Source: a bacterium
GTDB taxonomy: Bacteria; UBA8248
Reading direction: 5' to 3'
NCBI GenBank assembly: GCA_965219955.1
Contig: OZ244799.1
Coordinates: 576,001 to 640,000 of the forward strand
Length of the DNA: 64,000 nt
Shown: positions 1 through 64,000 of the stretch, in pieces
How positions within the stretch are numbered: position 1 is the first letter of the stretch
How the letters are laid out: each line of letters opens with the position of its first letter
The notes under the pieces: model-generated
What the model was told of the DNA's origin: nothing
Databases searched by the model: none
Seen by the model: only the letters and a program-made list of their open reading frames with translations
Program-made: the position numbers and the translations under genes

Positions 1-227
1 TATTTTCTTCACATACATTTCGTTTTTCGGCCCGTCTTGAAGAACGATTGGCGAAAGGGACCCTGACTACCATTTCGCTCTACCGGCGTTTCCGCTGATT
101 CCAGAGGGAGACGCCGGGCGAGAACCGCCTGATTTTCAATCGAGATTTCTTGAATACGCCGTTTTGTCCCGATATCGGACGAAGCGCATGATTCATTGTT
201 GAATCAATTATCCGTGGATGATGTTCG

Positions 228-2582
228 ATGGATAGTCGCACACTGCAAGGCATTGAATTCGCGAGTGTTCTGAAGTTGCTGGAGGCTCGCTGCGCCTCCG
301 CGTCCGGAGCGGCTGCGGCCGGGGCGCTCCTTCCGGCCACCTCGTCTTTCGAGGTCGATACCCTGCTCGACGAGACCGACGAAGCGGTGGATCTCCTCGG
401 CGCCGGTGAATACATGCCGCTGGCGGCGTTCGATGACCCCGAAGAATGGCTCGAGGACATCAGGCGCAGGGGAGGGAACCTCGAAGGCGAAAAATTCCTC
501 TCGATTCTCTCCCTGCTGAACCTCGCCTCCGACGTTCGCCGCTTCGTGGAGGAGCGCGCCGAGAGGCTGCACAGGCTCAGGATGCGCATTCACGGCGCGG
601 ATATGCAATATCCCCTGGCCGCGCGAATCCGGCGCATTCTCGATGAGCGCGGCGAGGTGCGCGACGATGCGAGCCCGGATCTGAAGGAATCGAGAACGAA
701 ACAGCGCGCGCTCAGGGCCGAGATACGCCGCCTGCTCGACAGGATAATGACCGCGCACCCGAATGCGATTCAGGAGAATCTGATCGTCCAGCGGCGCGAG
801 CGGTATCTGGTTCCCGCCAGGACGACCTTTAAGCGCTCCTTCGAGGGCGTCATACAGGATCGCTCCGCGAGCGGGGAAACCCTGTTCGTCGAGCCGCTTT
901 CGGCGGTGCCCGTCAACAACGCCATCGCCGAGGAACGCGAGGCCGAGCGCGCGGAGGTCGAGAGAATCCTGCGCGACCTGACCGCGGAGGTGATGGCGGC
1001 GCGCGAGGCAATCGTATATCTGGTGGGATGCCTGGCGGGGCTCGACCTCATCTGGGCGAAGGCGCGTCTGGGTGTCGACTGGCGCGGCTCACGCGCGCAG
1101 GCGAGCGCGGACGGAGGCCTCCGGCTGCGAGCCGCGCGGCATCCCCTCCTCACGGCGGGCGTCGGCGCGGTGCCGAAAGAACAGGTGGTGCCCATCGATC
1201 TCGAGGTGGGAAGCCAGGGGGTGCGCCAGCTCCTCATCACCGGGCCCAACACGGGCGGCAAGACGGTGGCCCTGAAGACGGTGGGCCTTTGCGCCGCGCT
1301 TCACCAGTGCGGCGTGCCCATACCGGCCGCGCCCGAGAGCGCGCTGCCCGTCTTCAAGACGCTCGTCGCCGACATCGGGGATGAGCAGGACATTCAGCAG
1401 AACCTGAGCACCTTCTCGGGTCACATGGCGCGCGTCTCGGGCGCGGTGCGCGAGGCGAGAGAGGGCGTGCTCGTGCTCCTGGACGAACTGGGCTCGGGCA
1501 CCGACCCGGCGGAGGGTTCGGCCATCGGCGTCTCCGTGCTCGAGCATCTGGCGGCGAGCGGCGCGCTCTGCATCGTGACGACGCACCACGACGCGCTGAA
1601 GCATTACGCCTATGGGGCCGCGCACGCCGAGAACGCATCGGTGGAGTTCGACGCCGGGGATCTCTCGCCCACCTACCGTATCCGCATGGGTGCGGCGGGG
1701 CCGAGCAACGCCATGTCGGTGGCGCAGATGATGGGCTTGCCAGAGTCCGTTCTGGCGCGCGCGGATGCGCTGCTCATGAAAGGCCCCGTCCAGGTGGATC
1801 GCCTGATGGCGGACCTCTCCGATCAGGAGCGCGAGATCGAAGAAAAAGAGGCCGACCTCTCGGCCCGGCGGGCGCGGGTCGAAGAGCGCGAGAGAGAACT
1901 CGATCGCCAGTTAAGCGAGGAGGCGCGCCGAAGGGGCGATGACGCGGCCCGGTTCCTGAAGGACTTGAGGCGCGAGGCCGATGATCTTTTGAACGAGATG
2001 CGCGGGGCCCTCGAAATGGAGGAAGCCAAGCGTATCGCGCGCGAGCGCATCCGCGAGATGAGCGCCAAAATCGAGGAGGCGCTGCCCCGGAGGGAAGAGG
2101 GGGAGGCGGCGCGCGCGCCGGTTTCGCTTCGCAAAGGAGACAGGGTACGCATCCCGCTCATGAATTGCGCGGGCGAGGTGGCCGCCCTGCACGGAGAAGA
2201 CGAGTTGACGGTGACGGTGAACGGCAAATCCCTGCGCTTGTCCTTGAGCGTGGTGGAAGTTCTGGACGATGCGCCGGGCGCGCCTTCCCACAAGAGCACG
2301 GTGACGCACGACGTCGAATCGAGGGGAGGTGATTTCTCGCCCGAGCTTCAGCTGCGCGGCGTGCGCGCCGAACGCGCCGTCGAGATGGTGGATAAATATC
2401 TCGACGACGCCGCGCTCGTGGGAATCGCGTCGGTCCGCATCGTTCACGGCAAGGGAGAGGGGGTGCTCTCCAAGGTGGTCGCCGAGCGTCTGCAGGAACA
2501 TGCGCTCGTATCGAAGTTCGGCCCCGCGCGGCCCGAGGAGGGCGGCTGGGGCGTCACGAACGTGGAGTTGGCCCTGCGCTGA
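228..2582 (+). CDS. mutS2: Endonuclease MutS2
   Basis: Walker A GPNTGGKT, DIGDEQ and DELGSGTDP motifs; C-terminal Smr domain (LRG...IVHGKGEG). Confidence 0.95.
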   Translation: MDSRTLQGIEFASVLKLLEARCASASGAAAAGALLPATSSFEVDTLLDETDEAVDLLGAGEYMPLAAFDDPEEWLEDIRRRGGNLEGEKFLSILSLLNLASDVRRFVEERAERLHRLRMRIHGADMQYPLAARIRRILDERGEVRDDASPDLKESRTKQRALRAEIRRLLDRIMTAHPNAIQENLIVQRRERYLVPARTTFKRSFEGVIQDRSASGETLFVEPLSAVPVNNAIAEEREAERAEVERILRDLTAEVMAAREAIVYLVGCLAGLDLIWAKARLGVDWRGSRAQASADGGLRLRAARHPLLTAGVGAVPKEQVVPIDLEVGSQGVRQLLITGPNTGGKTVALKTVGLCAALHQCGVPIPAAPESALPVFKTLVADIGDEQDIQQNLSTFSGHMARVSGAVREAREGVLVLLDELGSGTDPAEGSAIGVSVLEHLAASGALCIVTTHHDALKHYAYGAAHAENASVEFDAGDLSPTYRIRMGAAGPSNAMSVAQMMGLPESVLARADALLMKGPVQVDRLMADLSDQEREIEEKEADLSARRARVEERERELDRQLSEEARRRGDDAARFLKDLRREADDLLNEMRGALEMEEAKRIARERIREMSAKIEEALPRREEGEAARAPVSLRKGDRVRIPLMNCAGEVAALHGEDELTVTVNGKSLRLSLSVVEVLDDAPGAPSHKSTVTHDVESRGGDFSPELQLRGVRAERAVEMVDKYLDDAALVGIASVRIVHGKGEGVLSKVVAERLQEHALVSKFGPARPEEGGWGVTNVELALR

Positions 2583-2612
2583 TGCTCCGCGTTTCGGAAT
2601 GAGGATGCAGGA

Positions 2613-4499
2613 ATGGGACGAGTGCCGGAAGAGGTGGTCGATCAGATAAGGGACGGCGCCCCGATAGAGGACGTCGTCGGCGAGTTCGTGAACCTCAAGA
2701 AGGCGGGGACGAACTACAAGGGGCTTTGTCCGTTCCATGACGAGAAGACGCCCTCGTTCAACGTGAACCCGCGCATGGGCATCTACAAGTGCTTCGGGTG
2801 CGGGGCGGGGGGCAACGCCTTTCAGTTCCTGATGCAGCACGAGGGCATGACTTTTCCAGAAGCCCTCGAACGCCTGGCGAAGCGCCAGGGAATCGACCTC
2901 TCCCGCTATGAGGATTCCCGGGAGCAAGGCCCCCGGAAGCCCGACGCGCGCGGGAAGATACTCGCCGCGAATCGCCTGGCGGCCGATTTCTTCAGGGCGG
3001 CGCTCAAGAGCAGCCCGGGCGAGCGGGGCCGCAAGTATCTGGAGGAGCGCGGCGTTGCGCAAGACGCCCTCGACAGGTTCCGGGTCGGGTTCGCGCCCCC
3101 GCGCTGGGACGCCCTCATCAAGGCGGCGGGCAAAAGGGGCGTATCTCCCGGTGACCTCGCGGAGGCGGGCCTCGCGGTGCGGAGTGAAGACGGAAGCCGG
3201 ATATACGATCGCTTCAGGGACCGCATCATGTTCCCCATCCGCAACCACGAGGGCGAGATCGTGGGCTTCGGCGGGCGTTCGCTACCCGACAGCGATTCGC
3301 GCCACGCCACCGCGAAATACGTGAATTCACCGGATACGGCGCTCTTCAGGAAGGGCCGGACTTTATACGGCTTTTACGAGGGCAGGGAGTCGATTCGCGA
3401 GAAAAAGCGCGTCCTGGTGACGGAGGGGTATTTCGACGTCATATCGCTTTGGCGGCACGGGTTCCAGGAGGCCGTGGCGCCTCTCGGCACGGCCCTGACC
3501 GCCGAGCACATCAGGAGTCTCAGGGCGCACGCCGAGGAACTCGTGTTCGTCTTTGATCCCGATGCCGCGGGTCTCGCGGCTTCCGAGCGCGCGGGTTCGG
3601 TGGCGGGGCGTATGCTCGGCCTCGCGGCCGCGCCCGACCTGCTCGTGGCCGGCGACGTGCTGCGCAAGAACTTCATCGACCGCGACGGTGCGGGCGCCGT
3701 GCGCCTCCGGGTGGTGAACCTGCCCGAAGGGCGCGACGTCGATACGTTTTTGGGGGAAAACGGGGCGGAGGATTTCGCCCGGCTCCTCTCCTCCGCGGAG
3801 GGCATCCTGGAGAACACCGTCCAGACCGCGATGGCCGGAATCGCCGCGGGCGCGAGCCAGGCCGAGAAAATCGAGGCCATCCAGCGGCTTTTGCCCATAC
3901 TCGGGGCTTGCCACCGCAGCGTTCAGGACCAATATTTGGCATTGCTGGAGGATCAGCTCGGGATTCCCTATCCCACGCTGACGGCCATGGTGAGGAGGAT
4001 GCTGGCGGAAAACGCCCGGGAAAGCTCGCCCCGGGGAGAGGAAAAAAAGGTCGATCTGCTGGGGGAGAACCTCGAGCGTCCAAAATTCGAGACGGACGCC
4101 TTGCAGCTTCTGCTCATGAAGCCGGAGTTGGCGTCCGAGGTGCCCGATGGCCTGATGACCGACCCCGCGGTGGGCGAGGTCCTCTCTCTCATGAAATCGC
4201 AGGATGCGGCCTCGCTCACGGCGGCTTCCATTGCGGACAGGCTGGAGAGTCCCGCCGCGCGCGCCCTGGTGGTGGAGTTGGCCGTCGTGGAGGTGGAGCC
4301 CGAAGAAGTCGAGGCGGAGCTTTTCGATTGCATCGAGAGGCTCAGGGAGCGGAGCCGCCGAAAGGTGGAAGCGGATTTGATGAAGCGCATCGAGCAGACG
4401 CGCAAGGATGAGGGGGAGGATTCCCCTGAAATGTGGAAACTCCTGGAGCGGAAAAACGCGCTTTTGCGCGAGCGGCAGAGAGCGGCCTCTCCGCGCTGA
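2613..4499 (+). CDS. dnaG: DNA primase
   Basis: CPFHDEKTPSF..CFGC zinc finger, DRFRDRIMFPI, KYVNSP, TOPRIM EGYFD; directly upstream of rpoD. Confidence 0.97.
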   Translation: MGRVPEEVVDQIRDGAPIEDVVGEFVNLKKAGTNYKGLCPFHDEKTPSFNVNPRMGIYKCFGCGAGGNAFQFLMQHEGMTFPEALERLAKRQGIDLSRYEDSREQGPRKPDARGKILAANRLAADFFRAALKSSPGERGRKYLEERGVAQDALDRFRVGFAPPRWDALIKAAGKRGVSPGDLAEAGLAVRSEDGSRIYDRFRDRIMFPIRNHEGEIVGFGGRSLPDSDSRHATAKYVNSPDTALFRKGRTLYGFYEGRESIREKKRVLVTEGYFDVISLWRHGFQEAVAPLGTALTAEHIRSLRAHAEELVFVFDPDAAGLAASERAGSVAGRMLGLAAAPDLLVAGDVLRKNFIDRDGAGAVRLRVVNLPEGRDVDTFLGENGAEDFARLLSSAEGILENTVQTAMAGIAAGASQAEKIEAIQRLLPILGACHRSVQDQYLALLEDQLGIPYPTLTAMVRRMLAENARESSPRGEEKKVDLLGENLERPKFETDALQLLLMKPELASEVPDGLMTDPAVGEVLSLMKSQDAASLTAASIADRLESPAARALVVELAVVEVEPEEVEAELFDCIERLRERSRRKVEADLMKRIEQTRKDEGEDSPEMWKLLERKNALLRERQRAASPR

Positions 4500-4557
4500 A
4501 GCGTTTTGAGGGCATTCACGTTTTTTTAGATTCGCACTGGCCGGACTGCCCGGCCGG

Positions 4558-6360
<1,803 letters not shown>

Positions 6361-6378
6361 GCCGAAAACCTCGCGCGA

Positions 6379-6407
6379 TTGACATTGAACGCGCGCGGGG
6401 CCATATA
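6379..6407 (+). promoter_or_regulatory. Sigma70-like promoter upstream of the tRNA
   Basis: TTGACA-N17-CATATA. Confidence 0.55.
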
Positions 6408-6487
6408 TGCACAGCGAACGGGCGGCGCCCGAGGCGGAGGACGCACCGATCTTCCGATGCGCCCCTCTTGACGGTCGCGTTGCTATC

Positions 6488-6562
6488 GGGCCCATAGCTC
6501 AGCGGTAGAGCCGCCGGCTCATAACCGGCTGGTCCTTGGTTCGAATCCAGGTGGGCCCACCA
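6488..6562 (+). tRNA. tRNA with CAT anticodon, most likely tRNA-Ile2 (lysidine)
   Basis: GGGCCCA/TGGGCCC acceptor stem, anticodon loop CTCATAA, GGTTCGAATCC T-loop, encoded CCA. The position after rpoD is typical of Ile2. Confidence 0.9.
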
Positions 6563-6607
6563 CGCGATTTCTGGTTGATTTCCTGATGATGCGAGGAGCA
6601 TGGCGTA

Positions 6608-7360
6608 GTGCACCCGGAACTGGCGGCCTTGATGGAGCTTCAGGCGATAGACGTCCAGATGGATCAATGCCGTGACGCGATTTCCAGAATTCCCGCATCC
6701 ATCGAGAAGGAAGAGCGGTATTTGACGGGGTTCGAGTCGTCCGTCGCGGATCTCGAAGGGGAAGTGGAAGCCGCCAGGAAGAAACTGCGCGAAGCGGAGG
6801 GCGAAATCCAGTCCTTTGATCAGAAGCTGAGAGACACGCGCGGCAAGCAGACCCTCGTCAAGACGAACGAGGAATACCGCGCCCTGGGGGCGGAGATCGA
6901 GGGGTATCAGAACCGGATCAGCGCTCTTGAGGATACCGTTCTCGAGATCATGGAGAGCATGCCGGCGCACGAGGAGAAGCTCGCAGGCGCGCGCGGCGAA
7001 CTGGAAACGGCCCGGGGCAAGGTGCAGGGCGAGGTGAAGAAGTACGAGAGCCGCCGGGCGGATTTCGAGCGTGAATTAAGCGGGCTTCTCGATAAGTCGA
7101 AAACCCTCGCGGGCGGCGTGAGCGAGGAGTGGCTGAAGCGCTATGAGGGCTTGAGAAAATCCCGGAAGGGGCTCGCCGTCTGCGCCGTCGTCAATCGCAC
7201 CTGCCAGGGTTGCCGCATGGCGGAGACCATCAAGCGCTTTCTGGAGATCAGGGATTCTGAGGACAGGATTTACACGTGCTCGAATTGCAAGCGCATCCTC
7301 TACTACCACGAAGAGGGCGAGAGCGTGGAGTTGAGCCTGCCGGCGGTGGACGAGGAATGA
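6608..7360 (+). CDS. Coiled-coil protein with C4 zinc ribbon (DUF164 family)
   Basis: L.ELQ.ID start, long coiled coil, C-terminal CQGC...CSNCKRILY. Confidence 0.85.
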   Translation: MHPELAALMELQAIDVQMDQCRDAISRIPASIEKEERYLTGFESSVADLEGEVEAARKKLREAEGEIQSFDQKLRDTRGKQTLVKTNEEYRALGAEIEGYQNRISALEDTVLEIMESMPAHEEKLAGARGELETARGKVQGEVKKYESRRADFERELSGLLDKSKTLAGGVSEEWLKRYEGLRKSRKGLAVCAVVNRTCQGCRMAETIKRFLEIRDSEDRIYTCSNCKRILYYHEEGESVELSLPAVDEE

Positions 7361-7770
7361 AGGCGGGCCACCTTCGGATTCACACAGACGGCGCCGCGCG
7401 GGGGAATCCGGGTCCGGCGGGCGCCGCCGCCCTGTTGTACGACGATGCGGGCAACTGCGTGGCGGAGGAGACGAAGTATCTCGGCACGGCGACGAACAAC
7501 GTGGCGGAATACCAGGCGTTCTTGCTGGGCCTTGAGCGCGCGGAGAGGCTCGGCGCCCTTAGCGTGGAAGTCGTGACGGACTCCGAACTCATGGCCCGCC
7601 AGTGGAGCGGTGAGTACCGGGTCCGGAACAAGGCCCTCAAGCCCTTGTATGAGCGGGCGAAGGCGGCGGCGGGGAAATTCGGTTCGGTCGAGGTACGCCA
7701 TGTGCGCCGCGGGGAAAACACGGCGGCCGATGCCGCCGCCAATCGCGCCATCGACGGCGCGATGGATTGA
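7357..7770 (+). CDS. rnhA: Ribonuclease HI
   Basis: TDGAARGNPGPAG, TNNVAEY, DSEL, HVRRGENTAAD motifs; ATG overlaps the upstream stop. Confidence 0.9.
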   Translation: MKAGHLRIHTDGAARGNPGPAGAAALLYDDAGNCVAEETKYLGTATNNVAEYQAFLLGLERAERLGALSVEVVTDSELMARQWSGEYRVRNKALKPLYERAKAAAGKFGSVEVRHVRRGENTAADAAANRAIDGAMD

Positions 7771-7845
7771 CGAGTACACTTCCGTGCCACGGTATTCGCC
7801 GGCCGCTGATTGTGTAAGTAACGGCGCGAGAGTATGAAATATCTA

Positions 7846-8209
<364 letters not shown>

Positions 8210-8295
8210 TCGAGATGTTCAGGTACGCGTGCTTCAAAAGCGCGAGAATGCACGCGACGGAAAGATGCTTTGAAATCATAAAGAGTGGAGATGCA

Positions 8296-8679
8296 ATGTA
8301 TTTTGCTTGGCTTCTACTTGTCGCAATACTGGCCGGGGGGTGCGCATCTTATAGCGATATCAAGAACATGCCTGTAAACCGACGCTACCATGTCAGTGGA
8401 GTGTCGGCGGAATCACTTTCTGCATGCATTCGCGAAAGGCTTCAGGAGGAGGGGGGCTTCCCTCTCTACCGGAATTTCGATCTTCGTCGACGGGCGTGGA
8501 TAGTGGCTGCCGCCATAGATGCCTCCAATTATTCCTACTCACTCTCGATTTTTGGCGACACGCCCCGGAACATCACGGTTGAACTGCGATCTTTGAGAAC
8601 AGTTTGGGGCACTCTTCAAGCTCCCGAAGAGAAGATAGCGAAAAATTTGCGTGAATGCGAGAATTTGATTACCCCATAG
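8296..8679 (+). CDS. Hypothetical lipoprotein
   Basis: Hydrophobic signal ending LAGGC (lipobox-like); AT-richer than flanking genes. Confidence 0.55.
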   Translation: MYFAWLLLVAILAGGCASYSDIKNMPVNRRYHVSGVSAESLSACIRERLQEEGGFPLYRNFDLRRRAWIVAAAIDASNYSYSLSIFGDTPRNITVELRSLRTVWGTLQAPEEKIAKNLRECENLITP

Positions 8680-8797
8680 TTGGAAAGCACCTAGTGCCTC
8701 TCGGTGCGCAGGGGCAGATGACCGTAGGTGAGTTGGTGATCATCGAAGCTGAAAACGTGGTGCCCTGTTTTTCTACTCCATAGGACGAAGAATACAT

Positions 8798-10048
8798 ATG
8801 CGCATGGAATCCCAGGTATCACAAAAAGCGCTGGAACCAACGCTCATCGCCGCCGAGGCGGCCCGGGCGGCGGAGGCGATGGCTCCTCATCTGAGGCCGA
8901 CCCCCGCCCGTCTCAGCGAGAATTTCTCCGAGCAGTTGGGGGTCGAGGTATATCTCAAGCCGGAGAATTTCCAGCGGACGGGTTCGTTCAAGGTGCGCGG
9001 CGCCCTGTACGCGCTGCAAAAACTGGAACCCGCGCAACTCCAGTGGGGCGTCGTGACCGCCAGCGCGGGGAACCACGCCCAGGGCGTGGCCTTCGCGGCC
9101 AAGCAGTTGGGCGTCAGGGCCCTTGTGGTGATGCCCGAAGCCACGCCGAACACCAAGCTCGACGCCGTGCGGGCCCTGGGCGCTGAAACCGAGCTGTTCG
9201 GCGCATCGTTCGATGACGCCTATGCGCGCGCGCGCGCCTACGAGGAAGATCGCGGCCTGACGATGATACCGCCTTTCGATCACCCCGACGTTATCGCGGG
9301 CCAGGGCACGCTGGGCATCGAGATACTCGAGGAAGTGCCTGACGTAGGCACCATCCTCGTGCCCGTCGGCGGCGGCGGCCTCATCTCGGGCCTCGCCGCG
9401 GTGGTGAAGACCCGAAAACCCGGCGTGCGCATCATCGGCGTGGTGGCGGAGGGCGCCGCGGCGCTCATGCGCTCGCTCGATGCGGGGAGAATCGTCGAGT
9501 CGAAAACCGTCCAGACGATTGCGGACGGCATCGCCGTCAAGAGAAACGGGGAGCTTTGTTTCCCCCTGATTCAGGACCTGGTGGATCAGGTGGTCTCGGT
9601 CTCCGACGATGCGATGGCCAACGCCATTCTGGGGCTCCTGGAGCGCGAACGGATGCTGAGCGAGGCGGCGGGCGCCTCCTCCCTCGCGGCGCTCATCGAG
9701 AGGAAAACCAGGGTGAGCGGCAAGGTGGTCGCGCTGATCAGCGGCGGGAATCTGGACGTCAACCTGCTCTCGCGAATCATCGGCAAGGGGCTGGCCCTCG
9801 CAAACCGATACGCGCGGATTCAGGTGCCGCTGCACGATGCGCCCGGCGCGCTCATGCGCCTTTCGAAAATCGTGGCCGATTGCCGGGTGAACATCATCCA
9901 CATCGAACACGACAGGCTTTCGACGGAAGTGCCCATCAACCATACCCTCTCGACCCTTCACATGGAGGTGCGCGGGCGGGAGCATCTCGAGCAACTGATA
10001 CAGCTTCTGCTGCAGGAAGGATACGAAGTGCGCCGGGAGGAAGCGTAA
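8798..10048 (+). CDS. ilvA: Threonine ammonia-lyase with C-terminal ACT domain
   Basis: PLP lysine motif ENFQRTGSFKVRGA, SAGNHAQG, VGGGGL, SGGN. Confidence 0.92.
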   Translation: MRMESQVSQKALEPTLIAAEAARAAEAMAPHLRPTPARLSENFSEQLGVEVYLKPENFQRTGSFKVRGALYALQKLEPAQLQWGVVTASAGNHAQGVAFAAKQLGVRALVVMPEATPNTKLDAVRALGAETELFGASFDDAYARARAYEEDRGLTMIPPFDHPDVIAGQGTLGIEILEEVPDVGTILVPVGGGGLISGLAAVVKTRKPGVRIIGVVAEGAAALMRSLDAGRIVESKTVQTIADGIAVKRNGELCFPLIQDLVDQVVSVSDDAMANAILGLLERERMLSEAAGASSLAALIERKTRVSGKVVALISGGNLDVNLLSRIIGKGLALANRYARIQVPLHDAPGALMRLSKIVADCRVNIIHIEHDRLSTEVPINHTLSTLHMEVRGREHLEQLIQLLLQEGYEVRREEA

Positions 10049-10051
10049 CCC

Positions 10052-11593
10052 ATGAGCGGGAAGCGCCGCGCCGTCATCAGCGTGAGCGACAAGAGGGGCG
10101 CGGTGGAACTCGGCGCCGCCCTGGCCGACGCGGGCTGGGAGGTGCTGTCCACCGGCGGCACGGCCGGAGCGCTGCGTGACGCGGGCGTCCCCGTGCGGGA
10201 GGTTTCCGATTATACGGGGCAGCCCGAAATCATGGGCGGCCGCGTCAAGACGCTTCACCCCAAGGTGCTGGGCGGCATCCTCGCGCTCCTGCCCGGGCAG
10301 GAAGAGGAGATGCGGGCGAACGACATCGCGCCCATCGACCTGGTGGCGGTGAACCTCTATCCCTTCCGGGAGACCGTCGCCAGGCCCGGCGTCACGCGGG
10401 AGGAGGCGATCGAGCAGATCGACATCGGCGGTCCCACCATGGTGCGCGCGGCTTCCAAGAACCATGGCCGCGTGGCCGTACTCGTCGATCCGGACGATTA
10501 CCCCGACGCCATCGCCCACATCCGAAACGGAGGTCATTTCCCGCCCGACTGGCTGGCGGGCCTGGCCCTGAAGGCCTTTCGCCACACCGCGAGCTATGAC
10601 GCCGCCATATCCGGCTATCTCGGCGATGGCGACGAGGACGCGCTTCCCGAGTGGATCGAGATGAATCTCGACCGCGTCCAGACGCTCCGCTACGGGGAGA
10701 ACCCACACCAGAAGGGCGCGCTCTACCGTCTCGCCGGCCGGTGCGGTTTTTCTCTTTGCGACGCCGAGATTCTGGGCGGCAAGGAACTCTCCTTCAACAA
10801 TCTGCTCGACGCCGCCGCCGCCGCGGAACTCGCGCACGATCTGGAGGGCGTGGGCTGCGCCGTCATCAAGCACACCAATCCGTGCGGCGTGGGCCTGGGC
10901 GATACCCAGGCGGCCGCCTACGAGCGCGCGCTCGCGTGCGATCCGGTCTCGGCCTTCGGCAGCGTGATCGGCTATAACCGCAAGGTCGATGCAGACACGG
11001 CCGAAGCCATGCGAAAACTCTTCGTCGAGGCGGTGGTCGCGCCCGATTTCGACGATGAGGCGCTCGCCATCATGCGGAAGAAGAAAAACCTGAGAATCCT
11101 GCGCCTTGACGGCCTGGGGGGCGAATCCGCGCCTTCGGGGCTCGACATGCGCTCGATACCCGGCGGAGTGCTCCTGCAGGAGCGCGACCGGCTGTCGGAA
11201 GAGGAGTTCCGCTGGGAGGTCGTCACCCCGCGCGCGCCCTCGGCGGATGAGGAAAAAGCGCTCAGGATCGCCTGGCGGGTGGCGCGCCACGTGAAGAGCA
11301 ACGCCATCGTCATGGCCGACAAGGACGGCACGGTGGGCGTGGGCGCGGGCCAGATGAGCCGGGTGGACTCCACCCGCCTCGCGGCGGAGCGCGCCGTCTT
11401 GCCCCTCGAAGGCTGCGCCCTGGGCTCGGACGCGTTCTTCCCCTTCCGCGACGGCATCGACGCCGCGGCTTCCCACGGCGTGAGGGCGATAGCCCAGCCG
11501 GGCGGCTCCATGCGCGATGAAGAGGTCATCGAGGCGGCGGCCGGGCACGATATCGCCATGGTCTTCACGGGCAGACGCCACTTCAGACATTGA
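10052..11593 (+). CDS. purH: Bifunctional AICAR formyltransferase/IMP cyclohydrolase
   Basis: ISVSDK, STGGT, GRVKTLHP, IDIGGP, LRYGENPHQ, SDAFFPF, TGRRHFRH. Confidence 0.97.
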   Translation: MSGKRRAVISVSDKRGAVELGAALADAGWEVLSTGGTAGALRDAGVPVREVSDYTGQPEIMGGRVKTLHPKVLGGILALLPGQEEEMRANDIAPIDLVAVNLYPFRETVARPGVTREEAIEQIDIGGPTMVRAASKNHGRVAVLVDPDDYPDAIAHIRNGGHFPPDWLAGLALKAFRHTASYDAAISGYLGDGDEDALPEWIEMNLDRVQTLRYGENPHQKGALYRLAGRCGFSLCDAEILGGKELSFNNLLDAAAAAELAHDLEGVGCAVIKHTNPCGVGLGDTQAAAYERALACDPVSAFGSVIGYNRKVDADTAEAMRKLFVEAVVAPDFDDEALAIMRKKKNLRILRLDGLGGESAPSGLDMRSIPGGVLLQERDRLSEEEFRWEVVTPRAPSADEEKALRIAWRVARHVKSNAIVMADKDGTVGVGAGQMSRVDSTRLAAERAVLPLEGCALGSDAFFPFRDGIDAAASHGVRAIAQPGGSMRDEEVIEAAAGHDIAMVFTGRRHFRH

Positions 11594-11594
11594 G

Positions 11595-13028
11595 ATGCCC
11601 CAAAATATCCTCGCCCCTCCCGTTCTGGAAGATTCCCTTGCGCCCGTCGAGACGCTGCGGCGCGTGGAGGTATTTCTAAGCGCCTTGGCCGCGCTTCCCA
11701 AGAAATCCTGGCGAGCCCGCCTGGATCCTCACGGCATCAAGGTGGAAGGGCCGGGACTCACCCGGGCCGCGCGTTTGTATGAAATCCTCGAAGTCCCGGT
11801 GGCGGGGCAGTCGGTCGTCCACGTCGTGGGGACGAGCGGCAAAGGCTCCACCGCGCTGATGCTGGCGCAGTCCCTCCTGGCGTCGGGCAAGAGAACCGCG
11901 GCTTTTTTCTCGCCTCACCTCACCTCGATCATCGAGCGTTTCTGGGTCCGGGGCCGTTTCGCCGAAGCCAGCCTCATCGGGCGGTGCGCGAAAGAACTCG
12001 CCGACGCCGCCGCGCAGATGGCGGGAGAACCCGGGTTCGGGCCGCCCTCGTTTTTCGAGTCGACGCTCGCGCTTTTGCTTCTGATGGCCAGGGAGGAAGA
12101 GTGTGAATACCTCGTTCTGGAAGCGGGGCTGGGGGGCGCATTCGACGCCACGAACGCCGTGGGACCCGGCGTCCTCGACGTGATCACCTCGATCGGCCTG
12201 GACCATACCGATCTGCTCGGCGATTCCGTCGCGCAGATTGCGCGCGACAAGGCCGGCATCATCACGGAGAGAGGCCGCGTCATCTCGCAAACCGTTTCGC
12301 CCGATGCGCGCGCCGAAATCGAGCGCGTCGCCTTTGAGCGCGGAGCCTGCCTGTTTCCTCCGCCCCGCGTGGAGAATCTGCGCCTGGCGTCAGACGGGGC
12401 TTTTTTCGATCTGGAATTCGACGACGGCGTCAGGTGGGAGGGTTTCACAACTCCCATGCCCGGCGCCCACCAGGCCCGAAACGCGAGCCTCGCCGCCGGG
12501 GCGGGCCGGCTCCTGGGGCTGGACGACCGGGAGGTGCGATGGGGCGTCGCCTCCGCGCGTCTGCCGTGCCGGATGGAGCCTGTCCAGTCCGCTCCCGTGG
12601 TCCTGCTGGACGGCGCGCACAACCGCGACAAGGCGCAGGCGCTGGTGGCGTGCGTCTCGGGCTGGGCGTTCGAGCGCCTCATTTTCGTTCTGGGCGCCGT
12701 GAACGACAAGGATTTCGCAGGGATGGCGGAAGTGCTCGCTCCTGCAGGGGATAAATTTTTCGTCACGATTCCTCCGGCAAGCGCACCAAGGCCCGGCCTT
12801 GCGCCGGAAGTATTTGCGCGCGCGCTCGAAGAGGCGGGGGCCGGCGGCGTGGAGACGCGCATCGACGCATGGGGGGCGCTCGATGAGGCGCTCGAAGAGG
12901 CGGGGGAGAACGACCTCCTCATCGTCACGGGGTCGATGTTCCTGGCCGGCGAACTCAGGCGCCGCTGGGTGAGCGAGGAGCGCATCGTGGAGAGCGGCAG
13001 CGCGTATCCCCCCGAGGCGCTCCTGTGA
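11595..13028 (+). CDS. folC: Folylpolyglutamate synthase/dihydrofolate synthase
   Basis: HVVGTSGKGST, SPHL, EAGLGG.FDATN, GLDH, DGAHN; adjacent to folP; start uncertain. Confidence 0.88.
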   Translation: MPQNILAPPVLEDSLAPVETLRRVEVFLSALAALPKKSWRARLDPHGIKVEGPGLTRAARLYEILEVPVAGQSVVHVVGTSGKGSTALMLAQSLLASGKRTAAFFSPHLTSIIERFWVRGRFAEASLIGRCAKELADAAAQMAGEPGFGPPSFFESTLALLLLMAREEECEYLVLEAGLGGAFDATNAVGPGVLDVITSIGLDHTDLLGDSVAQIARDKAGIITERGRVISQTVSPDARAEIERVAFERGACLFPPPRVENLRLASDGAFFDLEFDDGVRWEGFTTPMPGAHQARNASLAAGAGRLLGLDDREVRWGVASARLPCRMEPVQSAPVVLLDGAHNRDKAQALVACVSGWAFERLIFVLGAVNDKDFAGMAEVLAPAGDKFFVTIPPASAPRPGLAPEVFARALEEAGAGGVETRIDAWGALDEALEEAGENDLLIVTGSMFLAGELRRRWVSEERIVESGSAYPPEALL

Positions 13029-13906
13029 GAGAGGGCCTGCGCTTCGAACCTGTGAAGTGGGCTCCTGCGCCCGCCGTGAAGTGCCGCGGGCGCGAGCTTG
13101 ATTTCGAGCGGGTGCGGGTCATGGGCGTCCTGAACGCCACGCCCGACAGCTTTTCCGACGGCGGAGATTTTTTCGACCTCGAGACGGCGCTCGGGCAGAT
13201 CGCGCAGATGACCGAAGAGGGCGCCGACGTCATCGACATCGGCGGCGAGAGCACCCGGCCCGGATCGAGCGGGGTGGACAAGGCGGAGGAAATCCGGCGG
13301 GTCATCCCGATTCTGGAACGCATGAACATGAATGAGGGGCCTCTCGTCTCGGTGGATACCTCGAAAGCCGGCGTGGCGCGGGCGGCGCTCGAAGCGGGGG
13401 TTCACATGATTAACGACGTCACGGGCCTTCGTGATCCCGGGATGCGCGCGGTGATCGCGGAGTCAGGCGCCGCAGCCGTCGCCATGCACATGAAGGGCGA
13501 GCCGCGCACGATGCAGGTAAACCCCGAATACGGGGACCTCATGGGCGAGTTGTCGGGCTATCTCCGCGAAAGCGCGCGGAGGGCTGAGGCGGACGGGGTC
13601 GCGTCCGTGCTGATCGACCCGGGCGTCGGTTTCGGCAAATCGTGGGATCATAACCTCGAGATATTGAGGCGGATGGGTGAGTTGAGGGAATTGGGCCGGC
13701 CTCTCGTCGTCGGCGTTTCGAGAAAGGGTTTCATCGGGGCGATCACGGGCGTCGAGGCGGCGGGGGAGCGGCTGATCGGCTCGAAAGTCGCCGAGGCCTT
13801 CGCCGTCGCCGGCGGGGCGGACATGATTCGCACCCACGACGTGGGGGCGGCCGTCGAGGCGGTGCGCATGGGCGAGGCGGTTCGCCGGGGAAGCGTTGAA
13901 GTTTGA
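13025..13906 (+). CDS. folP: Dihydropteroate synthase
   Basis: MGVLNATPDSFSDGG, DIGGESTRPG, DPGVGFGK, SRKGF, RTHDV. Confidence 0.96.
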   Translation: MREGLRFEPVKWAPAPAVKCRGRELDFERVRVMGVLNATPDSFSDGGDFFDLETALGQIAQMTEEGADVIDIGGESTRPGSSGVDKAEEIRRVIPILERMNMNEGPLVSVDTSKAGVARAALEAGVHMINDVTGLRDPGMRAVIAESGAAAVAMHMKGEPRTMQVNPEYGDLMGELSGYLRESARRAEADGVASVLIDPGVGFGKSWDHNLEILRRMGELRELGRPLVVGVSRKGFIGAITGVEAAGERLIGSKVAEAFAVAGGADMIRTHDVGAAVEAVRMGEAVRRGSVEV

Positions 13907-13954
13907 AGGTGGTCTGATGCAGCCGCCCCTTTCCTGCTCGAATCGAACCGATAT

Positions 13955-14149
13955 GGGGTTGTTGAATAAGCCTTCTCCGCCTCATCCTGAGTAGCGGCGA
14001 AGCCGCGTATCGAAGGACGCCCTCTCGCTCGGCGCGAGGCGTTCGACTTCCCTCGCCCTTCGATACGCCGCCTTCGGCGGCTACTCAGGGTGAGGAAAAG
14101 GGTGTTGGCGATTTGTAGGGATCGCAGACGGAGCTTTTTCAACAGTTCC
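13955..14149. mobile_element. MITE-like element with 14-bp TIRs, GATAT target duplication and an internal long palindrome
   Basis: GATAT|GGGGTTGTTGAATA ... TTTTCAACAGTTCC|GATAT; internal arms at about 13980-14016 and 14057-14095. Confidence 0.75.
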
Positions 14150-14200
14150 GATATGGATGTTCTTGTCCTCATATATTCGTCATAAGGGAAGACCGGCGTC

Positions 14201-15061
14201 TTGATGGAATACATTTTCGAGTTCTGGTGGATGCTGCCCGTCGCGTTTTGCGTGTGCCTCACGGCGACGAGCACGAGCGTGGAGGGCGCGGTTTTCTTCG
14301 CGCCCATATTCATCCTCCTCTTCCCCTGGGCGGCGGGCGTGACCATCGTCCCCCTGGAGGCCGTTTTTCTGGCGCTTTCCATCGAGATTTTCGGGTTCGG
14401 CAGCGCGCTCACCGGCTACATGAGGAGAAGGCTGGTGGATTACGACATCGCGAAAAAGGTGCTCGTCGTCTCCATCCCCGTGGGCATGGCGTTCGGGTTC
14501 CTGGCCCATTCGGTGCCCGCCGGGCTCATCCTGGGCCTGCTGGGCGGGATGATGGTGCTTCTCTCGGCCGCCATGCTCTTCGCTTACTTCCAGGGCGGAA
14601 TCCAGGAAGCGGAGCAGGCGGCGGAAACCGGAAAACCCACCCGGGTGGACGCCGCGGGCAGGAGGTACTGGTACCGCTACGAGCACGGGGCCTTCGGCTA
14701 CAGTTGGTCGGCCCTGGGGGGAGTCCTCGTGGGGTTTACGGGCATCGGAATCGGCGAACTCACGACCACCGCCCTGATCGTGAAGGACAAACTCCCCGTC
14801 CGCGTGGCGGTGGGCACGGGAATCCTGATCGTATTCGCGACGGTGCTGCCCGCCACACTGGTGCACGCCTACGTGTTCTCATCCGGCGAGGTGAACGTGC
14901 ACTGGAACATCCTGTTCATGACGATCCCCGCGGTCGCTTGCGGGGGGCAGATATCGCCCTTCATCAACAACCGCGTCGACGGCGAGAAGATGAAGGTGTT
15001 CCTCGCCTTCGTCTTCATCTTCGTGGGCGTGTTGCTTCTCTGGCGCTCGCTCGGCGGCTAG
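14201..15061 (+). CDS. TauE/SafE (sulfite exporter-like) membrane protein
   Basis: About 8 hydrophobic helices in two repeats; GA.FF.P and GFTGIGIGE motifs. Confidence 0.75.
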   Translation: MMEYIFEFWWMLPVAFCVCLTATSTSVEGAVFFAPIFILLFPWAAGVTIVPLEAVFLALSIEIFGFGSALTGYMRRRLVDYDIAKKVLVVSIPVGMAFGFLAHSVPAGLILGLLGGMMVLLSAAMLFAYFQGGIQEAEQAAETGKPTRVDAAGRRYWYRYEHGAFGYSWSALGGVLVGFTGIGIGELTTTALIVKDKLPVRVAVGTGILIVFATVLPATLVHAYVFSSGEVNVHWNILFMTIPAVACGGQISPFINNRVDGEKMKVFLAFVFIFVGVLLLWRSLGG

Positions 15062-15071
15062 GCGCGATCAC

Positions 15072-16070
15072 TTGACTGACAGCACCCGGTCCGTCGTCGT
15101 CATAGGCCCAGGCGCCGTGGGAACCATGCTCGCGGCGCAGCTGCAGAAACACTTGCCCGAAGGCCGCGTGTATCTGGCCGGTTCCGCGAACCCGAGCCCC
15201 GAAACCTCCGCGCATCTCGATGCAATAGAAAACGAAGGCGTCAGTGTCCACGGCGAGGCGGACTATACGGCACGCCCCCTGGTGTGCCGGGGAGCCATGG
15301 GCCTCACGGCCTCGCACCTTTTCTTCACCGTAAAAGCGGGGCGAGTCGAAGCGGCGGCCGAAGAATTCTCAAAAATGGCGGGGGAGGGGACGATTACGGC
15401 CGTTTTCTCGAACGGCCTGGACGTTTGCGAGGACCTCCCGGGCTCTTTCCGGGAACACGGGGTGGTGCGTGGTCTGGTCAACACGGGAGCGGAGATCACG
15501 AAGCCGGGGCATGTGAACCAGTTCGGCGCGCTGGACGTCACCCTGGCCCCCGAGCCGGGAGCAGTCGAGGACTCCCCACACGTCGCGCGATTGGCGGAAT
15601 TCCTTGAACCTACGGGGATTCGCGTCCGCCGGAAACGCGACGGCAAGGAAGCGGAATGGAGGAAGGCGGCCGCCAACGCCGTCATCAACCCCCTGGGCGC
15701 CGCGCTTGAGCTCAGAAACGGCGAGCTGCTGGAAACCCCCTCCGCCGCGGTGCTCGTGGAGGCCCTGGCGAAGGAATTGCAGGCGCTCGTCGACTCGGAA
15801 GGCTTGGCGCTCGACGTTCTTGAGATCGTCCGCGAAACCGCGCGCGCCACGGCCGGCAACAGGAATTCCATGTGGCAGGATTTGATGCGGGGCCGCCGGA
15901 GCGAGATTCGCGAAGTGACGGGACGCTTCATCGAGCGCGCGGATGCGCGCGGCATCTTGTTTTCCGCCCATAAATCGCTGTATTATCGGGTATTGTCTTT
16001 AGAAAAAAGCTCTTCCTCCCACGATGCGCCTGGCGATGCGCGCCTTGACATCGAGGGAGGGAATTCATAA
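15072..16070 (+). CDS. panE: 2-dehydropantoate 2-reductase
   Basis: GPGAVG Rossmann motif, TVKA, SNGL, WRK...NAVINP, NSMWQD..GRRSEI; adjacent to panB. Confidence 0.85.
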   Translation: MTDSTRSVVVIGPGAVGTMLAAQLQKHLPEGRVYLAGSANPSPETSAHLDAIENEGVSVHGEADYTARPLVCRGAMGLTASHLFFTVKAGRVEAAAEEFSKMAGEGTITAVFSNGLDVCEDLPGSFREHGVVRGLVNTGAEITKPGHVNQFGALDVTLAPEPGAVEDSPHVARLAEFLEPTGIRVRRKRDGKEAEWRKAAANAVINPLGAALELRNGELLETPSAAVLVEALAKELQALVDSEGLALDVLEIVRETARATAGNRNSMWQDLMRGRRSEIREVTGRFIERADARGILFSAHKSLYYRVLSLEKSSSSHDAPGDARLDIEGGNS

Positions 16071-16073
16071 TCT
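16045..16073 (+). promoter_or_regulatory. Sigma70-like promoter for panB
   Basis: TTGACA-N17-TAATCT at the end of panE. Confidence 0.55.
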
Positions 16074-16180
16074 TTTCAGTCCGTGCCGGGAGCCGCTGGC
16101 CCCGGACACATTGTGGGGAAAACGGAAGCATCTCAAAACTGGCCTTGCAGCAGGCGTTCACCCAACAAGAGGGAGCGACC

Positions 16181-17053
16181 ATGAGCACAAAAAGCCTCGC
16201 CAAGCAGCATTCAAATGGTAAAACTTCCATCAACGGAAACGGCGCACCAAAGAAAGCGCGCAAGAAAATCACCACCTCCATCATTCTGGCGCGCAAGGGC
16301 GGGAAGAAGATCACCTCCGTCACCGCGTATGACTACCCCACGACGAAGCTCGTGGACGGCGCCGACGTGGACGTCATCCTGGTCGGCGACAGCCTGGGGA
16401 TGGTGGTTCTGGGCTATCCCGACACGACGAAGGTGACGCTCGACGACATGGTGCACCACACCCTGGCGGTGAGCCGCGCCAAGCCCAAGGCGCTGCTCGT
16501 GGCCGACATGCCGTTCCTGACCTTCGGGGTCAGCGCGCGCGACACCATTCTGAACGCGGGGCGTCTCATACAGGAGGGCTGCGCCGAGGCGGTGAAGCTC
16601 GAAGGCGGCGTCCGCGTCAAGGAAGAGATACGCGCGGTGGTGGACAGCCAGATTCCCGTCATGGGGCACGTGGGCCTCACCCCCCAGAGCGTCCATGCGT
16701 TCGGCGGCTTCAAGGTGCAGGGCAAGACCGATGAAGGGGCGGATCAGGTGCTGCGCGACGCGGTGGCCGTGCAGGAGGGGGGCGCGTTCTCCCTCGTGCT
16801 CGAAGGCATACCGGCGGCCCTGGGCGCTCGCGTGACGCGCGAGATCGATATCCCCACCATCGGCATCGGCGCAGGCCCCGATTGCGACGGCCAGGTGCTC
16901 GTCACCCACGACATGCTGGGCCTGTTCCGCGACTTCACGCCGAAATTCGTGAAGAGGTATGCCGATGTCGGGCATATGACCACCGAGGCGATAGACAGCT
17001 ACTGCCGGGAGGTGCGGGAGGGCGCGTTTCCCGCGGAAGAGCATTGTTTCTGA
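16181..17053 (+). CDS. panB: 3-methyl-2-oxobutanoate hydroxymethyltransferase
   Basis: TAYDY, ILVGDSLGM, ADMPF, VKLEGG, GHVGLTPQS, IGIGAG, DGQVLV. Confidence 0.97.
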   Translation: MSTKSLAKQHSNGKTSINGNGAPKKARKKITTSIILARKGGKKITSVTAYDYPTTKLVDGADVDVILVGDSLGMVVLGYPDTTKVTLDDMVHHTLAVSRAKPKALLVADMPFLTFGVSARDTILNAGRLIQEGCAEAVKLEGGVRVKEEIRAVVDSQIPVMGHVGLTPQSVHAFGGFKVQGKTDEGADQVLRDAVAVQEGGAFSLVLEGIPAALGARVTREIDIPTIGIGAGPDCDGQVLVTHDMLGLFRDFTPKFVKRYADVGHMTTEAIDSYCREVREGAFPAEEHCF

Positions 17054-17086
17054 TTTTTCTCAGCGGGTAGACACGATGCTTTAACC

Positions 17087-17128
17087 AGAGGGCGGGCTCC
17101 CGAAAGGGGAGTGCCGCCTTCTCTTTTG
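17087..17128 (+). terminator. Probable intrinsic terminator after panB
   Basis: GC-rich hairpin around a GAAA loop followed by a T-rich tract. Confidence 0.6.
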
Positions 17129-17282
17129 TTGTTCACCAACCAGAGTTTCTCTCATGCGGTTCGCAGGCGCGCCTTGAAGTTTTCGGGCGAGGCGGGTTGC
17201 GAACCTTAGGCGAAAGCGTTTCCTGATCACGCAGGGGCGGATCAAGACCCCCGAACCCTGAGAAGACGCACGGCGGGGAGGT

Positions 17283-17999
17283 ATGCCCATGAAGGCGCTG
17301 GCGCTGGCCGTGAGGTTCTTGACGGTTTTGCCCTGGCCCGGCGCGCCCCGGGGGCCGGAAGGGGGAGACATGGCGCGCGCCCTCGCGCGATTTCCCTTCG
17401 TCGGGCTGCTTATCGGGGCGGTCCTCATCGCCCTGGACTGGGCGCTTGCGAGCGCTTTTTCCGTTTCCGTGCGGAGCGCCCTGCTCGTCTTCGCGCTCAT
17501 CGTTTTGACCCGCGGCAGCTCCCTGCGTGGCTTTTCGGATTTCGTGGACGCGCTGGGGCCGGGAAACGATGCAGGAGAAGGTTCAGCGGGCTCGGTGGGC
17601 ATACTGCTCGTTATCGGCGCGCTCCTGCTCAAATTCGCCGCCCTGAGCGAACTCCAGGGATATGAGCGCTACGTTGCGCTCCTGTTGTCGCCCGTTCTCG
17701 CCCGGGCGGCGATGGCCTGCCTCATCGCCTCGCCGCCATCCGTACAGCAAGCGGTGGGCGGCAGTCGGGAATTCGCTCGGCCGTCAAGCCCGCGGGAGGG
17801 ATACATCGCGCTGGGCTGGTCATTTCTGCTCTGCTTCCTCCTTGGATGGTTCTGGGGGCTCTTCCTGGCCATCGTGGCCTTGTGCGTCACATGGGGTCTC
17901 AAGCGCCTCCTTGACAAACCGGGGAGAGAAGTCAGAGATGCGCCCGGCGCCGTGAGTGAAATCGTCGAGACCATGACGCTCGTTCTTTTTTCTGCATAG
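17283..17999 (+). CDS. cobS: CobS-like (cobalamin synthase) membrane protein with degenerate motifs
   Basis: FLT.LP, FP.VG, LLKF..L and GA..E pattern, multi-TM; canonical HLDG and MKD motifs are missing. Confidence 0.6.
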   Translation: MPMKALALAVRFLTVLPWPGAPRGPEGGDMARALARFPFVGLLIGAVLIALDWALASAFSVSVRSALLVFALIVLTRGSSLRGFSDFVDALGPGNDAGEGSAGSVGILLVIGALLLKFAALSELQGYERYVALLLSPVLARAAMACLIASPPSVQQAVGGSREFARPSSPREGYIALGWSFLLCFLLGWFWGLFLAIVALCVTWGLKRLLDKPGREVRDAPGAVSEIVETMTLVLFSA

Positions 18000-18215
18000 A
18001 AAAAGTTTTTTCTGGTTTTTTCCCGTTCTGTTTCTAATTTTCCCCCACCACTCCCCACACTATTTTTAATTTAAGTTTAACTTCAATAAATTAAGTAAAT
18101 TTATTGAAGTTATACATTAAATAATTTGCCTGAAATAAGCGAAAAGAATATAAGATATTTCCTGGTTTTTCTTCATAGAAATCATTGTTTTTTATTGCTT
18201 TTCTAAATTTTCACC

Positions 18216-18290
18216 TTGACAGGCTTTTCGGGCCGGGGTATAAATTTAAACTCAAGTGGGAAAATATGGGATGAAGTGGGAGGTGCAGGG
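18216..18290 (+). promoter_or_regulatory. dcw promoter with MraZ binding boxes
   Basis: TTGACA-N17-TATAAA, then GTGGG/ATGGG/GTGGG/CAGGG at exact 10-bp spacing (18256, 18266, 18276, 18286). Confidence 0.8.
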
Positions 18291-18293
18291 AAG

Positions 18294-18752
18294 ATGCTCA
18301 TCAGCGCCCATCCGGTATCGGTGGATGCAAAAGGCCGCGTCAGTATTCCGGCGCGGTTCAGGGAGCATCTGAGCGCCACTTTCGGCGACCAGGTCATTCT
18401 CCTCGGCAAGGACGGCTGCATTTTCGTCTATCCCGTTCAGGAATGGAAACGCAAGTTCAGCGAGAAACTCAAGGAACTCTCGACCTCGTCCAAAGAGGTT
18501 CGCCGCACGCTCCGAAGGCTCTATGGCCGCGCCGAATCGTGCGAATTCGATCGGCAGGGCAGGATCCTCCTGCCCGCAAAATTGCGCTCGAATTCTTCCA
18601 TCGAGAAGGACGCCGTTGTCGCGGGCATCGAAAACAGGCTGGAGATTTGGGACAAGGCGAAATGGAATGAGGAAGTGGGTGATGTGGAGGATGGGGAATC
18701 CGGGGGCGCCGAAGAGGAGTCTGCAGAAGATTTGATCGAATTCGAATTCTGA
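18294..18752 (+). CDS. mraZ: Division/cell wall cluster repressor MraZ
   Basis: DAKGRVSIPARFR and DRQGRILLP repeats, RLEIWD. Confidence 0.95.
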   Translation: MLISAHPVSVDAKGRVSIPARFREHLSATFGDQVILLGKDGCIFVYPVQEWKRKFSEKLKELSTSSKEVRRTLRRLYGRAESCEFDRQGRILLPAKLRSNSSIEKDAVVAGIENRLEIWDKAKWNEEVGDVEDGESGGAEEESAEDLIEFEF

Positions 18753-18851
18753 TGCGGGCTCAAGGGGGGAGCGGGGGTGTTTGCCGCACTGGAAAAATCC
18801 ATTTCAAGCGAATACGCCGCAGAAGAACTTTTTTGCGGTGAGAACGAGGAC

Positions 18852-19781
18852 ATGACGGCATCTCACGTCCCGGTCATGGTTCAGGAGGTTTTGCGCTTCC
18901 TGGCGCCATCTCCGGGCGCTGTGTTCTTAGATACTACCTTGGGCGGAGGGGAACACAGCGGCGCGGTTTTGGATGCGGTTCAGCCATCGGGTGTGCTGAT
19001 CGGCTGTGACCGGGACCGGGATGCCGTCGAAATCTGCAGGAAGCGGCTGTCGAAATACGGATCCGCCGCCAGGATTCATCACGCGCACCACGGCGAAATG
19101 AAGCGCATCGTGAGAGCCGAGGGGTACGAGTCGGTCGACGGCGTTTTGTTCGACCTCGGCCTTTCCTCGATGCAGCTCGACACGCCCGGCCGCGGGTTCC
19201 GCATGAACGCGCCCGAGCCTCTGGACATGCGAATGGACCAGACGCAGGGGCCGACCGCGGCCGATTTGCTCGAGCAATTGCCGGAAGAAGAACTCGCCGA
19301 TCTCATCTATCGATACGGGGAAGAACGCCACTCCCGCGCCATCGCGCGCGCCATCGGACGGGCGCGCGCGGGCGCGGGTGGAGGCGTGAAGCGTTGCGAT
19401 GAACTCGCGTCGCTCATCGCCACGGTCGCCGCCAGAAGGAGCGGCCGCCGCGGGAGGCGTTGGCGCATTCACCCCGCGACCCGCACGTTCCAGGCGCTGC
19501 GGATCGCCGTGAACCGCGAGATGGAGACGCTCGAGGATTCCCTGCGCGATGCGGTGGACCTCCTGCGCCCGGGCGGGCGCGTCGTCGTCATCAGCTTTCA
19601 TTCCTTAGAAGACAGAATCGTCAAGAATCTCTTTCGCGAACTCGCAGGCGGCGAGGAGCCGACCCTCGAAATCCTGACCCGCAAGGTCGTCCGGCCCGGT
19701 GAGGCGGAGGTGAGAGAAAACCCGCGCAGCCGCAGCGCGAAGCTGCGCGCCGCCGGGCGCCTCGGGGAAGACGCAGGATGA
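18852..19781 (+). CDS. rsmH: 16S rRNA m4C1402 methyltransferase
   Basis: HVPVM, DTTLGGGEHS, DLGLSSMQLD, HPATRTFQALRIAVN, SFHSLEDR, NPRSRSAKLR. Confidence 0.96.
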   Translation: MTASHVPVMVQEVLRFLAPSPGAVFLDTTLGGGEHSGAVLDAVQPSGVLIGCDRDRDAVEICRKRLSKYGSAARIHHAHHGEMKRIVRAEGYESVDGVLFDLGLSSMQLDTPGRGFRMNAPEPLDMRMDQTQGPTAADLLEQLPEEELADLIYRYGEERHSRAIARAIGRARAGAGGGVKRCDELASLIATVAARRSGRRGRRWRIHPATRTFQALRIAVNREMETLEDSLRDAVDLLRPGGRVVVISFHSLEDRIVKNLFRELAGGEEPTLEILTRKVVRPGEAEVRENPRSRSAKLRAAGRLGEDAG

Positions 19782-20143
19782 GGCGCCCGAAAGCCCGGAG
19801 CGGGTGGCGAAAGAGGTTCGGCGCGCGGTTTTCCGGCGCGGCGTCGTCCGTCGGTTCGGGCGTTTCGCTGCTCAAGGCCGGCCTGTGCATCACTTTCATC
19901 GCGTGCAGCGCCGCCGCCCTGGTATGGCCGCACCTGGAAATGGTGAAGATCGGATATCGCCTGGCGCATCTGGAGCGGCAGCGGGCAAAGCTCTTGCAGG
20001 ACAGGCGCGTCTTGCGAATCGAAGTGGCCGCGCTCCGGCAGCTGGATCGCGTCGAATCGATCGCGCGAAAAAAAATGGAAATGGTTTTTCCGGAACCCGG
20101 GCAAATAGTGTATGTAATGGTAGGGCCCGGAAGGGTAGAATAA
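19778..20143 (+). CDS. ftsL: Cell division protein FtsL
   Basis: One TM helix plus leucine coiled coil, RVESIARKKMEM; between rsmH and ftsI. Confidence 0.85.
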   Translation: MRRPKARSGWRKRFGARFSGAASSVGSGVSLLKAGLCITFIACSAAALVWPHLEMVKIGYRLAHLERQRAKLLQDRRVLRIEVAALRQLDRVESIARKKMEMVFPEPGQIVYVMVGPGRVE

Positions 20144-20180
20144 CCGTTCCTTCCTCCCACCGCCCATAGCAGGTTGGCCC

Positions 20181-22034
20181 ATGAAACAGGGCTTCTCTCG
20201 TCGTTTGATGGTTTGCGGCTCCTTGGTGGTTTTCGGGTTCTGCATGTTGGGCGTCAAGCTCTCCATCATCCAGATCCGTGACCGGGACCACCTCGTAGCC
20301 TATGCGGAGCGCCAGCTGCGCCGCACGCTCGTGGTACGCCCCAGGCGCGGAGACGTCGTGGACGCGAGGGGCAGGCCCCTGGCGGTGAGCATCAACGCGC
20401 CCTCTCTTTTCGCCAACGCCAGGGTGGTGGCCGACCCCGGGAGCACGTCGCTGGCGCTCAAGGAAATTCTGGGCGGCTCGGCGGAAGAGTATTTCGAGAA
20501 ATTAAGCGACCGCCGAAGTTATGTATGGCTCAAGCGGAAGATCAATCCCGATCAACAGCGAAAAATCGAAAAACTGGGGATCGACGGCCTCGGCTTCGTC
20601 ACCGAAAGCAGGCGGTTTTATCCCAAGCGTGAGCTCGCGTCATCACTGGTCGGCTTCGTCGGCGTGGACGATGCGGGCATGTACGGCGTGGAGCAATCCT
20701 ACCAGGAGCACATGGGGGGGCGCGTGGGCCGCATCCGCATACAGCGCGACGCGAAGGGGAGGCCGGCTCATCCCGAATCAAGGGTGCTCGTGCCGGCGCG
20801 TCCGGGCGCGGACGTCCGCCTCACCATCGATGAGGTGCTTCAGCACATCGTCGAAAAAGAGTTGAGCGCCCAGGTCCGCCGCGTCGGCGCGCGGCGCGCC
20901 ATCGGGGTGATGGTCGAGCCTCGCAGCGGAAGAATTCTGGCCCTGGCGTCCGTGCCGGGGTTTAATCCCAATACATACAAACTCTACGGCGCATCCCTCT
21001 GGAAAGAGCCCGCCATCCAGGAATTCTACGAGCCCGGCTCGACGTTCAAGATCGTCACGGCGGCGGCATATCTGGCCGCGGGCGAATCGCTCTCGAAAAA
21101 GTATTTTGCCGAAAACGGCTCCTATCGGTACGAAAGGGGGCGCCACACCCTCCGGGATCATAAAAAATACGGCTGGCTCACCGCCGAAGAGGTGATAATG
21201 AAATCATCGAACATCGGCGCGTTCAAGATGGCGCGTGATATCGGCAAGCACCAGCTCCACTTCATGGCGCAACGCTTCGGCTTTGGCCGCAAGACGAGGA
21301 TCAGTTTCCCCGGAGAAGCCAGGGGCGTGCTCCGCTCGCCTGAGAAATGGTCGAAAACCTCGTTGGCTGCGGTAGCCATCGGTCAGGAAGTGGGCGTCAC
21401 TCCGCTTCAGATGGTGATGGCCGTGGCGGCGGTGGCGAACGGCGGCCGGATGCCCAGGCCCGTTCTGCACGATTCCATCGAGCGCGACGGCAAGAAGGCG
21501 CTCGCGGCCCAGGGGCCGCAGTTCAGGCGCGTTCTCTCACGCCCCGTGGCGGAGCGTCTCGGCGCCTTGATGAGAAAGGTCGTGGCCGAGGGTACGGGGA
21601 GGAAGGCCGAGATTCCGGGCTATGGAGCCGCCGGGAAAACGGGCACGGCGCAGAAGGCCCTGCCGGGCCGGCGAGGGTACAGCCGGTCGAAATTCATCAT
21701 GTCGTTCGTGGGTTTCGCTCCCTACGAGAACCCCCGCTTCGCCCTCATCGTCATCTTCGATGAGGGCAAGGCGCCCGGAGGCGCGTGGGGGGGCACGGTC
21801 GCGGCGCCGGTTTGGCGGCGAATCGCCTGGCAGGCGCTGCGCTACATGCGCGTGCCTCCGCAGGGAGCCAGGGTCCTGCAGGTGGCGGATTCACGCCCCC
21901 GGGTTCGCGCTGGGGCCGATCCGGAGAACGGGGATCGAACGATGGGCAAGAAGGTTCTGGACGCCGCAAGGCAGGTGCGCCGCTATCTGCACGGCGACCG
22001 GGCGCAGGCGGCTTCATGGGATGCGACGCGTTGA
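20181..22034 (+). CDS. ftsI: Peptidoglycan D,D-transpeptidase FtsI (PBP3)
   Basis: RG.V.D, R.YP, EPGSTFK, SSN, KTGTAQ. Confidence 0.93.
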   Translation: MKQGFSRRLMVCGSLVVFGFCMLGVKLSIIQIRDRDHLVAYAERQLRRTLVVRPRRGDVVDARGRPLAVSINAPSLFANARVVADPGSTSLALKEILGGSAEEYFEKLSDRRSYVWLKRKINPDQQRKIEKLGIDGLGFVTESRRFYPKRELASSLVGFVGVDDAGMYGVEQSYQEHMGGRVGRIRIQRDAKGRPAHPESRVLVPARPGADVRLTIDEVLQHIVEKELSAQVRRVGARRAIGVMVEPRSGRILALASVPGFNPNTYKLYGASLWKEPAIQEFYEPGSTFKIVTAAAYLAAGESLSKKYFAENGSYRYERGRHTLRDHKKYGWLTAEEVIMKSSNIGAFKMARDIGKHQLHFMAQRFGFGRKTRISFPGEARGVLRSPEKWSKTSLAAVAIGQEVGVTPLQMVMAVAAVANGGRMPRPVLHDSIERDGKKALAAQGPQFRRVLSRPVAERLGALMRKVVAEGTGRKAEIPGYGAAGKTGTAQKALPGRRGYSRSKFIMSFVGFAPYENPRFALIVIFDEGKAPGGAWGGTVAAPVWRRIAWQALRYMRVPPQGARVLQVADSRPRVRAGADPENGDRTMGKKVLDAARQVRRYLHGDRAQAASWDATR

Positions 22035-22042
22035 GCGGGGTG

Positions 22043-23539
22043 ATGGCTGTGGGTGAGATAAGCGCCTCATTCGAGGAATTGACACGGGCCGTGCCCGGTG
22101 AGAGAGCCGCGGGAGATTTTTCCGCGCAAATCACCGGCGTGGCATACGATTCGCGCCTCGTCCGCTCGGGCGACGTCTTCGTCGCGGTCGCGGGTTTCCA
22201 GGCGGATGGGCATGATTTCGCCAGGGACGCGGTAGATGGGGGCGCGGCCGCACTCGTCGTGGAGAGGAAGATAGAGGGCATCTCCCCCGAGGTGCCGCAG
22301 TTCGTCGCGCCTTCCGGCCGCGAGGCCTTATCGCGCGTCGGCGATGCGTTCTACGGGCATCCCTCCGGAGAGCTGGCGCTCATCGGCGTCACCGGCACGA
22401 ACGGAAAGACGACCACCGCCTTTCTCATCGACGCGATCCTCCGCTCTGCGGGCAGGCGCACCGGCCTGATGGGGACGATCCATTACCGCGTGGGCGATGA
22501 GGTGTACGAGGAGCCGCGCACCACGTCGGAAGGCCCCGACCTTCAGCGGTATCTGCGCCGCATGGCGGACGCCGGCGCTTCCCACGCCGTGATGGAAGTC
22601 TCGAGCCACGGACTGGCCCTGGACAGATTGTGCGGCTGCGAGTTCCAGGCGGCGGTTTTCAGCAATCTCACGCAGGACCATCTCGATTTTCATGGCGACA
22701 TGGAGGCTTACTTTCAGGCGAAACGGAAGCTGTTCAAAGAGTTTTCGCCCGCGAACTCCATCGTCAACATCGATGACGCCTACGGGAGGCGAATCGCCGC
22801 GGAAGCGAGGGGACGCGTCTGGACGTACGCCCTGGATGCCGGGGCGGACCTCGGCGTGGAGAGCCTCTCGAACTCATCTGCGGGCATGCGTTTCCAGATG
22901 GTGACGCCCGCCGGCGGGGTGAGGGTCGAAACGGCGCTCATCGGCCGCCACAACCTGAGCAACATACTGGCCGCGTCGGCGGCGTGTCTCTCACAAGGCC
23001 TGACGCCCGAAGAAGTGGCGGCGGGGGTCGCGTCTCTGGAGAACATCCCCGGGCGCTTCGAGAAGGTCGACATGGGCCAGCCCTTTCTGGTGGTGGTGGA
23101 TTACGCGCACACCGAGGACGCCCTCGCCCGCGTGCTGGAGTTCGCCCGGCCCGTCACGGAAAGGCGAATTCTCACCCTCATGGGCTGCGGGGGCGACAGG
23201 GACAGGAAAAAGCGGCCCCTCATGGCCGCCGCCGCCCTGCGGGCGAGCGACTACGTGGTGATGACGTCGGACAATCCGCGAACCGAAGACCCCGCGTCGA
23301 TCCTGAGAGAAGTCGAATCCGGCGCCGCTCTCGCGCCCGGGAGCGACGGGCGCTGGCGCAGCATTCTGGACAGGCGCGAGGCGATTCGGGCCATCGTCGC
23401 CGAGGCGCGCGAGGGAGACGCCGTGATCATCGCGGGCAAGGGGCACGAGACGTATCAGATTCTGGGCGCCGAGCGCACCGCGTTCGACGATCGCGAAGAG
23501 GCCCGCGCGGCGCTGCGCCTCGCGGGATACGGGAAATGA
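22043..23539 (+). CDS. murE: UDP-MurNAc-tripeptide synthetase (meso-DAP type)
   Basis: GTNGKTT, MEVSSH, DHLDFH, DYAHT, DNPR, GKGHE; start approximate. Confidence 0.95.
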   Translation: MAVGEISASFEELTRAVPGERAAGDFSAQITGVAYDSRLVRSGDVFVAVAGFQADGHDFARDAVDGGAAALVVERKIEGISPEVPQFVAPSGREALSRVGDAFYGHPSGELALIGVTGTNGKTTTAFLIDAILRSAGRRTGLMGTIHYRVGDEVYEEPRTTSEGPDLQRYLRRMADAGASHAVMEVSSHGLALDRLCGCEFQAAVFSNLTQDHLDFHGDMEAYFQAKRKLFKEFSPANSIVNIDDAYGRRIAAEARGRVWTYALDAGADLGVESLSNSSAGMRFQMVTPAGGVRVETALIGRHNLSNILAASAACLSQGLTPEEVAAGVASLENIPGRFEKVDMGQPFLVVVDYAHTEDALARVLEFARPVTERRILTLMGCGGDRDRKKRPLMAAAALRASDYVVMTSDNPRTEDPASILREVESGAALAPGSDGRWRSILDRREAIRAIVAEAREGDAVIIAGKGHETYQILGAERTAFDDREEARAALRLAGYGK

Positions 23540-24951
23540 TAGGGGCGGAATCGATGGCGGCTGTTTTCAGCGCAGATGAAATCGCGGCGGCCGTGGATGG
23601 GAGGCTCATCCGCGGGGACGGCTCGGCCCACGCCGCGGGCGTGAGCACGGATACGCGCACGCTGGAAGCGGGCGAGCTGTTCATCGCGCTCAAGGGTCCC
23701 AACTTCGACGGGGCGGAGTTCCTCGCCCAGGCGATTGAGAAAAAAGCGGCGGGCGTCGTCGTGGAGCAAGGCGCGGATGCGCCGGACGGGGATGCGGCTT
23801 TCGTCGTCGAGGCTGCGGACACGCTGCGGGCGTTGGGCGATCTGGCGCGCGCGCACCGCAACCGTTTCGAGATTCCTGTCGTAGGGGTGACCGGCAGCAA
23901 CGGGAAGACGACGACGAAGGAGATGATAGCGGCGCTGCTCTCCAGAAGAGGCGAGACGTGCAAGAGCGAGGGGAACCTGAACAACCTGGTAGGTCTCCCG
24001 CACCAGGTTCTCCGACTGAGCGAGGAGCATGAGAGCGCCGTATTCGAGATGGGGATGAGCGAGGCCGGTGAAATCAGCAGGCTCGCCGAGATCGCCCGGC
24101 CCCGGATCGCCGTCATCACGAACGTCGGGCCCGCGCACATCGAGGGACTGGGCAGCGTGGAGGCGGTGCGTGATGCGAAGGGCGAGATACTCGAAGCGCT
24201 GCCCCCGGACGGCGTGGCCGTGCTCTCGAACGAGGATCCCCACAGCCGCGTCCTGGCCGGGAGATACGAGTCGAGGGGCGGGCGCGTGATTCGCTTCGGT
24301 TTTTCGCGGGAAAGCGACTTCCGGGCGGATGGAATTCACATCACCACGGGCGGCGCGCGCTTTACGCTCCGCAGCCCCGATGGCGAGAGCGAGATTCGAA
24401 TCGAGGCGCTCGGGCGGCACAACGTCCTGAACGCGCTGGCCGCCGCGGCTTGCGCGTCCGCGCTGGGCGTCGGTTTGGATGAGATGGCCGACGGGCTGTC
24501 GCGGGCCGTTCTTCCGAAAATGCGGTTGCAGGCGCGCGAGGTAACCGGCCGGCCGGGCGTGCGCCTGCTGGATGATTCCTACAACGCGAACCCCGAGTCC
24601 GTCGCGCAGGCGCTGGAGACCGCAAGCGTCCTCAGCGGCGACGGGCGGCTCATATCTGTTCTCGGCGATATGGCGGAGCTGGGGCCGCTCGCCGAGAGCG
24701 CGCACAGGGAGGTGGGCCGGAAGATAGCAGCTGTTGGCGTGGACCTGTTCGTGGGCGTGGGGCCTCTGATGAGGTTTGCGTCCGATGAGGCGCGCCGCGC
24801 AGGGATGGACGGCGCCCGGATCATGAATTTCGACACGCCGGAGGAGGCGGCTTCCTCGCTGCGCGATATGCTCCTCTCCGGCGACTGGATTTTGGTGAAA
24901 GGATCGCGTTCGATGATGATGGAGCGCGCCATTCAAGGACTCGAGAACTGA
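23536..24951 (+). CDS. murF: UDP-MurNAc-pentapeptide synthetase
   Basis: TGSNGKTTTKE, NN.VG.P, EMGM, DSYNANPES, LVKGSR. Confidence 0.95.
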   Translation: MIGAESMAAVFSADEIAAAVDGRLIRGDGSAHAAGVSTDTRTLEAGELFIALKGPNFDGAEFLAQAIEKKAAGVVVEQGADAPDGDAAFVVEAADTLRALGDLARAHRNRFEIPVVGVTGSNGKTTTKEMIAALLSRRGETCKSEGNLNNLVGLPHQVLRLSEEHESAVFEMGMSEAGEISRLAEIARPRIAVITNVGPAHIEGLGSVEAVRDAKGEILEALPPDGVAVLSNEDPHSRVLAGRYESRGGRVIRFGFSRESDFRADGIHITTGGARFTLRSPDGESEIRIEALGRHNVLNALAAAACASALGVGLDEMADGLSRAVLPKMRLQAREVTGRPGVRLLDDSYNANPESVAQALETASVLSGDGRLISVLGDMAELGPLAESAHREVGRKIAAVGVDLFVGVGPLMRFASDEARRAGMDGARIMNFDTPEEAASSLRDMLLSGDWILVKGSRSMMMERAIQGLEN

Positions 24952-26036
24952 TGCTGTATTCCGCTTTCATTTCTTTGAGCGAGACGGTTTCGGCGTTCAA
25001 CGTGTTTCGCTTCATCACGTTCCGGACGGCGATGGCGGTGCTCACCGCACTCGTGATGTCGCTGTTGTTGGGGCCCCGCCTCATTCGTTATCTGCAGGAG
25101 CGTCAGATCGGCGAAGTCATCCGCGACGATGGCCCCCAGAGCCATATGGCGAAAAAGGGAACGCCGACGATGGGGGGGCTGCTCATCCTCCTGTGCGTCA
25201 CGCTGCCGGTTCTGCTGTGGAACGACCTCGCGAACGGCTACATCTGGCTCGCCCTCTTCGTTCTGCTCGCCTACGGCCTGCTGGGCTTCTGGGATGACTA
25301 TACGAAGGTGGTGCTCCAGGACAAAAACGGCGTGAGGCCCTCCATGAAATTCCTGGCCCAGGGGATCATCGGCCTCGCCGTGGGGTACGCCCTATACAGC
25401 GGCTTGGTGGGATTGGATTTCAGGCCCGTCGTCATGCTTCCCTTTTTCAAGAACGTGCAACCCGACATCGGGGTTTGGTTCGTGCCCTATGCCGCCCTCG
25501 TTATCGTGTCGACGAGCAACGCCGTGAACCTCACGGATGGTCTCGATGGCCTCGCCATCGGCCCGTTGCTGATCGCGGCGGGCGCCTATCTCGTTTTCAG
25601 CTATGTCTCGGGCCATGCGGGCATCTCGAAGTATCTGCTGATCCTCCACGTTCGGGGCGCGGGAGAACTGGCCATCGTCTGCGGGGCCATGTTCGGCGCG
25701 GGGCTTGGATTCTTGTGGTTCAACGCGTATCCGGCGCAGGTCTTCATGGGCGACGTGGGCGCCCTTTCGCTGGGCGCCTTGCTGGCCACGGTGGCGCTGT
25801 CGATCAAGCAGGAACTCCTCCTGTTCCTGGTGGGTGGATTGTTCGTCCTGGAGACGCTCTCGGTCATCGTGCAGGTGGTCTCCTTCAAGCTCACCGGCCG
25901 GCGCGTGTTCCGCATGGCGCCGCTGCACCACCACTTCGAGGAGGAGGGCTGGTCCGAACCGAAGGTGACGGTCCGCTTCTGGATAGTGGCGGTCGTTTTG
26001 GCCCTGATGAGTTTGGCGACGCTGAAGCTGAGATGA
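24951..26036 (+). CDS. mraY: Phospho-MurNAc-pentapeptide transferase
   Basis: KKGTPTMGG, NAVNLTDGLDGL, FMGDVG, MAPLHHHFE. Confidence 0.97.
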   Translation: MLYSAFISLSETVSAFNVFRFITFRTAMAVLTALVMSLLLGPRLIRYLQERQIGEVIRDDGPQSHMAKKGTPTMGGLLILLCVTLPVLLWNDLANGYIWLALFVLLAYGLLGFWDDYTKVVLQDKNGVRPSMKFLAQGIIGLAVGYALYSGLVGLDFRPVVMLPFFKNVQPDIGVWFVPYAALVIVSTSNAVNLTDGLDGLAIGPLLIAAGAYLVFSYVSGHAGISKYLLILHVRGAGELAIVCGAMFGAGLGFLWFNAYPAQVFMGDVGALSLGALLATVALSIKQELLLFLVGGLFVLETLSVIVQVVSFKLTGRRVFRMAPLHHHFEEEGWSEPKVTVRFWIVAVVLALMSLATLKLR

Positions 26037-27430
26037 GGACTCTTGTTTTGGACAACAAGGCCACGGCGTGGATAGAAGCGCTGCCCGAGCGGCGGGCGCT
26101 GGTCATGGGAATGGCGAGGAGCGGGATTGCCGCCGCGGGGGCGTTGGCGCGCCTGGGCGCGAGGGTGGTGGCCACGGATTTGGAGGAGGTTCCGGGTCTG
26201 GGCGATCGCCTGCCACCGGGCGTGGTTTTCGAGCTCGGCGGCCACCGGGAGGCAAGTTTCGAGGCGTGCGACCTGCTGGTGGTGAGTCCGGGCATTCCGG
26301 CGACGAATCGCTACATCGCGCTGGCGAGGGCGTCGGGCGCCGAGGTGATCGGCGAGGTGGAACTCGCCTCCCGGCTTTGTTCCGCGCCCATCGCCGCCGT
26401 CACCGGAACGAACGGGAAGACGACGGTCACCACGATGCTCGGAAGGATTCTGGAAGAAAGCGGTTTTCGCGCGCCTGTGGGCGGGAACATCGGAAGAGCG
26501 CTCGTCGAGGTGGTCGAAGCCGAGGGTGATGAGGCCGATTTCGTCGTCGGCGAGGTGAGCAGCTTTCAACTCGAATGGGCGCCCACGATCAAGCCGAAAG
26601 TGGGCGTGATGACCAACGTGACGCCCGACCATCTGGATCGGCATCCCGATATCGATGCGTACGCGGACCTCAAGGCGAGGCTGTTCGCCAACCAGGGGGA
26701 GGGCGACGCGAAAATCCTGAACGCCGACGACCCGCTGACGGCGCGCTACATGACCGCAGGCCCGCAGAGCGTCCTGGCGTTCAGCCGGAAAGGGCGGATG
26801 CGCCGGGGCGCTTATGTAGAGGGTGGCGACGTGTTTTTGGCCGATGAGGCCGGCTCCACCCGCGTTTGCGGCGCAGACGAACTTCTGGTTCCCGGTCTCC
26901 ACAACCTGGAGAATTTTCTGGCCGCATGCGCGGCGGCGCGTTTCCTGGGTGCGGACGCGGAGGCGATGGCGCGCGTGGCGCGCGCCTTCGAGGGACTGCC
27001 CCACCGCATGGAGGTCGTCGGCGAGGCGGGGGGCGTCCGCTGGGTGAACGATTCGAAGGGAACGAACGTGGGCGCCGCGGCGATGAGCCTGGAGAGTCTG
27101 GCGGGGAACGTGCTCCTCATCGCCGGTGGCGTGGACAAGGGGAGCGACCTCGCGCCCTTGCGCGCCGGGGTGGAGAAGAAGGTCCGGCGCATGATTCTGA
27201 TCGGCGAGGCGGCGGAGCGCTTTGGCCGTTTTTTTGGTGGATGCGCGCCGATCGTCCACGCGAAGACGCTGGATGAGGCCGTGCGCATCGCGCACGCCGA
27301 AGCGCGGGAGGGCGATACGGTTCTCCTCTCGCCCGCCTGTTCGAGCTTCGATCAGTTTCGAGATTACGCCCACCGGGGCGATGCGTTTCGCGAGATGGCG
27401 CGGGGATTGACGGGGAGGGAAGAAACTTGA
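26033..27430 (+). CDS. murD: UDP-MurNAc-L-Ala:D-Glu ligase
   Basis: VSPGI, TGTNGKTT, GGNIG, EVSSFQLE, DHLDRH, NDSKGTN, LSPACSSFDQF. Confidence 0.96.
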   Translation: MRTLVLDNKATAWIEALPERRALVMGMARSGIAAAGALARLGARVVATDLEEVPGLGDRLPPGVVFELGGHREASFEACDLLVVSPGIPATNRYIALARASGAEVIGEVELASRLCSAPIAAVTGTNGKTTVTTMLGRILEESGFRAPVGGNIGRALVEVVEAEGDEADFVVGEVSSFQLEWAPTIKPKVGVMTNVTPDHLDRHPDIDAYADLKARLFANQGEGDAKILNADDPLTARYMTAGPQSVLAFSRKGRMRRGAYVEGGDVFLADEAGSTRVCGADELLVPGLHNLENFLAACAAARFLGADAEAMARVARAFEGLPHRMEVVGEAGGVRWVNDSKGTNVGAAAMSLESLAGNVLLIAGGVDKGSDLAPLRAGVEKKVRRMILIGEAAERFGRFFGGCAPIVHAKTLDEAVRIAHAEAREGDTVLLSPACSSFDQFRDYAHRGDAFREMARGLTGREET

Positions 27431-28614
27431 TCCACAAACGTATCGACCCCGTCATCTTTTTCGTCTCGCTGGGGCTGGTGGCTTTCGGAGTCGTCATGGT
27501 GTTCAGCGCGAGCCACATTCTGGCGCTGGACAGGTACGGCGATGCGTTCTACTTCGTGAAACGCCACGTTCTATGGGCCGTCCTCGGCTTCGCCTGCATG
27601 TTGGCCGTTTCCCGGACTGACCCCGGCCAACTCCGTAAAATCGCATTTCCCGTGATGATCGCCTCGGTTCTCGCGCTTTTGCTGGTGTTTGCGCCGGGCA
27701 TCGGAAAAGAGGCGGGCGGCGCGCGCCGGTGGCTGATGCTGGGTCCCTTCTCTTTCCAGCCGGCCGAAGCCGCAAAGCTGGGTTTGGTGATTTTTCTCGC
27801 GCACTTCCTGGCGCTCAAGGGCGAGCGCCTGAATCATTGGTTGTTCGGTTTTCTGCCGCCGGTCGGGTTCGCGGGAATCATTCTGGGGCTCATGCTGGTT
27901 CAGCCGGATCTGGGTACGGCCACCCTGACCGCCGCGGTCGTCGGCGTTTTGTTGTACCTGGCGGGCGCGCGGCCCTCCCACCTGAGAATTTGCGCGCTCA
28001 CGACGGGGTTCGTCCTCGTGGGCATGGTGGTATTCGCGCCATGGCGCATGAAGCGGATACTCGCCTTTTGGGACCCCTTCGCCGCGGCGAAAGGCGCGGG
28101 CTATCAGCTCATTCAGTCGCTGCTGGCCATTGCGCGAGGCGGTCTGGCGGGTCTCGGCCTGGGCGAGGGCAAGCAAAAGCTCTTCTATCTGCCCGAGCCC
28201 CACACGGATTTCATCTACGCGGTCGTGGGCGAGGAGTTGGGCCTTATCGGCGCCTTGTGCGTCGCGGCGGCGTTCGTGGTCTTGCTGTGGCGCGGCTTCC
28301 AGATAGCCGCGCGCTGCGAAGATTTCTTCAGCGCCCTCCTGGCGGCGGGCGTGACCTTTCTGGTCGTCGCGCAGGGTTTCCTGAACATGGCGGTGGCGAC
28401 GGGCCTGCTGCCCACGACGGGCATACCGCTGCCCCTGATCAGCCTGGGCGGCTCGTCCCTGGTGTTCACGCTCATCTCTCTGGGGTTGCTGATTTCCATC
28501 GAGTCATCGAACCACGCTTCCAGGCAGCCGGGACCGGGGAGTCCGATCGACGCGGCTGTCGGCTGGATTTCGCGCGCGCGCAAGCCGGCTTTACGCAGGA
28601 GGGCGAGCTCATGA
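27427..28614 (+). CDS. ftsW: SEDS peptidoglycan polymerase FtsW
   Basis: GARRW, FQPAE.AK, QPDLGT, LPEPHTDFI, LP.IS.GGSS. Confidence 0.95.
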   Translation: MIHKRIDPVIFFVSLGLVAFGVVMVFSASHILALDRYGDAFYFVKRHVLWAVLGFACMLAVSRTDPGQLRKIAFPVMIASVLALLLVFAPGIGKEAGGARRWLMLGPFSFQPAEAAKLGLVIFLAHFLALKGERLNHWLFGFLPPVGFAGIILGLMLVQPDLGTATLTAAVVGVLLYLAGARPSHLRICALTTGFVLVGMVVFAPWRMKRILAFWDPFAAAKGAGYQLIQSLLAIARGGLAGLGLGEGKQKLFYLPEPHTDFIYAVVGEELGLIGALCVAAAFVVLLWRGFQIAARCEDFFSALLAAGVTFLVVAQGFLNMAVATGLLPTTGIPLPLISLGGSSLVFTLISLGLLISIESSNHASRQPGPGSPIDAAVGWISRARKPALRRRASS

Positions 28615-29696
28615 GACTCCTCGTTGCGGGCGGCGGCACGGGCGGACACCTCTACCCGGGCATTGCGGTGGCCAGGGCCTGGCTGGCGGACGGGGAGGCG
28701 AACGAGGTCTTGTTCGTGGGCACCGCCCGCGGGATCGAGGCCAGGGTGCTGCCGCGCGAGAACCTTCCGTTTCAGGCGATTTCCTCCGCCGGGGTACTGG
28801 GGCGGTCGCTTGGCCAGAGTGCCAGGGCGATGGCCATGGTGAGTTATGGATTCTGCCAGGCGATGGGAATTATCCGGCGCTTTCGCCCCCACGTCGTTCT
28901 GGGGGTGGGCGGCTATTCGAGCGTCCCGTCCGTCGCTGCGGCGGGGCTTTGGAGAAAGCCGGTTGTCCTGATCGAGCAAAACGTCGTTCCCGGCCTGGCG
29001 AACCGCCTGCTGTCCCGCTTCGCTTCGAAGGTCGCCGTGGGCCTGCCCGTGCGCGACGCCGGCTTCGCCCGCGGGAAAATCGTCGAGACGGGCCTGCCGC
29101 TCAGGAGCGAGTTTTCCCAAAATTTCGAACGAGGGGAGGATTCCTGGAGCGGGCCTTTGAAGGTGCTCATATTCGGCGGGAGCCAGGGAGCGCGGGCCAT
29201 CAACGAGGCGGTGATGGAGGCGCTGCCCCTGATGGGCGATGCGCTCGAAAGAATGCGGTTCGTCCATCAGACGGGAGAGGCGGATTTCCCCCGCGTGCAG
29301 GCGGCCTACCAGGCAGTCGGCGCGCAAGCGGACGTGGCGCCTTATCTGTACGACATGGCGGAGCGCTACCGCTGGGCGCAGGTGTGCTTCTCGCGCGCGG
29401 GCGCGATGAGCGTGGCGGAATTGTCCGCGATGTCGCTTCCGGCCGTATTGATTCCGTTTCCAAGCGCCACCCACGGACACCAGGAGGCGAACGCCCGCTA
29501 TCTCGCGGAGCGCGAGGCGGCGCGGATGATACTTCAGGAAGACTTGAGCGGCCGGGTTCTGGCGGATATCTGGCTCGAATACGAGGCGGAGCGGAAAAAG
29601 CTCGTCTCCATGTCGGAGCGCACGAAATCCCTGGCCCGCGCGAACGCCTCCGAAGCGGTGGCCGCCTTGTGCCGTCAGCAGGCGATGGCGGCGTGA
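28611..29696 (+). CDS. murG: Lipid II N-acetylglucosaminyltransferase
   Basis: GGGTGGHLYP, GGY.S, EQN..PG..N, GGSQGA, HQ..NA. Confidence 0.96.
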   Translation: MRLLVAGGGTGGHLYPGIAVARAWLADGEANEVLFVGTARGIEARVLPRENLPFQAISSAGVLGRSLGQSARAMAMVSYGFCQAMGIIRRFRPHVVLGVGGYSSVPSVAAAGLWRKPVVLIEQNVVPGLANRLLSRFASKVAVGLPVRDAGFARGKIVETGLPLRSEFSQNFERGEDSWSGPLKVLIFGGSQGARAINEAVMEALPLMGDALERMRFVHQTGEADFPRVQAAYQAVGAQADVAPYLYDMAERYRWAQVCFSRAGAMSVAELSAMSLPAVLIPFPSATHGHQEANARYLAEREAARMILQEDLSGRVLADIWLEYEAERKKLVSMSERTKSLARANASEAVAALCRQQAMAA

Positions 29697-29715
29697 TGAG
29701 GAAAGGAGCCCGGGA

Positions 29716-31146
29716 ATGATAGCACGGCCATACGCCACGCACGCCATGTTCAGGCACTCGAGCCGCGTTCATTTCGTGGGCATCGGCGGGACGGGCATGT
29801 GCGGCATCGCCGAGGTTTTGCTGAACCTGGGCTATGAGATCAGCGGCTCGGACATCGCGAGCAACGAGGCGATTTTCAGGCTTCGCGGCCTGGGCGCGAA
29901 GGTCGTGCTGGGACACAGGAAGGAAAACGTGGCGGGCGTGGACGTTCTGGTCTACAGCTCGGCGGTTACGGGCGACAACGTGGAAGTCGCCGAAGCGCGG
30001 CGGCGGAAAATCCCCGTCATCAAGCGCGCGGAGATGCTCTCCGAACTCATGCGGATGAAATACAGCATCGGCGTTGCGGGGACGCACGGCAAGACGACCA
30101 CCACGTCGTTCATCGCGGCCGCCATGGCGGCGGGCGGCCTCGACCCCACGGTCGTCGTGGGCGGACGCATCAACGCCCTGGGTTCGAACGCGCGGATGGG
30201 CGAGGGCCAGTATCTGGTGGCGGAGGCCGATGAGAGCGACGGCACGTTCCTGAGGCTCACCCCCACCATAGCGATCGTCACGAACATCGACGAGGAGCAT
30301 CTGGATTTCTATGAGAATTACGACGCCATCAAGACCGCGTTCCTGGAGTTCGTGAACAAGGTGCCCTTCTACGGCTTTTCGGTCTTGTGCCTGGATCATC
30401 CCGCGGTTCAGGAGATTATTCCCCACGTGGAGAAGCAGTATTTCACCTATGGGTTCGGCACGCAGGCGGACTACGTGGGCGAGGAGTTCCGCTACGAAAA
30501 CGGCGAGGCGGTCTTCGGCGTCAAGCGAGGCGGGGAGCGCCTCGGCGATATTCGCCTCCTCATGCCCGGCCGCCACAACGCGGACAACGCCCTGGCCGCC
30601 GCCGCCGTCTCGATGGAACTCGACGTCTCGTTCGCGGACATTCAAAGAGGACTCCACGAGTTCGACGGCATCGGGCGCCGCCTCGAGCGGGTCGGCCAGG
30701 CGTCGGGCGTCACGGTTTTCGACGACTACGGACATCACCCGCAGGAAATCAAGGTCACGCTCCGGGCGGTTCGCGAGGCATGGCCGGAGAACCGTCTGGT
30801 GGTCTTGTTCCAGCCGCATCGCTACACGAGAACGCATCATCTCGAAGAAGCCTTCTTCACCTCTTTTTACGACGCCGACAGGGCGCTCGTCGCGCCCATA
30901 TACGCCGCGGGCGAGGCGCCAATCGAAGGCGTGAGCGCAGAAAAGCTCGCCGAGGGGATCAGGGCGCACGGCCACAGGAGTTGCGATGCAGTGGACGGCC
31001 TGGAGGATGCTTCGAAACGCCTGTTCGAGGAGGCGAGGAGCGGCGACATCGTTCTCACGCTGGGCGCGGGCGACGTCTGGAAGGTGGGCCGGGACCTGCT
31101 CGGAAGACTCGAACTCAGAGAAGGCGAATCAGAGGAAGCGGTATGA
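29716..31146 (+). CDS. murC: UDP-MurNAc:L-Ala ligase
   Basis: HFVGIGGTGM, GTHGKTTT, EADESD, DDYGHHP, FQPHRY; the start may be 29746. Confidence 0.96.
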   Translation: MIARPYATHAMFRHSSRVHFVGIGGTGMCGIAEVLLNLGYEISGSDIASNEAIFRLRGLGAKVVLGHRKENVAGVDVLVYSSAVTGDNVEVAEARRRKIPVIKRAEMLSELMRMKYSIGVAGTHGKTTTTSFIAAAMAAGGLDPTVVVGGRINALGSNARMGEGQYLVAEADESDGTFLRLTPTIAIVTNIDEEHLDFYENYDAIKTAFLEFVNKVPFYGFSVLCLDHPAVQEIIPHVEKQYFTYGFGTQADYVGEEFRYENGEAVFGVKRGGERLGDIRLLMPGRHNADNALAAAAVSMELDVSFADIQRGLHEFDGIGRRLERVGQASGVTVFDDYGHHPQEIKVTLRAVREAWPENRLVVLFQPHRYTRTHHLEEAFFTSFYDADRALVAPIYAAGEAPIEGVSAEKLAEGIRAHGHRSCDAVDGLEDASKRLFEEARSGDIVLTLGAGDVWKVGRDLLGRLELREGESEEAV

Positions 31147-32096
31147 GGGTCGGGACGGCGGAGGAAGTCATGGCGCTGGAGATGGCGGAAAAGCTCAGAG
31201 GTCTCGATTGCGAGATTCTTTTCGATGAAATGCTGGCCGCATACACCACGTTTCAGGTGGGCGGCCCGGCGGACGCCCTCGCGCTGCCCGAGACGGAAGA
31301 CGAACTGGTTCAATTGATCGAGAGATGCCGGCACGAGGCGTTGGAGGTCACGGTTCTGGGCGGCGGCGCCAACACCCTGGTGCGCGACGGAGGCGTTCGC
31401 GGAGTGGTGGTCGCTTTTCCCAGGGCTTTCAGGGGAATCGAGGTGGTCGAGGAGAGCGCGGAGCGCGTGCTGCTCGAAGCGCGGGCGGGAGAGAAGATTC
31501 CGGCGCTGGTGCGCTTCGCCGCCGAGCGCGGCTGGGCGGGAACCGAATGCCTGGCGGGGGTTCCCGGCACCGTGGGAGGCGCCCTGGCCATGAACGCGGG
31601 AACCGCCGAATCATACATCGAAGACGCCGTGGAGAGCGTTCGCTGGGTGCCTCTGGACGGGGGCGCTCCCGGGCGGCTCCCCGCGAAGGACTTACGTTTC
31701 TCGTACCGGCGCACCGAGCTGCCCGCCCCGGGCGTGGTGTTGGCCGTTCGCTTCTTGCTCCGTCCGGCGGACGCCGGTGCGTTGCGGGAGCAATTGAGGC
31801 GAAGCGCCGTTCAGAGGCGGGAGCGCCAGCCCTGGGGGGTGCCCTGCGCGGGTTCCATATTCAAGAATCCGCCCGGCGAGCGCGCGGGCGTGCTCATCGA
31901 ATCGGCGGGTCTCAAGGGGATGCGCGTCGGCGGCGCGCAGGTGAGCGAGGTGCACGGGAATTTCATGATAAATCTCGGCGGGGCCACGGCGGCGGATGTC
32001 CTGGCGCTCATCGGCGAAGTGCAGAGAACGATTCGGGAGCAAAAGGGCATCGAGTTGACCCTGGAGTTGAACGTCGTCGGGGAGGACCCGGTGTGA
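31143..32096 (+). CDS. murB: UDP-N-acetylenolpyruvoylglucosamine reductase
   Basis: TF.VGG.A, LGGGAN.L, PGTVGGA..MNAG, AGSIFKNP, HGNF. Confidence 0.95.
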   Translation: MRVGTAEEVMALEMAEKLRGLDCEILFDEMLAAYTTFQVGGPADALALPETEDELVQLIERCRHEALEVTVLGGGANTLVRDGGVRGVVVAFPRAFRGIEVVEESAERVLLEARAGEKIPALVRFAAERGWAGTECLAGVPGTVGGALAMNAGTAESYIEDAVESVRWVPLDGGAPGRLPAKDLRFSYRRTELPAPGVVLAVRFLLRPADAGALREQLRRSAVQRRERQPWGVPCAGSIFKNPPGERAGVLIESAGLKGMRVGGAQVSEVHGNFMINLGGATAADVLALIGEVQRTIREQKGIELTLELNVVGEDPV

Positions 32097-33007
32097 GGCG
32101 TTTATCTTTCAAATGGAGAGGGAAGGCCAAGAGCCGGGAGGTTTTCCTGAATCTCGCCCAGACGGCCGAATATCCCGGGGTCGTCAGAAAAAGCGTCAGG
32201 CGGGACGGCAAAAAAAGCGTCAGGCGAAATGACGAAAAGAGAGCCGGCGCAAACTGGCTATGGCCGGCAATCGGGTTTTTGGTCTTCGTAGAGGTGCTTC
32301 TCCTGGGCGGACACGCGGCCCGGTGGGCGAAGAGCAGCAGCCATTTCGAGTTGAGTGAGGTGGTGGTGACGGGACACCGGACGCTTCGGGCCGGAGATAT
32401 CAGAAAACTCGTGGGAGTCGAGCCGGGGACGAACCTGTTCGACGCCGATCTGGCTGCCGTACGCGCGCGGGTGGCCTCCCATCCGTGGATCAAACGCGCA
32501 AGCGTACGCATGCGTCCGCCCCATTTTCTTCAGGTCGACATTCTCGAGCGCAAACCCGCCGTTTTGCTCGTGGATCGCGAGACAATCGCGGTGGATGAGG
32601 AGAACGTCCTGCTCGGCAGGATCAGGAAGCCGATCGCGGGATGCCTGCCCATGGTCGAGGGATTCGAATCGCGGCGTCTGAAGCCTGGCGACGTCGTTCG
32701 CGACCCGCGTCTGGCGCGCTCCATGGAGGCGGTCTTTTTATTCCAGGATTCACCGGTGATTCGCGGCGAGTGCATTTCCGTCCGAAACACCGGATCGGGT
32801 CAACTCCGGCTTCGCACCTCGGGGGGAAAGGTGGAACTTATGGTCAGTGAAGAGAGGATGGAGCGTCAGGCCGGTCGGCTCCGGGCCGTTGCGGATGACG
32901 TTCTCCGCAAGAAGAAATTCGGAGCGGGCGGTCTCCAGTTGGATCTGAGATTTCCCGGCAGGGTTATCGTTCGGCCGCTCGCAAAGGATGGAGGGACTAT
33001 AGGATGA
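32093..33007 (+). CDS. ftsQ: Cell division protein FtsQ/DivIB
   Basis: TM helix, POTRA-like segment (PWIKRASVR...ERKP), C-terminal DLRF; between murB and ftsA. Confidence 0.85.
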   Translation: MRRLSFKWRGKAKSREVFLNLAQTAEYPGVVRKSVRRDGKKSVRRNDEKRAGANWLWPAIGFLVFVEVLLLGGHAARWAKSSSHFELSEVVVTGHRTLRAGDIRKLVGVEPGTNLFDADLAAVRARVASHPWIKRASVRMRPPHFLQVDILERKPAVLLVDRETIAVDEENVLLGRIRKPIAGCLPMVEGFESRRLKPGDVVRDPRLARSMEAVFLFQDSPVIRGECISVRNTGSGQLRLRTSGGKVELMVSEERMERQAGRLRAVADDVLRKKKFGAGGLQLDLRFPGRVIVRPLAKDGGTIG

Positions 33008-34245
33008 GCAAACATGGCGATGTGCTGGTGGGTCTGGACATCGGCACCTCGAAAATCTGCGTGGTCGTGGCCGAGGTGAACGAAGACGGCTCCCTTGAAA
33101 TCGTGGGTTTGGGAAAAACCGCCTCGAAAGGGCTCAACCGGGGCTCGGTGGTGAACATCGATCAGACGGTGGAGTCGGTTCAGACGGCGGTGGGAGAGGC
33201 GGAGTTCATCAGCGGCTCGCCCATCCGGTCCGCATTCGTCGGCGTGGCGGGGGGGCACATCCGCAGCTTCAACACCAACGGAATCGTGGCCATCAAGAAC
33301 AAGATTGTGACGCAGGAGGATATCGATCGCGTCGTCGAGCAGGCGCGCGCGGTCACGATGCCGACGGATCATGAAATCATTCATGTGCTGCCGCAGGAAT
33401 ATATCGTCGACGATCAGGAGGGCGTCACCGAACCCGCGGGCATGGCGGGCGTTCGCCTGGAGTGCAAGGTGCACGTCGTGACGGGCGCGATTCCCGCGAT
33501 CCAGAACATCACCCGCAGCGTCGAGAGGGCGGGCTTGAGCGTCGAGCGCCTGGTGCTTCAGCCTTTCGCCTCCTCCCTGGCCGCGCTGAGCGAAGACGAG
33601 CGCGACCTGGGCGTAGCCATCGTGGACATCGGGAGCGGCACGGCGGACGTCGCCGTCATCAGCGGGGGCGCGCTGCACTATTCGGCCGTCATCCCCGTGG
33701 GCGGCAGCCACATCACGAGGGATATGGCGATAGGATTGCGGACGCCGGACTACCAGGCCGAGAGAATCAAGCAGGAACACGGCTGCGCGCTCGCCGCCCG
33801 CGTATCGAACGATGAGGAGATCGAAGTGCCCAGCGTGGGAGGCCGCCCGCCGCGCGTATTGAGTCGGCAGATGCTCGCCGAGATCATCGAGCCCCGCATG
33901 GAGGAAATTTTGACGCTCATCCGCCGCGAGATACAAAAGAGCGGCATGGAGGATCTCCTGCCCGCCGGCGTGGTGCTCACGGGCGGGGCGAGCATCATCG
34001 AGGGCGCCGACGAACTGGCCGAGAACGTGCTTCAGCTTCCGGTGAGGCTGGGCGTTCCCGGCGGCATCAGCGGGCTGGTGGATATGGTCAACGGACCCAT
34101 GTACTCCACCGGCGTGGGCCTCGTGATGTATGCCATGAAAACGGGCGCCCCGCGGCGCCGCGGTCTCACGAACGGGGTGTCGCACGGCCCCATTCGACAA
34201 ACAACGCAAAAAATCCGCCATGTTTTGGCTAGTGTATTCAAATGA
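33004..34245 (+). CDS. ftsA: Cell division protein FtsA
   Basis: GLDIGTSKI, DIGSGT, GGSHIT.D, VLTGG. Confidence 0.96.
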   Translation: MSKHGDVLVGLDIGTSKICVVVAEVNEDGSLEIVGLGKTASKGLNRGSVVNIDQTVESVQTAVGEAEFISGSPIRSAFVGVAGGHIRSFNTNGIVAIKNKIVTQEDIDRVVEQARAVTMPTDHEIIHVLPQEYIVDDQEGVTEPAGMAGVRLECKVHVVTGAIPAIQNITRSVERAGLSVERLVLQPFASSLAALSEDERDLGVAIVDIGSGTADVAVISGGALHYSAVIPVGGSHITRDMAIGLRTPDYQAERIKQEHGCALAARVSNDEEIEVPSVGGRPPRVLSRQMLAEIIEPRMEEILTLIRREIQKSGMEDLLPAGVVLTGGASIIEGADELAENVLQLPVRLGVPGGISGLVDMVNGPMYSTGVGLVMYAMKTGAPRRRGLTNGVSHGPIRQTTQKIRHVLASVFK

Positions 34246-34293
34246 TCGCAAGGGGAGGCGTGAGGCGCTTCCCGGGATCAAAGGGGGGGAACA

Positions 34294-35442
34294 ATGAGTG
34301 ATACGACGTTTTTCACACTGGATCAGGAGCCGCCGTGCAGCGCGAGGATCGCAGTCGTCGGCGTAGGAGGGGGCGGCGGCAATGCCGTCAACACCATGAT
34401 TTCCGCGGGTATGGAGGGTGTGGATTTCGTGGCCGCGAACACGGACGCCCAGGTTTTGGAGCGCTCCCTCGCGTCCTTGAAAATTCAGCTCGGACAGGAA
34501 TTGACGAACGGACTGGGGGCCGGCGGAAACCCGGATATCGGCCGGAAAGCCGCCCTGGAGGACACCGAGCGTCTCTCCGAATTCATGCACAGCCTCGAGA
34601 TGGTGTTCGTCACCGCGGGCATGGGCGGCGGCACGGGCACGGGCGCCGCTCCCGTCATCGCGCGGATCGCGAAAGAGGCGGGCGTGCTGACGGTGGGCGT
34701 CGTCACCAAGCCGTTCGAGTTCGAGGGTCCGCGCCGGATGAGCCAGGCCGACGAGGGGATCGACGAGTTGCGCGACGCCGTGAACACGCTCATCACCATC
34801 CCCAACCAGCGCCTGCTGGGAATGGTCGAGCGCTCCACGCCGATGATGGAGGCTTTCCAGAAGGCGAACAACGTCTTGTTGCGGGCGTGCAAGGGAATCG
34901 CCGACCTCATCACCACGCCCGGCCTGATCAATCTCGATTTCGCCGACGTGCGCACCATCATGCGCGACATGGGCGGCAAGGCGCTGATGGGCAGCGGTAC
35001 GGGCCAGGGGGAGAACCGGGCCGTCATCGCCGCGCAAAACGCCATCAACTCCCCGTTGCTCGAGGAGGGGACCATCGAGGGTTCCCGGGGCGTGCTCATC
35101 AACATCACGGGCGGAAAGGACCTTTCCCTGTTCGAAGTGAACGAGGCCTGCAAACTCGTCCATGAAAAAGCGCACCAGGATGCCAACATCATTTTCGGCT
35201 CGGTGATTGACGCGAACATGGACAACCAGATTCGCGTGACCGTTATCGCGACGGGCTTCGGGCGGGAATCGATTCGCGAGGTTCCCCCTCTGGAATCGGA
35301 AGCCACGGGCACCGAGGGCGGAAAAATATCGGTTCCCGCGTATATCCGGCTGAAAAACAACAAGACGCAATCCGGCATGCCGGACAACCTGGAGGATGAC
35401 GATCTGGACGTGCCCACTTTCCTGCGCAAGCAGGTGGACTAA
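34294..35442 (+). CDS. ftsZ: Cell division protein FtsZ
   Basis: [24 protein letters not shown]-terminal DVPTFLRK. Confidence 0.98.
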
Positions 35443-35655
35443 TCTCCCCACGTCGTTCGGTCGAGGGGGCCTCTCTCGCGCCTGACGACGCATTCCCCAT
35501 AGACGCGTCTGGGGGAGAGCATTCTCCCCCAGCCCCGCCTCTCCTGAGGGGATGGGCCTGTTTCTTGTAGCGCCACGGACCTCTCTTTATAATGAGAGGC
35601 GGGCGGAGAGGTTTCACACAGAGGTGTTCGATGATTTCCCGTCGTCCGGGATGGG

Positions 35656-36459
35656 TTGCGGATGAATTCTCTGGAGCGTCAAGAATCCGGCGGCGTTGAA
35701 TTTCTCAGCTCACCCTTGCTGGAAGAACTCGGTTTCCTGCGTCACGGGTTCAGCACCCGGAGAGGCGGGACGAGCGAGGGCCGCTTCCGATCGCTCAATC
35801 TCGGGCGCGCCAGGGGTGAAGTTCCCGAAAACGTCGCGGAAAACAGGAGGCGCTTTTTCGATGCCGTCGATTTTCCGCCGGGACGCCTGGTGGAGGTAAA
35901 ACAGGTGCACGGGTGCGATGTTCTCGTGGCCGAGCGCATCTCCCCTGAAGAAAAAGCGTGCGGCGACGCCCTGATCACGAATGTCCCGGGCCTGGGTGTA
36001 GCGGTTCAGACGGCGGATTGCATTCCCATGCTCATCGCAGACGCGCGGAAAATGGCCGTCGCCGCCGTGCATGCGGGACGCAAGGGGATGGCCGGCGGCG
36101 TCTTGCCCGCGACGATCGAGCGGATGAAAGAGGAATACGGCTGTGACCCCGTGGACATGCGGGCCGCTCTCGGCCCCGCCATTTCCGGGGGTTGCTACGA
36201 GGTGGGTGAGGAGTGCCTGCCGTCTTTTCGCGAACGGCACCATAACTGGAGAGATTTCACCACCCACCTGGGGCGGGACAAGTGGCTGCTGGACCTTCCC
36301 CTGGCGGCGAGGCTTCAGTTGGTCTCGGCGGGGATTCCGGAAAACCGGATTGGCGCGCCGGGGCCTTGCACGTACTCTGAATCATCGGCGTTTTTTTCCT
36401 ACCGCCGGGACGGGCCGCCCACGGGGAGGCTGCTCTCGGCGATATGGATAAGAGCCTGA
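35656..36459 (+). CDS. pgeF: PgeF/YfiH family (peptidoglycan editing factor/purine nucleoside phosphorylase)
   Basis: FSTR.GG.S, SLNLG, QVHG, TADC.P, HAG..G, FFSYRRD. Confidence 0.92.
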   Translation: MRMNSLERQESGGVEFLSSPLLEELGFLRHGFSTRRGGTSEGRFRSLNLGRARGEVPENVAENRRRFFDAVDFPPGRLVEVKQVHGCDVLVAERISPEEKACGDALITNVPGLGVAVQTADCIPMLIADARKMAVAAVHAGRKGMAGGVLPATIERMKEEYGCDPVDMRAALGPAISGGCYEVGEECLPSFRERHHNWRDFTTHLGRDKWLLDLPLAARLQLVSAGIPENRIGAPGPCTYSESSAFFSYRRDGPPTGRLLSAIWIRA

Positions 36460-36469
36460 GAGGGATACG

Positions 36470-37174
36470 GTGAGCATGATCGGGCAGCGATACGAGACGG
36501 TGAAGGGGCGCGTGGCGGATGCCGCCCGCGCCTGCGGCCGGGAGCCGGATGAAATTCGCCTTCTGGCCGTGAGCAAGACCCAGCCCCCCGAGCGCATCGT
36601 CGAGGCCATCGAGGCGGGCGTCGACATCATCGGGGAGAACCGGGTGCAGGAAGCCCAGGGCAAAAGGGACGAGATAGACCCCGAAATCGCGGGCAGGGCG
36701 AGGTGGCACCTCATCGGCAGCCTGCAAAGGAACAAGGCCCGCGCCGTGCCCGGGCTGTTCGATGTGGTGGAATCCGTCGATTCCCTCGCCCTGGCGCGTG
36801 AGTTGAACAAGCGCGTGAACGCCGCGGGGGGAGACCCCCTGGACGTGTTCATCCAGGTCAATACCGGAGAAGAAGCCCAGAAGGGCGGGGTTGCCCCGGG
36901 GGATGCGGTGACGCTCGTGCGGGAAGCCTCCGGGCTGGAAGCTTTACGGGTCGTCGGCTTGATGTGCATCCCGCCCCTGGGACGGGAGGCGAAGGAGAGC
37001 CGCCCCCATTTCCAGTTGTTGAGGAAGCTGAGGGATGAGGCGCAAGACGCCGGGTACTCGCACGTCCGGGAGCTGTCGATGGGCATGTCGAACGACTTCG
37101 AAGTCGCGGTAGCCGAGGGAGCGACGCTCGTCCGCATCGGCACGGCCATTTTCGGGCCGAGGGGAACGAACTGA
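36470..37174 (+). CDS. yggS: PLP homeostasis protein YggS
   Basis: LAVSKT, GENRVQE, WHLIGSLQRNK, LSMGMSND, VRIGTAIFG. Confidence 0.95.
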   Translation: MSMIGQRYETVKGRVADAARACGREPDEIRLLAVSKTQPPERIVEAIEAGVDIIGENRVQEAQGKRDEIDPEIAGRARWHLIGSLQRNKARAVPGLFDVVESVDSLALARELNKRVNAAGGDPLDVFIQVNTGEEAQKGGVAPGDAVTLVREASGLEALRVVGLMCIPPLGREAKESRPHFQLLRKLRDEAQDAGYSHVRELSMGMSNDFEVAVAEGATLVRIGTAIFGPRGTN

Positions 37175-37267
37175 GGGGAATTTGAATCAGGCCAATCATT
37201 TCAGTAGGATGGGCTGGTTCCGGCGTTCGGAGCGGTTTCGGGCTCACATGCGAAAGGTGCTTGGATC

Positions 37268-38074
37268 ATGGCGGAAATCCTTCTAATCGGTGGCGGGAAC
37301 ATGGGCGAAGCGCTCGCCATGGGCATGGTGAATTCCGCCTATGCGAAAGTAGGCGAGGTCGTCATCGCGGAACCCCTGGCGGAGCGCGCCGAATATCTCA
37401 GGCAATCCTCGGGGTTTCAGGTCGTGTCCGACGGGGCCGAAGCCGCTCCCGAGGCGCAAAAGGTCGTCATCGCCGTGAAGCCCCAGGTGCTGGACGCCGT
37501 TCTGGGTGGGCTGAAACACGCCCTGGCGCACCGCCCGCTCCTGATTTCCGTCGTCGCGGGCGCGCCCACGGGCCGGTTCACGGGGATTCTGGGCGAAGAG
37601 GCGCGCGTCGTCCGCGTCATGCCGAACACGCCCGCCCTCGTGGGGGAAGGCGCCGCGGGGCTTTGCGCGGGCGGAGGAGCGTCGGAGGCGGATTTGTCGC
37701 AAGCGAAACAGCTTCTGGAATCCGTCGGCAAGGCGGTGATTCTGCCCGAATCGCTGATGGACGCCGTAACGGGCTTGTCGGGCAGCGGCCCCGCGTATGT
37801 CTTCCAGTTCATCGAGGCGCTGGCGGACGGCGGGGTGAGGGCGGGCCTGCCGCGTGAGGAGGCGATGCTGCTGGCGGCCCAGACCGTTCTGGGCTCCGCG
37901 CGGATGCTCATCGAGACGGGAGAGCATCCGGGCCGCTTGAAGGACATGGTGGCCTCGCCCGGGGGAACGACCATCGCCGGTTTGCACGCGCTCGAAAACG
38001 GCGGGCTGCGCTCCGCCGTCATGAACGCCGTGAGCGCCGCCGCGCGCAGGAGCGAGGAGTTGGGCCGTGGCTAG
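37268..38074 (+). CDS. proC: Pyrroline-5-carboxylate reductase
   Basis: IGGGNMG, AVKPQ, RVMPNTP, SGSGPAY, SPGGTT. Confidence 0.96.
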   Translation: MAEILLIGGGNMGEALAMGMVNSAYAKVGEVVIAEPLAERAEYLRQSSGFQVVSDGAEAAPEAQKVVIAVKPQVLDAVLGGLKHALAHRPLLISVVAGAPTGRFTGILGEEARVVRVMPNTPALVGEGAAGLCAGGGASEADLSQAKQLLESVGKAVILPESLMDAVTGLSGSGPAYVFQFIEALADGGVRAGLPREEAMLLAAQTVLGSARMLIETGEHPGRLKDMVASPGGTTIAGLHALENGGLRSAVMNAVSAAARRSEELGRG

Positions 38075-38101
38075 CCCGTTTCTCCAAACGAGGGTTCGGC
38101 C

Positions 38102-38398
38102 GTGTTTCTGATATCGAATTTCATGAACGGGATCGGCGTGATCCTCAGCTATCTGCTGACCATCTACATCTGGATCATCATCATCCGCGCGCTCTTGTCG
38201 TGGGTGAACCCGGACCCCTACAACCCGATAGTCCAGATACTGTACCGTCTGACGGAGCCGGTGCTGGCGCCCGTGCGCTACCGGATGCCGGACATCGGAG
38301 GCATCGATGCGAGTCCGATTGTGGTATTGTTGATCATATTCTTTTTGCAAAGTTTTCTGGTTCAGAGTATTTTTGACCTGGCAAGCATGCTGCGTTGA
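38102..38398 (+). CDS. yggT: YggT family membrane protein
   Basis: LSWV.PDPYNP, TEPVL.P.R, D.SP. Confidence 0.92.
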   Translation: MFLISNFMNGIGVILSYLLTIYIWIIIIRALLSWVNPDPYNPIVQILYRLTEPVLAPVRYRMPDIGGIDASPIVVLLIIFFLQSFLVQSIFDLASMLR

Positions 38399-38419
38399 TT
38401 TTCACCCGGGGAGCCTGCG

Positions 38420-38998
38420 ATGAAGTTCAGCGGCAACGACGTTCGAAGCCATAGTTTTTCGAGCAAGATGCGGGGCTACGATCGTCTCGAGGTCGATGCC
38501 TTCCTGTTCAAGGTGGCCGACTGGCTGGATCAGTCGGTGCGGAAGAACGAACAGCTCAGCCTGCAATGCAAGGACCTGTTCGATCAATACAACAGGTTGA
38601 GAGAAGAGCACGCCAATCTGCAGAAAATCCTCATCTCCGTGAATGAGCTCAGGGATCAGGCCACGGCCAAATCCGACGAATTGGTGGAAAAAGCGGAAAC
38701 CGACGCCGAAGAGACGATCAGGAAGGCCGAAGCCGAGGCGGAGGGGATTCGCGCGAAAGCCGAAAAAGATACCGAAAAGCTGCGCGAGGAGATAGAGGGA
38801 TTAACAACGCAGAGGGATAAGATACTTACCGATTTGTACGAGACGTTTCTCTCCCAGATGCGAACCCTCGAAACCGAGGGCGTCCGCATGGGGGTCGACC
38901 TCGCCCGCCTCCTTGACGAGGAAAGCGAAGAAGTTGCTGATGAGGAAAGCGAAAACGTCATCAAGTTGAACCAGAAAGCGGAGGGTGATGCGTCGTGA
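38420..38998 (+). CDS. divIVA: DivIVA domain protein
   Basis: F...RGYD..EVD.FL N-terminal motif followed by a coiled coil. Confidence 0.85.
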   Translation: MKFSGNDVRSHSFSSKMRGYDRLEVDAFLFKVADWLDQSVRKNEQLSLQCKDLFDQYNRLREEHANLQKILISVNELRDQATAKSDELVEKAETDAEETIRKAEAEAEGIRAKAEKDTEKLREEIEGLTTQRDKILTDLYETFLSQMRTLETEGVRMGVDLARLLDEESEEVADEESENVIKLNQKAEGDAS

Positions 38999-39288
38999 TC
39001 GGCCTCCGCGAGGAGGCGGACGGCGTCAGCTTTGAGGTTCGGGTCCAGCCGCGTTCATCCAAAACGGAAATCAGCGGAATTCAAGACGGCATCCTGCGGG
39101 TGCGGCTGACTTCGCCGCCCGTCGACGGGGCCGCCAACAGGCAGTGCATCGAGTTGCTCTCCCGGAAAATGAAGATACCAAAGCGCGCCATACGAATCGC
39201 CTCGGGCGAAAAAGCGCGCCGCAAGCGCCTGAAAATTTTGGGCCTGGGCGTCGAGGAGATGAAAAACATCCTGAACGGCCTGGCATAG
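38995..39288 (+). CDS. yggU: DUF167/YggU family protein
   Basis: V.VQPRSS, PPVDGAAN, G...R.K. Confidence 0.88.
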   Translation: MIGLREEADGVSFEVRVQPRSSKTEISGIQDGILRVRLTSPPVDGAANRQCIELLSRKMKIPKRAIRIASGEKARRKRLKILGLGVEEMKNILNGLA

Positions 39289-39313
39289 GGAACCATGCCC
39301 TTCGCGCGTAACC

Positions 39314-40390
39314 ATGAACGAGAGAATCCGGATGGGCGGCAAAAAAGAGATTGAGGGAAATTTTCACCACATCGCGTTTCGAGACGGCGCGCTCGTGCTT
39401 CTCGATCAGCGGAAACTTCCCCGCGAAGAGGTGTATCTCGAATGCCGCACGGAAGACGAGGCGGCCGAGGCCGTCAAGACCATGGTGGTGCGCGGCGCGC
39501 CCGCCATCGGGATAGCGGCGGGCTACGGCATGGCCCTGGCCGCCGCCCGCCATGCGGAATCGGGCTCCGGTGCGCAGCGCGAGGCGCTCGAACGGGCGGC
39601 CCGGGTGCTGGGCGCCACGCGCCCCACGGCGGTGAATCTTTTCTGGGCGATCGAAAAAATGATGGCGCACGTCGACAAAAGCGCCTCCGGGCCCGAAGCG
39701 CTGGCCGAAGAACTCCTCCACCTGGCCGAGGCGATGCGCAAAGAGGACGCCGCGGTTTGCCGCCGGATAGGCGACCTGGGCGCAGAGCTACTGCCGAAGG
39801 GGAGCAGCGTTCTCACGCACTGTAACGCGGGCGCGCTGGCGACCGCAGGCTACGGCACGGCGGGCGGCGTGATTCGCAGCGGCTTCCGGGACGGGCGGGT
39901 GCGGGAGGTTTTCGTGGACGAGACGAGGCCCTTCCTGCAGGGAGCGCGCCTCACCGCTTGGGAGTTGAGCCGCGACGGCATTCCCGTCGTGCTCATCACC
40001 GACAACATGGCCGCGCACTGCATGCGCCTGGGGAGGATCGGCGCGATCGTCGTGGGCGCCGACCGCGTGGCCGCCAACGGGGACGTCGCCAATAAAATCG
40101 GCACTTACGGCCTCGCGGTGCTCGCGAGAGAGCACGGGGTGCCCTTTTATGTGGCGGCGCCGACGAGCACCATCGACATGGAGGCGAAAAGCGGCGCGGA
40201 CATTCCCATCGAGGAGCGCCCCGGGGAGGAGGTCCGCTCCTTCGGCGGCGTGCCCGTCGCGCCGGAGGAGGTTCGCGTGTTCAACCCCGCGTTCGACGTG
40301 ACGCCCGCGCGCTTCGTGGACGCCCTGGTGACGGAGCGGGGATTGGTTCGCCTCGCCGAAGGGGAGTCTCTCGGCTCGATCCCGGGTTGA
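39314..40390 (+). CDS. mtnA: S-methyl-5-thioribose-1-phosphate isomerase
   Basis: LDQRKLP, VRGAPAIG, RPTAVNL, THCNAGALAT, ETRP.LQGARLT, NKIGTY. Confidence 0.95.
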   Translation: MNERIRMGGKKEIEGNFHHIAFRDGALVLLDQRKLPREEVYLECRTEDEAAEAVKTMVVRGAPAIGIAAGYGMALAAARHAESGSGAQREALERAARVLGATRPTAVNLFWAIEKMMAHVDKSASGPEALAEELLHLAEAMRKEDAAVCRRIGDLGAELLPKGSSVLTHCNAGALATAGYGTAGGVIRSGFRDGRVREVFVDETRPFLQGARLTAWELSRDGIPVVLITDNMAAHCMRLGRIGAIVVGADRVAANGDVANKIGTYGLAVLAREHGVPFYVAAPTSTIDMEAKSGADIPIEERPGEEVRSFGGVPVAPEEVRVFNPAFDVTPARFVDALVTERGLVRLAEGESLGSIPG

Positions 40391-40522
40391 ACGGCTTCTC
40401 CTCGTACGGAGGGGTGATGATTGCCGTTTCAAAGCGGGATGTAGTCTTCTCGTGTTGACTTACGCCCCGAGAGCGGGCTATAAACCGACATTCTTCGGGC
40501 GGTTTTGAAGAGTTTTTTCATG

Positions 40523-40600
40523 GGGGCTGTAGCGAAGTTTGGTTATCGCGCTGGCCTGTCAAGCCAGAGATCGCGGGTTCGAGTCCCGTCAGCCCCGCCA
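40523..40600 (+). tRNA. tRNA-Asp(GTC)
   Basis: GGGGCTG/CAGCCCC acceptor stem, anticodon arm CTGGC-CTGTCAA-GCCAG, GGTTCGAGTCC, CCA; upstream TTGACT..TATAAA. Confidence 0.95.
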
Positions 40601-40916
40601 CTTTTTACCGCCGCCCAGAATCTCTGTTTTTCTTGAGTTTGCGGGAGAAGATGCCGCTCCGCCTTGTCCCGGCGTCAGAGATTGGGTGAGCTTTGGTTTC
40701 CGGCGGAAGTTTGTCGTATAATGAATTTTAATGCTTAGAATTTATTTTTATTGATATAAGAAATTTCGCTTTCCTACATCGTAAGCGAATCTTTCTCAGT
40801 CTATGGGCGTAGGGCTTGATCAGGCCGAAGATGGACCGGCGTGGCGGGCTTTGCGTCTTTTCACGATTCCTTGGGCCGTCTCAAGGAAGTCTTCATCCAC
40901 TTCGAGGAGAAACGGA

Positions 40917-41906
40917 ATGAAAAGGTTTATCGGTTTCGCACTGGCCGCCGCGTTCGTTGCAGGTACGTTCGTGGTGGTCGCACCGGCCGAATCGGAGACG
41001 CTGCGAATCGGCGCGCACCGCTCCATGTGGGGTTCTTTCGAGATCATCGCCGACCGCATGGGCTACTGGAAGAAGGAAGGGCTGAAATACACAGTCGGCC
41101 ACTTCAAGCAGGGCAAACTGATGCGCAACGCCATCATCCAGAACAACCTGGACACCGGCACCACGGGCTTCTCGCCCTTCACCACGGCGATCGCCAAAGG
41201 CGCCAAGGTAACGGCCATCGGCGTCACGGCGAACATTTGCGCCGCCATCAACATCATCGTGCCCGCGAAATCCAAGGCGAAGAGCCTGAAAGATCTCAAA
41301 GGCTCGGTTTTCGCCAACAAGAAGGGCACGAGCACGGACTTCGCGTTCCAGTCCTACGTCGTTCCCGCGTATGGCCTGAAAAGTTCGGATTTCCCGCTTC
41401 TTAGCGTCCGCGCCACAGAGCGCATCGCAGCGCTTCTCTCCGGCGCCGCCAAGGCGGCCATGGTGGGTGAGCCGCAGGGTGAAATCGCCCGCGAGGCCGG
41501 CTACATCCGCTATCTCGAGAATCTCTGCAAGTACGACAACACGAGCATGATGCACGTGGGCAACCCGCAGACCCTCAAAAAACACCCCGGTCTCATCCAC
41601 AAATACTTCAAGGGCTGGCTGAAGGCGCACCAGTTGCTGAAGAACGACGTCAAAAAGTACGCCACGGTCTACACCAAGGCCCTGAACGAGGTGGGCGACA
41701 AGGCCAAGGTGAGCATCACGCTCAAAGCCATCAAAAAGCTCAAGACCGAGGTTTTCATCACCGATCGGGTGAAGAACTACCTGAACGACATGGGCGACAA
41801 GCAGATCAAGCTCGGCTGGATCAAGAGCCGCCCCGACTTCACCAAGAGTCCGTTCATCGATGATTCCATCCTCCGCAAGGCCGCGAAGGACATCGGCTTC
41901 AACTAG
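40917..41906 (+). CDS. ABC transporter substrate-binding protein (SsuA/TauA/NMT1-like), copy 1
   Basis: Signal peptide, KSLKDLKG and AL.SG..A...EP patterns; NitT/TauT-type transporter nearby. Confidence 0.8.
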   Translation: MKRFIGFALAAAFVAGTFVVVAPAESETLRIGAHRSMWGSFEIIADRMGYWKKEGLKYTVGHFKQGKLMRNAIIQNNLDTGTTGFSPFTTAIAKGAKVTAIGVTANICAAINIIVPAKSKAKSLKDLKGSVFANKKGTSTDFAFQSYVVPAYGLKSSDFPLLSVRATERIAALLSGAAKAAMVGEPQGEIAREAGYIRYLENLCKYDNTSMMHVGNPQTLKKHPGLIHKYFKGWLKAHQLLKNDVKKYATVYTKALNEVGDKAKVSITLKAIKKLKTEVFITDRVKNYLNDMGDKQIKLGWIKSRPDFTKSPFIDDSILRKAAKDIGFN

Positions 41907-41929
41907 ACGATCACGCAATACGCAAAACG

Positions 41930-41965
41930 AAAACCCCCGGGAGTTTGCTCCCGGGGGTTTTTTTG
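41930..41965 (+). terminator. Intrinsic terminator
   Basis: AAAACCCCCGGGAG-TTTG-CTCCCGGGGG followed by a T run. Confidence 0.85.
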
Positions 41966-42189
41966 TGAAATTTTCCCGCATGATGTATAATAGAAGCATC
42001 GCGATATGAAAATAAGTCTGGTTTTGGGCGGAATCTCTCATTTCTCATTCTGATCTGAGAGGAGGGCATCGTACCACTGGCGAATGGGTTTCCGGCGTCG
42101 AGTATATTTCTGCGCCGCAAATCTTGCATTTTGTTGTAACGCTCTGGACTATCCATGTAAGTCTTCATTCACTCGAAGGAGGAACAGGC

Positions 42190-43179
42190 ATGAAAAGACT
42201 TGTTGGTTTCGCACTGGCCGCCGCGTTCGTAGCGGGTACGTTCGTGGTGGTTGCGCCCGCCGAATCGGCGTCGCTGCGCATCGGCGCGCACCGGGCCCTG
42301 ATGGGGTCTTTCGAGGTCGTCGCCGACCGCATGGGCTACTGGAAGAAAGAGGGCTTGAAGTACACGATGAGCCACTTCAAGCAGGGAAAACTGATGCGCA
42401 ACGCCATCATCCAGAATAACCTGGATACCGGCACCACGGGCTTCTCGCCCTTTACGACGGCAATTTCCAAGGGAGCGAAGGTAACGGCCATCGGGGTGAC
42501 GGCGAACATCTGCGGCATGGTCGCCATTATCGTGCCCGCGAAATCGAAGGCCAAGAGCCTGAAAGACCTCAAGGGCTCGGTGTTCGCCAACAAGAAGGGC
42601 ACGAGCACGGACTTCGCGTTCCAGTTCTACGTCGTTCCCGCGCATGGCCTGAAACGCTCGGACTTCCCGCTCCTGAGCGTCCGCACCACAGAGCGCATCG
42701 CCGCGCTGGTATCCGGCGCCGCCCAGGCGGCCATGGTCGGCGAACCGCAGGGTGAAATCGCCCGTGAGCAGGGCCTGATTCGCTATCTTGAGGATCTGTG
42801 CAAATACGACAACACCAGAATGATGCACGTGGGTAACCCGCAGACCATCAAAAAGCACCCCGATCTCTACTACAGGTACTTCAGGGGCTGGCTGAAGACG
42901 CACCAGTTGCTCAAGAATGACCCCGAAACCTACGCCAAGGTTTACACCAAGGCGCTTCAGGAAGTGGGCGACAAAGCCAAGTACAGCACCACGCTCAAGG
43001 TCGTTAAAAAGCTCAAGACGGAGGTTTTCCTGAGCGACGAGGTGAAGAAATACCTGAACGACATGGGTGACAAGCAGATCCAGCTCGGCTGGATCAAGAG
43101 CCACCCCGACTTCACCAAGAGTCCGCACCTGGATGACTCCATCCTCCGCAGGGCCGCGAAGGACATCGGCTTCAACTAG
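42190..43179 (+). CDS. ABC transporter substrate-binding protein (SsuA/TauA/NMT1-like), copy 2
   Basis: Close paralog of 40917-41906 over its full length. Confidence 0.8.
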   Translation: MKRLVGFALAAAFVAGTFVVVAPAESASLRIGAHRALMGSFEVVADRMGYWKKEGLKYTMSHFKQGKLMRNAIIQNNLDTGTTGFSPFTTAISKGAKVTAIGVTANICGMVAIIVPAKSKAKSLKDLKGSVFANKKGTSTDFAFQFYVVPAHGLKRSDFPLLSVRTTERIAALVSGAAQAAMVGEPQGEIAREQGLIRYLEDLCKYDNTRMMHVGNPQTIKKHPDLYYRYFRGWLKTHQLLKNDPETYAKVYTKALQEVGDKAKYSTTLKVVKKLKTEVFLSDEVKKYLNDMGDKQIQLGWIKSHPDFTKSPHLDDSILRRAAKDIGFN

Positions 43180-43210
43180 GCGGAAGGCGGACGGACAAGA
43201 AGTAACAGAA

Positions 43211-43244
43211 GACCCCCGGGGGCGAAAGCTCCCGGGGGTTTCTT
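43211..43244 (+). terminator. Intrinsic terminator
   Basis: ACCCCCGGGGGC-GAAA-GCTCCCGGGGGT followed by TTCTT; homologous to the copy-1 terminator. Confidence 0.75.
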
Positions 43245-43375
43245 GTGGCGAGGCTGGACGCGGGGTTGTCGAAAAACCCCTCGTCGGGGGGCATTGTCTT
43301 TAGCGGGAAGGCCGCTTTCGCGCGAACCCCCCGACCTCCCTGGCCAAAAGCACCCCCCCCTATACCCCCCTTGTC

Positions 43376-43646
43376 GGGGCTGTTGAAAAGGTCCTGTCCG
43401 ACCCTCGAGATTGTTCGCCGTAGGGACAGGCCTCCGTGCCTGTCCTGACGAAGGACAACCACGAAGAGCAGGACAGGCACGGAGGCCTGTCCCTACAAAA
43501 CCATCACGTCTGCGCCGCATGAACCTCCTTGCCGCCGATCCCGCATCAGGCTTTTTCAACAACCCCCTCAAGGGGAGAGTGATTTTTTCTCTCGTCGGTC
43601 GGTTACATACGACAAATCCAGAGTTCCAGGGTTTTTCAACAAGCCC
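43376..43646. mobile_element. MITE-like element with TTGTC target duplication, nested in another repeat
   Basis: TTGTC|GGGGCTGTTGAAAA ... TTTTCAACAAGCCC|TTGTC; further TIR-like ends at 43262 and about 43553-43566. Confidence 0.65.
43420..43496. repeat. GTAG-type REP doublet (28-bp perfect inverted arms, 21-bp spacer)
   Basis: GTAGGGACAGGCCTCCGTGCCTGTCCTG and its reverse complement; identical core at 56893-56969. Confidence 0.85.
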
Positions 43647-43720
43647 TTGTCAGGGGAGCTTTTCTTGCGCCCTCGGATGGAGGGGCCGGCAGCGAAGCGT
43701 ATCGCTCATCCCCATGACGC

Positions 43721-43756
43721 AAAAAAACCGGGCGCGACTCTCGCCGCGCCCGGCTT
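43721..43756 (-). terminator. Intrinsic terminator of the ABC permease
   Basis: CCGGGCGCG/CGCGCCCGG hairpin with a T7 tail on the minus strand. Confidence 0.75.
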
Positions 43757-43779
43757 GTAAGTGTTTGTTGTTGTTCTGA

Positions 43780-44706
43780 TTATACCTTCTTGTCCTGCGC
43801 GCCCATCGCCTCCATCATTCCCCAGCGGATGACGGTGCGGCTCTCGATGGGCTGGAAGAGCACCTTCTCCAGCACGAAGCCGAACAGGCCGAGGACGGAG
43901 AGCGCGACCATCATGAACGCGATGTCGAGGTATTCCTGCGCGTCGAAGATGCCGGCGGAAAGCCCCCAGCGGATGCCCGCGAAGGCCTCCGCGCCCACGC
44001 CCGCGCGCCAGGCGCGCGCCAGGCCGATGCGCATGCCGCTCAGAATCATCGGCAGCGAGCCGGGCAGGACGACGGTGCGGAAAATCGTCATCTTGTCCGC
44101 GTTCATCGACTGGGCCGCGCGTATCCATACCGGGTTCACGGTTTTCACGCCGGTCCAGACCGCCATGGCGATGGGCAGGAACGAGGCGAAGGCCGTGATG
44201 ACGATGACCGTCTGGTCCCCGATGCCCGACCAGATGACGACGATGGGCGTCCAGGCGATGGCCGGAATCGGCAGCAGCACCGAAAGAAGCGGAACGAAGA
44301 ACGATTCCCAGAAGGCGAAGCGGCCCATCAATATGCCCACGATGGTGCCCACGATCGCCGCGATGAAGAACGAGAACGGAAGGCGCCACGCGGTGTTGAG
44401 CGTATGGAGCAGAATCGGGCTCTCACCGAGTTTCCAAATCTGATCGAATAGCCCCAGATTGGGGTTCTCGGCCAATGCCCGGAACATGGGACCCGTCACG
44501 AGTTCCCAGGCCCGGTAGACGATGGCGTCGACGGTCGGGAAGAGCCTGCCCTGGTTGCCCTGGGCCTGCATGGCGGCGACCTGCCAGATGGCGAGGATGA
44601 CGATGAACGGGTAGACCGGCCTGAGCTTCACCAACAGGGATGATCTCACCTTTTTTTTCTTCTCGTCCAGCGACGGCGGAGCGGATGCTGCCTCGGATGT
44701 CTGCAT
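43780..44706 (-). CDS. ABC transporter permease (SsuC/TauC-like)
   Basis: PIPAIAW.P, EAA-like loop AAQSMNA, V.LP.SLP.I.SG.R...W. Confidence 0.88.
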   Translation of the reverse strand: MQTSEAASAPPSLDEKKKKVRSSLLVKLRPVYPFIVILAIWQVAAMQAQGNQGRLFPTVDAIVYRAWELVTGPMFRALAENPNLGLFDQIWKLGESPILLHTLNTAWRLPFSFFIAAIVGTIVGILMGRFAFWESFFVPLLSVLLPIPAIAWTPIVVIWSGIGDQTVIVITAFASFLPIAMAVWTGVKTVNPVWIRAAQSMNADKMTIFRTVVLPGSLPMILSGMRIGLARAWRAGVGAEAFAGIRWGLSAGIFDAQEYLDIAFMMVALSVLGLFGFVLEKVLFQPIESRTVIRWGMMEAMGAQDKKV

Positions 44707-44719
44707 GGATTATTCCTCT

Positions 44720-45466
44720 CTAAAAATCGCGAATCAAATCGTTCACGTGTCGTTGCAGTTTGATGAACTCGGGCGCGAGGTCGTCTCTGGGCCTGGGCAG
44801 ATCCACTCTCACGATCTCGCGGATTCTCCCCGGATTCGGGACGAACACGACGATCCGGTTCCCGAGGTAGACGGCCTCGCTCAGGTTGTGCGTGACGTAG
44901 AGAATCGTCTTTTTCGTCTTCTGCCACACGTCGACGGTAAGTTCCTGCAACTCCTCGCGCGTCTGGGCGTCGAGCGCGCCGAAGGGTTCGTCCATCAGGA
45001 GGATTTGCGGGTCGAACGCCATGGCTCTCGCCACCGCCACCCGCTGGCGCATGCCGCCCGAGAGGTTGTGCGGGAAGAAATCCGCGAACTCCTCGAGACG
45101 GACGAGGCGCAGGAAATCGAGGGATATTCTTCTGCGCTCCTCCTCGGGCACGTTTCTGATTTCGAGGCCGTATTCCACGTTCTGCCTCGCCGTGCGCCAC
45201 GGGAACAGCGCGTATTCCTGGAAAACGACGCCCTTGTCGTAGTCCTGGGTGAGCGTTTTCCCGTCCATGGTGATCGTGCCCGCGGTGATCTCGACGAAGC
45301 CGGCGAGCATGTTGAGCAGCGTCGTCTTCCCGCAGCCCGAAAGCCCCACGAGACAGATGAACTCGCCGTCCTCGATATTGAGGTTCACGCCTTCCAGAGC
45401 GTGGACCCGCCTTTCGGGCGTGTCATAGATTTTTCTCAGATTTTGTATCGATATTTTCGTAACCAT
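44720..45466 (-). CDS. ABC transporter ATP-binding protein (SsuB/TauB-like)
   Basis: GLSGCGKT, VFQEYALFPW, LSGGMRQR, MDEPFGALDAQTR. Confidence 0.92.
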   Translation of the reverse strand: MVTKISIQNLRKIYDTPERRVHALEGVNLNIEDGEFICLVGLSGCGKTTLLNMLAGFVEITAGTITMDGKTLTQDYDKGVVFQEYALFPWRTARQNVEYGLEIRNVPEEERRRISLDFLRLVRLEEFADFFPHNLSGGMRQRVAVARAMAFDPQILLMDEPFGALDAQTREELQELTVDVWQKTKKTILYVTHNLSEAVYLGNRIVVFVPNPGRIREIVRVDLPRPRDDLAPEFIKLQRHVNDLIRDF

Positions 45467-45748
45467 GAATAATAGTATTCCCAAGTTAATGAAAGACTTG
45501 GCCTTTCGAGTGAATTGAAATCGAACCGAAGCACACTGATTCTAGCAAATACGCGGTGAGAGAGAAACCGCAATTATACTTTCGTGATGTTTTGTAATAA
45601 TCTCATGTGCGCGGATGAAGGATTAGCGCTGCAAAATACCGGGAAAGCATTGAAATTGTTGAAGCTTCGGGTGAATGATCGGCTTTGGGGAAATTGGTTT
45701 GCTCCGCGCGCCGGGAAATCCCGGACGGGAATTCAGGAAAGGACTTGA

Positions 45749-46975
45749 TTGATGGATGGTCGACTTCCGCTGGAGGGTCTTCGGATCCTGGCGGTGGAGC
45801 AGTTCGGGGCGGGGCCGCTGGCCTCGCAACTGTTGGGGGATATGGGGGCGGAGGTCATCAAGATCGAGGATCACGCCGTGGGCGGGGATTCCGCGCGGCC
45901 CGTCCCGCCGTATGCGCTTCCGAATAACGACAGCTACTATTTCCAGTCCTTCAACCGGAACAAGAAGAGCGTCGCGCTCAGGATACGTACGCCCGAGGGC
46001 AAGGCGATATTGCGCAGGCTCGCGCGCAAGGCGGATGCGCTCTATGCGAACTGCCGGGGCGATGCGCCCGAGAAGCTCGAATTAACGTATAAGCACCTGG
46101 GCCCCTACAACGAGAAAATCGTGTGCTGTTTTCTCTCGGGCTACGGGATGACCGGCCCCAGAGCACCCGAGCCGGCTTACGACTACCTCATGCAGGCCTA
46201 CGCGGGCATCATGGACCTGACGGGAGAGCCGGACGGCCCCCCGACCAAGGCGGGCGTGAGCTTCGTCGATTTCTCGGGCGGGTTCATATCGCTCGTGGGC
46301 CTGTTGGCCGCGCTGTGGGAGGCGAACCGCACCGGAAAGGGCAGGGACGTCGACGTGGCGCTCATGGACGGCGCCCTGGTGCAGCTTGCGTACATGGCCA
46401 CCTGGGCGCTCAACTGCGGCTACGTGCCGCAAAAATTCTCCCGGAGCGCGCACCCCTCGATGGTGCCCGCGCAGAATTTCGAGACCAAAGACGGCTGGGT
46501 GAGCGTGCTTTGCCTCAAGCAGAGTTTCTTCCCCATCCTCGTCGAGCGCATGGGCCTGCCGGCACTGGCCGAGGACCCGCGCTTCAAGCTGGCGCAGGAC
46601 CGCTTCGAGAACCGCGAAGTTTTATTGGATATCTTAGAGAAGGCGTTTCAGGAGAAAACGAACGCCGAGTGGACCGACCTTCTCCAGGGCCATGTGCCCT
46701 TCGCGCCTGTGAACACCGTGGCGCAGGCGATGGAGGATCCCCAGATCCTGGCGCGCGACATGATTGTCGAGATGGAGCACCCCGAGGCGGGGAGCATGAA
46801 GGTGCTCGGGCCGCCCATCAGGCTGCCGGGCGCGGATATGAAATATACGCGGGCGCCGTATCTGGGCGAGCACACGAGAGAGGTTCTGGGCGATCTCCTC
46901 GGGATGGAGGAAGATGAACTCGAGGACTTGAGAGAGAAGAACATCGTGTCCTGGGCCGCTCCGCCTGAAGGGTAG
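45749..46975 (+). CDS. Class III CoA-transferase (CaiB/BaiF family)
   Basis: PLEGLRIL, GP....LGDMGAEVIKIE, NRNKKS, SGYG.TGP, YD..QA. Confidence 0.92.
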   Translation: MMDGRLPLEGLRILAVEQFGAGPLASQLLGDMGAEVIKIEDHAVGGDSARPVPPYALPNNDSYYFQSFNRNKKSVALRIRTPEGKAILRRLARKADALYANCRGDAPEKLELTYKHLGPYNEKIVCCFLSGYGMTGPRAPEPAYDYLMQAYAGIMDLTGEPDGPPTKAGVSFVDFSGGFISLVGLLAALWEANRTGKGRDVDVALMDGALVQLAYMATWALNCGYVPQKFSRSAHPSMVPAQNFETKDGWVSVLCLKQSFFPILVERMGLPALAEDPRFKLAQDRFENREVLLDILEKAFQEKTNAEWTDLLQGHVPFAPVNTVAQAMEDPQILARDMIVEMEHPEAGSMKVLGPPIRLPGADMKYTRAPYLGEHTREVLGDLLGMEEDELEDLREKNIVSWAAPPEG

Positions 46976-47031
46976 GGCGCGGGAAAGAGCGATAATTTGC
47001 CGGTTTTCATTCACATTCTGGAGGTGCTCTC

Positions 47032-47460
47032 ATGGCGGATTTGCCGATACCGCAAGTCGTAAATTCCCTGGACGTAGACGAGGACAAGGCCTATGAGCCG
47101 CCCTATGACATCCGCTGGGGCGTGAACCGCGAGACGACGGGGACGGATACGATCACGATGGGCAGAACCATCATCCCCCCGAGAGGCCGTAACGCGCTGC
47201 ATTTTCATGAAAACTGCGACACCACGATCTACGTGGTGAAAGGCCCCATCAATATCTACTGGAAAGAGGGCGGGGAGATCGCAAGAAAGGAAATACCCGT
47301 CGGCCATTTCGTCTATTTCCCCTGCGGTTGCATCCACGGGCAGGAGAATCCGAGCACGGACGAACCGGCGGAGTTGATATTCACCTACGGCGGAATGCCC
47401 AACAAGGAAGCGGCGGGCACGACGTTCGTGGACGATCCCAGAGACCCGTTGAGGGACTAG
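47032..47460 (+). CDS. Cupin domain protein
   Basis: H.H...IYVVKG and P.G.IH cupin motifs. Confidence 0.75.
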
Positions 47461-47528
47461 ATATTCGCATTTCCGGGGCGGTCTCCATTCGCTTGTCATC
47501 GCCCGGGAATGAGGAGGTGAGTTCGCGC

Positions 47529-48413
47529 ATGTTTTCCCCACGATTCCTCGTTTGCCTGCTCCTCACCTGTTTCCTGGGCGTCACGGCCATTTCCGCGCAA
47601 GCGCAGAAGATCCGCAAGAAAACGTCGGGGTTTGACGGCGCCGCGTTGGTGCACGTTCCCCCGGGGTGGTTCGTGATGGGCAGCAAGTCCGGCGACAAGG
47701 ACGAGCGCCCGCCCCGGAAAGTTTTCGTCTCCGGCTTCTGGATTGGTCAGACGGAAGTGACGGCGGAGCGCTTCGCGCGCTTCGTCGCCCAAACGGGCTA
47801 CAAGACGACGGCCGAGAAGCGGAACTGGTCCTGGACCTGGGATGCTTCTCTCAGGAAGGGAAAGGGCGGCTGGCGAAAGACGAAGGGGGCGAACTGGCGC
47901 CGGCCCGAAGGCCCGAAATCCACCTGGAAGACCACGCCGACGCAGCCCGTCTCCCACGTGAGCTGGCCCGATGCGGAGGCTTATTGCGGGTGGGCGGGCA
48001 GGCGCCTGCCCACCGAGGCGGAATGGGAACGCGCGGCGCGCGGCGGGGACGGAAGGCGCTACCCCTGGGGGAAGGGACGCGACGCGATGAGAGCCAACCT
48101 GAAAGGGGGCAAGGACGGGTTCCCCGGCGTCGCTCCCGCGGGCCGCTTCCCTAAGGGCGCGAGCCCCTTCGGGGCGCTCGACATGTCGGGCAACGTCTGG
48201 GAATGGGTGGCCGACCGCTATGGTTCGAGGGCCTATAAGAAAATGGCCGAGCGCGACCCGCACGGGCCTGCGAAGGGAAAAACGAGAGTCGTCCGCGGCG
48301 CCTCCTGGGGCAGCCCCGTCGCCTGGGCCACGGCGCACAACCGCTACCACCGCCCGCCCCGTTATACGAACAACAAGATCGGCTTTCGCTGCGCCACGGG
48401 CGAGGGTGGCTAA
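47529..48413 (+). CDS. Secreted FGE-sulfatase/SUMF1-domain protein
   Basis: Signal peptide, [34 protein letters not shown]. Confidence 0.88.
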
Positions 48414-48540
48414 TACGGCCGGAGTCGTACGGCTCACTGGTTTGTGAGGGGAAGTTCAGCTTTCCACCAACAAAGTGTTCGCGACTTTATAATAGAGAAT
48501 GACGAGGGAAATCAGGCCGAGCGCCGGTTTGGTTCTCCGT

Positions 48541-48822
48541 TCACTTCGACGTTCTCTCAATCAGGGCTTCCAACGCTCTCATGCTTTCGCGGTGGCGGGT
48601 TTCCAGAGCTCCCATGCTCTCGCGGTGGCGGGTGTCCAGAGCGGCCATGGTTTCCTCGTGCTGCTTGTCTCTGGCTGCAGAAGCGCGGTTCATCTGTCTC
48701 AGACCATATAAAATGAGAAAACATTGAACGCTGCCCACGACAAGCGAGATCAAGGCGTGTATGGCCGAAATCCAGAGGCCGATACGTGATAGTTCGAGTG
48801 TCGCCATTTGAAATTCCGTCAT
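48541..48822 (-). CDS. Small TM + hendecad coiled-coil protein, array copy 1 (93 aa)
   Basis: GAGGAGGGG SD; hydrophobic helix, then HEETMAALDTR-HRESMGALETR-HRESMRALEAL; ends LIERTSK. Confidence 0.75.
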   Translation of the reverse strand: MTEFQMATLELSRIGLWISAIHALISLVVGSVQCFLILYGLRQMNRASAARDKQHEETMAALDTRHRESMGALETRHRESMRALEALIERTSK

Positions 48823-48867
48823 CTTTTCCCCTCCTCGGGTATCTAGTAGGAGTGGAGTCGCCTCTCG

Positions 48868-48896
48868 AATATGACGCACGGGCGAAGGAAAAGCAA
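48868..48896 (-). promoter_or_regulatory. Repeated sigma70-like promoter, unit 1
   Basis: TTGCTT-N17-CATATT on the minus strand. Confidence 0.55.
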
Positions 48897-49036
48897 CATT
48901 TGCCCTCGCCCGAGCCGTTGGTTCGGATTTCTCCGGTGGAGCGGATTGCGCCGGGATGGTGCAGCGGCGCCGCGAGAGGGCGTGCATCAAGGAAATGACG
49001 AGGGAAATCAGGCGGAGCGCCGGTTTGGTTTTTCGC

Positions 49037-49309
49037 TCACTTCGACGTTCTTTCAATCAGGGCTTCCAGGGCTCTCATGCTTTCGCGGTGGCGGGTATCC
49101 AGAGCTCCCATGCTCTCACGGTGGCGGGTGTCCAAAGCAGCCATGGTTTCCTCGTGCTGCCGCTTGTTTTGTTCTTCCCTTCTCTCGGTGCCGCGCTGCA
49201 TGAGTTTCAGCCCGAACCAGATGAGCGCGCATTGTCCGACACCCACCATGAATGAGATAAAGGCGTGAATCGCCGAAATCCAAAGCGTCAAAATATCAAA
49301 CTGCGTCAT
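49037..49309 (-). CDS. Small TM + hendecad coiled-coil protein, array copy 2 (90 aa)
   Basis: Same SD, architecture and C-terminus as copy 1. Confidence 0.75.
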   Translation of the reverse strand: MTQFDILTLWISAIHAFISFMVGVGQCALIWFGLKLMQRGTERREEQNKRQHEETMAALDTRHRESMGALDTRHRESMRALEALIERTSK

Positions 49310-49354
49310 CTTTTCCCCTCCTCGGGTATCTAATAGGAGTGGAGTCGCCTCTCG

Positions 49355-49383
49355 AATATGGCGCACGGGCGAAGGAAAAGCAA
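49355..49383 (-). promoter_or_regulatory. Repeated sigma70-like promoter, unit 2
   Basis: TTGCTT-N17-CATATT on the minus strand. Confidence 0.55.
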
Positions 49384-49523
49384 CATCTGGCGTCGCCCGA
49401 GCCGTTGGTTCGGATTTCTCCGGTGGAGCGGATTGCGCCGGGATGGTGCAGCGGCGCCGCGAGAGGACGTGCATCAAGGAAATGACGAGGGAAATCAGGC
49501 GGAGCGCCGGTTTGGTTCTCCGT

Positions 49524-49763
49524 TCACTTCGACGTTCTTTCAATCAGGGCTTCCAGGGCTCTCATGGCTTCACGGTGGCGGGTATCCAGAGCGGCCATGG
49601 TTTCCTCGTGCAGCCGTTTGCTTTGCTCTTCCCTTCTCTCGGTGCCGCGCTGCATGAGTTTCAGCCCGTACCAGATGAGCGCGCATTGTCCGACACCCAC
49701 CATGAATGAGATAAAGGCGTGAATCGCCGAAATCCAAAGCGTCAAAATTTCAAACTGCGTCAT
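49524..49763 (-). CDS. Small TM + hendecad coiled-coil protein, array copy 3 (79 aa)
   Basis: Near-identical to copy 2 but with one 33-bp repeat fewer; frame preserved. Confidence 0.75.
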   Translation of the reverse strand: MTQFEILTLWISAIHAFISFMVGVGQCALIWYGLKLMQRGTERREEQSKRLHEETMAALDTRHREAMRALEALIERTSK

Positions 49764-49808
49764 CTTTTCCCCTCCTCGGGTATCTAGTAGGAGTGGAGTC
49801 GCCTCTCG

Positions 49809-49837
49809 AATATGGCGCACGGGCGAAGGAAAAGCAA
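49809..49837 (-). promoter_or_regulatory. Repeated sigma70-like promoter, unit 3
   Basis: TTGCTT-N17-CATATT; array homology ends just past the -35 box. Confidence 0.55.
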
Positions 49838-49954
49838 CCATGCGCCTGCCTGCGTCATCCCGTCTTTTTGGCATAGACAATGGTCTTCATTTCGTTGGAA
49901 TCACCGCCGGACCTCTTTCCTGAAGGCATCGCGCGCCATTGACCAGGCCCGCAG

Positions 49955-50926
49955 TCAATTCGTCGGCGCGGGCGGCACGACGAGCACGCCGTGCGCGCCG
50001 TTTCCCACGCGGATTTTCCTGATGTTGCGGTGACGTCTGGCGTCCATCACGAACACTTCCCTGGAATCCCTGTTCGTCACGTATGCGAGCGCGCCGTCGG
50101 GCGTGAAGGCGATGAGGTCGGGCCGCACCCCCTGCCTGACGCTGGCGACGCGCTTCTGCGCGGGGAGCGAGAAGACCGACACCCTGTTCTTGTGAGGCAG
50201 GGTGACGTAGAGGAACTTCCCGTCCGGCGTGATGAGGGCGTCGTGCGGCTCGCCGGAGAGTTTGATGGTGCGGATGATTTCCAGGGTATCGAGGTCGACC
50301 ACGCTGTAGGAGTTCCGCTCCCCGTTCATGACGTAGAGCCTCTTGCCGTCGCGCGTCACATCGATGCCCTCGATGTAGTGGCCCGCCTCGATCTGCCTGA
50401 TGGGCTTTCTCGTCTCGAGATCAACGACGGAGACGTCTTCGCTGAGCTCGTTCGCGACGAAGGCGAAGCGGCCGTCGGGGCTCAGCTTGATGTTCACCGG
50501 GTTGTTCCCCCCGTGCTTGATCAAGCCGATGATTTTCCGGGCCGCGACGTCCAGGATCGTCACGTTGTCCGAATAGGTGTTCACGAAATAGGCGCGCGCG
50601 CCGTCGGGGGAGAACGCCAGGTTGTAGGGGTCGCGGCCCGCGCGCACGCGGCGGATGAATTTGAGCTTGTGCGTGTCGAAAACGCGCACGAAGGCGCTGC
50701 CGTCGTTGATGACGTAGGCGTGGCGCCCGTCTGGCGCGAGGGAGAGGCGGTTCGCCTTCCTGCCCGCGGGGATCGTCTGGATGACCTCATGCGTATCGCG
50801 CGAGATGACGCTCAGCGTGCCGTCGCGCGTGTTCGTAACGAGAATCCGCTCGCCCGCCGCAAGCGCAGGCGCGGGAGACGAGAGCAGAAGAGCGAGAACG
50901 ACGAGGGAGAGCATGAGGTCGCGCAT
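49955..50926 (-). CDS. Secreted YVTN/YncE beta-propeller protein
   Basis: Signal peptide; about seven PDG..AYV.N....VSV.D repeats. Confidence 0.88.
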   Translation of the reverse strand: MRDLMLSLVVLALLLSSPAPALAAGERILVTNTRDGTLSVISRDTHEVIQTIPAGRKANRLSLAPDGRHAYVINDGSAFVRVFDTHKLKFIRRVRAGRDPYNLAFSPDGARAYFVNTYSDNVTILDVAARKIIGLIKHGGNNPVNIKLSPDGRFAFVANELSEDVSVVDLETRKPIRQIEAGHYIEGIDVTRDGKRLYVMNGERNSYSVVDLDTLEIIRTIKLSGEPHDALITPDGKFLYVTLPHKNRVSVFSLPAQKRVASVRQGVRPDLIAFTPDGALAYVTNRDSREVFVMDARRHRNIRKIRVGNGAHGVLVVPPAPTN

Positions 50927-50937
50927 GATGGAGGCAC

Positions 50938-51366
50938 CTACCGGCCTTGTTGCTTCAAAAACGCCTCTTTCGCCTTGGGGTCGAAGCGGCAATTGCACAT
51001 CTTGCGGATCAGGGCCACCAAATCACGAATCTCCCGTTTTGTAAACACGTTGCCCCAGGGCGGCATGATGGGGGAGAGGTCGCTCGCCCCGCCTCCGTGG
51101 GTGATGGTGCGCACCATGTCTTCATCCGAGAACTGGGCCATGTCCTTGCCGTCGGTGAGATTGCGGGGGTTCACGGGCAGCTTCCTGGTGTTGTTCACGC
51201 CCTTGCCGTCTCCCTTGGGGCCGTGGCACTGGATGCAGTACCAGCGGAAATTCTCCGCAGCGCTCACGCGGCTTGCGGGTTCTTCCGCGCCTGCAGGAAG
51301 CGGGGCGCCCGCCGTCGCCACGACGAGGGCGAGAATCAGCCTTCTCCCGGGGAGGTGAAACTTCAT
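50938..51366 (-). CDS. Monoheme c-type cytochrome
   Basis: Signal peptide, CIQCHG, PRNLTD, MPPW axial Met. Confidence 0.88.
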   Translation of the reverse strand: MKFHLPGRRLILALVVATAGAPLPAGAEEPASRVSAAENFRWYCIQCHGPKGDGKGVNNTRKLPVNPRNLTDGKDMAQFSDEDMVRTITHGGGASDLSPIMPPWGNVFTKREIRDLVALIRKMCNCRFDPKAKEAFLKQQGR

Positions 51367-52088
51367 TTGAAGCTCGCGATGTAGGCGGCGAGGGCGATGA
51401 AGTCTTTTTCGCTCAGCTTCGTGAACGGCTTATCCCCGTACACCGGCATTCTGCCGTTGGGGTTGTAGCGTTCCGGTTTTTTGAGGAAGGCCACGATGAA
51501 ATCGGGGTTCAACCTGCGCCCCGCATCTTTGAAATGGGGCGCACTGTGCCCGCCCACCTCGATTCGCGTCCGGTACACCGTCTTTCGAATCGAGACCATG
51601 TGGCAGGAATAGCAGGGCTGTTTTTTCTGAAACAGTATCCGCGCCCGCCTGAGCACTTTCCGGGGGACTTTCTTCCAGCGCGGAATGACGCCGGCTGGCA
51701 TTTCGGGGTCCTTCAGGCTTTCCAGATATGCCGCCACCTTCGCCGCCTCCTCCTCGGGAAGGGCGGGGTGCGGGTATTTCCCACGCTTCATGGTGCCGTA
51801 GACAACGCCGCGAAAAGGTTCGGGTTTCGCGAGCCATTTCGCCAGAAAGCCGGGCAGAAACTTGCTTCCCGCATACCAGAGCGTGGGGCCTTTGATTCCG
51901 TGGCGCGCGGGCGGGGGTATCCTGGTTTCAGGGCCTTTCAGGGTGTGGCAGCTTCCGCAGTTGTTTCGCTCGAAAAGGGATTTGCCCTCGTCAACCTCCG
52001 CCCCGTAGGATTGGGCGCACGTGAGCAGGAGAGATAAAACGCCCGCAAACGCGAGGGGAAATGTCTTTTTCATGCGCTTCATCCGCAT
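51363..52088 (-). CDS. Diheme c-type cytochrome
   Basis: Signal peptide, CGSCH and CYSCH heme motifs. Confidence 0.85.
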   Translation of the reverse strand: MRMKRMKKTFPLAFAGVLSLLLTCAQSYGAEVDEGKSLFERNNCGSCHTLKGPETRIPPPARHGIKGPTLWYAGSKFLPGFLAKWLAKPEPFRGVVYGTMKRGKYPHPALPEEEAAKVAAYLESLKDPEMPAGVIPRWKKVPRKVLRRARILFQKKQPCYSCHMVSIRKTVYRTRIEVGGHSAPHFKDAGRRLNPDFIVAFLKKPERYNPNGRMPVYGDKPFTKLSEKDFIALAAYIASFK

Positions 52089-52148
52089 GGTCCTCGATCG
52101 GTTCGAATCGCCTCGGGTGGCAGCGATGTGGAGTTTGCCGAAAAAGCC

Positions 52149-53204
52149 TCACTTCGGCAACTCGGGGGTTTTGACTTCCGGCAGATCGCCCGTGAGCGCG
52201 CCCATGAAGGCGATCAGGTCTTCTTTTTCTGCTTTCGTGAGCTTGAGGGGCTTCATGTCCGGGTCGAGGTTCGGGTTCTGCTCTCCCCCCTTGTCATAGA
52301 AATCGACCACTTCCGCAAGCGTGTTGAAGCGGCCGTCGTGCATGTAGGGCGCCGTGCGGGTGATGTGGCGAAGCGTGGGCGTCTTGAATTTCCCCCGGTC
52401 CTTTGACTTTTTGGTGATTTCCTCCCGTCCGAGCGCCAGAGGCTTCTTGTCCATCCCTATCCCTAAGTTGTGGAACTTGTCGTCCGTGAAGGGCGCGCTG
52501 AACTCATCCACAAGATGGCATTTCACGCAATTTCCCTTGTTTTTGAAGACCTCGAACCCCCGGATCGCCCGCGGCGACAGCGCGGACGCATCCCCTCCGT
52601 ATTTCCAGCGGTCGAAGGGAGAATTCCCCGAGAGCAGGGTGCGCTCGAAGGTGGCGATGGCCTGAACGACTCGTTCCAGGCTGACGCCGGGGCTCCCGAA
52701 CGCCTCTTTGAATCGCTCCCGGTATCCCGGGATAGCGCCGAGTGTGCGGATGATTCTCTCTTCGCTCGAGGCCATCTCGCCCGGGTGGAGAATCGGGCCC
52801 CTGGCCTGCTCCTCGAGGCTCGCGGCGCGCCCGTCCCAGAACTGGGACTCGTTGTAGGCGGCGTTGATGACGGTGGGCACGTTCCTGAGCGTGAGCCGGC
52901 CGCCAAAGCCGATTCCGTACTGGCGCGCGTTCGAGAATCCGCGCCGGGGCATGTGGCACGTCGCGCAGGAGACCTTCCCGTCGCCGGAGAAGCGTTTTTC
53001 GAAATAAAGCAGCCTTCCGAGTTCGATCTTGGGCCGCGTCATGGGGTTGTCATCGGGCACGGGGACGTCGTCGAGGCCGAGCGGCGGCTCGGGGGGGAGT
53101 TCTTCCAGCGCAGGCGCGTTTTGCGCATGCGAGATCGGCGCGGGCGTCCATCCGATCGCCGGAATCAGGATGCAGAGCGCTGCGAGTCGCACGAGATGGA
53201 ACAC
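52149..53204 (-). CDS. Diheme cytochrome c peroxidase/MauG superfamily protein
   Basis: CATCH, QFWDGRA..LEEQ, CVKCH, FKTPTLR, TAPYMHDG. Confidence 0.92.
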   Translation of the reverse strand: MFHLVRLAALCILIPAIGWTPAPISHAQNAPALEELPPEPPLGLDDVPVPDDNPMTRPKIELGRLLYFEKRFSGDGKVSCATCHMPRRGFSNARQYGIGFGGRLTLRNVPTVINAAYNESQFWDGRAASLEEQARGPILHPGEMASSEERIIRTLGAIPGYRERFKEAFGSPGVSLERVVQAIATFERTLLSGNSPFDRWKYGGDASALSPRAIRGFEVFKNKGNCVKCHLVDEFSAPFTDDKFHNLGIGMDKKPLALGREEITKKSKDRGKFKTPTLRHITRTAPYMHDGRFNTLAEVVDFYDKGGEQNPNLDPDMKPLKLTKAEKEDLIAFMGALTGDLPEVKTPELPK

Positions 53205-53259
53205 GGTCTACCTCTTCGAACCGGGCGGCCCGGCAGGGCGGATCAAAGATTCTCCGGCG

Positions 53260-53652
53260 TCACGTTCTTCTCAGCAACTCGATGCTGACGCCATCGGGCG
53301 CCTCGATGAAGGCGATGCGCGTCTTGGGGTTGAATTGTACCGGTTCGACGGTGAATTTCACGCCCTTTTTCTTGAGGTCGGCGCAGTAGGCGTCGAAATC
53401 CCCTGAAACCTCGAAGGCGAAGTGATCCGTCCCCCATTCGAGGCCGCCCTTATCGCCCGCGCTCTCGCCCGTTCTCTCCCCGCGGACGATGACCGTGGCG
53501 CCGTTGAATTTTACGGGAATCTGCGGCGCGCCCTTGAACACGCCGCCCTCTCCGCGCTCGCCGCCCAGGTTCTCGACGAACCAGTTCACGCTCGCCTCGG
53601 GGTCTTTGCTGATGACGTGCACGTGGTCGAACGCGATGCTTGCTGAACTCAT
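53260..53652 (-). CDS. VOC/glyoxalase family protein
   Basis: FDHVH, DHFAF, F...PDG..IEL. Confidence 0.85.
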   Translation of the reverse strand: MSSASIAFDHVHVISKDPEASVNWFVENLGGERGEGGVFKGAPQIPVKFNGATVIVRGERTGESAGDKGGLEWGTDHFAFEVSGDFDAYCADLKKKGVKFTVEPVQFNPKTRIAFIEAPDGVSIELLRRT

Positions 53653-53699
53653 TGTCTGGCTCCTGTCTTTTGTAACCGTTTCACGTCTCGTTTTATCGT

Positions 53700-54350
53700 T
53701 TAACTATCCCAGGTGACGTCCCCGAACTCATCCGGCGCAGGTCTTCCCGCGGCGCGGAATCCGGCGACTTCCGCCTTGCTCTGCGCGACGGTGCTGTTCG
53801 CCCCGTGGCCGGGGTAGAGCACCGTGTCGTCCGGCAGGGCGAACACCTTGTTCTCGATGGAATCGAGCGACTGAAGCAGTTGTTCGTGGTTCCAGGTCTT
53901 GCCCGGGCCGCCGGGGAAAATCGTGTCCCCGCAGACGCAGTGGCCCGGGAAGTAGAACATCAGCATGCCCTTGCAGTGTCCGGGCGTGTGGATGGCCTTG
54001 AGGGTGATCTCGCCGAAAGTGATCTCCTCGCCGTCCGCGATGGTGAAATCCGGGCTGATGCCGAACTCCTTCGCGTCCTCGGCGTGCTGGCCCAGGGGCG
54101 CGCCCGTGCGGGAGCGCACCTCATCGAGCGCGTCGATGTGGTCGCCGTGGCAATGGGTCTGTAGAATGTATTTGGGCGTGGCGCCTTCGCACGCGGCGAG
54201 GATCGGCTCGGCGGAATGAGAGGTGTCGATGATGACGCACTCCTTCGTCGCCTTGCACGTCAGCACGTACACGTTGTTGCTGTAGGGGCCGATGTTGAGT
54301 TTTTGAAAATCGAGTGCGGGAAGGTCCACTCTCTGGTCGAATTCACCCAT
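53700..54350 (-). CDS. Metallo-beta-lactamase-fold hydrolase (glyoxalase II-like)
   Basis: THCHGDH, TPGH, GDTIF, PGHG. Confidence 0.9.
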   Translation of the reverse strand: MGEFDQRVDLPALDFQKLNIGPYSNNVYVLTCKATKECVIIDTSHSAEPILAACEGATPKYILQTHCHGDHIDALDEVRSRTGAPLGQHAEDAKEFGISPDFTIADGEEITFGEITLKAIHTPGHCKGMLMFYFPGHCVCGDTIFPGGPGKTWNHEQLLQSLDSIENKVFALPDDTVLYPGHGANSTVAQSKAEVAGFRAAGRPAPDEFGDVTWDS

Positions 54351-54458
54351 GGTGTTTTCTCTCCTTTGTCTGATGAATGCCGGCGTTCATGAAGACGAAG
54401 TGACAGGAAACTTTACTGCCTTAACCGGGCAGACCACAACCTTGAGTTGAGAATTTTC

Positions 54459-55133
54459 ATGGACGAACCCTTCGTATACGCGAACCTGGCGGTGACGCTC
54501 GACGGGAAAATCGCAAGTTTCGACCGCGAGGATTTCTCGCTTGGTTCGAAAGCGGACCGCCTCGAGATGGATCGCCTGAGAGCCCGTGCGGACGCCGTGA
54601 TATGGGGCGGCGAAACACTGAGGACGGCGCGCCACCCCGCGCGGGTGCGCGAGGAATCCCTCGTTCGCGAGCGCATGGAACGCGGCCTCCCGCCGCATCC
54701 GGCGAACGCGCTGATCACGAAAAGCGGCGTTTTCCCCAATCAACTGCCGTGGTTCGAAGCTGATGCGATCGAGCGCTTGATATTCACCGGGCCGGAGGGG
54801 GCGCGCCGCCTTGAGGACACCCAAACCGGGGACGCGCGAGTCGTCGTTCTGGATGAGGCGGAACCACTCGCGCCACAGGTGCTGGCCCATCTGGGGGAGT
54901 GCGGGATGAAGAACGTGCTGCTCGAAGGCGGGGGTTCGCTGGTATGGGAGTTTGCCCGTCATATCGACGAGTTCCACGTGACGCTCACCCCCTGGCTGGC
55001 CGGCGGCGCATCGGCTCCGACGCTCATGGACGGGCCGGGGTTCCCCTCGGGCGGGTTCCTGGGGCTGACGCTTGAGGAAGTCCGGCAAGAGGGGGATGAG
55101 ATTTTCCTGCGCTACACGGCGAAGTGCGAGTGA
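54459..55133 (+). CDS. RibD C-terminal reductase-like protein
   Basis: A.TLDGKIA, LRARADAV..GG.T, LLEGGG.L, IDE. Confidence 0.85.
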   Translation: MDEPFVYANLAVTLDGKIASFDREDFSLGSKADRLEMDRLRARADAVIWGGETLRTARHPARVREESLVRERMERGLPPHPANALITKSGVFPNQLPWFEADAIERLIFTGPEGARRLEDTQTGDARVVVLDEAEPLAPQVLAHLGECGMKNVLLEGGGSLVWEFARHIDEFHVTLTPWLAGGASAPTLMDGPGFPSGGFLGLTLEEVRQEGDEIFLRYTAKCE

Positions 55134-55212
55134 GGCATCGCGCACCTGGGGCTGTTGAAAAAGTTCCCTTCCCAGGAGGTGGAGGGGACGTTCCTCTCGA
55201 CTGGAAAAGCAA

Positions 55213-55360
55213 CCCCCCCTACCCCCCCTTGTCAGGGGGGTATGAAAGAGCAAAACCCTCCACCACAGCGGCGGGGGGGACGGGGCTTTTTTTTACCCCC
55301 CTGACAAGGGGGGGGGTAGGGGGGGGTGCCTTTACCCCTGATAAGGGGGGTAGGGGGGGT
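55213..55360. repeat. C/G-tract palindromic repeat (CCCCCTACCCCCCCTTGTCAGGGGGG type)
   Basis: Arm 55213-55240, inverted arms at about 55296-55327 and 55335-55360; a disrupted copy lies at 43350-43656. Confidence 0.75.
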
Positions 55361-55400
55361 GCTCCTTTGAAAAAGTTCTCCTCGGTCGAAAATGACCACC

Positions 55401-55619
55401 GCCGTCATTCCGGCGAAAGCCGGAATCCATTTTGACTTTTCACCGGGCGGTGCGGCCACGACCTTCTTGTTAAGCAGCGTCCAGATGCGGAATTCAGAGA
55501 ACTCGCTTTTCGTTTTTGTTTTCGATTCCGATCCTCCCCGTCCCGGAGGAAAAACGTCCGAACGAGAAAGCGAAAAGGCAAAGGCGAAAATGGATTCCGG
55601 CTTTCGCCGGAATGACGGC
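55401..55619. repeat. CGTC-type REP/dRS3-like inverted pair
   Basis: GCCGTCATTCCGGCGAAAGCCGGAATCCATTTT (55401-55433) and its reverse complement (55587-55619). Confidence 0.85.
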
Positions 55620-55801
55620 CAAAACCCGAAACCGGGCGGAGGCGCAGGCGTCACTCCCTCCTCGATGGACTTTTCCACCAACCCACCACCGCGCCGATTG
55701 AACCGCCACCGCCCCGTGTGATACTCATGGAGGTCTGAAAATCATTCTTTCGTGATATTCCAACGGTTGCATTCTGATGATGTCGCCGGGAGGGGGAGGC
55801 C

Positions 55802-56791
55802 GTGGCCACCAGGGCGAAGCGAAGATCGGCAAAACCGAAGAGGTTGACGAAAAAGGACCTGAACGCGATGTACCGCAACATGCTGCGCATCCGCCGCTTC
55901 GAGGAGAAGACGGACGAGTTCTTCATGGCGGGACGGGTGAAGGGCGCGGTCCACGTGAGCATCGGGCAGGAGGCGTGCTCGGTCGGCGTCTGCACCGCGC
56001 TGAACGACGAGGACGCCATCCTCACCACCCACCGGGGCCACGGGCACTCCATCGCCAAGGGCACCCGGATGCCCGAGATGATGGCCGAGCTTTTGGGCAA
56101 GTCCACCGGGCTATGCAAGGCGCGGGGCGGCTCCATGCACATCGCCGATATTTCCAAGGGCCACTACGGCGCGCACTCCATCGTGGGGGCGAACATGCCG
56201 ATGGCGACGGGGATGGGCCTCGCCTACCAGCTCGAAGGCGCGGGCCGCGTGGCGGTGGTCTTCTTCGGGGACGGCGCCTCGAACCAGGGCAGCTTCCACG
56301 AGTCGATGAACCTGTGCGCCATCTGGAAGCTGCCGGTCATCTTCTTCTGCGAGAACAACCACTACGCGGTGAGCTACCACGTGGAGCGCTCCACCGCCGT
56401 CAAGGACATCAGCGTGCGCGCGCAGGGCTACGACTCGCCGGGCGTGACGGTGGACGGCATGGACGTGGTGGCCGTCTACGAGGCGACGGCGGAGGCCGTG
56501 CGCCGCGCGCGCGAGGGCGGCGGCCCCAGCCTCATCGAGGCGAAGACCTACCGCTTCTTCGGCCACTCGCGCGGCGACCCCCAGTTCGGCCCCTACCGCA
56601 CGAAAGAAGAGGTGGACGAGTGGAGAAAGCGCGATCCGCTCACGATCGCGGCCGACATGCTGAAACTCACCGAAGCGCAGAAAAAGGCGCACCTGAAAGC
56701 CGTGGACAAGGAGTTGAACGGGGCCATCGACTTTGCGGAGGGCAGCCCCGAGGCCACGCTCGAATCGGCACTCGAGGACGTATACGCCTAG
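55802..56791 (+). CDS. TPP-dependent dehydrogenase E1 alpha subunit (acetoin/pyruvate dehydrogenase family)
   Basis: GQEA, HRGHGH, GGSMH, FFGDGA.NQG.FHE..N, CENN, TYR..GHS..D. Confidence 0.92.
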   Translation: MATRAKRRSAKPKRLTKKDLNAMYRNMLRIRRFEEKTDEFFMAGRVKGAVHVSIGQEACSVGVCTALNDEDAILTTHRGHGHSIAKGTRMPEMMAELLGKSTGLCKARGGSMHIADISKGHYGAHSIVGANMPMATGMGLAYQLEGAGRVAVVFFGDGASNQGSFHESMNLCAIWKLPVIFFCENNHYAVSYHVERSTAVKDISVRAQGYDSPGVTVDGMDVVAVYEATAEAVRRAREGGGPSLIEAKTYRFFGHSRGDPQFGPYRTKEEVDEWRKRDPLTIAADMLKLTEAQKKAHLKAVDKELNGAIDFAEGSPEATLESALEDVYA

Positions 56792-56822
56792 AAGAGGGGA
56801 TGGTGGAATCACTGACCCCTGG

Positions 56823-57006
56823 GGGGGTGTTGAAAAAGCCTGTTTCGGGATCAGCGGCATGGAGGTTCATGCGGCGCAGACGCGATGGTTTTGTAGGGAC
56901 AGGCCTCCGTGCCTGTCCTGACGAAGGACAACCACGAAGAGCAGGACAGGCACGGAGGCCTGTCCCTACGGTGAACAATTCGATGATCGGGATGTCCTCT
57001 TCTCAA
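56823..57006. repeat. Second copy of the REP-carrying element of 43376-43566, flanks inverted
   Basis: TIR GGGGGTGTTGAAAA; flanks are near reverse complements of 43497-43566 and 43405-43419; REP core at 56893-56969. Confidence 0.8.
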
Positions 57007-57322
57007 AGGGATGTTGAAAAAGCCCCGTGGAGCGATTTTGGTTGAACGCACGTTTTTGAAGTTCACTCCCCCCTTGAGGGGGAGTCGATGAAGCCGAGCG
57101 GTTTTTGCGAAGGCTGAATCGGTGGGGGGTAAAATGCGTTTTATTGCCAGTTCAAATTATACCCCCCACCGAATCGCTTTCGGGCTTACGCCCTCAGCTC
57201 TTCGACTCCCCCTCAAGGGGGGAGTGGTTGGTTGGCGCTCTGCAAGGGAGGAGTATAGTTTCATTCTTTTATGGTTAGCTCCATACGTGGAATCACGAAA
57301 TCATGGCTTTTTCAGCAACCCC
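57007..57322. mobile_element. MITE-like element with CTCAA target duplication and an internal palindrome
   Basis: CTCAA|AGGGATGTTGAAAA ... TTTTCAGCAACCCC|CTCAA; internal arms 57064-57088 and 57202-57226. Confidence 0.6.
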
Positions 57323-57364
57323 CTCAAGGGGGAATGAGGAAAACCCAAGCAGGAGAGAAATGAG

Positions 57365-58345
57365 ATGCGAGAGATCACTTTTGTGGATGCGTTGACCGAA
57401 GCCCATCACGAGGAGATGGAGCGCGATGAGCGCGTGATCGTCATGGGCGAGGACGTGGAGCTTGCCTACGTCTTCGGCGTGACGAAGGGCCTCGCGGATA
57501 AATTCGGGCGCGACCGCGTGCGCGACACGCCCATCAGCGAACTCGGCATCGTGGGCGCGGGCGTGGGCGCCGCCATGGCGGGCTATAGGCCCATCGTCGA
57601 GATCATGTTCATGGACTTCATCATGCTGGCGATGGACCCGCTCATCAACCAGGCGGCCAAGCTGCGCTACATGCTGGGCGGGCAGTTGAGCGTGCCGCTC
57701 GTCGTGCGCACCCCCGGCGGCGGCGGCGTTCAGTACGGCCCCACGCACAGCCAGTGCCTCGAAGCCTGGTTCATGCAGATCCCGGGCATCAAGGTGGCCG
57801 CGCCGAGCGACCCCGCCGACGCCAAGGGCCTGATGTGCGCGGCGATTCGCGACGACAACCCCGTGCTCATGGTGGAGCACAAGATGCTCTACAAGATGAA
57901 GGGGCCCGTGCCCGAGGGCGAGCACGTCACCCCCTTCGGCCAGGCGGCCGTGAAGCGTGAAGGCTCGGATATCACTCTCATCGGCGTGGGCTATCAGGTG
58001 CACAATTGCCTGGCGGCGGCGGATGAACTCGCCGGGGAGGGCATCAGCGCCGAAGTGGTCGACCCCAGGACCCTGGCCCCGCTCGACACCGCGACGCTCG
58101 CCGAATCCGTCCGCAAGACGAACCGCTGCATCATCGTCGAGGAAGGGCATCTCAGAAGCGGCGTGGGTTCCGAAATATCCGCCGCCGTTCAGGAAGAGGC
58201 CTTCGACTACCTCGACGCCCCCATCGGCCGCGTGGCCGCCCTCGACGCGCCCATCCCCTTCGAGCCCCGCCTCGAGGATTTCGTGCTCCCCAACACCGCC
58301 AACGTCGTCGACGCCGCGAAAAAGGCGCTGGGGGTGAGTGTGTAG
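57365..58345 (+). CDS. TPP-dependent dehydrogenase E1 beta subunit
   Basis: MGEDV, RVRDTPISE, EIMFMDF, HSQ.LE, DAKGL, EH..LY, FDYLDAP. Confidence 0.93.
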   Translation: MREITFVDALTEAHHEEMERDERVIVMGEDVELAYVFGVTKGLADKFGRDRVRDTPISELGIVGAGVGAAMAGYRPIVEIMFMDFIMLAMDPLINQAAKLRYMLGGQLSVPLVVRTPGGGGVQYGPTHSQCLEAWFMQIPGIKVAAPSDPADAKGLMCAAIRDDNPVLMVEHKMLYKMKGPVPEGEHVTPFGQAAVKREGSDITLIGVGYQVHNCLAAADELAGEGISAEVVDPRTLAPLDTATLAESVRKTNRCIIVEEGHLRSGVGSEISAAVQEEAFDYLDAPIGRVAALDAPIPFEPRLEDFVLPNTANVVDAAKKALGVSV

Positions 58346-58480
58346 GGTGATTCCGATTGATGAAGGAGAAATTGACGCGAGTGCGGAGCGAGTGTTTGCC
58401 GACCGATTCGAGAGGGTCTGGGGAACGTCGAATGTTCAGCTCACGAAGTCATGCCGCTTGAAGGTTGGTGAAAATAATAA

Positions 58481-58981
58481 ATGTTGACGAACGACGAGAT
58501 TCAAGGACTGATAACATCTCCAAAGAAGATTACGGATAAATCTCCCGCAAAATTCTACAGAGAGGTTGATGGCTCCCGACGTGGTTCTTTGACTTTGGAG
58601 AGCGTTAGCTCAGAAATAGAGCGGTTCTCCGTTTTTATCCGGCAAAACATCCGATTCATCGAGAACTATTCCATCGGCTTGCGTTATCAAATCAAAAACA
58701 AGGACTTGGGGTCCGTAACACTTATTCGCTACAATGGGCCGCATGGCGAGAGCAGCCGCGACGAAGACGGTCATTTTGGCAAACCGCATATCCACCGTAT
58801 AACGGCTGAAGAATTACAATCCGGCAGTCTTCAGCCACAGGAGAGTCATAGAGAAATTACGGATAGGTACAGCACGTTTGAAAATGCTCTTGTCGTTTTC
58901 TTCAAGGATGCGGGTATAACGAATTGGAAGGATTACTTTCCCGAGTTGAGCCAAGGGACTCTTTTCGATGGACATCGATAA
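58481..58981 (+). CDS. Hypothetical protein (His-motif protein of the type seen upstream of DUF1828 genes)
   Basis: Low-GC 166-aa ORF with LIRYNGPHG...PHIH; overlaps the next gene by 14 nt. Confidence 0.65.
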   Translation: MLTNDEIQGLITSPKKITDKSPAKFYREVDGSRRGSLTLESVSSEIERFSVFIRQNIRFIENYSIGLRYQIKNKDLGSVTLIRYNGPHGESSRDEDGHFGKPHIHRITAEELQSGSLQPQESHREITDRYSTFENALVVFFKDAGITNWKDYFPELSQGTLFDGHR

Positions 58982-59735
58982 GGCAATCAGCCTACTCAAT
59001 GATAATGCCAAAACCGGTTTTGGTGTATATCAACGAAGGCAAGATAAATATCAACTCATCGTCCCCATACTCCATGAGGACGGCGATATGGTGGACGTGT
59101 ATTTGCAAGACAGCCCCAAAAGCGAAAACCATGTGCGCATCTGTGATTTCGGCATGGCGGTCATGCGACTTTCCTACACGTATGAAATCAACAGCCCGTC
59201 TCGACAGAAGATTTTCGACAGCATTTTGATCAACAACGGGGTTCAAAGCGAGGAAGGAAATCTTTATCTGGATACCACTCCCGAAATGCTTTACGAAAAC
59301 ATGCTGCAATTTGCGGGCTGTGTTCAGAAAGTATGCAACATGCGCTATTGGAGCAGGGAGATCGTCCGAAGCGCGTTTTACGACGATTTGAGAGATTACG
59401 CCACGACGGAATTGGCGCGGTTTCATCCGATGCCCGATGCGTGCCCGCTTCCGAATTACGAAATCATAAGTGTGGATTGGTCTCTCACGTACAAAGAACG
59501 TAGCCTTTATCTTTTTGGTATAGGGAGCAACGACAAGGCGAAAAATGTCGCCATTTCACTGCTGGAGTTTCAAAAAGCGAACTTGCCGTTTATCAGCCTG
59601 ATTGTCCATGAAGACATGGAGGAACTTGGAAGAAGGGAAAGGTTGTATCTAACTAAAAACGCGGATACACAATACCCGACACTAGGGGATTTTCAAGATA
59701 GAGCACTCTCGGATATTGAACGACTCGTGGCTTGA
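58968..59735 (+). CDS. DUF1828-like protein
   Basis: P...DGD...Y...I.D.G...L N-terminal pattern; low GC; family recognised by eye. Confidence 0.6.
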   Translation: MDIDKAISLLNDNAKTGFGVYQRRQDKYQLIVPILHEDGDMVDVYLQDSPKSENHVRICDFGMAVMRLSYTYEINSPSRQKIFDSILINNGVQSEEGNLYLDTTPEMLYENMLQFAGCVQKVCNMRYWSREIVRSAFYDDLRDYATTELARFHPMPDACPLPNYEIISVDWSLTYKERSLYLFGIGSNDKAKNVAISLLEFQKANLPFISLIVHEDMEELGRRERLYLTKNADTQYPTLGDFQDRALSDIERLVA

Positions 59736-59869
59736 AGCGAGAGGTTAGAGCGGATTCAAGAATCACAGCCGGTCGGGTCTGCAGACTGTGTTAGCTGATG
59801 CCCCTTGAGTGATAACTGATGGGGTCATTGAATTCATTGCAAGGTGAGTGAAGTTTGGAGCCTGACAAC

Positions 59870-60643
59870 ATGGGAAAAAAGCAATGTTTTGTGATTCAGC
59901 CTTTTGATAAGGGTAAATTTGAAGAAAGATATGAAGATATTTTTTTTCCGGCCATAAAGGCGGCGCAAGCCGAACCGTATAGAGTTGATGAAGATGTCGC
60001 GGCCGAAAATCTCATTATTGCTATTGAAGAGGGTATCAGGAAAGCTGATGTGTGTTTTGCCGAAATAACCTCGCATAACAGAAATGTTTGGTATGAATTA
60101 GGCTATGCGATTGCTATTTTAAAGCCAGTAACAATGGTTTGCGAAGAGAGTTGTGAACTCCCATTTGATGTGAGAAGTCGCCGTGTCATCATGTATAAAG
60201 ATAAGGATGTTTCAAGTAGGCACTTTGAGCAGTTGAGAAGTGATATTACTCGTTCGATACAAGCTGCCTTGGAAAGAGCCATCAAAATCGAAAAGATTAC
60301 GGATCCTGTTTCTCCTTCCCTCAATCTTGATGAAATGCGGCAACATACTTTAACGGCTCTAGTGATAATAGCTTCCAATGCCGAGCGTGATGAAGGGGTG
60401 AGTTTATATTCTCTAAAACAAGATATGAATAATGCGGGGTTCAACGATTTGGCTACCAATCTCGCACTTAGAGAATTAGTTCAGAAACAATTCGTAACAA
60501 AACAGAATGAGGGATACGATAATCCTTTTGCTTCTTGTACAGAGAAAGCGATGGAATGGCTCTCCGCAAATCAGGACAATTTGAGCTTGAAAGAAGATAC
60601 TTCCCGTCGCGAAGAACTATCAGACGATGACATACCATTTTGA
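59870..60643 (+). CDS. Nucleoside 2-deoxyribosyltransferase/TIR-like domain plus winged helix protein
   Basis: CFVIQPF, RVD, I..AD...AEI...N.NV.YELGYA.A..KP; C-terminus DDDIPF. Confidence 0.75.
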   Translation: MGKKQCFVIQPFDKGKFEERYEDIFFPAIKAAQAEPYRVDEDVAAENLIIAIEEGIRKADVCFAEITSHNRNVWYELGYAIAILKPVTMVCEESCELPFDVRSRRVIMYKDKDVSSRHFEQLRSDITRSIQAALERAIKIEKITDPVSPSLNLDEMRQHTLTALVIIASNAERDEGVSLYSLKQDMNNAGFNDLATNLALRELVQKQFVTKQNEGYDNPFASCTEKAMEWLSANQDNLSLKEDTSRREELSDDDIPF

Positions 60644-60715
60644 ATAGTAAGGGCAATCATAATGCTCGGTGAGTAGGCTCTAGTGCTCCGCTGATCGAGC
60701 GGGGAGAGGGGAAGC

Positions 60716-60820
60716 CTAGAGATTGACCTCGGCGTCGGGCGCGCCCGCCTTGAGCGCATTCATCCAGGTGAGGCACAACTCTCGCGAGCGGTAGTCGCCG
60801 TAAGCCTTGGTTTCTTTCCT
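60716..60820 (-). pseudogene. 3' remnant resembling the C-terminus of a large restriction-modification methyltransferase (Eco57I/type IIG-like)
   Basis: Minus frame reads RKETKAYGDYRSRELCLTWMNALKAGAPDAEVNL-stop with no start; similarity recalled, not searched. Confidence 0.4.
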
Positions 60821-60834
60821 CGTCCCGAAAAGCA

Positions 60835-60970
60835 GGGCGGTTCACGAACCGCCCCTACAGAATGCCGGATGAAAGGGTTCCGGCATGACGGCAAAAACGG
60901 GCGGACACGGGGGTCCGCCCCTACGAGATCGCCCGATCTTTACAGCGGGCGGCTCTCGAGCCGCCCCTAC
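60835..60970 (-). repeat. Three direct GTAG-type REP hairpins
   Basis: GTAGGGGCGG-variable hairpin-CCGCCC on the minus strand at 60835-60858, 60899-60924 and 60947-60970. Confidence 0.8.
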
Positions 60971-61078
60971 GGGAAGACCACCAACCGAACGAACGCGAAA
61001 AGACACCGGATTCCGCAGCTCCTCCTTCCTCAGTCGGGTCTGACACCGGAGTGACGAATAAAACGGCCCCAAACGCCC

Positions 61079-61114
61079 TTGCATCAGACCCGTTCGTGGA
61101 CGATATTCGGTCCA
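61079..61114 (+). promoter_or_regulatory. TA operon promoter with overlapping palindromic operator
   Basis: TTGCAT-N17-GATATT; TGGAC-N8-GTCCA palindrome spans the -10 box. Confidence 0.5.
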
Positions 61115-61126
61115 TAGGAGGCGGCC

Positions 61127-61402
61127 ATGTCCCTTTCGAACCGGATAAAACCCATCAGCTACTTAAAGACGCACGCCGAGGAAATCGTCCGTACGCTCGG
61201 GGAGCGGGGGGAGCCGCTGGTGATCACCCAGAACGGGGAAGCCAAGGTGGTCATGCAGGACATCGACAGCTACGAGCGGATGCAGGAGACGCTCGCCCTG
61301 CTCAAGATTCTCGCCCTGGGCGACCGCCAGATTGAAGCCGGGCGGGCGCAACCCGCCGCCGAGGTGACGGCGCGGCTCCGGGAGCGGCTATCGGCCCGCT
61401 GA
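61127..61402 (+). CDS. Phd/YefM family antitoxin
   Basis: IKPISYLK.HA.EI, EPLVITQNGEAKVV, ETLALLKILA. Confidence 0.9.
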   Translation: MSLSNRIKPISYLKTHAEEIVRTLGERGEPLVITQNGEAKVVMQDIDSYERMQETLALLKILALGDRQIEAGRAQPAAEVTARLRERLSAR

Positions 61403-61497
61403 TGCTCTTCGCGGTCCATCTGAGCGAGGACGCGGTGCGCCCGGCGAACCCTCCCTCATCGCTCGGGTTCGACTCTTTGACTTATCCTCCGCCCTGA
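61402..61497 (+). pseudogene. Truncated RelE/ParE-type toxin start
   Basis: ATG coupled to the antitoxin stop; MLFAVHLSEDAVR fits a ParE N-terminus, then unrelated sequence and an early stop. Confidence 0.55.
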
Positions 61498-61548
61498 GCG
61501 AAACTGGCTGTACCAGCTACTCCACGAGGACAGACCGGAGATAGCCGA

Positions 61549-61923
61549 ATGACCGAATACGAAACAGCAAACCTCGCCGTGCAACAAGACGCGCTCGCAC
61601 TGCAACAGGCCACATTTGCCCTTCAACAAGCATCGCTCGCTGTGCAACGAGCCGCCGTATGGGTCGCCGCGCTCGTCGGGGCCGCGCAGTGCAGCCTCAT
61701 CGGGGTTGGCCTCTACATCATGCGGCAGGCCTCGAAGCAGCGCGACGCCATGCACCAGGAAACCATGGAGGCGCTGAAGGTTCAACGAGAGGCGCAAAGC
61801 GAACAGCACCGGGAAACCATGAAGGCGCTGGAAGGCCAGAACAAGGCTCTGGAAAACCAGCGCGAGGCGATGATGGAACTCATCCGGCGGACGTCCGCGC
61901 CTTCCGCGCAAGGGGACGGTTGA
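61549..61923 (+). CDS. Small TM + coiled-coil protein, distant homolog of the 48.5-49.8 kb array genes
   Basis: MTEY start, VG..QC.LI..GL..M, RD..HQETM.AL, HRETM.AL, LIRRTS. Confidence 0.75.
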   Translation: MTEYETANLAVQQDALALQQATFALQQASLAVQRAAVWVAALVGAAQCSLIGVGLYIMRQASKQRDAMHQETMEALKVQREAQSEQHRETMKALEGQNKALENQREAMMELIRRTSAPSAQGDG

Positions 61924-62124
61924 GCGGTTCGGGGTCCAGGCTGAATTCCGCCCGCGTCTTCATTTCATGGGCCGCGCCGACTTTCTGAAACCCCGGCGGC
62001 GGCAGTCAGCCGCAGCCGGGCTTTCGCGCCTGCCCGCCGCGCCGGGTGTCTTTGCCGACCAGGCGGAGCCGGGTCTGCCGGCGCCCGGCCCGGTTCCCCG
62101 CCGCCGTCTCCACTGAGGCCGCCC

Positions 62125-63480
62125 GTGCTGGATATCCTCGCCGACCGCACCTACCGCCATCTATTCGCAGCGCAGGTCACGGCCCTCGCGGGCACGGGGC
62201 TCGCCACGATTGCGCTGGGCCTTCTCGCCTACGACCTCGCGGACGAGGATGCGGCGATGGTGCTGGGCGCCGTCTTCACCATCAAGATGGCGGCCTACGT
62301 CGGGGTCGCGCCCATCGCCGGCGCCTTCGCCGACAGGGTCCCGCGCCGGGCGCTGCTCGTCGCGCTCGACATCGTGCGCGCCGCCGCGGCCCTGGCGTTG
62401 CCCTTCGTGACGCAGATATGGCAGCTCTACCTCCTGATCTTCGTCCTGCAATCGGCTTCGGCGGCCTTCACCCCGACCTTCCAGGCGACGATTCCGGACG
62501 TGCTGCCCGAAGAATCCCGCTACACCCGCGCGCTGTCGCTCTCACGCCTCGCTTACGACCTCGAGAACATCTTCAGCCCGACCCTCGCGGCGCTGCTGCT
62601 GGCGATGATGTCCTACGACGCCCTGTTCCTCGGCACGGCGGCCGGCTTTCTCGCCTCGGCTCTGCTGGTGGTCTCGGTATTTCTGCCGAGCCCCGCGCCC
62701 AAGGTTCCGCGAAGCATCTACGAGCGCACGACCCGCGGTGTCCGCATCTATCTCGCCACGCCCCGGCTCCGCGGACTCCTGGCGCTCAATCTCGCCGCGG
62801 CGGCCGCGGGCGCGATGGTGCTGGTCAACACCGTCGTGCTCGTTCGGGGCGGGCTGGGGCTGGACGAGAGCGCCGTGGCATGGGCGATGGCCGCATTCGG
62901 TGGGGGTTCGATGCTGTCCGCGCTCGTCCTCCCGCGCCTGCTGGACCGGGCGCCGGAGCGGAAGGTGATGCTGACGGGCGCGGCGCTGATGATCGCGGGC
63001 CTGTGCGCGCTGGCCGCGCTCATCCCGGGCGCCGGTCTCTCCTGGCCCCTCCTGCTCGGCGCATGGGTCACGGTGGGGATCGGCTATTCCGGCATACTCA
63101 CGCCGTCGGGACGGCTTCTGCGGCGCTCCTCGAACCCCGAGGACCGGCCCGCGCTCTTCGCGGCGCAGTTCGCGCTCAGCCACGCCTGCTGGCTGATGAC
63201 CTATCCGCTCTCGGGCTGGCTGATGACCGCATTTGGCGCAATCGCCGCGCTCGCCGGGTTGAGCGCGCTGGCTCTCATCGGCGCGGCGCTCGCGCTGCGC
63301 CTGTGGCCGGACGCCGATCCGGTCGCGATAGCGCACCGTCACGACGACCTCCCTCCCGATCATCCGCACCTGCGCGGCGGGCGCGAACACGTTCATCCTT
63401 ACATGATCGATGACTTGCACAGGCGCTGGCCGCCGGCGGACCCGCGTTCATCCGATGAGCGCATCACGAACGGCTCCTGA
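62125..63480 (+). CDS. NreB/NrsD-like MFS metal (nickel) exporter
   Basis: YRHLF.AQ..AL.GTGL, multi-TM MFS pattern, His-rich tail HRHDDLPPDHPH..HVH..IDDLH. Confidence 0.85.
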   Translation: MLDILADRTYRHLFAAQVTALAGTGLATIALGLLAYDLADEDAAMVLGAVFTIKMAAYVGVAPIAGAFADRVPRRALLVALDIVRAAAALALPFVTQIWQLYLLIFVLQSASAAFTPTFQATIPDVLPEESRYTRALSLSRLAYDLENIFSPTLAALLLAMMSYDALFLGTAAGFLASALLVVSVFLPSPAPKVPRSIYERTTRGVRIYLATPRLRGLLALNLAAAAAGAMVLVNTVVLVRGGLGLDESAVAWAMAAFGGGSMLSALVLPRLLDRAPERKVMLTGAALMIAGLCALAALIPGAGLSWPLLLGAWVTVGIGYSGILTPSGRLLRRSSNPEDRPALFAAQFALSHACWLMTYPLSGWLMTAFGAIAALAGLSALALIGAALALRLWPDADPVAIAHRHDDLPPDHPHLRGGREHVHPYMIDDLHRRWPPADPRSSDERITNGS

Positions 63481-63773
63481 ACCGGAAAGCAGCCTCCGGG
63501 CGGACACCTTCGATTTTCCTTTCCTCAGGGAAGTTTGACCCCGTAACGAAAAAGGCATTTCCCCTTCGCAGCGCAACACCGCATCACGCGGACCTCACAT
63601 CCGCCGGACGCTCCCCGGCGGCGCTTTACTTACGCGCCTGCGAATTTCCTTTGAAGCCGGTTTTTTGGCTGATACAATCGGCTGCATCGTCCCGTATGTC
63701 CCGGCATGTTATCGAAATAACCTGCGCCCATGTTCGTCGGCGCCGGAGACCTCTAGCTTTTGGGAGTCGAAAC

Positions 63774-64000
63774 TTGAGAAATGACGCGGCGAAAAAGTTT
63801 ACGCCGGCCCTTTGCGTGTTCTTCCTGTTCGCCTGGCTTCCGTTCGCCGAAGCCGGCGAAGGAAGCGATTGGGATATCCGTATCGGCATGGGCGCAAGAT
63901 ACGATGCGAAGTATGAAGGTTCCGACGAGATGAAGACGCGGGTTCTTCCTCTGATAGACATCACCTGGAAAGACCTGGTTTTTCTCAATCCGCGCGAGGG
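63774..64000 (+). CDS. MipA/OmpV family outer-membrane protein, 5' part (runs off the window)
   Basis: Signal peptide then W...IG.G......YEGSD.....LP.I...W; not in the ORF track because it is truncated. Confidence 0.65.
   Translation, partial: MRNDAAKKFTPALCVFFLFAWLPFAEAGEGSDWDIRIGMGARYDAKYEGSDEMKTRVLPLIDITWKDLVFLNPRE

Follow-up and report, generated by a model that had tools for sequence, protein, structure and literature searches.

Three tandem genes from a large, unnamed bacterial family of predicted single-helix membrane proteins with His/Met-patterned repeats

The window, the whole 64,000-nucleotide stretch of DNA analyzed here, carries three consecutive small genes in near-identical units, raising the questions of whether they are genuine genes, to what family they belong and what kind of protein they specify. 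A repeat search of the window resolved three units with start-to-start distances of 496 and 487 bp (repeat D1 copies at 48498–48664, 48994–49160 and 49481–49647), in blocks of 300 and 292 nt that are 93–94% identical and end at 49838. All features of the array lie on the minus strand. Gene 1 (P0001, 93 aa; 48541–48822), the last in the direction of transcription, is of “type A” (repeat family D4), and its membrane-span coding part is 69–70% identical to those of genes 2 and 3. Gene 2 (P0002, 90 aa; 49037–49309) and gene 3 (P0003, 79 aa; 49524–49763) are of “type B”; translation of gene 2 gives three H-x3-M-x2-L hendecads, and alignment of gene 3 shows it to be one hendecad (33 bp) shorter. A 33-bp period, equal to 11 codons, is detected by TRF inside genes 1 and 2 (2.8 and 2.5 copies). 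The spacer between gene 2 and the gene 1 leader (48898–49036) has its twin between gene 3 and the gene 2 leader (49385–49523), and the central ~95 nt of these spacers are absent from both outer flanks of the array; a ~43-nt tail downstream of gene 1 (48498–48540), at the end of the repeated block, is homologous to the spacer starts. When folded as RNA, spacer 49388–49523 (136 nt) showed no unusual structure (z −0.38), and an Rfam search of 48300–50100 with E up to 1 gave zero matches. The array thus matches the preliminary description of three ~490-bp units with genes of 79–93 aa, and the motifs listed there (VG..QC.LI..GL, H-x-E-[ST]-M-x-A-L and a terminal LIERTSK) are each found in all three genes. 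A diverged fourth member reported at 61549–61923 on the plus strand (P0004, 124 aa) is a true relative (HMM match, E 1.1e-40); compared with the tandem proteins, its N-terminal part carries four additional heptads of the L-A-x-Q-Q type, and its C-terminal repeat region is longer.

Every gene of the array is preceded by a 75-nt leader block, located at 48823–48897 for gene 1, at 49310–49384 for gene 2 (by repeat search, sequence and upstream alignment) and at 49764–49838 for gene 3. In the gene 1 block, TTGCTT-N17-CATATT is followed by 45 nt that end in GAGGAGGGG before the ATG, and each of the three start codons is directly preceded by GAGGAGGGG. Upstream of genes 1 and 2, 205 of 214 positions are identical across spacer and leader. 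The upstream similarity of gene 3 (TTGCTT at 49837–49832, CATATT at 49814–49809) is limited to the last 75 nt and ends one base 5′ of TTGCTT, at position 49838, which confirms the earlier statement that the homology ends immediately beyond the last −35 box. The proposal that these hexamers form a promoter gains indirect support from their place in the conserved leader block, but their fit to consensus is weak: TTGCTT-N17-CATATT agrees with TTGACA/TATAAT at only 7 of 12 positions, and a consensus scan of 48300–50100 with a threshold of 9/12 returned zero promoter-like sites. Ten of the 25 paralogs in the genome have a site of at least 9/12 located 36–49 nt before the start (shuffles, mean 0.64, maximum 4, n = 200), and the second hexamer of the tandem genes, 45 nt before the start codon, falls inside this range. 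TTGCTT/CATATT is therefore a candidate promoter, supported indirectly by the conserved block and by the paralog spacing. Nearly every paralog has a purine-rich Shine-Dalgarno sequence ahead of its conserved M-T start. With a leader and a strong Shine-Dalgarno sequence in each unit, and a promoter-like site of their own in many paralogs, the units do look like self-contained cassettes. In several paralogs an anti-Shine-Dalgarno stretch could pair with the Shine-Dalgarno sequence (CUCCU/AGGAG, CCCAC/GUGGG, CUCCA/UGGAG); the 25 leaders fold no more stably than mononucleotide shuffles (z −1.7 to +0.9).

The tandem genes are real coding genes under purifying selection. The dN/dS ratio ranged from 0.09 to 0.41 in all 36 pairs of copies and orthologs, and from 0.09 to 0.26 between gene 1 and its orthologs; genes 2 and 3 differ by a dS of 0.081 and a dN of 0.033. 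An independent run, X5, labeled as a sponge metagenome, gave letter-perfect contig pieces on the parts that distinguish each gene (48609–48820 in gene 1, 49039–49202 in gene 2, and 49558–49656 in gene 3, across the 33-bp deletion). Parts of the array are without cover, and none of the contigs in X5, X6, X17 and X18 spans the whole array, which says nothing about its reality because contigs break at repeats. Expression may be indicated by two short contigs from RNA-library runs, X17 on 48494–48753 (gene 1, 7 other letters) and X18 on 49055–49282 (gene 2, 18 other letters), although RNA libraries may contain DNA and contigs give no strand. The units were also compared with integron gene cassettes, which end in an attC-type imperfect inverted repeat and lie near an integron integrase, and this identity was rejected: no inverted repeat recurs 3′ of each gene, no integrase lies beside the array, and the units are 93–94% identical copies rather than different cassettes. 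The sole recurrent inverted-repeat pair (48876–48915 and 49363–49402) straddles TTGCTT upstream of genes 1 and 2.

The three genes belong to a large unnamed family that has no Pfam or NCBIfam model. A profile search found 25 matching frames in the 4.28-Mb genome itself, so the family is dispersed, as had been proposed from four members, and is far larger than envisaged; grouping the members in public data at 50% identity gives at least 509 clusters, and none of the sources names any member beyond “hypothetical protein”. The statement that no known family was recognizable has also been borne out. Searches of Pfam, NCBIfam, PHROGs, PADLOC and PDB sequences gave zero above-threshold matches for the four proteins; the PDB profile search returned none with E up to 10, and the 5027 defense models of PADLOC-DB none with E up to 1. 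In the ESM Atlas the best score was 0.81, to unnamed clusters and below a meaningful level, and a named-only search with P0004 came back empty. No published work describing the family was found in the open full-text literature.

Members are present in 21 of 22 genomes of the same genus (1–26 matches each) and in 0 of 19 genomes of sister genera. They reappear in MAGs labeled Alphaproteobacteria, Binatia, Gammaproteobacteria, Tectimicrobiota and Thermodesulfobacteriota (4–24 matches); of 23 genomes in one alphaproteobacterial order, 3 have them (10–24 matches each). In a few bacterial lineages that are unrelated to one another, the family has expanded to 10 or more copies per genome. Its all-or-nothing, multi-copy distribution identifies a lineage-specific trait, which is likely to be ecologically driven. 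Orthologs of individual paralogs are 55–76% identical across species within the genus, whereas members from other labeled phyla have a best identity of 29–49% to the paralogs of this genome, which leaves recent cross-phylum transfer unsupported. Composition offers no argument for a foreign origin, the family GC3 of 0.74 differing too little from the 0.78 of neighboring ORFs, a set obtained with a crude ORF filter; the three tandem genes have a GC3 of 0.63–0.67. At the syntenic site of the array, related genomes hold 0 to 3 copies, in keeping with the earlier view of an expanding cassette, and gain, loss and tandem amplification would recur at the same sites in related species.

The family loci are chromosomal, with mostly metabolic or housekeeping genes for soluble enzymes as neighbors. 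No gene neighbor is conserved among 117 ORFs at 18 loci of this genome and 69 ORFs at 14 loci from other phyla. In individual cases a family gene lies between pal and a TolA-binding TPR gene (L047) or between subunits of a molybdenum hydroxylase (L064, L071). Overall, the genes would be monocistronic, each with its own leader, among unrelated housekeeping genes. The best explanation for the array is that its genes are recent tandem copies from this large accessory family of single-helix membrane proteins.

By description, the family recalls Bdr (Borrelia direct repeat), which has many paralogs in Borrelia, a host-associated bacterium. The central part of Bdr proteins consists of repeats and is variable in length. 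Bdr proteins are anchored by the C-terminus, whereas the anchor is near the N-terminus in the present family; bdr genes are borne on plasmids or prophages, whereas the present genes are chromosomal and lie among housekeeping genes. One report counts 18 Bdr copies each for B. burgdorferi and B. duttonii (PMC2525819), and another describes Bdr as inner-membrane associated, a bdr gene as having its own promoter and the function as undiscovered (PMC10016077). No Borrelia family appeared among Pfam and NCBIfam matches with E up to 10, libraries in which the presence of a Bdr model is not assured.

Members share a common architecture: they begin with M-T-E-F/Y-E, have a span of the form G-x-x-Q-C-x-L-I-x-x-G-L, continue in H-x3-M hendecads and finish with L-I-E/R-R-T. 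The span motif is found in 194 of 223 members and the C-terminal motif in 173 of 223. The span is the most conserved segment, with Q26, I30, G33, L34 and M37 invariant in 28 sequences, and in gene 2 it presents a polar and small-residue face of His15, Ser19, Gly23 and Gln26-Cys27, followed by Ile30, Leu34 and Met37. Among 194 members, K+R averages 0.58 over the 15 residues that lead into the span and 4.03 over the 15 that follow it. By the positive-inside rule, this charge bias points to an N-out/C-in orientation with the repeats in the cytoplasm.

Heptads precede the span and 11-residue H-x3-M-x2-L repeats follow it. Self-identity reaches 0.20 at offset 7 in the N-terminal parts and 0.20 at offset 11 in the C-terminal parts, against a background of ~0.08 (n = 194). 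In the hendecad profile, His tops one position (0.35), with Met at i+4 (0.35) and Leu at i+7 (0.38). The 11-residue core periodicity that defines the hendecad class is therefore seen in the 33-bp DNA period, in the offset-11 self-identity and in the His/Met/Leu profile. Conservation also peaks at 99 degrees per residue, and the power at 98.2 degrees was equaled by ~1% of 5000 permutations, but periodicity in this range (99–101 degrees) cannot tell a hendecad from a plain helix. Of 223 members, 205 have one or more H-x3-M motifs and 150 have two or more, and the tails contain 7.0% Met and 5.3% His. Five of the 25 paralogs in this genome lack H-x3-M; they have ordinary hydrophobic residues at the seam and keep the architecture. 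Among both paralogs and orthologs, length varies by whole 7- or 11-residue units while both ends are kept.

Structure prediction gave a single helix for the P0002 monomer (residues 3–89, pLDDT 90.8) and for P0004 (residues 3–116, pLDDT 86.4), which, together with the 11- and 7-residue periodicities, supports the earlier description of a membrane-anchored coiled coil. Modeled in four copies, the single stoichiometry used, P0002 formed a parallel, in-register bundle with a score of 0.76 (best of 3 controls, 0.00); the runs shared at least 95% of their contacts, with a partner pLDDT of 83 or higher. Of 30 proteins solved as one-chain pairs, 20 reach the mark used for this score, as does 1 of 23 single-chain structures; these counts apply only roughly to P0002, for which a custom alignment and four copies were used. 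Long amphipathic helices are readily bundled by such structure models. The closest modeled contacts are in register (55-55, 26-26, 30-30, 59-59 and 66-66), and the modeled interface includes Gln26, Ile30, His52/63/74, Met56/67/78, Leu59/70/81 and Ile85. The suggestion that the proteins are oligomeric is plausible in the light of this model and its score of 0.76.

We therefore propose that members of the family form one continuous helix, with an outward-facing acidic N-terminus, one membrane span and a cytoplasmic hendecad rod, and that they pack parallel and in register along one seam; we put the probability of this model-based reading at about 0.75. The acidic N-terminus (M-T-E-F/Y-E), at times extended by heptads, would face outward and lead into the span with its conserved polar and small-residue face, and the basic stretch that follows would mark the cytoplasmic side. 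The cytoplasmic rod would then consist of a variable count of H-x-E-x-M-x-A-L-x-x-x repeats ending in L-I-E/R-R-T, its length being set by the number of 7- and 11-residue units in each paralog. Several copies would pack along a seam spanning the full length of the helix.

The proposed bundle is reminiscent of tetrabrachion, a hendecad parallel coiled coil, in its 11-residue core periodicity and in a parallel arrangement of about four helices, here a modeled one. Such stalks are extracellular and have hydrophobic cores, whereas the His/Met/Leu seam of the present family would continue through a membrane span; the two share no sequence relation. A parallel for the core itself is KCa3.1, for which PMC6023178 describes a parallel four-helix coiled coil on a membrane protein in which four “a”-position His residues bind an axial copper ion. 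That bundle belongs to a eukaryotic channel, is built of heptads and has only one His ring, and it shares no sequence relation with the present family (zero hits in the PDB profile search with E up to 10). In the modeled bundle of the present family, with His in every hendecad, a His ring would recur at 11-residue intervals, with Met rings in between.

Among the roles raised in the preliminary description, metal binding through His/Met layers is the most attractive, the frequency of H-x3-M and the modeled interface offering indirect support. His, Met and Leu would occupy seam positions of every hendecad, which would turn the core of the bundle into a ladder of His and Met rings with room for metal ions of soft or borderline character, such as Cu and perhaps also Zn or Ag. 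We tentatively suggest that the His/Met-lined core could bind metal in this way and act as a tethered buffer or conduit at the inner membrane face, a reading to which we give clearly less than even odds. Repeated short His/Met motifs are also a feature of SilE and PcoE. HX2M and MX2H motifs are reported to bind Ag(I) in association with helix formation (PMC5008109, PMC11904771, PMC12931370), the motifs of SilE itself being described as silver-binding in PMC11904771. SilE, however, is soluble, periplasmic and disordered without metal, and its motif spacing is i+3 instead of i+4; the present family has a membrane span, an acidic N-terminus without the basic region of a signal peptide and predicted cytoplasmic repeats. 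The K+R values (0.58/4.03), the H-x3-M spacing and the lack of a Pfam or NCBIfam match set the family apart from SilE/PcoE.

Several observations weigh against metal binding. Met/His ligands are typical of the periplasm, whereas the charge bias predicts cytoplasmic repeats. Among the neighbors at the 18 loci of this genome and the 14 from other phyla, none that relates to metals is conserved, and neither Pfam nor NCBIfam gave a match to a metal-binding family. Because 5 of the 25 paralogs lack H-x3-M, a metal ladder cannot be the function of the whole family. In addition, the span motif and the C-terminal L-I-E-R-T are at least as conserved as His/Met and would be left unexplained. An extended version of the metal reading, in which a homo-tetramer acts as a membrane-spanning “wire” that passes Cu(I) or another soft metal along its axis and was kept and amplified independently in at least five labeled phyla, seems to us a long shot. 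In such a wire, a polar membrane path of Thr/Ser/His/Ser/Gly/Gln would lead to alternating His4 and Met4 rings in the cytoplasm, and the 10–26 copies would be an adaptation to a shared, possibly host-associated habitat.

The same architecture could be purely structural, with ligand-free, membrane-anchored cytoplasmic spacers or scaffolds of graded length in whose core His and Met are merely tolerated; such rods might organize membrane domains, tether a partner of the L-I-E-R-T cap or set a distance. Modular length in 7-/11-residue units (50–253 aa) with both ends kept, the frequency of the C-terminal and span motifs (173/223 and 194/223), the retained architecture of paralogs without His/Met and the score of the bundle model all fit this possibility, which we nevertheless consider rather improbable: no partner is identifiable, because no neighbor is conserved, and a purely structural role would not explain why seam positions throughout the family are rich in His (5.3%) and Met (7.0%). 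A role as stress buffer, in which Met/His-rich cytoplasmic helices scavenge oxidants or respond to pH and copy number scales protection, would account for tails rich in both residues, for many copies with their own promoter-like sites and for near-identical DNA in runs labeled as sponge, marine and coral metagenomes. It is hard to reconcile with Met and His lying on the buried seam of the model instead of its surface, and neither methionine sulfoxide reductase nor another redox gene is a recurrent neighbor at the 18 loci of this genome and the 14 from other phyla; we regard it as quite unlikely. Known small membrane proteins dock on larger membrane complexes, and the span could similarly dock on a transporter, protease or respiratory complex while the rods reach its cytoplasmic parts. 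The high conservation of the span, with five residues invariant in 28 sequences, and the occurrence of some genes inside membrane/redox operons (L047; L064, L071) are in line with such a modulator. Nevertheless, the operon contexts all differ, neighbors are mostly soluble metabolic enzymes, 25 genes per genome would need many targets, and the homo-oligomer model already satisfies the conserved face, so that this role appears to have little chance of being correct.

Toxin/pore and phage-exclusion roles, also put forward at the outset, found no positive evidence: PADLOC was empty, holin profiles scored below cut-off, and neither lysis nor defense context was present. A small pore former would be a holin-, viroporin- or toxin-like oligomer with a channel lined by Thr8, Ser12, His15, Ser19, Gly23 and Gln26, its leader keeping translation low. 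The conserved Gln-Cys and His inside the span do lie on the modeled interface, and single-span holins (Holin-X PF07332, Holin_BhlA PF10960) are likewise small homo-oligomers with one span and a charged helical tail. P0004 has weak similarities to Holin-X (PF07332; E 0.0088) and to the holin phrog_20 (E 0.046), 28% of the members of an ESM-Atlas neighbor cluster, itself matched with a low score (0.78), carry Holin_BhlA, and the anti-Shine-Dalgarno pairing possible in several paralog leaders would suit translational restraint. All holin scores nonetheless fall under curated cut-offs; for PF07332 (Phage_holin_3_6), P0004 reached 16.5 bits against a gathering cut-off of 28.4, and P0001–P0003 gave no match. 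No lysis cassette, prophage, endolysin or defense gene lies among the 117 ORFs at 18 loci of this genome and the 69 at 14 loci from other phyla, and the leaders are no stabler than shuffles. Unlike holins, family members number in the tens per genome and are kept as orthologs in different species, and retention of 10–26 matches per genome with orthologs 55–76% identical would be unusual for toxins without antitoxins. Type I toxins are usually hydrophobic, under ~60 aa and controlled by an antisense or overlapping small RNA; the paralogs of this genome fit poorly in size (50–253 aa, most 79–209), and there is no Rfam match. A pore is thus unlikely. A toxin–antitoxin link of P0004 to a Phd/YefM gene (61127–61402) was rejected as well. 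This gene lies 146 nt from P0004, which has its own promoter-like site; the adjacency is found at 1 of 18 loci of this genome and recurs in just two syntenic relatives (L067 and L069), pointing to inherited synteny and not to a family trait. Should the charge bias indeed mean that the repeat domain lies in the bacterial cytoplasm, a role in host interaction would be doubtful.

Taken as a whole, the observation that led to this study has been confirmed, and of its interpretation the family, the membrane-anchored coiled coil and the dispersal hold up, whereas toxin/pore and phage-exclusion roles are unsupported. Some genomes hold 10–26 separately promoted genes of a nameless family that is absent from standard libraries, and a single helix whose one predicted seam extends from outside the cell across the membrane and on into a His/Met/Leu hendecad rod makes an unusually simple test object, which could provide a natural example of a metal-lined coiled coil. 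Even if the function is mundane, annotators gain a family that can be defined by its architecture motifs.

A search for fusions among longer proteins gave one protein (174 aa). Seven longer representatives that were inspected consist of extra repeats, upstream read-through or low-complexity tails, and one of the seven, P0177 (268 aa), has an unexplained C-terminal extension. Alongside the lineage-specific distribution of the family, near-identical DNA is found in runs labeled as sponge metagenomes; it also occurs in runs labeled as marine and coral metagenomes, X5 and X6 being those aligned in detail.

The repeat search resolved the region at 48498-49838 into three head-to-tail units on the minus strand, whose starts lie 496 and 487 bp apart; the repeated blocks, of 292–300 nt, share 93–94% identity. 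In each unit lies a single ORF whose start is conserved: gene 1 (48541-48822, minus strand), the last in the direction of transcription, encodes P0001 (93 aa), gene 2 (49037-49309, minus strand) P0002 (90 aa) and gene 3 (49524-49763, minus strand) P0003 (79 aa). These translations and boundaries bear out the coordinates and the three-unit array of the preliminary description. Tandem Repeats Finder detected a 33-bp period within the genes, equal to 11 codons, and alignment indicated that gene 3 lacks exactly one 33-bp unit. Genes 2 and 3 arose by recent duplication (dS 0.081). Gene 1 diverges from them mainly in the part encoding the membrane span (69–70% nucleotide identity); over its 3' part and flanks, identity to them is 93%. 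The two span types, A and B, also lie adjacent within the arrays of relatives, so the types are old. The flanks of the units look homogenised, and we infer that gene conversion may have acted between the copies.

The array genes are real coding genes under selection. Purifying selection among homologs, on which the preliminary description had made its reading depend, was found in 36 of 36 pairs drawn from the three copies and eleven orthologs in eight related assemblies (Nei–Gojobori dN/dS 0.09–0.41). RNA-library contigs align with gene 1 over 260 nt (7 differing letters) and with gene 2 over 228 nt (18 differing letters); as RNA libraries can contain DNA, the two contigs give a weak hint that these genes are transcribed.

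The 75 nt 5' of each start codon, ending in GAGGAGGGG, are nearly identical in the three units. Beyond this block, genes 1 and 2 have another upstream spacer in common (205 of 214 positions identical overall), and similarity upstream of gene 3 ends one base 5' of TTGCTT, just where homology had been said to stop. The proposed promoter TTGCTT-N17-CATATT is present, but it matches the sigma-70 consensus at just 7 of 12 positions, and a consensus scan at a 9/12 threshold returned no site in the array. In ten of the genome's 25 paralogs, a site of at least 9/12 lies 36–49 nt from the start codon (shuffled upstream regions: mean 0.64, maximum 4 in 200 trials), and the second hexamer of the array lies 45 nt from the start codon, within that range. 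Support for a promoter at the array leaders thus remains indirect. Upstream of genes 1 and 2, an inverted repeat (17 nt, 82% complementary; and 10 nt, 90%) straddles TTGCTT at 48876-48915 and 49363-49402; it is absent 5' of gene 3, where homology stops, and may act as an operator or mark where the upstream transcript ends. Stretches that would pair with the Shine–Dalgarno sequence occur in the 5' leaders of many paralogs (e.g., 49764-49810 in the window and loci L083, L077, L085, L082 and L078). The pairing sequences differ between paralog groups (CUCCU/AGGAG, CCCAC/GUGGG, CUCCA/UGGAG), which looks like compensatory change; the folding energies of the leaders were no better than those of shuffles.

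The source genome is a single 4.28-Mb contig. The array site, between an FGE-sulfatase family gene and a YVTN-type propeller gene, is common to eight related assemblies with flanks 82–93% identical, and it holds one copy in three of them (L022, L026, L027) and two in five (L021, L023, L024, L025, L028). Elsewhere in the genus, G033 has nothing at the site (153 bp separate the flanking genes), G024 has a single diverged copy, and G023 (L096) and G034 (L100), in which the site is syntenic with 48414-49954, have an unrelated small ORF there. The site has the look of a hot spot for accessory genes. The small ORF has a signal-peptide-like start and convergent flanking genes, and a stop interrupts it in G034. 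The possibility that the triplication is an assembly artefact had been raised earlier. In X5, a run labelled sponge metagenome, contig pieces without differing letters cover the parts that distinguish the three genes, one of them spanning the 33-bp deletion of gene 3, so three distinct copies exist outside the source assembly. For the arrangement of these copies on one molecule, no contig among the X5 pieces bridges the array. By contig alignment, near-identical DNA occurs in one sponge-metagenome and one marine-metagenome run from two studies, and further listed runs with shares of 0.22–0.56 are labelled marine, sponge or coral metagenome.

In agreement with the earlier reading that no known family is involved, the four window proteins, including P0004 (124 aa; 61549-61923, plus strand), had no match at threshold in Pfam, NCBIfam, PHROGs, PADLOC or PDB sequences, and region 48300-50100 had none in Rfam. 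A profile of these four proteins identified 25 frames in the source genome (E up to 1e-3), consistent with the dispersed family proposed. A 28-sequence profile searched against 1.84 billion proteins recovered 509 cluster representatives at 50% identity (E up to 1e-3), 142 of them at E up to 1e-10; every name given to members in the sources examined is 'hypothetical protein'. Matches occur in 23 of 51 genomes of the phylum, the source genome included: 21 of the 22 other genomes of the genus (1–26 matches each), none of 19 from eight other genera of the taxonomic family, and one of ten more distant genomes. Relatives were also found in MAGs labelled Nitrospinota, Candidatus Binatia, Alphaproteobacteria, Gammaproteobacteria, Pseudomonadales, Candidatus Tectimicrobiota, Deltaproteobacteria, Thermodesulfobacteriota and Syntrophobacterales; five MAGs from differently labelled groups have 24, 6, 9, 4 and 4 matches. 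In the order of the alphaproteobacterial MAG, three of 23 genomes match, with 10–24 matches each, and 20 have none. Tandem arrays recur, as at an alphaproteobacterial locus with six adjacent copies and a seventh 2 kb away. Orthologs of individual paralogs in related species are 55–76% identical, indicating that the expansions predate the species and were retained; cross-phylum identities of 29–49% give no sign of recent transfer. The family is accessory and lineage-amplified. A second tandem triplet lies at 2271705-2273024 of contig 1 of the source genome (L084:4004-5299, minus strand), with genes of 85, 89 and 93 aa that start with GTG. Downstream of each lies a strong G+C-rich hairpin with a T-run, resembling an intrinsic terminator, which suggests that the units are monocistronic. 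One representative, P0177 (268 aa), has a C-terminal extension of ~160 residues that is not low-complexity and may reflect either a genuine fusion or a gene-calling error.

The membrane-plus-coiled-coil structure first proposed is well supported, in the form of a membrane protein made of one helix, anchored at its N-terminal side and carrying modular repeats of 7 and 11 residues. Given the family alignment, AlphaFold2 predicted one helix for P0002 (residues 3–89, pLDDT 90.8) and for P0004 (residues 3–116, pLDDT 86.4). Among 194 members with the span motif, Lys+Arg averages 0.58 in the 15 residues before the span and 4.03 in the 15 after it; by the positive-inside rule, the N-terminus would be outside and the repeats cytoplasmic. 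Self-identity reaches 0.20 at offset 7 in N-terminal parts and 0.20 at offset 11 in C-terminal parts, with side peaks at 7, 18, 22 and 25 (background ~0.08). Position i of the hendecad is most often His (0.35), position i+4 Met (0.35), position i+6 Ala (0.48) and position i+7 Leu (0.38). Of 223 members, 205 contain H-x3-M, and Met and His make up 7.0% and 5.3% of the tails. Run back by elevens, lines i, i+4 and i+7 of P0002 meet Gln26, Ile30, Leu34, Met37 and Gly23, all invariant or near-invariant span residues, as well as His15, Ser19, Ser12 and Thr8; we read this as one seam along the whole helix. Conservation periodicity peaks at 99 degrees per residue, with a power reached by ~1% of 5000 permutations; the measure cannot separate 98.2 from 100 degrees.

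A four-copy model scored 0.76, the best of three controls 0.00; at least 95% of contacts are common to its three runs, and partner pLDDT is at least 83. Among proteins with solved structures, 20 of 30 that are pairs of one chain and one of 23 that are single chains reach the mark applied, counts that are only approximate here because the model used a custom alignment and four copies instead of two. In-register contacts (26-26, 30-30, 55-55, 59-59, 66-66) are the best defined, and the modelled interface consists of exactly the seam residues. The model supports a parallel, in-register homo-oligomer; the oligomeric coiled coil envisaged earlier appears as a parallel bundle in this prediction, with four copies the sole stoichiometry modelled.

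For function, we tentatively favour metal binding in a His/Met-lined bundle core, at a probability of about 0.3, because His and Met are enriched at core positions family-wide and because of two precedents: a natural parallel four-helix bundle is described as binding copper via four core His residues (PMC6023178), and SilE as binding Ag(I) through His/Met tetrapeptide motifs (PMC11904771). Against metal binding stand the predicted cytoplasmic location of the repeats, Pfam scans of 18 own and 14 other-phyla loci that found no metal-related neighbour genes, and five own paralogs with ordinary hydrophobic seams. The helices might instead serve as ligand-free rods or rulers, a reading that we rate slightly lower. 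Small pores or toxins are unlikely: holins have the same plan of one span and a charged tail, but the family scores below the cut-offs of holin profiles and its genomic context is wrong. Redox or pH buffering by the repeats appears improbable, and we give equally little credence to a role as modulators of a larger complex. In membership tests, the family also failed to qualify as integron cassettes, type II toxins or known defence proteins.

As regards genomic behaviour, the Borrelia Bdr family offers the nearest analogy, likened by description; Pfam/NCBIfam profile scans (E up to 10) found no sequence link. The Bdr family is reported to have up to 18 paralogs (PMC2525819), and its proteins to be inner-membrane associated, with a bdr gene carrying its own promoter and a function yet undiscovered (PMC10016077). 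No papers on the present family were found in open full texts, and sponge-symbiont supplementary tables may list it as an unnamed orthogroup. It is a new, definable family of a broadly familiar kind, the membrane-anchored coiled coil, unusual in its His/Met hendecad core and striking amplification pattern; the original observation is confirmed and extended, and its structural interpretation supported.

Pfam scans of 117 ORFs at 18 loci of the source genome and 69 ORFs at 14 loci of other phyla found no recurrent neighbour; the surroundings are ordinary metabolic and housekeeping genes, which points to an accessory gene that stands alone and carries its own signals for expression. In some MAGs from other phyla, a family gene interrupts a conserved operon: at L047:3974-4216 it separates pal (OmpA family) from the TolA-binding TPR gene, and at L064 ~4001-4183 and L071 ~3815-4147 it separates the small (2Fe-2S) from the large (molybdopterin) subunit gene of a molybdenum hydroxylase belonging to the xanthine-dehydrogenase family. 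In the window, a Phd/YefM-type antitoxin gene (61127-61402, plus strand; PF02604, E 2.8e-18) is followed by no recognisable toxin gene, the next downstream gene being that of P0004, 146 nt away; the pairing recurs in two related assemblies (L067, L069). At L076, the family member at 4163-4438 adjoins a 156-aa ORF (4645-5112, minus strand) matching the CCDC90-like family PF07798, another membrane-associated coiled-coil type (E 4.9e-08; 33.4 bits against a cut-off of 33.5). At L084:8732-9319 (minus strand; ~2276433-2277023 of the source genome), an ORF truncated at the locus end contains a methyltransferase domain and a sterol methyltransferase C-terminal domain (PF08498, E 3.1e-16), a type that is unusual in a bacterium.
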